A program made the translations under genes and the position numbers. Positions 1 to 64,000 of a stretch of DNA of 64,000 nucleotides are shown here, in pieces. Below the pieces are notes generated by a model. It made no database searches, was not told the origin of the DNA, and saw only the letters and a program-made list of their open reading frames with translations. Location: positions 1-64,000 of the forward strand of contig NIVC01003009.1 in assembly GCA_002269645.1 (NCBI GenBank), read 5' to 3'. Each line of letters begins with the position of its first letter. Within the stretch, counting starts at the first letter, position 1. Source of the DNA: Macrostomum lignano (lineage: Eukaryota).

Positions 1-692
1 CTCAGACGTCGGCGCTGCCGCTGCCGCACTGAGCTCGCTGGACTCGGCAGTTGGTGGCTCGGTGGTTGCTGCGGCCTCGTTGGATGGCAGGGCGCTTGTC
101 TGGCTGGCTCGTCGCAGTCGAGAGACATGCGCTGCTCTGCCTCTGCGCCTGCAGCTCCGGCAGCTGCTCATTCTCTCGCAGGATCTCCTCTGCGTTGCGC
201 AAGAGCTCGCCGGCCGGTGGCTGATCGAGTGGCGGCCTTCCAGACTGCGTCGAGCTCGCATCTGGCCTGCTGGCGGCGGCTGCAGTCGATGGCTCAGCTG
301 TCGGTCAGTCCAAGAAGCTGGCGACACGTAGGCTTCGTTCGGACGATACCGGTGCTCGAGAGAGGGCCGGCAGTCCATCTTTTAGCGCTGGCGCGATTTG
401 CAGCCATATGGCGTGATTATTTGGGTGCACTCACACTAAACTAAACTAGACAACTACTAATGAGAGGAGGCACACAAAGTGCGCTCGCTGAGAGGGTGGG
501 CGACTGCAAGATAAGACTAGGGGTGGGGGGTAGAGATAAAAACAAATGTACAGTGGAATGGAAGGCTAACTAAAGTACTTTTAAGAGCTAAGCTAGGCTA
601 GTCTAACTATTCAACTTCTAATAAGCCTTTCTAGGAAAGGCCTGCAAAAAACTAGAGAATTCTCCTAAGAGTATCCCTCCACGGAAATCTTT
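1..692 (-). mobile_element. 5' part (5' UTR plus start of ORF1) of a second copy of the AlkB-carrying LINE, cut by the window edge
   Basis: 1-692 aligns with 6424-7124 and differs mainly by single-base deletions in homopolymer runs. Homology ends sharply at ...ACGGAAATCTTT (692 and 7124). ORF1 ATG at 408. Confidence 0.9.
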
Positions 693-1261
693 GTTGTTAA
701 AACGAGGTGCCGTCGAAACCGGCGCGGGGTCAGTTCCGAAGAACTCTGCCGCAGTTATATTTTGTATTTGATCGAAAGAATTAAAAATATTTACAAGATT
801 TCGATTTGAATATTTAATACGAATATTGAAATTAAAAATATACATATATAAACTATTTTTCAATATTTTGCAGTATTTTGCACGCATTTGGGATAAAAAA
901 GAGGGGAGGGAAATCCCGCACAAAGAAGGGATCTAATAAAAGCAGGACATCTAAAAAATACGTGCTAGATATTTGAAGGCCTATTGAGAATAAAAGCAAG
1001 ACATTTAAGTAAAAAAAAATAGAGATTAAAAATGCAATAGCGCATATTTGAATTTAGTTGTAAAAATAGAATGAATATAGTAAAGGTGTAAAAAGCAATT
1101 AGTGATATTTGTAGAGCAGTTGGGTAAAAAACACAGTTGGGAAAATTGTAAAAAGAAACGCGAGGAGACATAGAGATTACCTAATCAGTCCTAATGACTG
1201 ATCAACCGATCTCTGTCTCAGGCAGCAAGTTTAGTTTTATTAGTTGCGTTTCAGAGCGTGG

Positions 1262-4050
1262 TCACTTCCGGTTTGGAAGGCTGGTAGCCAGCCTAACCCT
1301 GGGTGGGAATCCCCTGTTTCTTTCCCGACGCCTCATGGCATCCCAGAGGACATTGAGGACAGGGGTTCGGCCCGGAGCCGAGGGCTTCCGGCTCAATGTG
1401 GAAGCTGTGGAGCTTGGCTGCCCTCATCTTGAGCAGCCAAGCCACCCCAGCTGCTTGACCCTGTCTGCGAGCATCGGCATACCTGCCAGCTTGTGCAGGT
1501 ATTCAATGCTGATGTAGGATGGCACACCATAGCAGATACGGAGAGCCAGGTTTTGAATTTTCTGCAATTTGATTTGGTTAGTCGCACAGATTTGGCTCAG
1601 GATTGGCGCTCCGTAGGTGAGAGCGCTTTCTCCGTATGCCCTGTACAGCATTCTGAGGGTGGTGCTACTCAGCTTAGTCATTTTTGCAATTCTGCACAGT
1701 GACATTACAATGGCTCTGCTGGTATCTGCCATGTTGTCCACATGTTTGTTCAGGCAGAGGCTCTGGTCAAGGAGGACACCAGGAATTTCACCTCCTGACA
1801 GTACGGAACCTCAGTGTCCCCAGATACAGTTTGGGTCGCAAGTCCATGCGCCTAGTGGGTTTGTAGTTGAAAGCGATTGCTTTGCTTTTACCGGCATTCA
1901 GTCTAATGCCTTGTTTACCGCACCAGTCAAAGACTCGTCTGAGGTAGCTTTGAAGGGATGTTCGGAGCCCCGCAAAGGTGTCTGCTGAGGCCCAGACGGC
2001 CATGTCGTCTGCGAATTGACTGCGTTTGACGCTTGAGATGGTGGGAGTCGGCATTGAGCTGACGAAGAGGAGGTACAGGAGAGGGCTCAGAATGCCTCCC
2101 TGAGGGACGCCAGCCTGGATGGTGTGGGATCGCTTAGGGCCCCTCGATTCGAACCTGGATCTGTCTGTCTCGCAGGTAGTCAGACAGGATTCGCATGAGC
2201 ATAGGTGGAAAACCATCGGTGAGCATGCTATGCCTGATCTTGTCGTGCCAGGTGGAGTCAAAAGCTGCCTCTGCATCCAGGAAGACTGCAGCGGACTTTT
2301 TAGCTTTGCACTTTGCTACCATGACATCTTGTGCCGACGGCACAGGTTGTCATACGTGGAGTGAATTTTGCGGTAGGCGCATTGGTCATCTCTAGGGTCT
2401 TATTATCCTCAAGGTGCTTGGTGAGTCTTTTTGCTATAAGCTTCTCAAACACTTTGCCCAGACATGAGGTCAGGCTGATTGGTCTGTAGGAGTTGGGGTG
2501 TTCGGCGGTTTGTCCGGCTTGGGGATCATTGTCACCACAGCTTTCTTCCAGGCGCTGGGGAAAATCCCTCGACCGTAGCAGGCGTTGAAGAGGTTAGTGA
2601 GTCTCGTGATTGCCACCCCTCTAAGCCCAGCTTGAGGACGCAGTTGGGAATCTTGTCCAGCCCGGGTGCTCCATCAGGCCTGAGGTGCTCCAGTTCCACA
2701 CTGTGTCTGCCACAGAGAATGCAGCATCAAGTGGGTGGGTCTCAATGGGTTCGATTCCTCAGGAACGGGTAGAATGAGGTGAGCTGTGCCACATCGGCCA
2801 CCTCACGTTTGAGCTGTTCGCATGTGGAAGGGACTGGGCGCATCTTTGAGTCCAGAGTCTCGGCTAGAAGGTTAGCCTTCTCCAGATCTGTGTGCGCAGT
2901 TGTTTGACCCAGGTGAGGCTGGGATCGAGGTTGGCTTAAATTTGCCATCAGCTTTTTAGTGTCATGCCAGAAATTCTTCACTTTCTTGTTCTTGCTGTTT
3001 TCAACAATACTCTCACAGACTTTGGTGAGCTTTCCATTCTGGAAGGAGTTAATTTCTCTCTTTATGCGATTTGCGAGCTGGTTTGCTTGGGTTTTGAAAT
3101 TTTGATCCCGTGTGCTGAAGAAGAGGCGTCTGAGTCGTCTGCGCTCTTTGATCAGGTCGAGGATGTACTTGGTAGGGCGTTTTTGGCACCACAGTCTGGT
3201 ACTGTGGAGTCAATCACGGTGTGAATGGCCTTTGTGATGTGATCCACTTCGGCATTGATTTGGTCAGCATTTGATAATTTAATATTCTGATCTGAGCTCA
3301 AAGCTTCACTGATTTTGAGTCTGAACTCGTCCCAGTTTGTTTTGAGAAGTTTTTGGGTCTGGGGGACCAGCCCATTTCTTCGACTGAATATTGAGCGTGA
3401 GGATTATAGGTAAGTGGTCACTGCCCAGGTCAGGACCCACCTCAAAGTTCTGCACAAATGGGAGAAAGTCCTCAGTGGCCAGGGCGAGGTCCAAGACATT
3501 CCTAGAAATCAGCCCGTTTTTTGGTGGCCAGTCTGGTGAACTGACCGGCTTGATTGAGAATGGTGGGCGAGGTGGGGCCCTCAGACAGCCAGTCGTGCAG
3601 CTGGTAGCCAGCCATGTTGTTGCTGCTGTCACCCCCGAGGAAGCGGTGTCTGGCATTGAGGTCACCCATGAGCACACTGCGCCTACGAGAGAGAAGATTT
3701 TTGAGTAGGTTCAGGTTCAGATGGTACGGTGCTGGAGACCTGTACACCAGAGCGAGATTGAAGTCAGGACCAGAGTTGTCAGACAAGCTCACGGTGCAAG
3801 AGATGGCTTCATGGTTGACATTGTCATACTGCAAGCGCACATTTGTGAGTTTGACGCGAGGAGAGGGCAAGGAGAAGCCCGCGTTTGACTTGCGGGGTAT
3901 CATACCGAATGATGGAGTACCCGGGAATCTGGACAGTGTGACAACTTTTGAGAATGGTCTCAGAAAGAGGGCAATGTCTAGCTCCTGACTGACGACCCAC
4001 TGTGTCAGCTCTCTGATTTTCGGGTTGAATCCCCTGCAGTTTAAATGCAT
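1262..4050 (-). CDS. LINE ORF2: apurinic-like endonuclease plus reverse transcriptase (frameshifted)
   Basis: APE motifs LKIMHLNCRG, MGDLNARH, GSDHLPI. RT motifs AVFLDAEAAFDSTWH, GVPQGGILSPLLYLLF, FADD. C-terminal LYRAY...LTYGAP...KLQKIQNLALR typical of Jockey/I elements. Confidence 0.9.
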
Positions 4051-4136
4051 AATCTTCAGGGCTGTGGTTTGATTGTTTGAGTCTACAGTTAACGCACTGA
4101 AGTTTCAATTCAAGTCTTGAGTTTAGCTGCCTGAGA

Positions 4137-6837
4137 CTAGGACTCAGTGGTCATGCCAGCCATGCCCGGCACTTCCTGGAGTGCAGCCCGCACAATGTCC
4201 TCAACCATTTTACTGGTTGATTCCACAGTGAGGACCTCCCCAGGCGGTCGGGACAGGGCCTGCACAACCACTTGAGTCAGAGAGCGGGTGATCAGGGGCA
4301 ACAGCATGCTCACCACGACATAAAGTCACTAAGCTGCAGCTGCACCGCCTGGCCGGCATCAGCTGACGGAGCAGTCGCATTGACATCAGACTCGGTCTCT
4401 GCCGCCGGAGCGCTCCTGGCATCATCGGTCACGATGACAAGCGGCCGGATCGCGGCGGGTACCGGCACCGTGCGCCTGCCTCGGCGGATCAGCCAGCCGC
4501 TGTCGGAGTCGTCGTCGGCGGCGGCGTCGTCGGTCTCACTTGACACTGGGGCAGCAGCGGCCGCAGCTTCCGCAGCTCGCGCCGCGGCTTTGGCCTCAGC
4601 AGCCGCTCTGGTCGCCTTGTCGTGCTCCGCCTTGGCGACGGTGCAGGCTCGACTGGTGGTTCGGTGCGAGCCGCCGCAGTTGGCGCAGACCGCTGGGCCC
4701 TCGTGCTGGCACTCCTTCCAGGAATGCTGGCCGCCGCAAATCCGGCAGCGCTGCTGCCCCCGACACTGGGCAGCGCGGTGGCCGAACTCCTGGCAGCGCT
4801 GGCATTGCAGAGCGCGGACCGGCTCGTCTGTGCGGCTGTCCTCGCAGTTGAACTTCAAGAAGTCGGTGCAGATGCCATCGCGGAGGCACTTCTCGTAGGT
4901 CATCGCCGACTTTGTGAAGATGCGCACGAACTGGGTTGCCTTCCCAGTCGCTCTGGCTCGGATTCTGTGGACGCTGACAATGTCCAGCTTGAGCGTGCCG
5001 CGCAACAGGGTCGCGAAGTCAGCCTCCGAGAATGCGAGGGCACCTCAGTAGCGACGAAGGTGCGTACCGGCTGCTGCTGCACTCTGTCGGGCCCTGTTCT
5101 GTTGTCCAGCGGTCGGGCTCGGGCTGGACGGCGCTTTACGGGATGCTCGAGCAGCTTCTCCTCGCGCAGCGCGCCGCCCAGGAAGACGTTGTAGTCCCGC
5201 TCCGACGCTGGGAACACGAGATAGGCCGGCTGATTCGCCATCGGCGCAGTGTTGACGGCTCTAGCTTCGCCGGCAAAGTTGGTCTGCAGCCAGGCAACGA
5301 ACTGCATCAGCTTGTTGGCCGCGTCCCGGTGCACCTCAAAACGATCGGCGGGATGGCAGCCTGGGGCCTTCTGGGTGGCGCAGGGCGCGCCGCAACCTGC
5401 GCGTAGGGCCGCGCTGCCGCAGCCGCCTGCGCGCTTGTCGCCGAAGCCGCCGCCGCACCGGCCGGCCAGGAAGCCGCCGAAGCCGCCGCCGCACCGGACG
5501 CCGCGCCGCGACCTCCTCGCCTGCCTCGCTGGTGGCCGCCACGGCCGCGCCGACCCGATCGCCTTCGCGGTCTCGCCTCGCCGTCGCCTGCCGCTCCTGG
5601 GGCCTGTCGTCGCCCCGGCCGCCCTGGTCGTCGTCGTGGCCGCCTTGGTCGTCGTCCCGACCGCCTTGGTCGTCGCCGAATGGGCCGCCGTTTAGCGGCT
5701 GGCTGTAGGTCGGGTCATCCGGCAGAGCTCGCTTGCGCCGCAGCTCCGGCTTGGTGACACGGAATGTTAGCGAGATGCGGACGCCATTCTGAGAGTGGGC
5801 GGCGGGCACCTGGTGCTGCAGGCGTTTCTGGCAGTTTCCTGCCATCAGAATCAGCGAGCCTGGCAGCGTTGGAAAGCGGTGCGTCACGTTGCCGTCCCGA
5901 CGGCGCAGCATGAACAGCCGCTCAGCACCGAAGGACACGGTCGCGATCGTCGGCCTGTCGCCGAGCTCATCCTCATCGTCCGAGTGCCAGGGAATCCGGT
6001 CTCCCGGCTCGGTGTAGAAGTTCACCAACACGGAGTTGAACTTCGGGACATCGAACTGGGTATCATGGTAAATGAAGTCACGAATGTCTTTAATTACCTG
6101 ATGCCAGTTTAGATTTTCCTTCAGCTCAACCCCGCTGTAGGTGTACGACGGGCCGATCCAGTAGACGCGGCGCTGCTCACTCGACGATGCTGAAAGGCTT
6201 GAGGCAGCAGGTCGGTGATCAGGCGCTCGTAGACTTGGTCCGCGACCTCGCTCAGGAACTTGGGCGCATAGATGATGGTGCTGTCGCTAGCGTAGATCGT
6301 CTGCTGACAGTCAGTCAAGTCAGGCTCATCAGGGAAGATGATTTGACTGATGTCAGCGTCCAGTTGCTCGGCAGGGGGCTTTGGCAGCGTCGAGGCCTGG
6401 TCTGCAGCCGATTGCTGGCGCTCCTCAGACGTCGGCGCTGCCGCTGCCGCACTGAGCTCGCTGGACTCGGCAGTTGGTGGCTCGGTGGTTGCTGCGGCCT
6501 CGTTGGATGGCAGGGCGCTTGTCTGGCCTGGCTCGTCGCAGTCGAGAGACATGCGCTGCTCTGCCTCTGCGCCTGCAGCCTCCGGCAGCTGCTCATTCTC
6601 TCGCAGGATCTCCTCTGCGTTGCGCAAGAGCTCGCCGGCCGGTGGGCTGATCGAGTGGCGGCCTTCCAGACTGCGTCGAGCTCGCATCAGGCCTGCTGGC
6701 GGCGGGCTCGCAGTCGATGGCTCAGCTGTCGGCGTCAGTCCAAGAAGCTGGCGACCGTAGGCTTCGTTCGGACGATACCGGTGCTCGAGAGAGGGCCGGC
6801 AGTCCATCTTTTTAGCGCTGGCGCGATTTGCAGCCAT
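4137..6837 (-). CDS. LINE ORF1 (about 900 aa reconstructed across frameshifts): low-complexity N-terminus, AlkB domain, gag-like region with three zinc knuckles
   Basis: Track ORFs 6121-6837, 5336-6031, 4900-5334 and 4310-5005 join by frame changes. YAQVAA...AIPPIVL gag-like motif near 5340-5410. Knuckles CQRCQEFGHRAAQC, CRICGGQHSWKEC, CANCGGSHRTTSRAC. Likely stop after MAGMTTES at 4137-4139. Confidence 0.8.
5759..6290 (-). CDS. AlkB-family 2OG-Fe(II) dioxygenase domain (ALKBH2/3-like) inside LINE ORF1
   Basis: RRVYWIGPSYTYSG...FNSVLVNFYTEPGDRIPWHSDDEDELGDRPTIATVSFGAERLFMLR...PGSLILMAGNCQKRLQHQVP...RISLTFR. HxD at 5978-5986, distal His in QHQVP, RxxxxxR ending 5759. One frameshift near 6175-6200. 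Confidence 0.92.
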
Positions 6838-7397
6838 ATGGCGTGATTATTTGGGTACACTCAAACTAAACCTAAACTACAACTAACTAATGAGTCAGGA
6901 GGCACACAAAGTGCGCTCGCTGAGAGGGGTGGGGCGACTGCAAGATAAGACTAGGGGTGGGGTAGAGATAAAAACAAATGTACAGTGGAATGGAAGGCTA
7001 ACTAAAGTACTTTCAAGAGCTAAGCTAGGCTAGTCTAAACTATTCAACTTCCAATAAGCCTTTCTAGGAAAGGCCTGCAAAAACTAGAGAATTCTCCTAA
7101 GAGTATCCCTCCACGGAAATCTTTAGTAAAAGGCGAAAGATTTAATCGTGGAATGAAGAGAAACCAGAGTTGAAGTTAAACAAGTCTGGGTAGCTTTTTT
7201 TATGTAGAAAATTCTGTAACCGCTTTAATTAAACATTCGTTTTCATAAAGCATTCGTTCCTGGAATGCCAATCTCTCTACTGACATAAGTGGAACTATTT
7301 GCGCATGAAAGTTAGTTTTTGTCTAGGCCTACGCAAACTGTTTTTTTCTATGCTGTAGAGAGTGGGAAGGATAGGCAGTAAAATTTCGGTAATTTTT

Positions 7398-8267
7398 TTA
7401 AAACTTCATAGTAAGTCTTTTCTGAAGTAGCCACTGGTTAGCGAGGGTGATGACCTCTTCTTTGGACTCGAAGCGGTGCCCACGGAGTGGCCACTTGAGC
7501 TGACGGAATAGATGAAAATCGGAGGGTGCCAGGTCTGGTGAATAGGCCGGATGTGGGAGGATTTCGAACCCCGCAGTGGTGGCAGCATTCACCGCAACCT
7601 GGGCAGTGTGAGCTGAGGCATTGTCGTGAAGCAGCAAGGGGGCCAGCACTCAGCTTCCCCCGCTTCTTCTGGACCACTGCCTGACGAAACCGGCCCAGCT
7701 GTTCGGAGGACCAGACACCTGTGACAGTGTGCCTAACAGACAGGTACTCGGCGAGCAGGATCCCCTGAAAGTCCCAGAAGAAACAGCCCTGGAATCTCGC
7801 TTAGACACGGGGGTCCATAGTGGCAGATCCAGCACTCATCCCCAGTAATGATTCATCGCTCAAATCCATCCAGGTTCTCATTGTAGAGGTCAGGCAGTAG
7901 TCCCGACGAGAAAGCATTCGGGGCGCTACTGCCTCAACTTTTATGGCTCACCCTGCCACGCTTGAATTCGTTGTAAAGTCGCTCGATGGTGCGCAGAGAG
8001 GGACAAGTTGTGGGGTACAGACTTTATCTTCTCCTCAATTGCAAAATTTAATATGAGGGCTCGGTATTTCTGCTTGTGTGTGCATTTTGCGGAAAATTCA
8101 GGGGGTGCTTAAAGTTCGTGCAGAAAAGATACAGTTAAAAAGACATGAAAAGAAAACACTGCACCCTATAAATTCTATATAAAAGTACTTTAAAAAGCCG
8201 AAAAAAATATTAAAAAAAAGCTTTTGAAATGGCTGAACGGCAAAACTATAGATTTGAACCACCCTCG
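7398..8267 (-). mobile_element. Decayed, internally deleted mariner (DD34D) with one TIR left
   Basis: Fragments CPSLRTIERLYNEFKRGR, IITGDECWICHY, LLLHDNASAH...HPAYSPDLAPSDFHLF, with stops and frameshifts. TIR-like end TA|CGAGGGTGGTTCAAAT at 8252-8269. No second TIR found. Confidence 0.88.
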
Positions 8268-8789
8268 TATTTGACAATTGACAAGACGGACTGACTAATG
8301 GGCGCCCCCCACCCAGTTAATAATTTGGAGTTATTGCGCAACACTTAGTCGTGTTTGAACAGTGTCATGGAATTACGAGCTACATGGTGTATGCTAATAC
8401 CCTATAATTACATATCTTAGCTATGCGTGTATAATATAGGCCATTCTTAACTATTGTTCCAGCCTATAGATTGGCTCACGATCGCTTTCTTTAATCAATC
8501 CAGCTCTTGCCTCAAGTAGTGTCGATTGCCATCATTACAATCAATCTATTGTCAACAATGGTCAGAGCAAACTTATTAGTCGCCTAACTTATTAAAATTA
8601 ATTCTTGTAGTTTCAAGATCTTACGCTTGAGCTGTTGAATTTTAGAAATATGTTGATGAGTTTTAAAATTATTAGAAATTGTTGCTAAGGCGTGTAAGGA
8701 GTAGAACCAGTTGATAAATTCGACTTGGTTGCCACAATGGCGCCACGGTTTGTCTCAGTTCAGCTAATGAGGAATCTCTGAGGAAGCCA

Positions 8790-9505
8790 AGAGAGACAGA
8801 ATTGCAGAGAGACAGAATTGCAGAGAGACAGAATTGCAGAGAGACAGAATTGCAGAGAGACAGAATTGCAGACAGACAGAATTGCAGAGACAGAATTGCA
8901 GAGAGACAGAATCGCAGACAGACAGAATTGCAGACAGATAGAATTGCAGAAATACAGAGTTGCAGACAGACAGAATTGCAGGCAGACAGAATCGCAGACA
9001 GATAGAATTGCAGAAATACAGAGTTGCAGACGGACAGAATCGCAGACAGACAGACTTGCAGACAGATAGAATTGCAGAAATACAGAGTTGCAGACAGACA
9101 GAATTGCAGACAGACAGAATTGCAGACATACAGAATTGCAGACAGACAGAATTGCAGACAGACAGAATTGCAGGCAGACAGAATCGCAGGCAGACAGAAT
9201 TGCAGGCAGACAGAATCGCAGGCAGACAGAATTGCAGACAGACAGAATCGCAGGCAGACAGAATTGCAGACAGACAGAATTGCAGACAGACAGAATTGCA
9301 GACAGACAGAATCTCAGGCAGACAGAATTGCAGACATACAGAATTGCAGACAGAAAAAATTGCAGACAGACAGAATTGCAGACATACAGAATTGCAGACA
9401 GACAGAATCGCAGGCAAACAGAATCGCAGACAGAAGCAGACAGGCGGCACAGAAGCAGACAGGCGGCACAGAAGCAGACAGGCGGCACAGAAGCAGACAG
9501 GCGGC
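8790..9505. repeat. 16-bp minisatellite (GCAGACAGACAGAATT) ending in a few 19-bp units
   Basis: Direct tandem periodicity. Confidence 0.95.
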
Positions 9506-10021
9506 AGAAATTGCACCGCAGCGCAAGGGAAATCCAAGCCGCAATCCGCAGCTCACGCACAGCATCAGCAAAGTTAATTCGGCTTCAGCAGGCGGCCCGT
9601 TTCCATCTAGCTCTATCAAAGCCAGGCACAAATGAAGCCAGCTTGTTGGTGCATAATGAGCTGAGCTCCAATTCTCGTGGGGATTTATCTCCCCCAATAT
9701 ACGCTCGTACATATTTAGCATACAGGACCTATGGGATAATTCCATTCCGGTCTTCGCCCGCGCCTTCCCCACTTGATTTGGCCCCTTCTCCCCTCTCTAA
9801 AAGCCAAATATTGCGCAGGAGGAAGCTTTAGCGGGGTTGACGGGAGGGCCGGAGACAAAAAATAGGTCTTTGTCCCCCCCCGAAATCCCCCGCGCCCAAC
9901 CCGATCCTTGCGAACCCCCCGCCGCCACAGCTTGCCAATTTTCCCTTTCGATCCCGTTTGGCCTCTTTTACTCCTCAACTATTTTTAATCATTTGGCCGC
10001 TTTACTGTTTCACTGGGAATT

Positions 10022-10427
10022 TGCAGCATCTGACACGGATGACACTTACAGCATCTGACACAGATGGACACTTACAGCATCTGACACAGATGGACACTTA
10101 CAGCATCTGACACAGATGGACACTTACAGCATCTGACAAAGATAGACACTTACAGCATCTGACAAAGATAGACACTTACAGCATCTGACACAGATGGACA
10201 CTTACAGCATCTGACACAGATAGACACTTACATCATCTGACACAGATGGACACTTACAGCATCTGACACAGATATGACACTTACAGCATCTGACACTGAT
10301 AGACACTTACAGCATCGGACACAGATGGACACTTACAGCATCTGACAAAGATGGACGCTTACAGCATGACAAAGATGACACTTACAGCATCTGACACAGA
10401 TAGACACTTACAGCATCTGACACAAAT
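10022..10427. repeat. 26-bp minisatellite (GCATCTGACACAGATGGACACTTACA)
   Basis: About 15 tandem units. Confidence 0.95.
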
Positions 10428-10698
10428 GGTTTTCGTAGCGCTTTGATACAGTTTGACATGAATTGGGAATATTTGAGCATCGGATATGTACCGTTTTAAA
10501 AAGCGCTTTGTTTCATTTCATTTGTTTAATGCTATTAAGTACCGATATAGCCATCAAATTTTCCTTTTTGGCTTGTATTATTTTGTGCCAACTTTTCAAA
10601 AAGGATGAAGTCTGAATCTTACTACTGTCAGTAGGTAAAAAGTTATATATAAACATATACTCGTAAATAAACAAATTAACTACTCGTATATACCACAG

Positions 10699-11265
10699 CT
10701 AGACGAAACTAAGCAGCCAGCGCAGACAGACGAGCTGCAGCGAATCGGCAGAGACGGTGCCAGCTGCGAGCACGGCAGGCACCATCGCCGCCAAGTCAGA
10801 CACCGCCGGCATCACAACTATCGCATGCCGCCAGCTGAGGCGCCAATCAAACAACAGCGGCAGCCGCTATTGGAGTCTGACGCAGAAGCAGCTGGAGAGA
10901 GTGCCGACAGAGGCAAGCAGGGCGGAGGAGGTCCGAGTCTTCGACTGCCGACACTTTTCAAGCGTTCGACCAACTCTGCCAGGTGAATAATTTCAACTAC
11001 TGCAAGTAGCATGATGCAGAAAAATCGTTTTTTATACATTCGGTATATTCGCGCGTAAAAATATTGCCAATTATCTTTAAATAGAAGCGTCGCTGCCGCG
11101 GTCGCCGTAGCTTCTGAGCTCGGTGTTCTTAACTCTGAAAGCGGCACCGACTTAGCCGGCTGCGACTGCGACGCTGGCGAGGACTGCGGTCGCCGACAGT
11201 TAGCATTAGCAAAGGACGCCAATGCCTCTGCCGAGCCTGCTCCGAATTTAAATTTTCCGTTTTAA
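10699..11265 (+). CDS. Two probable 3'-terminal coding exons of an unidentified gene (10699-10982, 11085-11265)
   Basis: CACAG acceptor at 10698. Open frame LDETKQPAQTDELQ...PTLFKRSTNSA. 102-nt GT-AG intron in matching phase 2, then SVAAAVAV...NLNFPF* in GC-rich, codon-like sequence. No recognisable domain. Confidence 0.45.
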
Positions 11266-11835
11266 TTTTATGTTGGCTACTTACAGTAGGACAGTTGAGA
11301 CTTTTTGTGCGGTTTACCACAACAACGGAAAACACGGCTGACTTTAATATCATTTTTTATACTTTTGAATACACCTACAGTATTGTTTACTATTATACTC
11401 TACACTAAGTGCAATTAAAACTACTGCGGTAGATTTAGATTATTACGAGAGAGACAATAAATAAACGAATAAATAACGTCGCAGTGACTTCCTAATCGTA
11501 ATTGACAACTTCTGCTGGATAAACAAGTTGACGTGTATTTTATTAGTGGCAAGTTAGTAGTATACCCAGAATATTTACTCTTTAATTTACTCAGGAAATC
11601 AGCCATACGTCTAGTAATAGAGCGAAGTAAGAGTAGAAAAAATAAATTACAGAAAGCGCATTTTTCAATTTCATATCATTTTAATTCTGCGAAGCGATAA
11701 GCCACTAACAAAGGTTCTAATGCTGTCACGGAGGTGTATTAGTGAAACTGACAAGCCTGCTTAGCATGGAGCAATAGAGCATATCATAGTGTATATTGGT
11801 CGAGTAAGTACATTGCTGGCTTTTAATTTCAAGAA

Positions 11836-13045
11836 CTCCAGCTCCCCAACTCCAGCTCCCCAACTCCAGCTCCCCAACTCCAGCTCCCCAACTCCAGTTG
11901 CCCAACTCCAGTTCCCCAACTCCAGCTCCCCAACTCCAATTCCCCAACTCCAGCTCCCCAACTCCAGTTCCCCAACTCCAGCTCCCCAACTCCAATTCCC
12001 CAACTCCAGTTCCCCAACTCCAGTTCCCCAACTCCAACTCCCCAACTCCAGCTCCCCAACTCCAGCTCCCCAACTCCAACTCCCCAACTCCAGCTCCCCA
12101 ACTCCAATTCCCCAACTCCAGCTCCCCAACTCCAATTCCCCAACTCCAGCTCCCCAACTCCAATTCCCCAACTCCGATTCCCCAACTCCAGCTAACCAAC
12201 TCCAGTTCCCCAACTCCAGCTCCCCAACTCCAGCTCCCCAACTCCAACTCCCCAACTCCAGCTAACCAACTCCGATTCCCCAACTCCAGCTAACCAACTC
12301 CAATTCCCCAACTCCAGTTCCCCAACTCCAGCTCCCCAACTCCAGTTCCCCAACTCCAGCTCCCCAACTCCAGTTGCCCAACTCCAGTTCCCCAACTCCA
12401 GCTCCCCAACTCCAATTCCCCAACTCCAGCTCCCCAACTCCAGTTCCCCAACTCCAGCTCCCCAACTCCAATTCCCCAACTCCAGTTCCCCAACTCCAGT
12501 TCCCCAACTCCAACTCCCCAACTCCAGCTCCCCAACTCCAGCTCCCCAACTCCAACTCCCCAACTCCAGCTCCCCAACTCCAATTCCCCAACTCCAGCTC
12601 CCCAACTCCAATTCCCCAACTCCAGCTCCCCAACTCCAATTCCCCAACTCCGATTCCCCAACTCCAGCTAACCAACTCCAGTTCCCCAACTCCAGCTCCC
12701 CAACTCCAGCTCCCCAACTCCAACTCCCCAACTCCAGCTAACCAACTCCGATTCCCCAACTCCAGCTAACCAACTCCAACTCCCCAACTCCAGCTCCCCA
12801 ACTCCAATTCCCCAACTCCGATTCCCCAACTCCAGCTAACCAACTCCAATTCCCCAACTCCGATTCCCCAACTCCAGCTCCCCAACTCCAATTCCCCAAC
12901 TCCGATTCCCCAACTCCAGCTAACCAACTCCAATTCCCCAACTCCGATTCCCCAACTCCAGCTAACCAACTCCAATTCCCCAACTCCAATCCCCAACTCA
13001 AATTCCCCAACTCCAATTCCCCAACTCCAACTCCCCAACTCCAAC
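11836..13045. repeat. 14-bp minisatellite (CCCCAACTCCAGCT) with a 476-bp higher-order duplication
   Basis: Tandem periodicity. Identical variant patterns at offset 476 (track ORFs 11898 and 12374 translate identically). Confidence 0.95.
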
Positions 13046-13754
13046 TCCTAACTTCAGTTCTGTGCTCAGTGGAAACAGCAAATGATGTGGACTAGAGAGA
13101 TCATAAGGAATCCGAATAAGCAGAATTAGCTAGCTAATTAAAATTAAATAAGCGAGAAAATTGAAATTATTTTTTTTGAAACTAAACTTGGATAAGCAGT
13201 AAAAACATCGAAACTTATAATAATAGTATAAGAAGAAAGGATAATTTAACAAAACAGGAATGATGACGCTGGGACAACCCAATACGTAAAGATTCGAAAA
13301 CAGATGAAACGCACACACGCTGTCAGTGCTGCGGAGATGTGTTGCTAATAGCCCTCACCGATGAGAATTCAATGCGCAAGCGGTTCCATCTTCAGAAGAT
13401 TGGCTGGAATAGATAAATTGATATAGTAGGCTAGATCTATTCCAGATTCCGGGCCAATATAAAACCGGATACTAACTGAAGACTTATATTTGTAATTCTA
13501 AGTGCCAGACAGTATCTGCAACTTATGCCTTAGGCTTACACATCTGTGAGTGCCTATGTGTGTGTGAATCTGGTCTGATAAACAGAAGTTGTGCATTTAC
13601 ATGTATAACAGCCTTAGTTGTTAGTCACGTGAACTACGCTGGGCACAGGGCCAGTTGGGCACCCCGCTTGGCATTCAGCCAGTCAGCAAGGGGGTGAGAG
13701 AATTTCGCATCTTTGCAAGAACTTCCTAGCTCAGTTCAGTTAAAGAGCGGTTCT

Positions 13755-14412
13755 GATGGGAGATTGTTGAGTTTAGTTTGATGGGAGATTGTTGAGTTTA
13801 GTTTGATGGGAGATTGTTGAGTTTAGTTTGATGAGAGATTGTTGAGTTTAGTTTGATGAGAGATTGTTGAGTTTAGTTTGATAGGAGATTGTTGAGTTTA
13901 GTTTGATAGGAGATTGTTGAGTTTTGTTTGATGGGAGATTGTTGAGTTTAGTTTGATGGGAGATTGTTGAGTTTAGTTTGATGAGAGATTGTTGAGTTTA
14001 GTTTGATGAGAGATTGTTGAGTTTAGTTTGATAGGAGATTGTTGAGTTTAGTTTGATGAGAGATTGTTGAGTTTAGTTTGATGGGAGATTGTTGAGTTTA
14101 GTTTGATGGGAGATTGTTGAGTTTAGTTTGATGGGAAATTGTTGAGTTTAGTTTGATGGGAGATTGTTGAGTTTAGTTTGATGGGAGATTGTTGAGTTTA
14201 GTTTAATTGGAGATTGTTGAGTTTAGTTTGATGGGAAATTGTTGAGTTTAGTTTGATGGGAGATTGTTGAGTTTAGTTTGATGGGAAATTGTTGAGTTTA
14301 GTTTGATGGGAAATTGTTGAGTTTTGTTTGATTGGAGATTGTTGAGTTTAGTTTGATGGGAAATTGTTGAGTTTAGTTTGATGGGAGATTGTTGAGTTTA
14401 GTTTGATGGGAG
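13755..14412. repeat. 25-bp minisatellite (GATGGGAGATTGTTGAGTTTAGTTT)
   Basis: About 26 tandem units, ending about 25 nt from the sortilin stop codon. Confidence 0.95.
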
Positions 14413-14435
14413 AATGCTAGGTTCACGTCGCTAAA

Positions 14436-17400
14436 CTATAGATAAACCAAGGGGCAGCTGGGGACTCTCACAGCTTCATCATCCTCGCCGCCGCCAAGCA
14501 AAGCCTGCTTATCGCTGGCCCTCATCTTGCCGCCGCCATTAGTCGGGCGCCGCTCTGTGGCACCAGTGGCGTTGTAGAATCCGCCGCTGCCGCCGCCGCC
14601 GCTGCCTTGCAGGATGTCGTCGGCGGCTTGATATTCGACATCCTCGCCGTCAGCTTCGTCGCCCCGACGGCCGGCCGCGGACACGATCGAATAGTGGAAG
14701 GCGAGTCGGCGACGTCGACGCTCCCGGTGCCGGGCGAGCACCACCAGGCTGAGCACGATGGCGAGCAGGATTGCCACGGTGATGGCCAGGGGAACCATCA
14801 GGCCAACTGTGCGTCGGGTTTTATCCAGTTCGGCCTGCTGCCGCTGCTGCTCGATGCTCTGGATGAGGAGGCGGCCGTCTCGGGCCCTGGGATCCTCGGT
14901 TGGCTGCGGACAGCTGGCCTCGTGCAGCACCTCCTGGTTGGGGGTGAGATTGGGGACAGTCAGTCAGTCAGTCAGTCAGTCAGTCAGTCAGTCAGTCAGT
15001 CAGTCAGTCAGTCAGTCAGTCAGTCAGTCAGTCAGTCAGTCAGTCAGTCAGTCAGTCAGTCAGTCAGTCAGTCAGTCAGTCAGTCAGTCAGTCAGTCAGT
15101 CAGTCAGTCAGTCAGTCAGTCAGTCAGTCAGTCAGTCAGTCAGTCAGTCAGTCAGTCAGTCAGTCAGTCAGTCAGTCAGTCAGTCAGTCAGTCAGTCAGT
15201 CAGTCAGTCAGTCAGTCAGTCAGTCAGTCAGTCAGTCAGTCAGTCAGTCAGTCAGTCAGTCAGTCAGTCAGTCAGTCAGTCAGTCAGTCAGTCAGTCAGT
15301 CAGTCAGTCAGTCAGTCAGTCAGTCAGTCAGTCAGTCAGTCAGTCAGTCAGTCAGTCAGTCAGTCAGTCAGTCAGTCAGTCAGTCAGTCAGTCAGTCAGT
15401 CAGTCAGTCAGTCAGTCAGTCAGTCAGTCAGTCAGTCAGTCAGTCAGTCAGTCAGTCAGTCAGTCAGTCAGTCAGTCAGTCAGTTGCAGAATAGGCCTCA
15501 GCAAAATGGCCTCGCTCACCTGATGCGTTACATTTGGCTGAAATCCGCCCTGGCAACGGTTGCGAGGCAGTTTCCTATACCCCTCGGTAATAATCTTCTT
15601 AACCGTGTTGGCGTCGCAGATTCTAGGCGTTGGCACGTCGGGGTCGCGCACGCAGTCCAGGCTGTTGACCGGCCGGGTGTAGCCAAATTCGCATTCGAAA
15701 TCGTCTTTAGTGCACTCGCACGGCGTCACGCTGGTCTGCGGCTTGTAACTGTAGGTGCTGGCGCACATGCTGTCCGCCTTCAGCCGCTTGATTGTCTCTT
15801 TGGCGCCTAACACACAGGCCTGGTGGTTGGCGTTGTCGTAGTTCACCGCCCCGTTGCTCAGCCAGGACTCGTAGTCGCTGTCTGTGCAGCTTCTGCTCAG
15901 AAGCACGCCAAGGTCGACTACGAACACCTGCGGCGGATGGGAGGGCACAATGGGGAGTTAGAGGTAGAGAATGGAGCTTCAGATGGAGAGAATGGAGATT
16001 CAGATGGAGAGAATGGAGATTCAGGTGGAGAGAATGGAGATTCAGATAGAAATAATGGAGATTCAGATAAAGAGAATGGAGATTCAGATGGAGAGAATGG
16101 AGATTCAGATGGAGAGAATGGAGATTCAGGTGGAGAGAATGGAGATTCAGATAGAAATAATGGAGATTCAGATAAAGAGAATGGAGATTCAGATGGAAAT
16201 AATAGAGATTCAGATGGAGAGAATGGAGATTCAGATGGAGATAATAGAGATTCAGATGGAGAGAATGGAGATTCAGATAAAGAGAATGGAGATTCAGATG
16301 GAGAGAATAGAGATTCAGATGGAGAGAATAGAGATTCAGATGGAGAGAATGGAGATTCAGATGGAAATAATAGAGATTCAGATGGAGAGAATAGAGATTC
16401 AGATGGAGAGAATGGAGATTCAGATGGAGAGAATGGAGATTCAGATGGAGAGAATGGAGATTCAGATGGAGAGAATGGAGATTCAGATGGAGAGAATGGA
16501 GATTCATGGGAGAGATTGGTGATTAAAATGGAGAGAATGGAGATTCAGATGGAAAGAATGGAGATTCATGGGAGAGATTGGTGATTAAAATGGAGAGATT
16601 AAAGATTCAGAGAGAATGGAGATTCATGGGAGAGATTGGTGATTAAAATGGAGAGATTAAAGATTCAGAGAGAATGGAGATTCATAGGAGAGATTGGTGA
16701 TTAAAATGGAGAGATTAAAGATTCAGAGAGAATGGAGATTCGGGGAGAGACTGGGAGAGAACGGAGAGATGCAATATACAGAATCGAAAGCTACACACTA
16801 ACGCAGTTCCAACTCCCAAGTAGACATAAAATACAGATTGCACATTCCGGCATGGCAAGGCCAGTCCATGCTCAATGCGCAGATACCAAACAAGAAAGTA
16901 TGTCTGAGATAAGAGCGAATAAATTTTAGTCAGGGCCAGTGCTAACTGCATAAGTCAGTGTTAGACTGATATTGATAACAGCAAGAGCTGGTCCTGGCGA
17001 AACATAAGTTCGCAGTGCACGCATGGTCTCTGAAGGCAAAAATAATATTGTTGATCATCGCTAGCAAAGGCAAAGGAGAGCGCACAGAGTGTGCCCGTGC
17101 TGTCTTTCAAACCTTAAATAGTGGGCAATCAAACCTATACAGAGGTCAATTGACTTCCCCACTAAATTTTTCGCAACTTCAATAGAGGGGTCAATTGACC
17201 CCCCGATGTAAACTATGGCTGACAACACTAAATAGAGGGGTCAATTGACCCCCCAATGTACACTATTGCTGACAACACTAAATAGAGGGGTCAATCGAAC
17301 CCCCCCATGTACACTACGGCTGACAACACTAAATAGAGGGGTCAATCGACCTCCCTCCAAAGTTCACTTTGGCTGACAACACTAGAGCAGAAATAAGTTT

Positions 17401-20400
17401 CTAACAGGTGATAATTGAATGCTCACCCGCCAGTGATGCAGCTCGCTAACGTAGCCCCAGATAGCAACTGTGAGTGCCCGATTGCCCGGCTCGGTGAGCA
17501 GGCCAGTGAACACGTAGTCCTCCGTAGTGAACCGATGGCTGTGCCAGCACCGGCCAGCGTCGGTGCTAAATTTAACAACCTGCGGCGAGCTGCCGTTAGC
17601 AGATTTCTCAACCGCTACAAGAAAATTGCCATTGTTGCCAATCTGCACGCGATGCGGGCCTTTCAAAGCCAGGTACCAGGAATAGCCGCCGTCGCTGCTG
17701 ATGTACACGTCGGCTGGGTTCGACTGCAGTTTGGCGGCGGTGTGGCCGTGAACGATAAGAAGGCCGACGGCACTGGGCGCTGATCTGGGCTGGTCGGCCG
17801 GCACACTGCGGCTGATGCTGTAATAGGAGGCCACCTGACAGGCGGTTGGGCGGTTATATTAGACCATGAGATTAGACCGACTGTCTCGGAGATCTCACTT
17901 ATGAGATTAGACCTACTGTCTCCGAGATCTCACCCATGAGATAAGACCGACTGTCTCACGAGATCTCACCCATGAAATATCACTACTAAGAGATCTCACC
18001 CATCAGATTAGAAATTGTCTCACGAGATCTCACACATGAGATTAGACCTACTGTCTCACGAGATCTCACCCATGAGATTTAACTACTAAGAGATCTCACC
18101 CATGAGATTAGACCTACTGTCTCCGAGATCTCACCCATGAGATTAGACCTACTGTCTCCGAGATCTTACCCATGAGATTAGACCTACTGTCTCCGAGATC
18201 TCACCCATGAGATTTAACTACTAAGAGATCTCACCCATGATATTAGACCTACTTTCTCCGAGATCTCACCCATGATATTAGACCTACTGTCTCCGAGATC
18301 TCACCTATGAGATTAGACCTACTGTCTCCGAGATCTCACCCATGACCTCTATCTCAGAGGTCTCACCTGCAGATAGCACGGGCCGCCATCAGTAGTCGTA
18401 CACGTGACACCGTCAGGTTTACTGAGGTGCCGCCAGACCGCGCCCCTATTATGCGTGATCACGGAGTGCATGGACGCGTCAGAGTGCAGCACGGTGCTCA
18501 GGAAGGCGCCGCGCATTGACTCAACCTTGTAGAAGTCGCTGCTGCCGCCAAGCGGAGGGTAGAAATTCCTCTCCAGGGATTTGGAGAACACCTGGCCAAG
18601 ACTGTTGGAGGTGTACAGAGTGCCGTAGCCCAGGTAGTTGCCAGCGTCGATGTGCACGAAGGCCAGACCATCGCTGGTGTCCAAGATGACAAAGAATCTG
18701 TCCGGAGTAGCTGAAGGCAGCTGAGTGCGAACGAATGTCTTGCCGCAGTCTGTTGATACCTGCCAATTATAATTGTGAATATATGATTTAGGGTTTCAAT
18801 TGTGCAAGTGGGAATTGAAGCTATGAAAGTAGCAATTAAGCAGGGAAGTTGAAGGTCAAACGTTAGAGGTCACTGCTATTATGGTTGTGAAAGTGAGAAT
18901 TATGGTTGTGAAAGTGAGAATTATGGTTGTGAAAGTGAGAATTATGGTTGTGAAAGTGAGAATTATGGTTGTGAAAGTGAGAATTATGGTTGTGAAAGTG
19001 AGAATTATGGTTGTGAAAGTGAGAATTATGGTTGTGAAAGTGAGAATTATGGTTGTGAAAGTGAGACTTATGGTTGTGAAAGTGAGACTTATGGTTGTGA
19101 AAGTGAGAATAATGGTTGTGAAAGTGAGACTTATGGTTGTGAAAGAGAGAATTTATCAATGCGAGCTTAGCCACTAAGGCGACTGTGAAAATAAAGACGA
19201 TACCTCTAAATGCCTGGACTCGGCCTTGCCCTCGTCCGATTTGGATATAAAAATAAAGCCGTCCTTATTGTTATAAGAGTAGATTTTCTCAGCCAGTGTT
19301 TTCCAATTATTGGACCCGGCAGTGAAGTCCGTCAGCTTCGCGAGTTGCCGGCCGGGCAGCCTGTGATTGCTCGAAGCGACGCCGTCGCGCAGCAGAGATA
19401 CGAAGCTGGCTTCGCCATCAAATGCAGCGTAGATACTGTCCTTATCATCGGCACTAACGCCCCAGGAGGCCTGCGGTTTAGTAGGTGGGGAATCTTTACA
19501 ACTGATTACTTCAGACTGCCGCTTCACTGCCGTTAGACACTGGCCTGTACACCTGTTAGACAGGGGATTCTGCATCTGTTAGACACTGGCCTGTACACCT
19601 GTTAGACAGGGGATTCTGCATCTGTTAGACACTGGCCTGTACACCTGTTAGACAGGGGATTCTGCATCTGTTAGACACTGGCCTGTACATCTGTTAGACA
19701 GGGGATTCTGCATCTGTTAGACACTGGCCTGTACACCTGTTAGACAGGGGATTCTGCATCTGTTAGACACTGGCCTGTACACCTGTTAGACAGGGGATTC
19801 TGCATCTGTTAGACACTGGCCTGTACACCTGTTAGACAGGGGATTCTGCATCTGTTAGACACTGGCCTGTACACCTGTTAGACAGGGGATTCTGCATCTG
19901 TTAGACACTGGCCTGTACACCTGTTAGACAGGGGATTCTGCATCTGTTAGACACTGGCCTGTACACCTGTTAGACAGGGGATTCTGCATCTGTTAGACAC
20001 TGGCCTGTACATCTGTTAGACAGGGGATTCTGCATCTGTTAGACACTGGCCTGTACATCTGTTAGACAGGGGATTCTGCATCTGTTAGACACTGGCCTGT
20101 ACACCTGTTAGACAGGGGATTCTGCATCTGTTAGACACTGGCCTGTACATCTGTTAGACAGGGGATTCTGCATCTGTTAGACACTGGCCTGTACACCTAT
20201 TAGACAGGGGATTCTGCATCTGTTAGACACTGGCCTGTACACCTATTAGACAGGGGATTCTGCATCTGTTAGGCAATGGCCTGTAAAACCTGTTAGACAG
20301 GGGATTCTGCATCTGTTAGGCAATGGCCTGTAAAACCTGTTAGACAGGGGATTCTGCATCTGTTAGGCAATGGCCTGTAAAACCTGTTAGACAGGGGATT

Positions 20401-22991
20401 CTGCATCTGTTAGGCAATGGCCTGTAAAACCTGTTAGACAGGGGATTCTTCATCTGTTAGACATCTGTTAGACACTGGTCTGTACATGTTAGACGGGAGT
20501 CTCATATCTGCTAGACACCTACTCTCCCAGCACCTGTTAGACATCTAGGCTCCCAGCACCTGTTAGACATCTAGGCTCTCAGCACCTGTTAGACATCTAG
20601 GCTCCCAGCACCTGTTAAACACCTTCTCTCTCAGCACCTGCTATACATCTAGGCTCCCAGCACCTGTTAAACACCTTCTCTCTCAGCACCTGTTAGACAT
20701 CTAGGCTCCCAGCACCTGTTAAACACCTTCTCTCTCAGCACCTGCTATACATCTAGGCTCCCAGCACCTGTTAGACATCTAGGCTCCCAGCACCTGTTAG
20801 ACATCTAGGCTCCCAGCACCTGTTAGACATCTAGGCTCCCAGCACCTGTTAAACACCTTCTCTCTCAGCACCTGCTATACATCTAGGCTCCCAGCACCTG
20901 TTAGACATCTAGGCTCCAAGAACCTGTTAGACAGTCACTCTCAAACCAATTAATTCACCTTGAACACGCGCTTCTTAATCAAACGCCAATCCTGACCGGC
21001 ATTAACTGACAAATACAGCTTGTCACCGGCCTGGGCAAGCAGCCAATCGGGCTTGTCAGTGTGAAACAAAATCTGAGCAGATTGGACCGGAAACCCGGGG
21101 CTGGACAAGTGCCAGGTGGCACCGCCATCCAGAGTGTAATAGAGAAGTCCGGTGGCGCCGCCCAGCTTAGCGGGGTCGTGGCAGGCCAGGTAGATTCTGG
21201 CTGGCTGGGCTGGATTCCGCTGCAGGCCCAGCGATTGGGACACTAGAAGGGCGGAACTGGTAGCGCCGGCTTCAAGGATCTTGGCGGTGATGTTGACAAA
21301 GGTCCGGCCATCGTTGGTGCTTCTGTAGACGCTGGAGTCGCGGGTTAGAACACCCTGTGTTCGAATAGTCACTATGATGAGCGTCTGAAATTAATTACAT
21401 TTATTATATTGAGCATTATTAATGAGCCTTAGCAAACAGTTCAATAGTAATTGCTGATAAAACTCACCTGATTGCCTGCCCAAGTCATCAGCAAGCTGGG
21501 TTTAGTCTCATTGGAGAAGATAAACTACAATTTTAGAAATAGTTAAAAAATTAACAAAAATATTGAGGATTTCTAACACTAAGATATTTGTAATATGACT
21601 AGTATAAAGCAAATTGATGCACTTTTCACTATACTGGCACATATAATAGCAGTTGATAAACTCTAGCCCATGAAGCCTCTCTATCTGGCTTTTAGGCCCT
21701 TTGCAACTTAATAAAAGCAATCTAGCCTACTCAAATTTTGTATCTCTTCTTAGTTCTTTTTTCTTCTACTCTTTTTTTCTTTTCAACTTTTAATTCTCCT
21801 TTCCCTTTCTCTTTTCTAATCTTTCTCTTTTTCTTTTTTTACTCTTTTTTACTTAATACTTTCCTTTTTCTTTTCTATTATTATTGCTACTTTTCAAATT
21901 GCTATAAAACTTATAAAATATAAAATTGCTCATAGGTATCAAAATGAGAAAGGGTTGGAAAGGGGATATGGCCTTCTTACTTTTAAAGTAGGAGGACCAT
22001 CAATGGTACTTGCCTGTCATCCTTTTTTTTAGCAACTCTTGCTATATTTTTTGCTAAATAAAGTGCTAAAATTATTTTCAAAATTAATTTATTTATAATA
22101 TAAGCAATTGCTTTTTTAAATAAAAGGTAAAAACAAAATAAATCAGATTGGGTCAGATCTAGGATCAGATCCATTGGTATTAGATTAGCAATTAACTGAT
22201 TATAACAAAGTAGTAATGATTATAGGCATTAGAATGTTTTTACATTTTAAAAACATTCTAATGTTTATAAAATTGCTTAAATGCATTACCATTAGATTAG
22301 GTTAAAATTGTCAACTAGCAAATAGCAATGAATTTGAATATAGATAAGCCTATATATTAAAAAATATATAGTAGTAGATTAAGTAAAAGTATATAATCTT
22401 TGATTTGTTATCAAATTTTGGCAAAAAAAGTAAATCTAAGTCTTATAGCCAATATAATTTCATAGGTTGTTTTAAAAAGTCAATATAATTTATATAATAA
22501 GATTATAAGTGATAAGAACTCGTGGCACTGGAAGCATGTGCCTAATAAAAAATGAGTCTAGGTAGCACACAATGCATTGTTTCCTTGACTTTTTAGTTTT
22601 TGATATTTGATTTTGGCTGCTTAGTAATAATAGCTAATATCAAATAATATTTGTGCTTTTTCTCATTTTAGATTCTAATTAGGCCCCCTAGTAGCTTATA
22701 GCTATAAGGACACCCATGCCCCTGTGCCCCATGCCTAGAGCCCTCCCCCCCTAATTGGCCCTAAAATATTAGGCTCCGCTGCCCCTGATCAATAAAAAGT
22801 ACTTTTTAAACCAAAAAAAATTAACTAACCTCTGAAACAAACTTTGATTGAACAGCAGCAGATGAAAGTTTTTCTTTAATATTTTTTTGTTGCTCAGTGC
22901 ACTTTGGAGATGAATCGATTGATTTCGTGCAGGAAGTGAAAACAAAAAAGATGATTATCAAAATGCCAAATATGCTTTTCAAAAGACTCAT
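14436..22991 (-). CDS. SORT1: Sortilin-like VPS10-domain sorting receptor, complete, 8 coding exons, about 887 aa
   Basis: Exons (minus): 22991-22830, 21524-21468, 21384-20959, 19515-19204, 18759-18367, 17834-17427, 15927-15520, 14933-14436, all GT-AG and phase 0. Signal peptide MSLLKSIFGILIIIFFVFTSC. Asp-box repeats (YRSTNDGRTF, YTLDGGATW, VSTDCGKTF, YISSDGGYSW, FSTDAGRCW). 10CC module (CVLGAKE...CECTKDDFECEFGY...GYRKLPRNRCQGG). TM helix VGLMVPLAITVAILLAIVLSLVVLA. Tail with YSIV (YxxPhi) and DKQALL. The acceptor at 19515 is weak. Confidence 0.93.
14957..15484. repeat. Perfect (CAGT)n microsatellite, about 528 bp, in sortilin intron 7
   Basis: Uninterrupted tetranucleotide run. Confidence 0.98.
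15965..16745. repeat. 21-bp minisatellite (GATGGAGAGAATGGAGATTCA) in sortilin intron 6
   Basis: Tandem periodicity. Confidence 0.95.
17139..17384. repeat. About 51-bp tandem repeat carrying the palindrome GGGGTCAATTGACCCC
   Basis: Five units of AATAGAGGGGTCAATTGACCCCCC...GCTGACAACACTA; the palindrome is imperfect in some. Confidence 0.85.
17865..18348. repeat. 35/30-bp minisatellite (GAGATCTCACCCATGAGATTAGACCTACTGTCTCC) in sortilin intron 5
   Basis: Tandem periodicity. Confidence 0.93.
18877..19143. repeat. 21-bp minisatellite (TATGGTTGTGAAAGTGAGAAT) in sortilin intron 4
   Basis: About 12 near-identical units. Confidence 0.95.
19533..20935. repeat. 46-bp minisatellite grading into a related 26-bp minisatellite (shared CCTGTTAGACA core) in sortilin intron 3
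   Basis: 46-bp period over 19533-20480, 26-bp period over 20520-20935. Confidence 0.95.
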
Positions 22992-25034
22992 CCTGCCAGA
23001 GATCTGGTTTCACCAGGTTCCTTGTCAATCTCAATTGAATATTAATTTTAGAATATCGACAATATTTTTCAACACAGCAAATAATGGAGAGCGATTATAG
23101 AGGTGTAGTATAAGTATAGTATAGCTAGCGATACCCGTGACAATCAATATTTAATTTTTTAAGAATTGAAGTCAATAATTTAGGTTAAAAATGAATTCGC
23201 GATTACAGAGAGATTCTTGGAATTTCAATAAGTTGCTTTTATATTTCCAATTTTAAATTTAGTTTAACAAACAATTTTTTACCAAAATGGCATATTAGGC
23301 AGAAAAACTAACACATTTTCAAGACTTTAAATTTTGAACAAAGAAAGAAATATCATTTTTATATGATTTGTCAGTTTTGTTTTAGTAAAGTACCGGGTTC
23401 GTTATAACCGTTTTATTTATGAGTTTTCAATTTTGATTAAAATACAACCTTATAACTTAAGTGCACTTAAACAACATATTATTTTTATAACTTTAAATTC
23501 TTCAAATTGATGCTGCAGCAACAGTGTTTCGTGCGCATAATCAAGCTGAGCATCGTGTATAGCTCTGAAGCTTTAGCGACGTTGATCCAACTTGCAGCTG
23601 AAATCTCGAGTGCTAAACATTAGAAAATCAAATTCAGTCTAACAATAGAAATACTGTAGCAAATAAGTGACGAAGTCTATCTCTCGCGGTTCTAGTAGTC
23701 CTTGTCGTTTTTCAAATCGACAAGGATCAAATAAGGCTGTTCACCCTTAAGTTATTATTACGAATGCTTATTGCTACTGCTAGTAAGTACATGTTGATCA
23801 TTAAACGCTTTTTCATTCATTACTTTTATGGTTGTATTGTAGTCTTTGAGTATAAATCTGTAAGCTTCGGCTTTGTCTGTAATCTTCTAACTCCATGCTG
23901 ACTACTAAATGCATATTTATGTACGTGCAATTAACTATAAATAATAAAGTAGCAATGCGCAGTATAAATGGCTATATGTACATGTAGCGTATACTTTTAT
24001 TAATAGTGTAGATACACGAATTACGACCCCAAAAACTTCGATTCTAGTCTACCATATTGACAAATGTATCTAAAAGGAGATTGATTAGCAAAAATCCAAT
24101 TGCATGCATTTGTTCCCAAATAAAGAAGAGCCTCGATCGCTGATGAAAGTTATAATTAATAGCTCTAAGAAGACGTGGAAATTAAGACTTACCGAAGCAT
24201 CTTGACAACAGCATGCCCTACTCTCAAATGCCAATGTATAGTATCCAGGGACATGGGGGGAGCCAATATCGGGAACATGTGGATTTGCTCGAAATTAATT
24301 AGATGGTAGGTAATTATTAGAAATGCGCCGCCCCGCGTACACCTTTCGCTTCAAAATCGCATATATCAAACATCAATGGCTGTTGCATATGGCCTTGTGC
24401 TAAGCTATAGCACCAGTTTTTCCTCGCCTCCATATATTCGCCCACACCTAAATGTGTGATATGGCGAATATTTCCAGCTCAGATTTCAGGTGCGCGGGCC
24501 CGTCGGCCGCAGCTGCTATTAGCTAAAGATTGCGGCAGGGCCACGCCTACCCTCTATAATGCAGCGACGGGCCCCGTCAAATCGAGCCGATCCGTCGAAG
24601 CGAACCTGTCAAAGCTGACATTCCAGCGAGCGCACCTTGGCGGAGCTGAGACAGCGATAGAGTGAAGTTCCATAACACTTCAGGCTGTGGGCGTGACCGC
24701 ATTGAAATCCGATCGGGGTCTGAAATACAGCATAGATATAGAGTTAGAGCAGGTTCAAAATACCAGGTTCAAAGCCTCTGTAACATTCGAAACAGAATTC
24801 TATGATAAATGTATTTCCTTCGAATTGTGAAAATTTATTAGATTTATTTATTAGATTTCAAGCCTTCCGGCTCTCACTTTTTGGGGGGATTCGTAACTCA
24901 GTTCTTCCCTTATTGATGTGCCATTGTACTCTCTTCTTTTAAAAAGAGAGCTTTTATCTAAGTTGTCAATCTTCCTCCTCCATCTCTTCTTCTTGAGAAT
25001 TCTACTTTCTGCTCTAATTCTCATTCGCCTCTCG

Positions 25035-25810
25035 CCTCTCACTCCCCTCTCACTCTCCCCTTCTCACCCCCTCTCACTCTTTCACTCCCCTCTCACTCTT
25101 TCACTCCCCTCTCACTCTCCCATTCTCACCCCCTCTCCCCTCTCACTCTCCCCTCTCACTCTCCCCTCTCACTCTCCCCTTCTCACCCCCTCTCCCCTCT
25201 CACTCTCCCCTTCTCACCCCCTCTCACTCTTTCACTCCCCTCTCACTCTTTCACTCCCCTCTCACTCTCCCATTCTCACCCCCTCTCACTTTCTCACTCT
25301 CCCCTCTCACTCTCCCATTCTCACCCCCTCTCACTCTTTCACTCCCCTCTCACTCTCCCATTCTCACCCCCTCTCACTCTTTCACTCCCCTCTCACTCTC
25401 CCATTCTCACCCCCTCTCACTTTTTCACTCTCCCCTCTCACTCTCCCATTCTCACCCCCTCTCACTCTTTCACTCCCCTCTCACTCTCCCATTCTCACCC
25501 CCTCTCACTTTTTCACTCTCCCCTCTCACTCTCCCATTCTCACCCCTCTCACTTTTTCACTCTCCCCTCTCACTCTCCCATTCTCACCCCCTCTCACTTT
25601 CTCACTCTCCCCTCTCACGTTCCCCTCTCACTCTCCCCTCTCACTCTCCCCTCTCACTCTCCCCTCTCACTCTCCCTCTCACTCTCCCCTCTCACTCTCC
25701 CCTCTCACTCTCCCCTCTCACTTTCCCTTCTCACTCTCCCCCCTCTCACTCTCTCCCCTCTCCCTCCCCCTCTCACTCTCTCCCCTCTCACTTTCTTTCC
25801 TCTTACACTC
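25035..25810. repeat. CT-rich degenerate minisatellite (CTCTCACTCTCCCCT-like)
   Basis: Pyrimidine-rich tandem periodicity. Confidence 0.9.
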
Positions 25811-26329
25811 CCCCTCTCACTCCGCCTCGCTCACCTCTCATCCAAAGCAATATGTGGTGGAAGCTTGGCAGCCTTTTATTCTTTGCACAGTTTTGTCACA
25901 AGATCTGAACTCCGCCAACGCCTATCAATACTGAACAGCTGAAGAAGCGTGAGTACAGGATTAGCCGTTTCTGCTGAAAGTTGATCCATGTCCAAGCAAG
26001 CAAAGATGAGTATGCATTAACTCAGTGACAGATCTCAGCGAAAATCATCTATCTAAGCTCGTATCCTCAAAGTCACGCAAATAATTTTCGAGCTTTAATA
26101 ATCCTGAATGAAGCGATCAAATGAGTGGATACTGCAGGAAACTGGAAACCGATGGAAATAGCTGTCAATTTTTTTTACCTTTCACTTTACACTTGGCGCT
26201 GGGTGTGGCCTGCTGTGCGCATCAATCATCGCTGCTGAGACTGGGGAAATGAGGCGAGCCACTCCCACACTGAAAGCTGCGAGCATTATCGCTTGAGTTG
26301 TCGTGACTGCAGTAGTTTACCGCATAGGA

Positions 26330-26880
26330 TCAGCATTTGGCCATAGACAATAGGATCAGCATGGGCCATAGACAATAGAATAACCTTTGGCCATAGACAC
26401 TAGGATAAGCATTGGCCAGACACTAGGATCAGCATGGGCCAGACACTAGGATCAGCATGGGCCATAGACAATAGAATAACCTTTGGCCATAGACACTAGG
26501 ATCAGCGTTGGACATAAAAAGGATGAAAAACTTGGTCATAGATATGAGCACTGGGTCACAGACACAATGATGTGCACTCGGTCATAGACAATAGGGTGAG
26601 CACTGAGTTATAGACAATAGGATGAGCACTCGGTTATAGACAATATGATGAGCACTCGGTCATAGACAATATGATGAGCACTCGGTCATAGACAATATAG
26701 GATGAGCACTCGATCATAGTCAATATAGGATGAGCACTCGGTCATAGACAATAGGATGAGCACTCGATCATAGACAATATAGGATGAGCATTCGGTCATA
26801 GACAATAGGATGATCACTCGGTAACAGACAAAGGATGAGCACTGAGTCATCAACAATAGGATGATCACTCGGTCACAGAC
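26330..26880. repeat. Degenerate 26-28-bp minisatellite (GATGAGCACTCGGTCATAGACAATAG)
   Basis: Tandem units with progressive divergence. Confidence 0.88.
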
Positions 26881-27769
26881 ACCCCTACTCAACGCAGTCT
26901 TCATTTACGCTAACGCTAACAGATCCGACTATAGGTTCGAATTCATAAAAATTGTATTCCCGGGAATTCCTCCCACGCACATGTTGCTCACAGATGCAAA
27001 CCGAGCGCGCACCTATTCAGAGGAGGGGCCCGCAATAATTAATGAGAACGGTCAGTGGGCAGTGGGTTAGGACTAAGATCTTATGCAGGCGTTGAGGCCC
27101 AGCTGTAGCCATGGAATGCCCCCAGAGCAAGAAAGACAGAAATGGCCGGGCGTCTTCTTCAAGTATTTAGTAACTTTGATCCCCCCTCCCGGTATAAAAT
27201 AGTTTTTATGACCGCTTGTCTCTCTCCCCAGCCCAGCCGCCTAAAGCGGAGTCGACTTTGTGTCCCATGTTGAGCAGAGCAAGCAAGTTTATTGCCTCAT
27301 ATTCCGGGCATAAGCGGGCGGCTAGTTGTATAACTTGAGCTCAAAGACCAGTTCAAAGAGGACCCGGCTATAACGCTTGCACCCACCCGCCCATATACCG
27401 CAGCTTGTGTTTCCACCTTGGCAACCAAAATTGCTATTCGAGTTCGACTATAAAGAAGGGTGCGCGAATTGTCAAGTTCCCGTTTGTCCTAACAGGAAAC
27501 GGGATCTGGGTTATATTGTATTATACAGGAACGTATGTAAAGGTGCAGCCGAGAGATTTCCGTGAGACGTGAATGCTCACCACCACCTGCGATTGCCTGT
27601 GCTGCCTATGCTGCTATAAAACCCATGCTTCTACTGCTATCTGAAATGCTAGAGTAACGGCATTTGCATAAAATCATTCCATCACCACGGCATGCATTTG
27701 CACAAAAAGCTATACCGATTCTGAATTGGCCCCAAAGCCTAAACTTTACAATACCCTCATTCATAAACA

Positions 27770-28215
27770 CCCCAACTTCACAACACACCAACTTCACAAC
27801 ACCCCAACTTCACAACACACCAACTTTACAACATCCAACTTTACAACATCCCAATTTTACAACACTCTAACTTGACAAGTACCCCAAATTCACAACACCC
27901 AACTTCACAACACACCAACTTCACAACACCCCAACTTCACAACACCCTAACTTCACAACACCCCAACTTCACAACACCCTAACTTCACAACACCCCAACT
28001 TCACAACACCCCAACTTCACAACACCCCAACTTCACAACACCCCAACTTCACAACACACCAACTTCACAACACCCCAACTTCACAACACCCTAACTTCAC
28101 AACACCCCAACTTCACAACGCCCTAACTTCACAACGCCCTAACTTCACAACACACCAACTTTACAACATCCCAACTTTACAACACTCTAACTTGACAAGT
28201 ACCCCAAATTCACAA
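27770..28215. repeat. 17-bp minisatellite (ACACCCCAACTTCACAA)
   Basis: Tandem periodicity. Confidence 0.92.
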
Positions 28216-29185
28216 AACCAAACTTCTTAAACTTTCAGCTCACAAATGAGTTTACACTCGGTTCCCAGTCTAATACAATACAGTTAGATTAGAAGGAAGT
28301 CCAATAGCTTGCAAACCCTTGCATATTCGGTGATCAGACAAGCATTTTTACACGCTATGCGGTTGTCCAGTTATATTTTGCCTTCGCAAAGACACTTATA
28401 CTGCACAACACTGTCTGTGTCAGCTCAAACTGCATTATACATAGTTTATAAGTATTGATAAGCTACTATAGTCACAATAATAGAGGCAGTGCAGCAGGGG
28501 GGAGTGGGTTCCGGGGCTTCAGTTGTTGCTATAGTTGTTAAGGGATAATTCTAAGCCAAACAGTTTTCATAATTCCCCACCAATATAATCCAGTTACACA
28601 ATTGGCGTGTGCACTGTAAGAATTCTGCAGCTTTTAATTTCATATAGTCTTGGGGGTAAGAAAAGGGAAAGAGTGGCAAACTTTAAACCCTCTATGCACC
28701 ACCCCCACCCACTAACTCATGGAGACTTAAAAGTTAATAGCGCGTAGCAACACGCCCCCCCCCTGCAGACTGCAGGCCATGCACAACAGTTATGTAAATG
28801 ATTAGTTTTGTAACTTCTTAACTTTCAATTCGATTCAATATAAGCAGCGAAGAAGCACAGTTTAATACTTAATTCCGCGGTCAACTACCCCCGGGGCCAG
28901 TATAACTATCGGGGCATGTAAGAAAGCAGATAGATATGCATAAACACATTTATGAGCCATATAGGGCTCCCTATTGCCATATACTGATCGATGCTAATAA
29001 AAGCAGCTAGATGGCAGCAAGAAAAAAGTTACTTTTTTGAGCCCGACAATTTCAATATCTTTCTCTTATGAGTAGTTGAACCTTTGCCAACACTTTTCAC
29101 TCAATTGTAGCTAGCAGAAGTAACGGAGTCGAGACTTGTACTGCTCGTCCTTATCCTTCTGCTCCAATAATGCTGCTCTCAGTAC

Positions 29186-29402
29186 CAGGGACGCCGTTAC
29201 CAGGGGGGACTGGGGGACATGCCCCCCCCCCCCAGTAAAAGCTATGGGGGACATGCCAATTCTTTGTCCCTCACCCCACCTTATGACCCGTTGTTGAAAT
29301 CAATAATTGCGCTCCAGGGCTCCAAAATGAGTGCCAAAAATGTATACATGTAGAATTCTTGGCTTTGTCACTCCACCATAAAGTCCCTGACGACGCTCCT
29401 GG
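29186..29402. mobile_element. hAT-like MITE, about 217 bp
   Basis: Imperfect TIRs (CAGGGACGCCGT... / ...ACGACGCTCCTGG) flanked by the 8-bp direct repeat CTCAGTAC (29178-29185 and 29403-29410). The ends are asymmetric by 1 nt. Confidence 0.55.
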
Positions 29403-29454
29403 CTCAGTACAAAGTTAAACGAATGAGACTTCAGGATCGCCAAATCAAAACGGA

Positions 29455-32400
29455 CTTTGAGAGGCGCCAAAACAGACCATGATTGAGGCGCCAGCTAGAT
29501 TGTTGAGGCGCCAAAACAGATCATGATGGAGGCGCCAAAACCGACCATGATTGTGGCGCCAAAACCGACCATGATGGAGGCGCCAAAACCGACCATGATT
29601 GTGGCGCCAAAACCGACCATGATGGAGGCGCCAAAACAGACCATTATAGAGACTATTAAGGCGCCAAAACAGACCATGATAGGGGGGGGGAGGTTCACAA
29701 ACTCGAAATTTCACTAGGTCGAAATTTCATAACGTCGAAAACTCAAATAGCAACCACTTTCACAATGTCGAAACTTCACAAGGTCGAAATTTCACAACAT
29801 CGAAAACTACTGTATGGTTCTTGTTATATTAAATTTTCGACGTTGTGAAATTTCGAGCTAATGAAGTTTCGATTTTGTGAAAGTGGCTGCTACTTGAGTT
29901 TTCGATGTTATGAAATTTTGACCTAGTGAAATTTCGACTTTATGAAATCTCTTGCTAGAGTTTTCGGTGTTGTGAAATTTCGATCTTGTGAAATTTCGAC
30001 CTTGTGAAATAATTTACTTTTCGACGTTGTGAAATAATTTACTTTTCGACGTTGTGAAATTTCGACCTTGTGAAATAATTTACTTTTCGACGTTGTGAAA
30101 TTTCGACCTTGTGGAAGTACCCGCATGATAGAGACGCCAGCCAGATTATTGAGGCGCCAAAACAGACCATATGATGGAGGCGCCAAAACAGACCATATGA
30201 TGGAGGCGCCAAAACAGACCATATGATGGAGGCGCCAAAACAGACCATATGATGGAGGCGCCAAAACAGACCATATGATGGAGGCGCCAAAACAGACCAT
30301 ATGATGGAGGCGCCAAAACAGACCATATGATGGAGGCGCCAAAACAGACCATATGATGGAGGCGCCAAAACAGACCATGATGGAGGCGCCAAAACAGACC
30401 ATGATGGAGGCGCCAAAACAGACCATGATGGAGGCGCCAAAACAGACCATGATGGAGGCGCCAAAACAGACCATGATGGAGGCGCCGAAACAGACCATTA
30501 TAGAGGCGCCAACTAGATTATTGAGGCGCCAAAACAGACCATGATGGAGGCGCCAAAACAGACCATGATGGAGGTGCCAAAACAGACCATTATAGAGACG
30601 CCAGCCAGATTATTGAGGCGCCAAAACAGACCATATGATGGAGGCGCCAAAACAGACCATATGATGGAGGCGCCAAAACAGACCATATGATGGAGGCGCC
30701 AAAACAGACCATATGATGGAGGCGCCAAAACAGACCATGATGGAGGCGCCAAAACAGACCATGATGGAGGCGCCAAAACAGACCATGATGGAGGCGCCAA
30801 AACAGACCATGATGGAGGCGCCAAAACAGACCATGATGGAGGTGCCAAAACAGACCATGATGGAGGCGCCGAAACAGACCATTATAGAGGCGCCAACTAG
30901 ATTATTGAGGCGCCAAAACAGACCATGATGGAGGCGCCAAAACAGACCATGATGGAGGTGCCAAAACAGACCATTATAGAGACGCCAACTAGATTATTGA
31001 GGCGCCAAAACAGACCATGATGGAGGCGCCAAAACAGACCATGATGGAGGTGCCAAAACAGACCATTATAGAGACGCCAGCTAGATTATTGAGGCGCCAA
31101 AACAGACCATTATAGAGACGCCAGCTAGATTATTGAGGCGCCAAAACAGACCATTATAGAGACGCCAAAACAGACCATGATGGAGGCGCCAAACAGACCA
31201 TGATGGAGGCGCCAACTAGATTATTGAGGCGCCAAAACAGACCATGATGGAGGCGCCAAAACAGACCATGATGGAGGCGCCAAAACAGACCATTATAGAG
31301 GCGTCAAAACCAACCATGATGGAGGCGCCAAAACAGACCATGATGGAGGCGCCAACTAGATTATTGAGGCGCCAAAACAGACCATGATGGAGGCGCCAAA
31401 ACAGACCATTATAGAGGCGCCAACTAGATTATTGAGGCGCCAAAACAGACCATGATGGAGGCGCCAAAACAGACCATTATAGAGGCGCCAACTAGATTAT
31501 TGAGGCGCCAAAACAGACCATTATAGAGACGCCAAAACAGACCAATGATGGAGGCGCCAAAACAGACCATGATGGAGGCGCCAAAACAGACCATGATGGA
31601 GGCGCCAAAACAGACCATGATGCAGGCGCCAAAACAGACCATGATGCAGGCGCCAAAACAGACCATGATGGAGGCGCCAAAACAGACCATGATGCAGGCG
31701 CCAAAACAGACCATCATGATGGAGGCGCCAAAACAGACCATATGATGGAGGCGCCAAAACAGACCATATGATGGAGGCGCCAAAACAGACCATATGATGG
31801 AGGCGCCAAAACAGACCATATGATGGAGGCGCCAAAACAGACCATGATGGAGGCGCCAAAACAGACCATGATGGAGGCGCCAAAACAGACCATGATGGAG
31901 GCGCCAAAACAGACCATGATGGAGGCGCCAAAACAGACCATGATGGAGGCGCCGAAACAGACCATTATAGAGGCGCCAACTAGATTATTGAGGCGCCAAA
32001 ACAGACCATGATGGAGGCGCCAAAACAGACCATGATGGAGGTGCCAAAACAGACCATTATAGAGACGCCAGCCAGATTATTGAGGCGCCAAAACAGACCA
32101 TATGATGGAGGCGCCAAAACAGACCATATGATGGAGGCGCCAAAACAGACCATATGATGGAGGCGCCAAAACAGACCATATGATGGAGGCGCCAAAACAG
32201 ACCATGATGGAGGCGCCAAAACAGACCATGATGGAGGCGCCAAAACAGACCATGATGGAGGCGCCAAAACAGACCATGATGGAGGCGCCAAAACAGACCA
32301 TGATGGAGGTGCCAAAACAGACCATGATGGAGGCGCCGAAACAGACCATTATAGAGGCGCCAACTAGATTATTGAGGCGCCAAAACAGACCATGATGGAG

Positions 32401-33330
32401 GCGCCAAAACAGACCATGATGGAGGTGCCAAAACAGACCATTATAGAGACGCCAACTAGATTATTGAGGCGCCAAAACAGACCATGATGGAGGCGCCAAA
32501 ACAGACCATGATGGAGGTGCCAAAACAGACCATTATAGAGACGCCAGCTAGATTATTGAGGCGCCAAAACAGACCATTATAGAGACGCCAGCTAGATTAT
32601 TGAGGCGCCAAAACAGACCATTATAGAGACGCCAAAACAGACCATGATGGAGGCGCCAAACAGACCATGATGGAGGCGCCAACTAGATTATTGAGGCGCC
32701 AAAACAGACCATGATGGAGGCGCCAAAACAGACCATGATGGAGGCGCCAAAACAGACCATTATAGAGGCGTCAAAACCAACCATGATGGAGGCGCCAAAA
32801 CAGACCATGATGGAGGCGCCAACTAGATTATTGAGGCGCCAAAACAGACCATGATGGAGGCGCCAAAACAGACCATTATAGAGGCGCCAACTAGATTATT
32901 GAGGCGCCAAAACAGACCATGATGGAGGCGCCAAAACAGACCATTATAGAGGCGCCAACTAGATTATTGAGGCGCCAAAACAGACCATTATAGAGACGCC
33001 AAAACAGACCAATGATGGAGGCGCCAAAACAGACCATGATGGAGGCGCCAAAACAGACCATGATGGAGGCGCCAAAACAGACCATGATGCAGGCGCCAAA
33101 ACAGACCATGATGCAGGCGCCAAAACAGACCATGATGGAGGCGCCAAAACAGACCATGATGCAGGCGCCAAAACAGACCATCATGATGGAGGCGCCAAAA
33201 CAGACCATGATGCAGGCGCCAAAACAGACCATCATGATGGAGGCGCCAAAACAGACCATGATAGAGGCGCCAAAACAGACCATGATTGAGGCGCCAAAAC
33301 AGACCATGATTGAGGCGCCAGCTAGAATAT
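29455..33330. repeat. 24-bp satellite (GAGGCGCCAAAACAGACCATGATG) with a 1467-bp higher-order duplication
   Basis: Tandem periodicity. Track ORFs recur at offset 1467 (30353/31820, 30513/31980, 31424/32891, 31545/33012). Confidence 0.96.
29682..30123. mobile_element. Foldback/MITE-like element inserted in the 24-bp satellite
   Basis: About 104-bp inverted arms (29703-29806 and 29834-29937) built from TGTGAAATTTCGAC-type subrepeats. Flanked by CATGATA at 29675-29681 and 30124-30130. Confidence 0.6.
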
Positions 33331-34429
33331 TGAGGCGCAAAAAATGAAATGTCATGTTTTCCAGAAACTTTAGTAACACACTGTGCACAAAATACAATAC
33401 AATAAATGGTCAGAACATACAAGAAATTTTATAAAGCATCATCCGTCTAAGCACATTAGAAAAAAACCTGCTCAAATCCCACGCACACAGATGATGGAGA
33501 TTTCTTCCATTCCATGCATGCAGCCAACGGTCGATAGTTGGGATGGGGATATTGTCAATGCGCGCATGCCGCTGCAGGTCTCAGGATTGAATAGGGGGGG
33601 ATGACTGACTCTTCGAAGAGGACGCATATGGTTGGCATTGTTAAGCTGCAGGATTCAGAACAGTTATATAGTTAAAGCCCCAAGGAGTCTTCACTATTCA
33701 ACAGCATGCGGTGTATAGGATGCCACTTGCCACGCTAGACGGCTTATTGTGCACCGAGTTAAGGGAAGACTCAATCTTAACAACAGGTGTGAAATCTGCC
33801 CGGCATTGTATGGCTATGCCATGTTGCATTGTGATGATGGAACTTTTTTGGACAGTATAGCAGAGAGGAGACAACTCAATTCATTGTCAGCTAATTGCTT
33901 GCTGCTTGCAAAGAAGAGAATTGGATTTGTCTTGAGCTGCTGCTTACCATGGCTTGAATAGAATTCCGCATGCATGTGTAGCATAGAACTGCTTCTGCTG
34001 CTGCTGCTAGGCCAACTGTATTAGCGGGGAGCGAAAGCATTGCTTGCTTGAGGATTCACTTTGCTTTGCACTGGGCCGTTCACTCATATACGGTATACGG
34101 TGGCTGCTACACCTCTATGCTTTACAAGAAAATAGAAGCAATTCTTGCTGGTCTGCAACAAGGGGGGGTTGAAGCGACCGCATGTGTGAGCAGAGCTCAT
34201 GCCATGCGGTTATGCTTCATCGATTCTGCTCTTGCAGCACCGCGGCATGCGGGTGCAGTCGCATATGGTCTGGCATAAGATTGTGTGAGGCTAACTCGCT
34301 GCATGCGGCATGCAGACTTGCTGAATTTAAGCCTGCCTTGCTAATCACTAATCTTGTGGAACTCTTAAGAGTCTCAGTCCTAAATTCTCCCCTTTGTTTT
34401 TCCTTCTCTCAGCAAGTTGGCTCAATCAG

Positions 34430-35790
34430 CTGACTCTCACACTCTCACCCATGTCTCACTCATCTCTGGCCCACTCACCCATGTCTCACTCATCTCTGGC
34501 CTTCTCACCCATGTCTCACTCATCTCTGGCCCTCTCACTCTCACCCATGTCTCACTCATCTCTGGCCCTCTCACTCTCACCCATGTCTCACTCATCTCTG
34601 GCCCACTCACCCATGTCTCACTCATCTCTGGCCCTCTCACTCTCACCCATGTCTCACTCATCTCTGGCCCTCTCACTCTCACCCATGTCTCACTCATCTC
34701 TGGCCCACTCACCCATGTCTCACTCATCTCTGGCCCTCTCACTCTCACTCATGTCTCACTCATCTCTGGCCCTCTCACTCTCACCCATGTCTCACTCATC
34801 TCTGGCCCACTCACCCATGTCTCACTCATCTCTGACCCTCTCACTCTCACCCATGTCTCACTCATCTCTGGCCCTCTCACTCTCACCCATGTCTCACTCA
34901 TCTCTGGCCCTCTCACTCTCACCCATGTCTCACTCATCTCTGACCCTCTCACTCTCACCCATGTCTCACTCATCTCTGGCCCTCTCACTCTCACCCATGT
35001 CTCACTCATCTCTGGCCCTCTCACTCTCACCCATGTCTCACTCATCTCTGGCCCTCTCACTCTCACCCATGTCTCACTCATCTCTGGCCCACTCACCCAT
35101 GTCTCACTCATCTCTGGCCCTCTCACTCTCACCCATGTCTCACTCATCTCTGGCCCTCTCACTCTCACCCATGTCTCACTCATCTCTGGCCCACTCACCC
35201 ATGTCTCACTCATCTCTGACCCTCTCACTCTCACCCATGTCTCACTCATCTCTGGCCCTCTCACTCTCACCCATGTCTCACTCATCTCTGGCCCTCTCAC
35301 TCTCACCCATGTCTCACTCATCTCTGGCCCTCTCACTCTCACCCATGCCTCACTCATCTCTGACCCTCTCACTCTCACCCATGTCTCACTCATCTCTGAC
35401 CCTCTCACTCTCACCCATGTCTCACTCATCTCTGGCCCTCTCACTCTCACCCAATGTCTCACTCATTTCTGACCCTCTCACTCCCACCCATGTCTCACTC
35501 ATCTCTGACCCTCTCACTCTCACCCAATGTCTCACTCATTTCTGACCCTCTCACTCCCACCCATGTCTCACTCATCTCTGGCCCTCTCACTCTCACCCAT
35601 GTCTCACTCATCTGACCCTCTCACTCTCACCCATGTCTCACTCATCTCTGGCCCTCTCACCAATGTCTCACTCATCTCTGGCCCTCTCACCAATGTCTCA
35701 CTCATTTCTGACCCTCTCACTCTCACCCATGTCTCACTCATTTCTGACCCTCTCACTCCCACCCAATGTCTCACTCATCTCTGACCCTCT
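34430..35790. repeat. 36/30-bp minisatellite (CCCATGTCTCACTCATCTCTGGCCCTCTCACTCTCA)
   Basis: Tandem periodicity. Confidence 0.95.
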
Positions 35791-37184
35791 CACAGCTAAA
35801 AGTATAGTTCAATCAATATATATACAATTATTCACTCATGCAAGCACATATCCACACCTGCATTAAAATGAATAAAATCTTCTCACATCAATTCTTGCAT
35901 TTAGCAAACTTTCTATCGAGCCCCATGCTATATGCTGAGTATATATAGACAATCAATATTACTCGTTATACCACCTGCATGATAAATTTAGGCAGCTTGT
36001 CATGCAGGCAGGCAAACTTTTATCATTCAAATATAAAAAAATATGAAAAGAAGAAACATTTTAAGATGTGCATCAAAGTCGAGACAGAACGAAACAATCC
36101 CGGCGGGCGGTCTAAGCAGCGCGTGCGCGGGGAAAGTGGCATGATGGTTGCCTTAGCAAATCATTGCATCGAGTATGCGGGCATATTCATAATAGTTAAT
36201 AAGCCATATATATATATATATAATACACACAGCGAATTGGGTGAAGAGTTTGAAGAGTGAATGGAGGAATCTTTTATATTCCAGATTTAAAAAAAGAAAG
36301 TGGTTTTGCTGCTTTGCGCGGGTGAGGGGTGGGTGTTAAGCGAGAGACTCTACAGCTCCGTCTCGGAAAGCTGGGAAGGTATGCAGCTCAATTGAGGAGA
36401 AGAATGACAGAAACAGAGGGCTGGGGGTGGGGGTCAAACAAAAAATTAGGCTTCTCAATTGAGACTTCCTCTTCCCTTGCATCCTGAAGCTTATTGTGTG
36501 AAAATCCCATGCAGCTACTCCCTCTAAACTCCTCCCCTTCCATGCCTTTGGTCCCGCCTCAGTGCAGCCGAGACTGTTTTGCAAAGCGAGAGTTTTTTAA
36601 AATAGAAAACACCTATTACCTTCCTCTTTACCTGTCAGGCAGACCCTCCATCATCGTTGGGTCATATTTTGATACGCAAAAACTGAAAACAGACAGATCA
36701 GCAGGCCTGAATGTTTCTCTATACTCCCATCTCAAATTTCTTCTCTCCATTCTTTCATATTTTCACCTGTCATCTCCCAACTCATCTCTCATCTCAACTA
36801 TCCTCTCATCTCCCTTCTCCTCTCTCCTTTCCTCTCTCATCAGGCCCGCCCGCTCACGCGGCCATGAGCTGGCCCTTAAGGTAAAAAAGTTTGTGGACAC
36901 CCCTGGCCCTGTTCTAGAGTTTCATGATTGATGTACAGTTATCATAGGCTACTGGATAACATACATTGCAACTGTGGGGTATTGATGATTCCGCTGATAA
37001 CGATTACGATTTGAAACAGATGGTGGTGGCAGGCGAGAACGCATCTCGGGGGGGCGGCTAAAAAATAAAGGAGAAATAAAGAAATCCACTTGCGGTAGGG
37101 GGGGGGGCTGATTTAGCGGGCCGCCTCAGCATAGACAGTGGGGGTGGATTTGGTTAGACTGCTAAAATTGCGTGTGGTTCGCGG

Positions 37185-37540
37185 CCAGCCAATCAGAGCC
37201 CGCCTGGGCCCGCATTGGTCCCGCTGATATCTGTGGTGGGGGTGTTGACGCGGGGGGGGGGTTGCGGCCCCCCAACCCGTGCAGTCAGTTCAGTCAGTTT
37301 TTAAATTGAAATAGCGAAGACCGCAGCCAGACAACGACAGCACGACAGACGCCCCGCAGCCAACGCCTCAGCAGCTTCTCAAGCAGAGTATTCAAAACTG
37401 TTTTTATAGCGCTCGGCCCTCTCACCAAGTTTCAATTTTTGCCGAGATATCTGGATAATTGAAAAAGCAAAACGACTTTTTATTGATTGTCTCACTAGAT
37501 AATAATTAGTATTGTGTAATTAGTTGCCAAGGCAGTCAAG
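37185..37540 (+). promoter_or_regulatory. Probable ovo promoter and non-coding first exon
   Basis: CCAAT at 37189, ATTGG at 37214, GC-rich boxes, Inr-like TCAGTT at 37285 and 37294, an ATG-free segment, and a strong donor CAAG|GTAAGT at 37540. It would splice to the CCTGCAG acceptor at 39270, two nt before the ovo ATG. Confidence 0.5.
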
Positions 37541-38509
37541 GTAAGTTTTCTATCTGTCTCAAAATTATTTTCTTATCTCATTGTTACATTGAATTTGAAG
37601 TTATAAAGGTATTCTGCTGTTTCTTTGTTGTTGCGTCATAACTCATAATAGGCCCTAAAACTCAATAGTCAGAGATTTTAGTTTTTTATTACAACTAAGT
37701 TGCTTCCAATGCGTTTCCTTTTTTGTTATAAACAACAACTCGGTTCCTAGTACATATGAGGAGACAAACAAAATTAATAATATGTGTATTCCGAGTTTGT
37801 TGAGTAACTATGGCCCTATACTTAGTTAAGCAAAATGTATATCGATAACAATCTAAGCTAAATACTCGAGTATTTATGTTATTTACTACTATTTAGCTCG
37901 AGTATAGTTAGCCATCCTCCGCATTCGAAAAGTGAGGAAGTCACCGAGTCAAAGACCTCAGGCTCAGCCCATGCCAAGGGCAATAAAAGCCTATTTGACA
38001 AGTTTGGTTTTTAAAAATCACCTTCAGGGTATATCGAGAACGCAATGGGAGAGCATTTAAGACCTTAAGAATTTTTTGAGGAGGGTCAAGATCGGTCAGT
38101 TCGGTAGATACTCTTTTTTAGCTTAACGGTTGCGCAATTAGCCTATCTAGCCGCCATAGCAACTGTTGCTATCTATCAGATAAAGCTTCTAAGAGTTCCA
38201 GCTCCTAATCTCAGGTCACCTGATCCGACCCTCAGGCGGCAAAGTTGATTAAATTCATATATTAGCACAACAGTTCTACTCAACATACTGTAGTTTCCAT
38301 ATGCATCTGGTCGAGGTTGTCTATGAAACTGATGCAACACTCTTACGAGTATATCACCTTGGATATTCACTGCCCAAGAGGGTCAAGGGCGACCCCCCCC
38401 CCCCGAGAAAGTGTCATGACCCTCCGGGAAACTGAACAAATTTTCTGTTTGCCCTTCGAAGTTATATTGCTTAAAAGTATCTCAAGCTTGGAGCTTGAAC
38501 TCACTGGCG

Positions 38510-38880
38510 GTCCAGGGGGGTCAAGGTGGCGGATTCAAGGGGTCAAGGTGGAGGATCCAGGGGGTCAAGGTGGCGGATCCAGGGGGTCAAGGTTGAGGAT
38601 CCAGGGGGGTCAAGGTTGAGGATCCAAGGGGTCAAGGTGGAGAATCTAAGGGGTCAAGGTGGAGGATCCAGGGGGTCAAGGTGGCGGATCCACGGGGTCA
38701 AGGTGGGGGATCCAAGGGGTCAAGGTGGAGGATCCAGGGGGTCAAGGTGGCGGATTCAAGGGGTCAAAATGGAGGATCCAGGGGGTCAAGGCGGCGGATT
38801 CAGGAGGTCAAGGTGGCGGATCCAGGGGGTCAAGGTGGAGGATCCAGGGGGTCAAGGTGGCGGATCCAGGGGGTCTAGGA
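38510..38880. repeat. About 22-bp minisatellite (GGATCCAGGGGGTCAAGGTGGA)
   Basis: Tandem periodicity. Confidence 0.92.
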
Positions 38881-39272
38881 GGTCGGACGACCCCCTCTCT
38901 CTGAAAAAATGCTGGATTCGTCATGCACTGTGGGTATTATTTGGCTCGTATGCACGTGTATCGAGCATGCAGTTTTCTGCCTGCTGCCAATGCATGCTTG
39001 ATACATACTTATTTGCCTAAGTCATTTCGGTTGCCAAGGTGACAGTGAAAACAAATCCACTGCATTCTGTAACGGCTTCTTGCACCTCTATATTATTCAG
39101 CCTTCATGGCTTTCATATCTGCACAGCAATATGTATGAAGACTTCCTCTCTGCAAACATGCCATCAGATACTCGTAGATATGGTCAGCTCAAACAGTTTC
39201 TTTTATGTAGCTCTAGAGCAAATATTATCTCCACTGAGCTGAGTGCATGCAGCTCGCTTCTCGCCTGCAGGC

Positions 39273-48788
<9,516 letters not shown>

Positions 48789-49034
48789 CTTTGTTTGTTA
48801 GTTTCTTTTTTATCCTCCCCTTGTGTCTTTGTTGTGTCTTTGTGTCTTTGTCTTTGTTGGCAAGGTGCGACGGCTTTGTGCTGAGGGTAAGAGTAGGAGT
48901 TGTTTGTTATATCCCTTCCCCATGAATCTCCAATCTGCACGCGTCATGTGGACAATCTCGCTATAAATGCAACTTCATTCGATTGCGTGCGTCCGCGAAC
49001 TGGCTGCGGTTTGGTTGAGAAACTGGATGAGTCA

Positions 49035-50490
49035 AGCACGATGCAGACATGATTCTGACATGATGCACGCATGATTCTGACATGATGCACGCATGATTCT
49101 GACATGATGCACACATGATTCTGACATGATGCACACATGATTCTGACATGATGCACACATGATTCTGACATGATGCACACATGATTCTGACATGATGCAC
49201 GCATGATTCTGACATGATGCACACATGATTCTGACATGATGCACACATGATTCTGACATGATGCACACATGATTCTGACATGATGCACGCATGATTCTGA
49301 CATGATGCACACATGATTCTGACATGATGCACGCATGATTCTGACATGATGCACACGATTCTGACATGATGCACACATGATTCTGACATGATGCACGCAT
49401 GATTCTGACATGATCCACGCATGATTCTGACATGATGCACACATGATTCTGACATGATGCACACATGATTCTGACATGATGCACACATGATTCTGACATG
49501 ATGCACGCATGATTCTGACATGATGCACACAAGATTCTGACATGATGCACACATGATTCTGACATGATTCTGACATGATGCACGCATGATTCTGACATGA
49601 TGCACACATGATTCTGACATGATGCACACATGATTCTGACATGATGCACACATGATTCTGACATGATGCACGCATGATTCTGACATGATGCACACATGAT
49701 TCTGACATGATGCACACATGATTCTGACATGATGCACGCATGATTCTGACATGATGCACGCATGATTCTGACATGATTCTGACATGATGCACGCATGATT
49801 CTGACATGATGCACACATGATTCTGACATGATGCACACATGATTCTGACATGATGCACACATGATTCTGACATGATGCACGCATGATTCTGACATGATGC
49901 ACACATGATTCTGACATGATGCACACATGATTCTGACATGATGCACACATGATTCTGACATGATTCTGACATGATGCACGCATGATTCTGACATGATGCA
50001 CACATGATTCTGACATGATGCACACATGATTCTGACATGATTCTGACATGATGCACACATGATTCTGACATGATGCACACATGATTCTGACATGATGCAC
50101 GCATGATTCTGACATGATGCACACATGATTCTGACATGATGCACACATGATTCTGACATGATGCACACATGATTCTGACATGATTCTGACATGATGCACG
50201 CATGATTCTGACATGATGCACACATGATTCTGACATGATGCACACATGATTCTGACATGATTCTGACATGATGCACGCATGATTCTGACATGATGCACAC
50301 ATGATTCTGACATGATGCACGCATGATTCTGACATGATTCTGACATGATGCACGCATGATTCTGACATAATGCTGACATGATGCAGATATGCTGCAGACA
50401 TGCTTCTGACGTTATGCTAAAACGATTCTGACATGAGGCAGACATGATACAGACATGATGCACACATGATTCTGACATACGCAGACATGA
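49035..50490. repeat. 22-bp minisatellite (CATGATTCTGACATGATGCACA)
   Basis: About 65 units with 11-bp half-unit variants. Confidence 0.96.
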
Positions 50491-50999
50491 TGCGCTCATG
50501 ATGTAGACGTAGACTCAGATGTAAGCCTCTATATCTGTCTTGCTCAGCTATTTGTTGTTTGGGCTGTTCCCAATATTTCCTCTTTGTTTTTCCCGGCAAT
50601 TTTTTATTTCAATCAGATTTGTTTTCAGCTCTTTAGCGGCAACTGACATTATTTGCTAGATTTGTTATTCACGTCAGACTGACCGCTTCTGAAATTTGTT
50701 GCTTTGCTCGTTTCTGCGCTTTGATATTGGATCATTTTTTTCAACAATTTGTGACGACTTTGGACCTTATTAATAATATTCCATTTACAATTTAACTAAC
50801 TACGCCTGCCCACTTTGTACTTCTTGGCGTTGACCTCGCACTGACACCAGCTCAGCTCCCGCACCTGTTATTCTTGCAGTGCAATCTAATCATATTTAAA
50901 AAATCAACCCATTCTTTGCATGCGATATTCTCCAAGTAAAAATATCGATTACCGCTTCATGGTTGAGTGTCTTGTATGCACTTGCCTTTGCTCTGCCTT

Positions 51000-51670
51000 C
51001 CTACTCCCAGCTAAACCCTCTATCTACTCCCCAATCACCCCTCTATCTACTCCCCAGTCACCCCTCTATCTACTCCCCAGTCACACCTCTATCTACTCCC
51101 CAATCACCCCTCTATCTACTCCCCAGTCACACCTCTTTCTACTCCCCAGTCACCCCTCTATCTACTCCCCAGTCACACCTCTATCTACTCCCCAATCACC
51201 CCTCTATCTACTCCCCAGTCACACCTCTATCTACTCCCCAAACACCCCTCTATCTACTCCCCAGTCATCCCTCTATCTACTCCCCAGTCACCCCTCTATC
51301 TACTCCCCAGTCACCCCTCTATCTACTCCCCAGTCACCTCTCTATCTACTCCCCAATCACCCCTCTATCTACTCCCCAGTCACCCCTCTATCTACTCCCC
51401 AGTCACCCCTCTATCTACTCCCCAGTCACCCCACTATCTACTCTCCACTCACCCCTCTATCTACTCCCCAGTCACCCCACTATCTACTCCTCACTCACCC
51501 CTCTATCTACTCCCCAGTCACCCCACTATCTACTCTCCACTCACCCCTCTATCTACTTCCCAGTCACCCCTCTATCTACTCCTCACTCACCCCTCTATCT
51601 ACTCCTCACTCACCCCTCTATCTACTCCTCACTCACCCCTCTATCTACTCCTCACTCACCCCTCTATCGA
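51000..51670. repeat. 23-bp minisatellite (CCCTCTATCTACTCCCCAGTCAC)
   Basis: Tandem periodicity. Confidence 0.95.
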
Positions 51671-52109
51671 CCCCCTTCAGACCCTGCACTTGCGCATGTC
51701 AGCCGCACCCCAGCCTTGTACCAATGCTAAGTTGTAAATCTGTCACTCAGTCGCGGCACTTGCTGTGTACCAATCTAGTGCGCTAACCCTGTCATTAACT
51801 AAAGTGCATGCCACTCTGCACAAGCAATGCTAATTACTATAAATTTATCTAATCTATGAAATTAATTATACGAGTTACTATTTATTTGAGCCTGCTAAAT
51901 ATTATTATTAAATACTATACACGCTCTCTTCGGACAATTTTATTCTGAGCACTTGAAATTCTGATTTATTGATTGTGTCTTTTAATTCCTTAATTGCTGC
52001 TGCTTATAATTTCAAGTCAGTAGCATCGTTAGCACCTGGGCACATCAGCTCAGCGCCGCGACCCACGACCCGCGATTCACAGCCATGATGGCCAACCAAG
52101 CACCAAGGC

Positions 52110-54645
52110 TTACTTGATTTACTTGACTTAGCTGCAGGGCGGTCCGAAGACGCAGCGGGGAGGCGAGCGTCGCCCATTCCGCTAATCCCTGAAAGGCCTG
52201 CATAGGCTAGGCTAGGGCGCGGGGCCGGTCAGGGAGGTCTGCCGGTCCTGTCTGCAGCGTTGTCTTCGGTGGGGAAGACGGAGGCTCGCTTAATGGCCCG
52301 GAGGAACCGGATGAGCCGTGGGATGTTCTCGGGCCGGCAAGCGTCGTCCAGGGATGGGTTGGGCCCGAGGTGGTTGAGCCGGTCTCGGCTTGGCGTCTTT
52401 GTTCTCGAGGTTGCAGAAAGGGCAGAGTTCGCTCCGGTGAACACTTCGGAGGAAACAGTGCCTGGCAAAAGCAACCGTGACCTGTGAAGGTCATAGTGAG
52501 AGCGCGGATATCTTTTCGATTTTGATTCAGATTTTTGCTTGAGGGACGGATTGGGCACTGCCGCATGGGATTGGCGGCATTGGAAATGCCATCCCATCTG
52601 CGCAAGTGCAGGATGTCCACCCAGTCGTTAATTTGACGATTAATGACCCTGGCGGGGATGGGGGCCAGAGGCACGGGGTCAAGGAGCGAGCTGGAGCTAC
52701 CCGTCTTGGCGAGGGAGTCGGCGAGCTCGTTACCTTTGAAGCCGGCGTGTCCTGGGATCCACAGGAGCCGGACGGTGTTTCTCCGAGCCAGCTTGTTGAG
52801 CTGCCCGATACAGTCGCGGACTGTTCGGGATTTCGTAGTGGTGTGACACAGGGCCTGCAAGGCGGCCTGGCTGTCAGAGTGGAAGAAGATTCTTCTGTCT
52901 TTGAAGTCCCTGCAGTGGAGCTCAGCTGCACAGGAGCTGATGGCAAGGACTTCGTTCTGGAAGACGCTGGAGAGTCTGCCAGTGTGTTGGGCGTGAGTGG
53001 CGATCACGCGGCCGTTAAGGATACAGACTCCAAAGCCGGATAAACCGTCTTTGGAGGATCCGTCAGTGAAGCAGTGAACCTCCTGAGGGGCCCAGCTGTC
53101 GTTGGCGTTCTCCCTAGAGGGGATAGTGACCTTGAAGCGTTGGTAGAGATTGAGGGAGCGCGGCTCAGCGTCCGAAAGGACAGCCGCACTCCCACTCTCC
53201 TCCAGAACTTTAAGGCACAGGTCAGAGTGCGGCAGGAGCTTGCGCTTCGCCATCGCTCTTTGTGGCTTGAAGCTACCGAGCCGGCGGGTGGTTTTAGCTG
53301 CCTCGCGACGGACGAAGATGTCCAGAGGCGGGAGGCAGAGGAAGGCGTTGAGGCCGTCAAAGGGAGCAGAGAGCGGGGCATTCAGAATCATGCAGCACAC
53401 ACGTCCCTGCACCTTTTTAAGGGCTTCATGGCATGTTTTAATCTGCAAGGCGCTGGTCCAGACCAGGCCCGCGTAAGTAACGGCCGGCCGGACCATTGCG
53501 GTATAGATCCACCAGAGCCGCTTCGGGGTGAGGCCCCAGGTGGTGCCGAAAGCTCTGCGCAACTGCGCAAGAATCGCGAGGGCTTTTTTGGTTTTGGCCT
53601 GGACGTGGGTGGACCAGCTCAGCCGATGGTCCAGCGTCACGCCGAGACACTTGGTTCGCTTGAAGGATGGGATTTCCACCCGTAAAGCTTTGGCGGGCGA
53701 GTACGCCAGTTGACCCTGCTGGTGAACATGATCGCGACAGTTTTGGTCTCGGAGAGTCTGAGGCCGCACCTGTCCGCCCATTGTTCAGCAGAGCGAATAA
53801 AGTTTTGCAGAAGATCCCTAAGGGTTTCAGGTGACGGTCCGGATGCTACGACTGTAACATCATCGGCGTAACCGACGTTAAGGATGGGGTCAAGATGGCT
53901 GTCCTGAAGGAGCTCATCGATGACCATGTTTCAGAGAACTGGAGAGAGGACACCGCCTTGGGGGCTGCCTTTGCAGACGGTTACCGTCCGTTGGTGGCCC
54001 AACAGGTGTGCGGTGGCAGTAACGGTGGCTGATCATTTACATGATCCACCGGGTGAGGTGCGAGTGGGTTCCTCTAGCACGTAGAGCTCTGTCAGAAGCC
54101 TCAAAGAGGACATTATCGAAGGCTCCAACAATGTCGAGGAAGACAGCGAGAGCGTAGCCATTGCCAAGAACGGCTTTCTCCAGCATGTCGACCAAGACGT
54201 GAAGCGCGCCATCCGTGGACCTGCCTGCCCGAAAGGCGTGCTGGTTCTCACTGAGCGGCTTGTTCTTCAGTTCCACAGAGAGGAGGCGCCAAAGAACCAG
54301 TCTCTCCAACAGCTTCACCAGTGAGGAGGTGAGGCTGATTGGTCTGAAGGATTTAATGGACCGGTAGTCCGGTCGGCCGGGCTTGGGGATAAAAATCACC
54401 CTGGCCTCGGTCCAGGTTTTCGGAACAAAGCCGAGTACAACGCAAGCTTCCAGGAGCCGGCAAAGGTTCCGCAGGAAACCGGTGCATTTCACCGCCTCAC
54501 ACAGGAAGATTGGCACAACGCTGTCCGGTCCTGGGGATTTGAAGGGTTTGAAGGAGGAGACTGCTTTAGTGACGCGGTCCTAGCATCGCCTCCAGCGTTT
54601 CTCCTGGATTCTCAGTGAGCGAGCTGTCGGCTCTCTTTACTGAGG
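52110..54645 (-). mobile_element. 5'-truncated non-LTR retrotransposon with RT and RNase H (LOA/R1-like, I superfamily)
   Basis: FRPISLTS, QHAFRAGRST, VFLDIVGAFDNV, KGSPQGGVLSP, GYADDV, WGLTPKRLWWIYTAMVRP. RNase H motifs FTDGS...EVLAI...SDSQAAL...WIPGH...GNELAD. 12-bp TSD AAGCACCAAGGC at 52098-52109 and 54646-54657. Short TCAAGTAA-type tail. Several frameshifts. Confidence 0.92.
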
Positions 54646-54991
54646 AAGCACCAAGGCACAGACAGTGTACATGCCTGACGATTAGAAAGCCCGGGCCGCT
54701 TTACATGAGCCCGAGCGTGTGTATGAGAGCCTGTCTCTGCGTACAGTACTGGCGCAAATATTTAGTTTATAGATCACTAGTAGCTACCAACAGTAGTAAG
54801 TTGCAACTCGAAGGCATCAGCAACAAATTAAAGAGAAGCAATATGGTGAGCGATCTCTCAGGCTATTTTAGCTGTGGTTTTATATTTATTAGCCATAGGT
54901 CATTGCGCTAACAGTCAGCGCTGGCAGGGGCTGCGTCCAAACAGGTGCTCAGTCAATTCGCGGGGCTCGGCCGGCCGCTCGGCCCGCTGCT

Positions 54992-55312
54992 TCACCAGAT
55001 GCCCGGCGGCTTCCTCGGCGGCTGCTTCTTGCCCCGGCGGAACAGCGGGACGCCGTCGCTCACCGTCGCCGCCTCCTCGCCGCCTCCAACCTGGTCGTCG
55101 TCGACGATGGGCTGGAGGCGTCGGGGCCATCGGCAGGGCGCAGCCTCGGTGGCGCAGAGGAGTCGCTCGAGTAGCTCCCGCTCCTGCTGCTGCTGCTGCT
55201 GCTGGCGTGAGTGCGGCGCGGCCTCGGCTCCTGGAAGAAACTGGGCAAGGCTGGCGGCAGCCAGAAGCATCGAGCCGGCCAATAGAAGAATCTGCAGACG
55301 GGCTGCTGGCAT
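54992..55312 (-). CDS. Putative secreted peptide/neuropeptide precursor, 106 aa
   Basis: Signal-peptide-like N-terminus ending AEA|A, poly-Q, two Cys, RR site, acidic spacer, PLFRR-G-KK, C-terminal QPPRKPPGIW. GC-rich codon-like composition. No family recognised. Confidence 0.55.
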   Translation of the reverse strand: MPAARLQILLLAGSMLLAAASLAQFLPGAEAAPHSRQQQQQQQERELLERLLCATEAAPCRWPRRLQPIVDDDQVGGGEEAATVSDGVPLFRRGKKQPPRKPPGIW

Positions 55313-55689
55313 GGCGGGCTGGGGTGGCTTGCTGCACTGATTGCTGGTTTAACAGTTAATTACGATGCTGTTTGCAGTTTCTCCTGATCGAATTGAACAA
55401 GCCTTTGGAAATATTGTGGCCAGCGGAGAAGCGGAGAGAATCGCAGCGGGAGGGCAGGTCGCGTCTTTTGTACCGATGCGCTTTCTCTCTGTTGTTTTTT
55501 TTCAGCTCCTGGCTGCAGATTGGATAGGCTGAGGCCCTTGAGCAGTCTCTGGCCACTCCCTGGCTGAGCTCCGTGCTCACTGCTTTCCCCTACCCATCAC
55601 TTTTGGCTTCTATTTGCTTCGAATTTTTACCCTACTCTTCGACTTCTGTCTCTTCCTCTGTTTTTGTCTACCCACCCTGACCCTACTTC

Positions 55690-56150
55690 TCTGTCTCTCA
55701 GCTCTTTCACCTCTACTTCTCAATCTCCTCACTCTACTTCTCCATCTCTCCCTCACACTACTTCTTCATCTCTCCCTCATCCCTCACTCTACTTCTCCAT
55801 CTCTCCCTCATCCCTCACTCTACTTCTCCATCTCTCCCTCACTCTACTTCTCAATCCCTCCCTCACTCTACTTTTCCATCTCCCTCACTCTACTTCTTCA
55901 TCTCTCCCTCACTCTACTTCTCCATCTCTCCCTCACTCTACTTCTCTCTACTTCTCCATCTCCTCACTCTACTTCTCCATCTCCCACTCTACTTCTCCGT
56001 CTCTCTCTCTACTTCTCTGACTCCCTCACTCTATTCTCCGTCTACTTCACTCTACTACTCAAATCTCGCTCTCTAATTCTCTACCCCCTCTCTACTCCTC
56101 CGTCTCCCCATCCTACTTCTCCATCTCCTTCACTCTACTTCTCAATCGCC
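55690..56150. repeat. About 24-bp CT-rich degenerate minisatellite
   Basis: CTCACTCTACTTCTCCATCTCTCC-like units. Confidence 0.85.
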
Positions 56151-56710
56151 CATTCGCCTACTTCTCCGTTTCTAACTCGACTTAACCCACTTTTTGCTCT
56201 TCGTTGTGAAAGAATAATTTCTGCATTTTCCCTGGTTTCCACTATCCACCCAGTCCTCTATCTCCCTCTTCATTGAACAACCCCTATTCACGTCTTTCAG
56301 CCTCAAGTGCACGGCGAGACCAAGTGTGTTAATCCCCGACCTTCAATTTCGGATCCCGGACGGATAAGCCAACTCGCGGGCCCCTTTCTGCTCGCGTCTT
56401 TCATCATACAGAGACACGGTGGGTCTCCCATTCACTGCCGCCGCCGCCTGCGGCTGGCCCCGGGACAGCAGGGGTGACCAAGCAAGTCCTGATTGCTCGG
56501 GGATCTCTAATTTTATTCAAAACGACCCCCTAGTTGTCCCACGAATTCACTGGCAAAGGAACTCTTTCATTTGACTGCTTTCTGTGGCCATGCAGACTGT
56601 CTGCTAGCGCCAATTACCTGCCAGCCCAAGGGCAACTGATGGAGATAATGGGGATAACCCTGGCTAAAGCAGGCCTGCTGGACATGTGGAGCTGCTTCTC
56701 TGGCTGGGCC

Positions 56711-57385
<675 letters not shown>

Positions 57386-57764
57386 GCATTTAAATCTTTC
57401 TGGAAAGTGTTGCCATCGCTTCGTTACTCTGCCTTTACCTGTCTAACATTGCAAGCAATAAATCCTGAACTAAATTGATGCATTATCAGTTCGTTTCGTA
57501 CCTGCTTTCCACGATCATTCCACTGTGTGATAAACTGCCGCCAATCAAGCCATTTCATTCACAGTCACTCCAGCCGAGCACTCGCAGCTTCCTGCTGATC
57601 AGACCTTTGCCTGTCCATCACGGGCTTTGTTAAACTGCTACTCAGGAACTGCGGCCAAACAAAATGCGACAGGCTCTCAAGGCTCCACACAGCTTCCTTC
57701 ATCATAAGTACTAGGTCGTGCTTGAAAATATCATCTTTCCTGTTAACCACTAGGCCAGACTGTG

Positions 57765-58925
57765 TAAGTCTCTGTGAGTGTTGATAAGTCTATGTGAGTG
57801 TTGGTGAGCCTCTGTGAGTGTCGGTGAGTCTCTGTGACTGTCAGTGAGTCTCTGTGAGTGTCAGTGAGTCTCTGTGAGTGTCGGTGAGTCTCTGTGAGTG
57901 TCGGTGAGTCTCTGTGAGTGTCAGTGAGTCTCTGTGACTGTCAGTGAGTCTCTGTGAGTGTCAGTGAGTCTCTGTGAGTGTTGGTGAGCCTCTGTGAGTG
58001 TCGGTGAGTCTCTGTGAGTGTTGGTGAGTCTCTGTGAGTGTCGGTGAGTCTCTGTGAGTGTCGGTGCGTCTCTGTGAGTGTCGGTGAGTCTCTGTGAGTG
58101 TTGGTGAGTCTCTGTGAGTGTCGGTGCGTCTCTGTGAGTGTTGGTGAGTCTCTGTGAGTGTTGGTGAGTCTCTGTGAGTGTTGGTGAGTCTCTGTGAGTG
58201 TTGGTGAGCCTCTGTGAGTGTCGATGAGTCTCTGTGAGTGTCAGTGAGTCTCTGTGAGTGTCGGTGAGTCTTTGTGACTGTCAGTGAGTCTCTGTGAGTG
58301 TCAGTGAGTCTCTGTGAGTGTCGGTGAGTCTCTGTGAGTGTTGGTGAGCCTCTGTGAGTGTCGGTGAGTCTCTGTGAGTGTCGGTGCGTCTCTGTGAGTG
58401 TCAGTGAGTCTCTGTGAGTGTCGGTGAGTCTCTGTGAGTGTTGGTGAGCCTCTGTGAGTGTTGGTGAGTCTCTGTGAGTGTTGGTGAGTCTCTGTGAGTG
58501 TCGGTGAGTCTCTGTGAGTGTCGGTGAGTCTCTGTGAGTGTTGGTGAGTCTCTGTGAGTGTTGGTGAGTCTCTGTGAGTGTTGGTGAGTCTCTGTGAGTG
58601 TTGGTGAGTCTATGTGAGTGTTGGTGAGTCTCTGTGAGTGTCAGTGAGTCTCTGTGAGTATCTGTGAGTCTCTGTGAGTGTTGGTGAGTCTCTGTGAGTG
58701 TCAGTGAGTCTCGGTGAGTATCTGTGAGTCTCTGTGAGTGTTGGTGAGTCTCTGTGAGTGTCAGTAAGTCTCTGTGAGTGTCCGTGAGTATCTTTGAGTC
58801 TCTGTGAGTCTCTGTGAGTGTCCGTGAGTATCTTTGAGTCTCTGTGAGTCTCTGTGAGTCCCTGTGAGTGTTGGTGAGTCTTTGAGTGTTGGTGACTTGC
58901 TATGAGTGTCTGTGAATGTCGGTGA
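57765..58925. repeat. 20-bp minisatellite (TCTGTGAGTGTCGGTGAGTC)
   Basis: About 57 units. Confidence 0.96.
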
Positions 58926-59302
58926 GAGGCGAGTCTTGCTGAGATTGCCGAAGAACCAGCTAATAAAAAGAGTTGAAATGAAAATTTAATTTAAAAACTT
59001 TCGCCGTAGTCACCCCAGAAAGAAGCACCACCGCACCGTCAGCGATCCCTGGCGACAAATTGGATCTCGGCAAGAATTTTGTGAAATCAAAATTGATCCC
59101 ACGGGACAGGCACCAAATGGTCGTGCAAGGACTCAAAAAGTCGTTAGAAGGCTCTAATTATGGCTGAGAACTGGTTCTCGGCTGATCGGAATTGGCTTAA
59201 AACGCCTTTCAGCAGCTCCTGGTTAACCGGCTAGCGATAATTGGCGGACTCCAAGGACGAACTCGAGTCGTAGAACTGGTGTTCACGGAATTAGCCCGGT
59301 CT

Positions 59303-59475
<173 letters not shown>

Positions 59476-60138
59476 CAAGTCGTCAGCCAAGCGCAGTCTA
59501 TGGCAGCTGCGGCCAGCAGGCTAGTTTGCATATCAAATTAAGCCACGGCGTGTTTTGTCAGACTTCGAGTAAGCCGCCCTGGCCAGGGCTTTGTGCATTT
59601 CGCTACGACCACACTGCAGATGCAGCCGAGCGCACCGCACAAGCCCTGTTGCAGGGCGAAGCGCCTTCAGCGTCTCCTTCAACAGCTCGGACGGTTGACA
59701 GACGGAGAACTAGAGAAGACTGGACAGCTTTATCTTCTGGAGGCTGATGAAGTATAATATTGCATATTGGAATTCCTTTTCCAAGTGCGCGAACTTTTAT
59801 CCGGAACTGTTCCCGTTCTAGACTCACCCCCTATTTTTATCCCTTTTCCCTTTCTTCAACTTGGCCTTCTCGCTTACTTCACTCTGCTGTAATGTATAGG
59901 GGTCCCACGGGTGGGCTGGGGGGGGGCATCGGCCAGCGGATGCAATCAGGCAAATCGACCTCCCGGAATTTGCCCAACTCGGGGTGGATATGAAGGCGAA
60001 AGTGAGCGCTGGGGCTGGGATGCTGCGGCTAAACTGGTGATGAGGACGGATAAATAATAAATCGGTGGGCTGCACTCAAACAGATCAGAATCCGACAACC
60101 TAGCGGACGGGAATGAGCACACCTGTTCGAATGGGACT

Positions 60139-60724
<586 letters not shown>

Positions 60725-61125
60725 ATACTAGTACTCCGTCGCACAAACGCTGGCCGCCTACGCACCCCGCACCCGATCAGTCATCTGCAGCATCCACCGC
60801 CACTTCAATTATCCAGAGCCAAAGATTGAGAAAGTTCGGTCAGTTTAGTCGCCAATATGCGTGACGCGGTCCGCTATTTTCTCCCAAGAAAAGTTGCTGG
60901 GAAATTAGTTGAGAGCTTGGCCATCTGCCATCTGCTTTATCGTCGAGCTTTCGCACTAAGCTTGTTTTAAACTAAACTGGCTATTGAAAGTAGAAAAGAC
61001 AGAGTGGTAAGCCCGTCTGTGCAGAAGTAAATTCAGTAAATGTGATCCAGATCCTTCACAATATACCCAGATACGTCACAACCTACCCAGATCCTTCACA
61101 ATCTACCCAGATCCTTCACAATCTA

Positions 61126-62436
61126 CGAGGGTCACTCAGAAAGTCTTTAGCCTGAGTAGGATCCACGAGACGTAGAAGCATGAAATTTGTCTATGGTAAA
61201 GACCAACTTTTAAAAGTATCGCAGCAAAAATTTCAAACAGAAGCAGCCACTTTTGAGTCCACTGCAGCGAGTTAAAGTCAGTTCACCCCCCTGAGTTCTT
61301 CAATTCAACAATGAAGCTGGAAAATCGCGACTTCAGAGCAATGATGTACCTGCACTTCAAGCAAGGCAAGTCGCCGGCCGAATCGTATCAAACTTTACAG
61401 AACGTTTTCACCCATGTATGTCCTTCATACGCAACCGTCAAAAACTGGTTCGCTGAGTTTCGCCGAGGTCGAGAAAGCCTCGAAGATGAACATCGATCCG
61501 GGAGACCCTGTGACGCAGTGACTCCAGAAAATATCTGCGCTGTGTCCAGCATGATTGCCGCTGACCGGCGAGTGACCTACCAGCAGATCCAGCAGGAGAT
61601 CGGTATTGGATCGGGGAGTGTGCACGCCATTCTGCACGAACACCTTGGAGTGCGGAAGCTGGCTTCCAGGTGGATCCCCCATCAGCTGTCTGACGTGCAG
61701 AAGGACACCAGGGTGGCTTGGTGCCGATTCATGCTGCAGAAATTCGAATCCGGGACCAGCCGGCGTATCTGGGACATCCTCACGGGCGATGAGACCTGGA
61801 TTTATCAATACGACCCCGAAAGCAAGCGCCAGTCAGCCATGTGGACCTTTGGAGACGAGGACAGCCCCACCAAGTTTCGACGCAGCCGGAGTGTCGGCAA
61901 GCAGATGGTGGCCTGTTTCTTCATGCGCACTGGGCATGTGGCTTCCGTTTCACTTGAAGATCGCCAGACAGTCACCGCTGACTGGTACACAACGGTTTGC
62001 CTGCCCAAGGTCTTTTCTGCTGTGAGCCAGAGGCGCCCAAGGTGCGGAATGCGTGGGGTGCTTCTGCACCACGACAACGCCAGCGCGCACACGGCGGCTC
62101 AAACTCTGGAGTTTCTGGCTGACTGTGGGGTCCAGCTGATGACTCACCCTGCTTACAGTCCAGACCTGGCACCGTGCGACTTTTTTCTGTTTCCGAAGTG
62201 CAAGGAGATTCTGAAGGGCCAGGTCTTTTCTTCACCGGAAGAAGCTGTGAATGAGTTTAAAAACATCATCGAGGAGCTCCGGGATGAGGATTGGCGGCAG
62301 TGCTTCGACAGCTGGTTTCACAGGATGCAAGCCTGTATCAATGCCGGTGGAGAGTATTTTGAGCACTTGTAGTCTTTTTTTAGTTCATTTGTTGCTGTTT
62401 TCGTGTTCAAGCTAAGAACTTTCTGAGTGACCCTCG
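61126..62436 (+). mobile_element. Full-length mariner DNA transposon (Tc1/mariner, DD34D), 1311 bp
   Basis: 26-bp TIRs CGAGGGTCACTCAGAAAGT(CT/TC)TTAGC with the first 19 bp perfect. TA duplication at 61124-61125 and 62437-62438. Confidence 0.97.
61311..62372 (+). CDS. Intact mariner transposase, 353 aa
   Basis: N-terminal HTH, WIPHQL, TGDETW, HDNA-(34 aa)-D within YSPDLAPCD. No stops or frameshifts. Confidence 0.97.
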   Translation: MKLENRDFRAMMYLHFKQGKSPAESYQTLQNVFTHVCPSYATVKNWFAEFRRGRESLEDEHRSGRPCDAVTPENICAVSSMIAADRRVTYQQIQQEIGIGSGSVHAILHEHLGVRKLASRWIPHQLSDVQKDTRVAWCRFMLQKFESGTSRRIWDILTGDETWIYQYDPESKRQSAMWTFGDEDSPTKFRRSRSVGKQMVACFFMRTGHVASVSLEDRQTVTADWYTTVCLPKVFSAVSQRRPRCGMRGVLLHHDNASAHTAAQTLEFLADCGVQLMTHPAYSPDLAPCDFFLFPKCKEILKGQVFSSPEEAVNEFKNIIEELRDEDWRQCFDSWFHRMQACINAGGEYFEHL

Positions 62437-63923
62437 TACCCAGATCCTTTACAATCTACCCAGATCCTTCACAATCTACCCAGATCCTTCACAATCTACC
62501 CAGATCCTTTACAATCTACCCAGATCCTTCACAATCTACCCAGATCCTTTACAATCTACCCAGATCCTTCACAATCTACCCAGATCCTTTACAATCTACC
62601 CAGATCCTTCACAATCTACCCAGATCCTTTACAATCTACCCAGATCCTTCAAAATCTACCCAGATCCTTTACAATCTACCCAGATCCTTTACAATCTACC
62701 CAGATCCTTCACAATCTACCCAGATCCTTTACAATCTACCCAGATCCTTCACAATCTACCCAGATCCTTCACAATCTACCCAGATCCTTTACAATCTACC
62801 CAGATCCTTCACAATCTACCCAGATCCTTTACAATCTACCCAGATCCTTCACAATCTACCCAGATCCTTTACAATCTACCCAGATCCTTCACAATCTACC
62901 CAGATCCTTTACAATCTACCCAGATCCTTCACAATCTACCCAGATCCTTTACAATCTACCCAGATCCGTCACAATCTACCCAGATCCTTTACAATCTACC
63001 CAGATCCTTCACAATCTACCCAGATCCTTCACAATCTACCCAGATCCTTCACAATCTACCCAGATCCTTTACAATCTACCCAGATCCTTCACAATCTACC
63101 CAGATCCTTTACAATCTACCCAGATCCTTCACAATATACCCAGATCCTTCACGATCTACCAAGATCCTTCCCAATTCCTCAGTTTAAGACAGACTCAGCC
63201 TAGACTCACCTACTCACACCTACTCTCATCAGATCTCAGCCGGTCCCGCGCTATGAACTCAAACCAATGCTTCCCAACTAAGAACAGAACGGAACTATTT
63301 CTCGGAAAGTTTTACGGGCGCATTGCTCACCGCAGACTAGCAGGCCTTGGAGATAATAACTCACAGTCCTCACTTGCGGTAATGAAATGGCAGAGGGAAA
63401 TTGAGTCAGAGAGCCCAAAGCAGGCGGTCGTCGCTGGGAAAAGTGCATTCAGTTTTCCCATCTATGGTTTCAGCCAGTAAAGGGGAGGATGGAGAAATGG
63501 CAGCTTGAGCTCGAATCTAATTTACGACTTCGGGGCGGGGCGAGTCGGAGCCGGGGGGAGGGGGTTGCGGGCAATAAAATATGGCGATGCGCGAGGCAGC
63601 GGAGGAGTGAAGCAAGGGAAGGAAGTAGATGATGAGGGAGCAGTGCAGGAGAATCTCTGCTAGGAGAGATGGCCGAATGAAGTCTCAAGTGTCGAATGAT
63701 TTATCGAGTTCCGATGAAGGCAGCTGAGGCTCGCACTTGTCAAGGAATTGAGGATTCTACGAGAGAGCCCCTTGTGCTGCTGTGTTGCGTGCGACGCCCA
63801 AGTGAGTTCTCTCGGCTGCTGCTTTCCGCTGTTAATTTAGCGGAATAGAAACAAACACTGTCTTCTGCTGCTTTCGGCTTTGAAACTTTTTCTGCTTTCA
63901 ATTTTAGCTGCTTCAGAAAGACT

Positions 63924-64000
63924 GGAGAGGGTAGCAGTGGCAGCTGATGAAGGGCCGGAGAGGGTAGCAGTGGCAGCTGATGAAGGGCCGGAGAGGGTAG
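63924..64000. repeat. 33-bp tandem repeat running off the window
   Basis: GGAGAGGGTAGCAGTGGCAGCTGATGAAGGGCC, just over two copies visible. Confidence 0.8.

What the first reader, a model, noticed from the sequence alone, without database searches (positions are those of the whole stretch)
4137..6837. A LINE retrotransposon carrying its own AlkB (ALKBH3-like) nucleic-acid demethylase in ORF1
Seen: an intronless AlkB domain with complete catalytic motifs (NxY, HSD, QHQVP, RISLTFR) and the YTYSG lid segment. It lies between the ORF1 start, which belongs to the repeated unit (duplicated at 1-692), and the gag-like CCHC knuckles, directly upstream of APE-RT. Established: ALKBH2/3-type enzymes oxidatively remove m1A/m3C, and ALKBH3 acts on ssDNA and RNA. 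These Watson-Crick-face marks stall reverse transcriptases. Some plant RNA viruses carry AlkB domains that repair RNA. AlkB is not part of the canonical Jockey/I ORF1. Inference: ORF1p coats the element RNA, so this would be a cis-acting template-repair or anti-silencing enzyme that cleans the retroelement RNA or nascent cDNA before or during target-primed reverse transcription. I cannot confirm from here that the arrangement is unreported.
Basis: partly seen in the sequence, partly recalled or inferred. Interest (0 to 1): 0.92.

Follow-up and report, generated by a model that had tools for sequence, protein, structure and literature searches.

The report
Flatworm LINE encoding its own AlkB demethylase
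A jumping gene (LINE retrotransposon) of the flatworm Macrostomum lignano carries an intact-looking ALKBH3-type nucleic-acid demethylase fused to its RNA-binding coat protein; the same fusion is conserved in diverged relatives, I found no report of it in the open literature, and it suggests that methylated bases on the template limit retrotransposition.

Summary
On the minus strand, window 6837-4137 is ORF1 of an APE+RT LINE. ORF1 reads: low-complexity N-terminus, ALKBH3-like Fe(II)/2OG dioxygenase with every catalytic residue, linker, two RRM folds, three CCHC knuckles.

The window copy is broken by 1-bp deletions, 27 of 28 in homopolymers. These are private to this copy and are probably assembly errors. 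Sister copies in the Macrostomum lignano assembly GCA_002269645.1 carry AlkB and gag in one frame and an intact 944-aa ORF2.

The fusion is not a one-off. Intact ORF1s of 757-962 aa with the same architecture, followed by APE-RT, occur in several diverged subfamilies. AlkB is the most conserved part of ORF1 (dN/dS about 0.1).

The AlkB fold matches human ALKBH3 and ALKBH2, not ALKBH5 or FTO. The likely activity is therefore removal of m1A/m3C-type, RT-blocking methyl groups from the element's own RNA or cDNA. That step is inferred, not shown.

No report of an AlkB-bearing LINE turned up. An orchid Ty3/Gypsy ALKBH5-like ORF and plant-virus AlkB domains are precedents. I rate it a new variant of a known kind.

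The parts
693..7124 (-). One complete 6,432-bp repeat unit of the head-to-tail array. It holds the U5 3' part, 5' UTR, ORF1, ORF2 and 3' UTR. The 3' end reads ...GTTTTAACAAC, with no poly(A).
1..692 (-). 5' part of the next unit downstream in element orientation, cut by the window start. It holds the U5 3' part, the 5' UTR and the first codons of ORF1.
   Evidence: 96% identity to 6424-7124
7057..7172 (-). Full-length U5 snRNA (Rfam RF00020, 83.7 bits, gathering score 40). Nt 1-48 (7172-7125) are upstream flank. Nt 49-117 (7124-7057) are the first bases of the repeat unit.
6838..7056 (-). 5' UTR between the U5-like segment and the ORF1 ATG
4137..6837 (-). ORF1, about 900 codons. In the window copy it is broken by five private 1-bp deletions at 6184, 5557, 5342, 5041 and 4317.
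5744..6279 (-). ALKBH3-like Fe(II)/2-oxoglutarate dioxygenase domain. Motifs: NxY within 6034-6014, HxD within 5989-5972, H within 5821-5804, RxxxxxR within 5779-5744. There is a frame break at 6184.
5335..5743 (-). Low-complexity G/R/D/A-rich linker
4832..5334 (-). Two RRM-fold modules (beta-alpha-beta-beta-alpha-beta twice). Pfam does not detect them; they are predicted by AlphaFold2 and match tandem-RRM proteins in Foldseek.
4643..4804 (-). Three CCHC zinc knuckles (4804-4763, 4747-4709, 4687-4643)
4140..4642 (-). ORF1 C-terminal region: an A-rich stretch, then a segment alignable across the family. Function unknown.
1262..4050 (-). ORF2 (APE endonuclease + reverse transcriptase), measured from its first ATG. 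About 20 private 1-bp deletions in the window copy. Intact at 944 aa (stop-to-stop) in L001:5555-8386.
3393..4050 (-). APE-type endonuclease domain
1869..2669 (-). Reverse transcriptase domain (FADD box at 2018-1992)
693..1261 (-). AT-rich 3' UTR ending in TTTTAACAAC

Best explanation
Shown:
- Window 7124-693 (minus strand) is one unit of a young, probably still active, APE+RT non-LTR retrotransposon of Macrostomum lignano.
- Its ORF1 protein is a type-I (RRM + CCHC) LINE chaperone. It has gained an N-terminal Fe(II)/2-oxoglutarate dioxygenase of the ALKBH2/ALKBH3 subfamily with all metal- and 2OG-binding residues.
- The fusion is the ancestral state of a small LINE lineage with several diverged subfamilies. 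AlkB is the best-conserved part of their ORF1.
- In M. lignano the element lies as head-to-tail arrays inside U5 snRNA genes, at U5 nt 48/49.

Inferred:
- ORF1p binds the RNA that encoded it, so the tethered dioxygenase would work in cis.
- It would remove N1-methyladenine/N3-methylcytosine-type methyl groups from single-stranded element RNA, and possibly from the nascent cDNA or the exposed target strand.
- These modifications sit on the Watson-Crick face. They block reverse transcriptases and impair translation, so removing them would let full-length target-primed reverse transcription proceed.
- Whether the methyl groups are chemical damage or marks placed by the host as a restriction is open.
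For: Identity and source:
- P0168 (M. lignano BOX15_Mlig027759g8) is 96% identical to the ORF1 RRM region.
- Three tandem units in NIVC01002892.1 are 99% identical to the window unit.

AlkB class:
- Pfam 2OG-FeII_Oxy_2, E=1e-22.
- Best solved-structure relatives by sequence are human ALKBH3 (3e-23), then ALKBH2 (2e-15).
- The AlphaFold2 model has pLDDT 91.9. Foldseek ranks ALKBH3 first (E 1.5e-17, TM 0.84-0.86) and ALKBH2 next (TM 0.85). ALKBH5 and FTO reach only TM 0.61-0.67.
- NxY, HxD, H and RxxxxxR are invariant in all 7 aligned family ORF1s. 38 of the 65 invariant columns lie in AlkB.

In frame with gag:
- L001:16252-18444 is 731 aa running from AlkB to the C-terminus.
- P0324 and P0326 show the same from two other contigs.

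Lineage:
- P0170, P0171, P0182 and P0184 are intact, collinear ORFs of 757-962 aa.
- They are followed by APE, or by APE plus RT.
- ORF2 of L003 is 39% identical to the M. lignano ORF2 over its full length and 44% in RT. That compares with about 34% for RTs of unknown ORF1 context.

Selection:
- For P0170 vs P0171, AlkB has dN 0.23 and dN/dS about 0.10. RRM+CCHC has 0.28 and 0.17. The linker has 0.71 and 0.43.
- P0182 vs P0184 gives the same ranking of dN.

Youth and integrity:
- Units differ by 0.16-0.8% substitutions, against 1.9-2.7% in their flanks.
- 27 of 28 window-private deletions lie in homopolymers.

Type-I ORF1:
- Two RRM folds and three CCHC knuckles.

Mechanistic logic (established knowledge, not tested here):
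- ALKBH3 acts on m1A/m3C in ssDNA and RNA.
- These bases stall RTs.
- AlkB domains of plant flexiviruses repair viral RNA.
- LINE ORF1p shows cis preference.
Against: - No biochemical, expression or retrotransposition data exist for this element.
- dS is saturated, so the dN/dS values are approximate.
- The AlkB phylogeny is weak. The clade of transposon AlkBs has 23% bootstrap on 149 columns, so a single acquisition is likely but not proven.
- Only M. lignano and one unidentified organism (SRA runs SRR31628392-437) are known to carry the LINE fusion.
- ALKBH3 has also been reported to act on other substrates such as tRNA. In human L1, m6A favours retrotransposition and the eraser ALKBH5 suppresses it (PMC7873242, abstract seen). 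'Demethylation helps the element' is therefore not a universal rule.
- Every M. lignano copy examined sits in a U5 gene, and three of the four loci share flanks. Part of the copy number could come from locus duplication rather than transposition.
Confidence: 0.55

Rival explanations
1. Epitranscriptomic counter-defence. The host deliberately marks transposon RNA (m1A, m3C or m6A) to block its translation, stability or reverse transcription. The ORF1-borne AlkB erases that mark. On this reading it is an anti-silencing factor rather than a damage-repair enzyme.
For: - There is a precedent in a retroelement. The orchid Ty3/Gypsy paALKBH5-like protein demethylates m6A ssRNA in vitro, and its authors propose this role (PMC9289625).
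- Strong, long-term conservation of the domain in a selfish element fits an arms-race function.
- A related AlkB sits upstream of a Penelope-like RT/GIY-YIG ORF. This hints that different retroelement classes profit from it.
Against: - The fold is ALKBH2/3-type, not ALKBH5/FTO-type. m6A is therefore not the expected main substrate.
- No host m1A- or m3C-based transposon restriction is known (my knowledge).
- No sign of positive selection was seen. dN is lowest in AlkB.
Confidence: 0.25
2. DNA-directed role. The dioxygenase acts on single-stranded DNA at the integration site or on the first-strand cDNA. It could repair 1mA/3mC in exposed ssDNA, or remove DNA base methylation at the target. It would not act on the RNA template.
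For: - ALKBH3 and ALKBH2, the closest structures, are DNA repair enzymes. The top Foldseek hits are ALKBH3-ssDNA complexes.
- Target-primed reverse transcription exposes ssDNA (established knowledge).
Against: - The domain is fused to the RNA-binding ORF1p (two RRMs and three knuckles), not to ORF2p, which contacts the DNA.
- ORF1p of LINEs chiefly coats RNA (established knowledge).
Confidence: 0.12
3. One-off capture, chimeric assembly, or a host ALKBH3 retrogene that merely abuts a LINE. In that case AlkB has no role in the element.
For: - In the window as assembled, AlkB, the RRMs, the knuckles and ORF2 lie in different frames, separated by stops.
- Three of the four M. lignano loci share flanks, so they could be copies of one locus.
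Against: - The frame breaks are private homopolymer deletions.
- Other copies read through from AlkB to the ORF1 C-terminus.
- The same architecture occurs in intact, 29-31% identical ORF1s followed by APE-RT in independent short-read assemblies.
- The catalytic residues are invariant and dN/dS is about 0.1.
- The host ALKBH3-type gene is a different protein.
Confidence: 0.03
4. The AlkB domain is kept as a catalytically silent nucleic-acid-binding or oligomerisation module of ORF1p.
For: No activity data exist. Some AlkB-family members have weak or unknown activities (my knowledge).
Against: The whole Fe(II) triad and both 2OG-binding arginines are invariant across subfamilies whose AlkB domains are only 38-45% identical to this one. 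A pure binding module would not need this.
Confidence: 0.05

Closest known systems
Type-I ORF1 LINEs of the Jockey superfamily/group (Khazina & Weichenrieder types; Metcalfe & Casane 2014, PMC4120745)
   Same: - Two ORFs.
- ORF1 has RRM(s) immediately upstream of CCHC knuckles.
- ORF2 has an N-terminal APE endonuclease and an RT.
- The nearest named RTs are annotated 'jockey' or 'BS'.
   Different: - It has an N-terminal AlkB dioxygenase. AlkB is not among the ORF1 domains catalogued in 448 Repbase elements: RRM, CCHC, coiled coil, CTD, PHD, esterase and zf/lz.
- The host is a flatworm. The clade within the superfamily was not assigned.
- It inserts site-specifically into U5 genes.
Orchid (Phalaenopsis) Ty3/Gypsy elements with a paALKBH5-like ORF (PMC9289625)
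   Same: A retrotransposon that encodes its own AlkB-family dioxygenase. That protein demethylates ssRNA in vitro, and the authors read it as protection of the element's RNA.
   Different: - It is an LTR element in plants.
- AlkB lies in a separate additional ORF, not fused to the RNA chaperone.
- It belongs to the ALKBH5 (m6A eraser) subfamily, whereas this one is ALKBH2/3-type.
- It was acquired recently in one orchid lineage.
AlkB domains in replicase polyproteins of plant positive-strand RNA viruses (Flexiviridae and others; my knowledge)
   Same: An ALKBH3/bacterial-AlkB-like domain is embedded in a protein of an RNA-templated replicator. It is reported to remove m1A/m3C from RNA and is thought to keep the genome copyable.
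   Different: They are viruses, and the domain sits in the replicase rather than in a nucleic-acid chaperone. No sequence comparison with viral AlkBs was made here.
Human ALKBH3 (PDB 2IUW, 8JNK, 8JNR)
   Same: - Best sequence and fold match: 33-34% identity, TM 0.84-0.86.
- Same catalytic residues.
   Different: - ALKBH3 is a stand-alone cellular repair and RNA-demethylation enzyme.
- The M. lignano ALKBH3-type protein (P0341/P0256) falls in a separate clade from the transposon AlkBs.
CR1/L2 LINEs whose ORF1 carries an esterase domain (PMC3905857; PMC4120745)
   Same: They are a precedent for an enzymatic accessory domain in a LINE ORF1p within the same superfamily.
   Different: The enzyme is different (an SGNH-type esterase, proposed to be lipid-related), and the hosts are vertebrates.
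snRNA-gene-specific transposons: Keno and Utopia (U2), Dada-U1 and Dada-U6 (PMC4640811)
   Same: They insert at one fixed position of a multicopy snRNA gene. Tandem insertions occur occasionally.
   Different: - The target here is U5. That 2015 paper lists only U2, U1 and U6 as reported snRNA-gene targets.
- Each unit here carries its own U5-like 3' part at its 5' end.

Membership tests
AlkB family, ALKBH2/ALKBH3 subfamily of Fe(II)/2-oxoglutarate dioxygenases | Match to the family profile (Pfam PF13532) above the curated cut-off | tested here: met
   81.7 bits against a cut-off of 31.2 for the window copy. 79.8 bits for L001:16252-18444.
AlkB family, ALKBH2/ALKBH3 subfamily of Fe(II)/2-oxoglutarate dioxygenases | Fe(II) triad HxD...H, plus 2OG-binding NxY and RxxxxxR | tested here: met
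   WHSDDE, LQHQVP, VNFY and RISLTFR align with the ALKBH3 catalytic motifs. They are invariant in 7 family ORF1s.
AlkB family, ALKBH2/ALKBH3 subfamily of Fe(II)/2-oxoglutarate dioxygenases | Double-stranded beta-helix fold closest to ALKBH3/ALKBH2 rather than ALKBH5, FTO or E. coli AlkB | tested here: met
   The AF2 model has pLDDT 91.9. Foldseek gives ALKBH3 E 1.5e-17 with TM 0.84-0.86, ALKBH2 TM 0.85, E. coli AlkB TM about 0.73, and ALKBH5/FTO TM 0.61-0.67.
AlkB family, ALKBH2/ALKBH3 subfamily of Fe(II)/2-oxoglutarate dioxygenases | Oxidative demethylation of m1A/m3C in ssDNA or RNA | not testable with these tools
   Needs recombinant protein and modified oligonucleotides.
AlkB family, ALKBH2/ALKBH3 subfamily of Fe(II)/2-oxoglutarate dioxygenases | Orthology to animal ALKBH3 (placement inside the animal ALKBH3 clade) | tested here: not met
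   In the NJ tree the transposon AlkBs group together (bootstrap 23%), outside the clade that holds human ALKBH3 and the M. lignano host-type P0341. They are ALKBH3-like, not ALKBH3 orthologues. Support is weak.
APE-type non-LTR retrotransposon (LINE), Jockey superfamily/group | ORF2 with an N-terminal APE endonuclease followed by a reverse transcriptase | tested here: met
   Exo_endo_phos_2 at 2e-11 and RVT_1 at 1.7e-36 in the intact 944-aa ORF2 L001:5555-8386. Fragments of both are found in the window.
APE-type non-LTR retrotransposon (LINE), Jockey superfamily/group | Type-I ORF1: RRM immediately upstream of CCHC knuckle(s) | tested here: met
   Two RRM-fold modules, each with pLDDT about 90. 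The top Foldseek hits are all tandem-RRM proteins. Three CX2CX4HX4-6C knuckles are present. Pfam zf-CCHC passes its cut-off in relative P0184.
APE-type non-LTR retrotransposon (LINE), Jockey superfamily/group | RT phylogeny places it in a named clade (Jockey, CR1, L2, Rex1, Daphne, Crack) | tested here: inconclusive
   The only named relatives are auto-annotated 'jockey' or 'BS' lepidopteran proteins at 31-32% identity. No Repbase or RTclass1 reference set was available.
APE-type non-LTR retrotransposon (LINE), Jockey superfamily/group | Footprints of target-primed reverse transcription: 5'-truncated copies, target-site duplication, variable 3' junction | tested here: inconclusive
   - L014 holds a copy truncated to its last 576 bp, placed after U5 nt 1-62 plus 8 filler nt.
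- AAAGATTTCCGTGG(AG) is a candidate 14-16-bp TSD.
- The 3' junctions vary: AAC, AACAAC, AACAACAAA.
- Only 4 loci were examined, and homopolymer errors confound the junction variation.
Target-specific LINEs of multicopy small-RNA genes (Keno/Utopia-like behaviour) | All copies inserted at the same nucleotide of the target gene, in independent gene copies | tested here: met
   - U5 nt 48/49 is the junction in the window, L001, L013 and L014.
- The L001 flank is unalignable with the other three beyond about 126 bp upstream.
- The units are 3-10 times less diverged than the flanks.
- The L013 array is closed by the U5 3' half.
Target-specific LINEs of multicopy small-RNA genes (Keno/Utopia-like behaviour) | Genome-wide: no, or few, copies outside the target gene | not testable with these tools
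   No searchable M. lignano genome was available. Only contigs reached through exact-protein look-ups were seen.

The most novel reading that the evidence does not exclude
A lineage of autonomous LINEs needs its own ALKBH3-type demethylase, carried on the RNA chaperone, to complete retrotransposition. That would show that Watson-Crick-face base methylation (m1A/m3C) on transposon RNA or cDNA is a real barrier to target-primed reverse transcription, whether it arises chemically or is imposed by the host. Retroelements of different classes (LINE, Penelope-like, Ty3/Gypsy, RNA viruses) would then have recruited AlkB enzymes convergently to overcome it. In M. lignano the same element also lives only in U5 snRNA genes. 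It rebuilds a complete U5 at its 5' end, so it may borrow the snRNA promoter.
Probability: 0.35. Interest if true: 0.85.

Novelty: new variant of a known kind. Interest (0 to 1): 0.74.

Why it matters
LINE ORF1 proteins are regarded as chaperones. The only enzymatic accessory domain described for them so far is an esterase.

A conserved, catalytically complete ALKBH3-type dioxygenase on ORF1p would be the first nucleic-acid-modifying enzyme in a LINE chaperone. It makes a concrete hypothesis testable: that RT-blocking base methylation limits retrotransposition, and that elements pay to remove it.

It links three separate observations: AlkB domains in plant RNA viruses, an ALKBH5-like ORF in orchid Gypsy elements, and now LINEs with possibly a Penelope-like element. 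Together they point to a general theme of replicators erasing methyl marks on their templates.

Macrostomum lignano is a transgenic-capable model flatworm, so knock-down and mutant-element assays are realistic. The compact ssRNA/ssDNA demethylase domain (about 190 aa), naturally fused to an RNA binder, may also interest tool builders.

The U5 snRNA gene specificity adds a new target to the short list of snRNA-gene-specific transposons.

Tried and rejected
- Exact-protein look-up of the window's 231-aa AlkB ORF: not on record.
- Word-indexed homologue search with the AlkB domain alone: only about 200-aa stand-alone AlkBs at 39% identity or less. This wrongly suggested an orphan. The exhaustive HMMER search and the gag-region query were what revealed the family.
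- Metagenome scan with the RRM-CCHC alignment: 239 pattern hits, none confirmed.
- Rfam on the 11 related short-read contigs: no U5 or other RNA family. U5 association is therefore shown only for the M. lignano family.
- blastn of those contigs against all M. lignano sequence in hand: no hits. Their organism could not be identified, and the SRA accession prefixes appear in no paper in the library.
- Biopython bootstrap with its own distance calculator timed out. I replaced it with a numpy distance plus NJ.
I repeated it with the P0324 substring.
- I considered whether the lid hairpin is shorter than in ALKBH2/3. The length varies among family members, so I dropped the claim.
- A MIR8562 hit in L001 (58 bits against a gathering score of 211) was treated as chance.
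- A majority-state comparison of the four copies was used only to count open frames. The sequence was never printed, and the scratch file it had been written to was removed afterwards.


Full report
**1. What is in the window**

The feature lies on the minus strand. Six-frame translation of 1-7200 and Pfam give the following order, with coordinates:
- an ATG at 6837;
- a low-complexity N-terminus;
- a 2OG-FeII_Oxy_2 (AlkB) domain, E=1.1e-22, 81.7 bits against a cut-off of 31.2;
- a G/R/D-rich linker;
- a region ending in three CCHC knuckles (4804-4643);
- a stop at 4139-4137;
- an APE endonuclease and a reverse transcriptase (4050-1262).

Positions 1-692 repeat 6424-7124.

**2. State of the window copy**

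ORF1 and ORF2 are not open as assembled. ORF1 is split over three frames and ORF2 over about ten pieces.

I aligned the window unit with three sister units from L001. Nearly all differences are 1-bp deletions private to the window copy: five in ORF1 (6184, 5557, 5342, 5041, 4317) and about twenty in ORF2. Only 13 columns carry substitutions.

Of the 28 private deletions, 27 fall in homopolymer runs, mostly of 3-6 bases. Indels outnumbering substitutions several-fold, and sitting in homopolymers, is the signature of long-read assembly error rather than decay.

Real sister copies read through:
- L001:16252-18444 is a 731-aa piece with AlkB, linker, RRMs, knuckles and C-terminus in one frame.
- L001:5555-8386 is an uninterrupted 944-aa ORF2 with Exo_endo_phos_2 (2e-11) and RVT_1 (1.7e-36).

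When the state held by most copies is taken at each column, ORF1 is about 900 codons and ORF2 is 944. I did not print a repaired element.

**3. Source**

The gag-region query hit P0168, 'hypothetical protein BOX15_Mlig027759g8, partial [Macrostomum lignano]'. It is 96% identical and carries PF13532.

Its contig NIVC01002892.1 (GCA_002269645.1) holds three abutting units 99% identical to the window unit. Two further contigs of the same assembly carry the element: NIVC01003829.1 (L013) and NIVC01002030.1 (L014). The window therefore comes from M. lignano.

**4. Is AlkB part of the element?**

The exhaustive HMMER search with the AlkB piece is the key result. After the self-hits, the best matches among 1.84 billion representatives are long proteins, not ordinary AlkBs of about 200 aa.

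P0170 (962 aa), P0171 (757 aa), P0182 (843 aa) and P0184 (892 aa) are intact ORFs. Their order of parts is the same: N-terminus, AlkB, low-complexity linker, an RRM-like region and three CCHC knuckles.

On their contigs they are followed by APE or APE-RT ORFs:
- In L003, ORF1 is at 1752-4283 and a 948-aa APE+RT ORF2 at 4710-7556.
- L002 and L009 show an APE ORF directly after ORF1.

ORF2 of L003 is 39% identical to the M. lignano ORF2 over 940 residues, and 44% in the RT core. RTs found without ORF1 context reach about 34%.

M. lignano itself has at least two more diverged subfamilies:
- P0172/P0173/P0174/P0319, which are UniProt Fe2OG proteins with the same AlkB-RRM-knuckle order.
- P0176, for which only an AlkB fragment is known.

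The unidentified organism of SRA runs SRR31628392-437 has at least five subfamilies: P0170, P0171, P0182, P0184 and P0196. The fusion is therefore a lineage character, not a one-off capture or an assembly chimera.

**5. Selection**

In the 7-sequence ORF1 alignment, 38 of 65 invariant columns lie in the AlkB domain. They include NxY, HxD, the distal H and RxxxxxR.

Nei-Gojobori estimates on two subfamily pairs give:

| Pair | Region | dN | dN/dS |
|---|---|---|---|
| P0170/P0171 | AlkB | 0.23 | about 0.10 |
| P0170/P0171 | RRM+CCHC | 0.28 | 0.17 |
| P0170/P0171 | linker | 0.71 | 0.43 |
| P0170/P0171 | C-terminus | 0.46 | 0.34 |
| P0182/P0184 | AlkB | 0.30 | not estimable (dS saturated) |
| P0182/P0184 | RRM+CCHC | 0.32 | 0.17 |
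| P0182/P0184 | linker | 0.66 | not estimable (dS saturated) |

dS is saturated, so the ratios are rough. The ranking is clear: AlkB is constrained at least as strongly as the nucleic-acid-binding core.

**6. What kind of AlkB**

By sequence, the best solved-structure relatives are human ALKBH3 (3e-23), then ALKBH2 (2e-15). E. coli AlkB does not reach 1e-3.

An AlphaFold2 model of the domain has pLDDT 91.9 and pTM 0.89. Foldseek against the PDB gives:
- ALKBH3-ssDNA complexes: E 1.5e-17, TM 0.84-0.86, 33-34% identity;
- ALKBH2: TM 0.85;
- E. coli AlkB: TM about 0.73;
- ALKBH5 and FTO: TM 0.61-0.67.

An NJ tree (149 columns, 200 bootstraps) puts all transposon-borne AlkBs in one group. That group lies outside the animal ALKBH3 clade, which contains human ALKBH3 and the M. 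lignano host-type protein P0341/P0256. It also lies apart from a C2H2-AlkB paralogue (P0178). Support for the transposon group is only 23%.

So the domain is ALKBH3-like in structure. It is neither the host ALKBH3 nor a recent copy of it. Its origin is unresolved.

**7. The rest of ORF1**

Pfam sees only a weak zinc knuckle in the window. An AlphaFold2 model of the region between the linker and the first knuckle shows two beta-alpha-beta-beta-alpha-beta modules, each with pLDDT about 90. Its top 50 Foldseek hits are essentially all RRM-containing proteins, led by tandem-RRM proteins such as Pub1, HuR and nucleolin.

This is the type-I ORF1 of Khazina and Weichenrieder: RRM upstream of CCHC. 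A survey of 448 Jockey-superfamily elements lists RRM, CCHC, coiled coil, CTD, PHD, esterase and zf/lz as ORF1 domains, but no AlkB (PMC4120745).

**8. Genomic setting: U5 snRNA genes and tandem arrays**

Rfam finds one family above threshold in the whole window: a full-length U5 snRNA at 7172-7057 on the minus strand (83.7 bits, gathering score 40).

The repeat unit begins at U5 nt 49 (AAAGATTTCCGTGG...). The upstream flank supplies U5 nt 1-48, ending in the invariant loop CGCCUUUUACU.

The same junction is present in L001, L013 and L014. In L013 the array is closed by a second, canonical U5 3' half with a stem, an Sm site and a terminal hairpin. Arrays of units are therefore inserted in U5 genes at nt 48/49.

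Other details:
- Units abut head to tail, with a 3' end of ...GTTTTAACAAC and small junction variation.
- L014 has a copy truncated to its last 576 bp. It is preceded by U5 nt 1-62 plus 8 filler nt. This fits a second nick about 14 nt downstream and a 14-16-bp target-site duplication.

Evidence on independence of the loci:
- The L001 far-upstream flank is unalignable with the other three loci.
- The other three flanks differ by 1.9-2.7% substitutions.
- The units differ by only 0.16-0.8%.

The units are thus younger than the loci. This points to recent, site-specific insertion, though gene conversion is an alternative.

Kojima and Jurka (PMC4640811) state that only U2 (Keno, Utopia), U1 and U6 (Dada) had been reported as snRNA-gene targets. 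Two literature searches found no U5-specific element.

It is not resolved why each unit carries its own U5-like 3' part, a variant that differs from the closing half. The options are a U5-derived LINE 5' end, co-transcription from the U5 promoter, or template switching onto U5 snRNA. The related contigs from the other organism show no U5.

**9. Mechanism**

Shown:
- a catalytically complete ALKBH2/3-type dioxygenase;
- covalent linkage to a two-RRM, three-knuckle LINE chaperone;
- conservation under purifying selection in an autonomous, young element.

Inferred from established knowledge:
- ALKBH3 removes m1A and m3C from ssDNA and RNA.
- These bases block Watson-Crick pairing and stall RTs.
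- LINE ORF1p binds its own mRNA in cis.
- AlkB domains of plant flexiviruses repair viral RNA.

The most economical reading is cis demethylation of the element's RNA, and possibly of the cDNA. This would keep the RNA translatable and fully copyable. I give the whole chain, identity plus mechanism, about 0.55. The identity part alone is near certain.

The main rival keeps the same chemistry but changes the source of the methyl groups to host-installed marks, which would make the domain a counter-defence. This is the interpretation offered for the orchid Gypsy ALKBH5-like protein (PMC9289625). A DNA-directed role is less likely because the domain rides on the RNA-binding protein. A silent binding module is unlikely given the invariant catalytic residues.

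**10. Comparison with what is known, and novelty**

Retroelement- or virus-encoded AlkBs are known. One is the orchid Ty3/Gypsy element: ALKBH5-type, in a separate ORF, in plants. The others are the plant RNA virus replicases. Enzymatic accessory domains in LINE ORF1 are also known (esterase).

Six literature searches that bore on AlkB-carrying retrotransposons or U5-targeting elements found no LINE with an AlkB domain. Repbase and Dfam could not be searched, so an unpublished database entry cannot be excluded.

I rate it a new variant of a known kind: a LINE lineage with a new, conserved enzymatic module, plus a new snRNA-gene target.

**11. Also seen**

A 1,012-aa ORF with an AlkB domain (P0320) lies directly upstream of an RT + GIY-YIG ORF on contig L005 from another SRA run. 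That arrangement is the hallmark of a Penelope-like element. Its AlkB groups with the LINE AlkBs. If confirmed, AlkB has been taken up by, or exchanged between, two retroelement classes.

Noticed in passing
window 7057-7172 (-); L013 1123-1238 and 12115-12190; L001 2483-2598; L014 9071-9122: A full-length U5 snRNA spans the 5' boundary of the LINE array. Every unit starts at U5 nt 49, and in L013 the array is closed by a second, canonical U5 3' half. The element therefore appears to be U5-snRNA-gene specific, a target absent from the published list of snRNA-gene-specific transposons (U2, U1, U6).
   Followed up: yes
window 693/692 junction; L001 8987/8988 and 15438/15439; L013 5660/5661; L014 9708/9709 and 16161/16162: Full-length units abut head to tail with no poly(A). 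The 3' end is TTTTAAC(AAC)(A)n joined to AAAGATTTCC. The LINE 3' end resembles the U5 loop sequence upstream of the insertion point (CGTTTTAACAAC against CCTTTTACT). This may let new copies insert at existing junctions and so build arrays.
   Followed up: partly
window 693-7124, and probably the whole window: 27 of 28 copy-private 1-bp deletions lie in homopolymer runs. The window's assembly seems to carry homopolymer-compression errors, so apparent frameshifts elsewhere in the window should be read with caution.
   Followed up: yes
L005 2120-5158 and 5542-7398 (Logan SRR19430222): A 1,012-aa ORF with an AlkB domain (residues 530-665) lies directly upstream of an ORF with weak RVT_1 and GIY-YIG matches, which is a Penelope-like arrangement. 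The contig ends in (CAGT)n-like repeats. Its AlkB falls among the LINE AlkBs in the NJ tree.
   Followed up: partly
L003 4346-4717; L007 3269-3643; L008 3177-3551: A 123-124-aa ORF with no Pfam match lies between ORF1 and ORF2 in the P0182/P0184 subfamilies. It is absent from the M. lignano element, where only 35 nt separate the two ORFs.
   Followed up: no
window 4140-4330 (-) and the aligned C-termini of P0170, P0171, P0182, P0184 and P0319: A short segment at the extreme C-terminus of ORF1, after the knuckles and a low-complexity stretch, can be aligned across the family. Its function is unknown.
   Followed up: no
window 7398-7649 (-): Remnant of a DDE_3 (mariner/Tc1-type) transposase (E=3.5e-6, just under the Pfam cut-off), about 230 bp upstream of the U5 gene.
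   Followed up: partly
window 8790-9434, 10024-10429, 11834-13048, 13754-14000+: Four satellite arrays with periods of 16, 26, 14 and 25 bp. The 16-mer array is shared at 87% identity with the L001 upstream flank.
   Followed up: no
L013 12226-12290: About 115 bp downstream of the array there is a decayed second copy of 'TTTTAACAA + U5-3'-half-like' sequence. It may be the relic of an older, extremely 5'-truncated insertion.
   Followed up: no
L013 1171-5662: The first unit of this array has two internal deletions (unit positions about 993-2779 and 3983-4161). The first removes most of ORF1, including AlkB.
   Followed up: no
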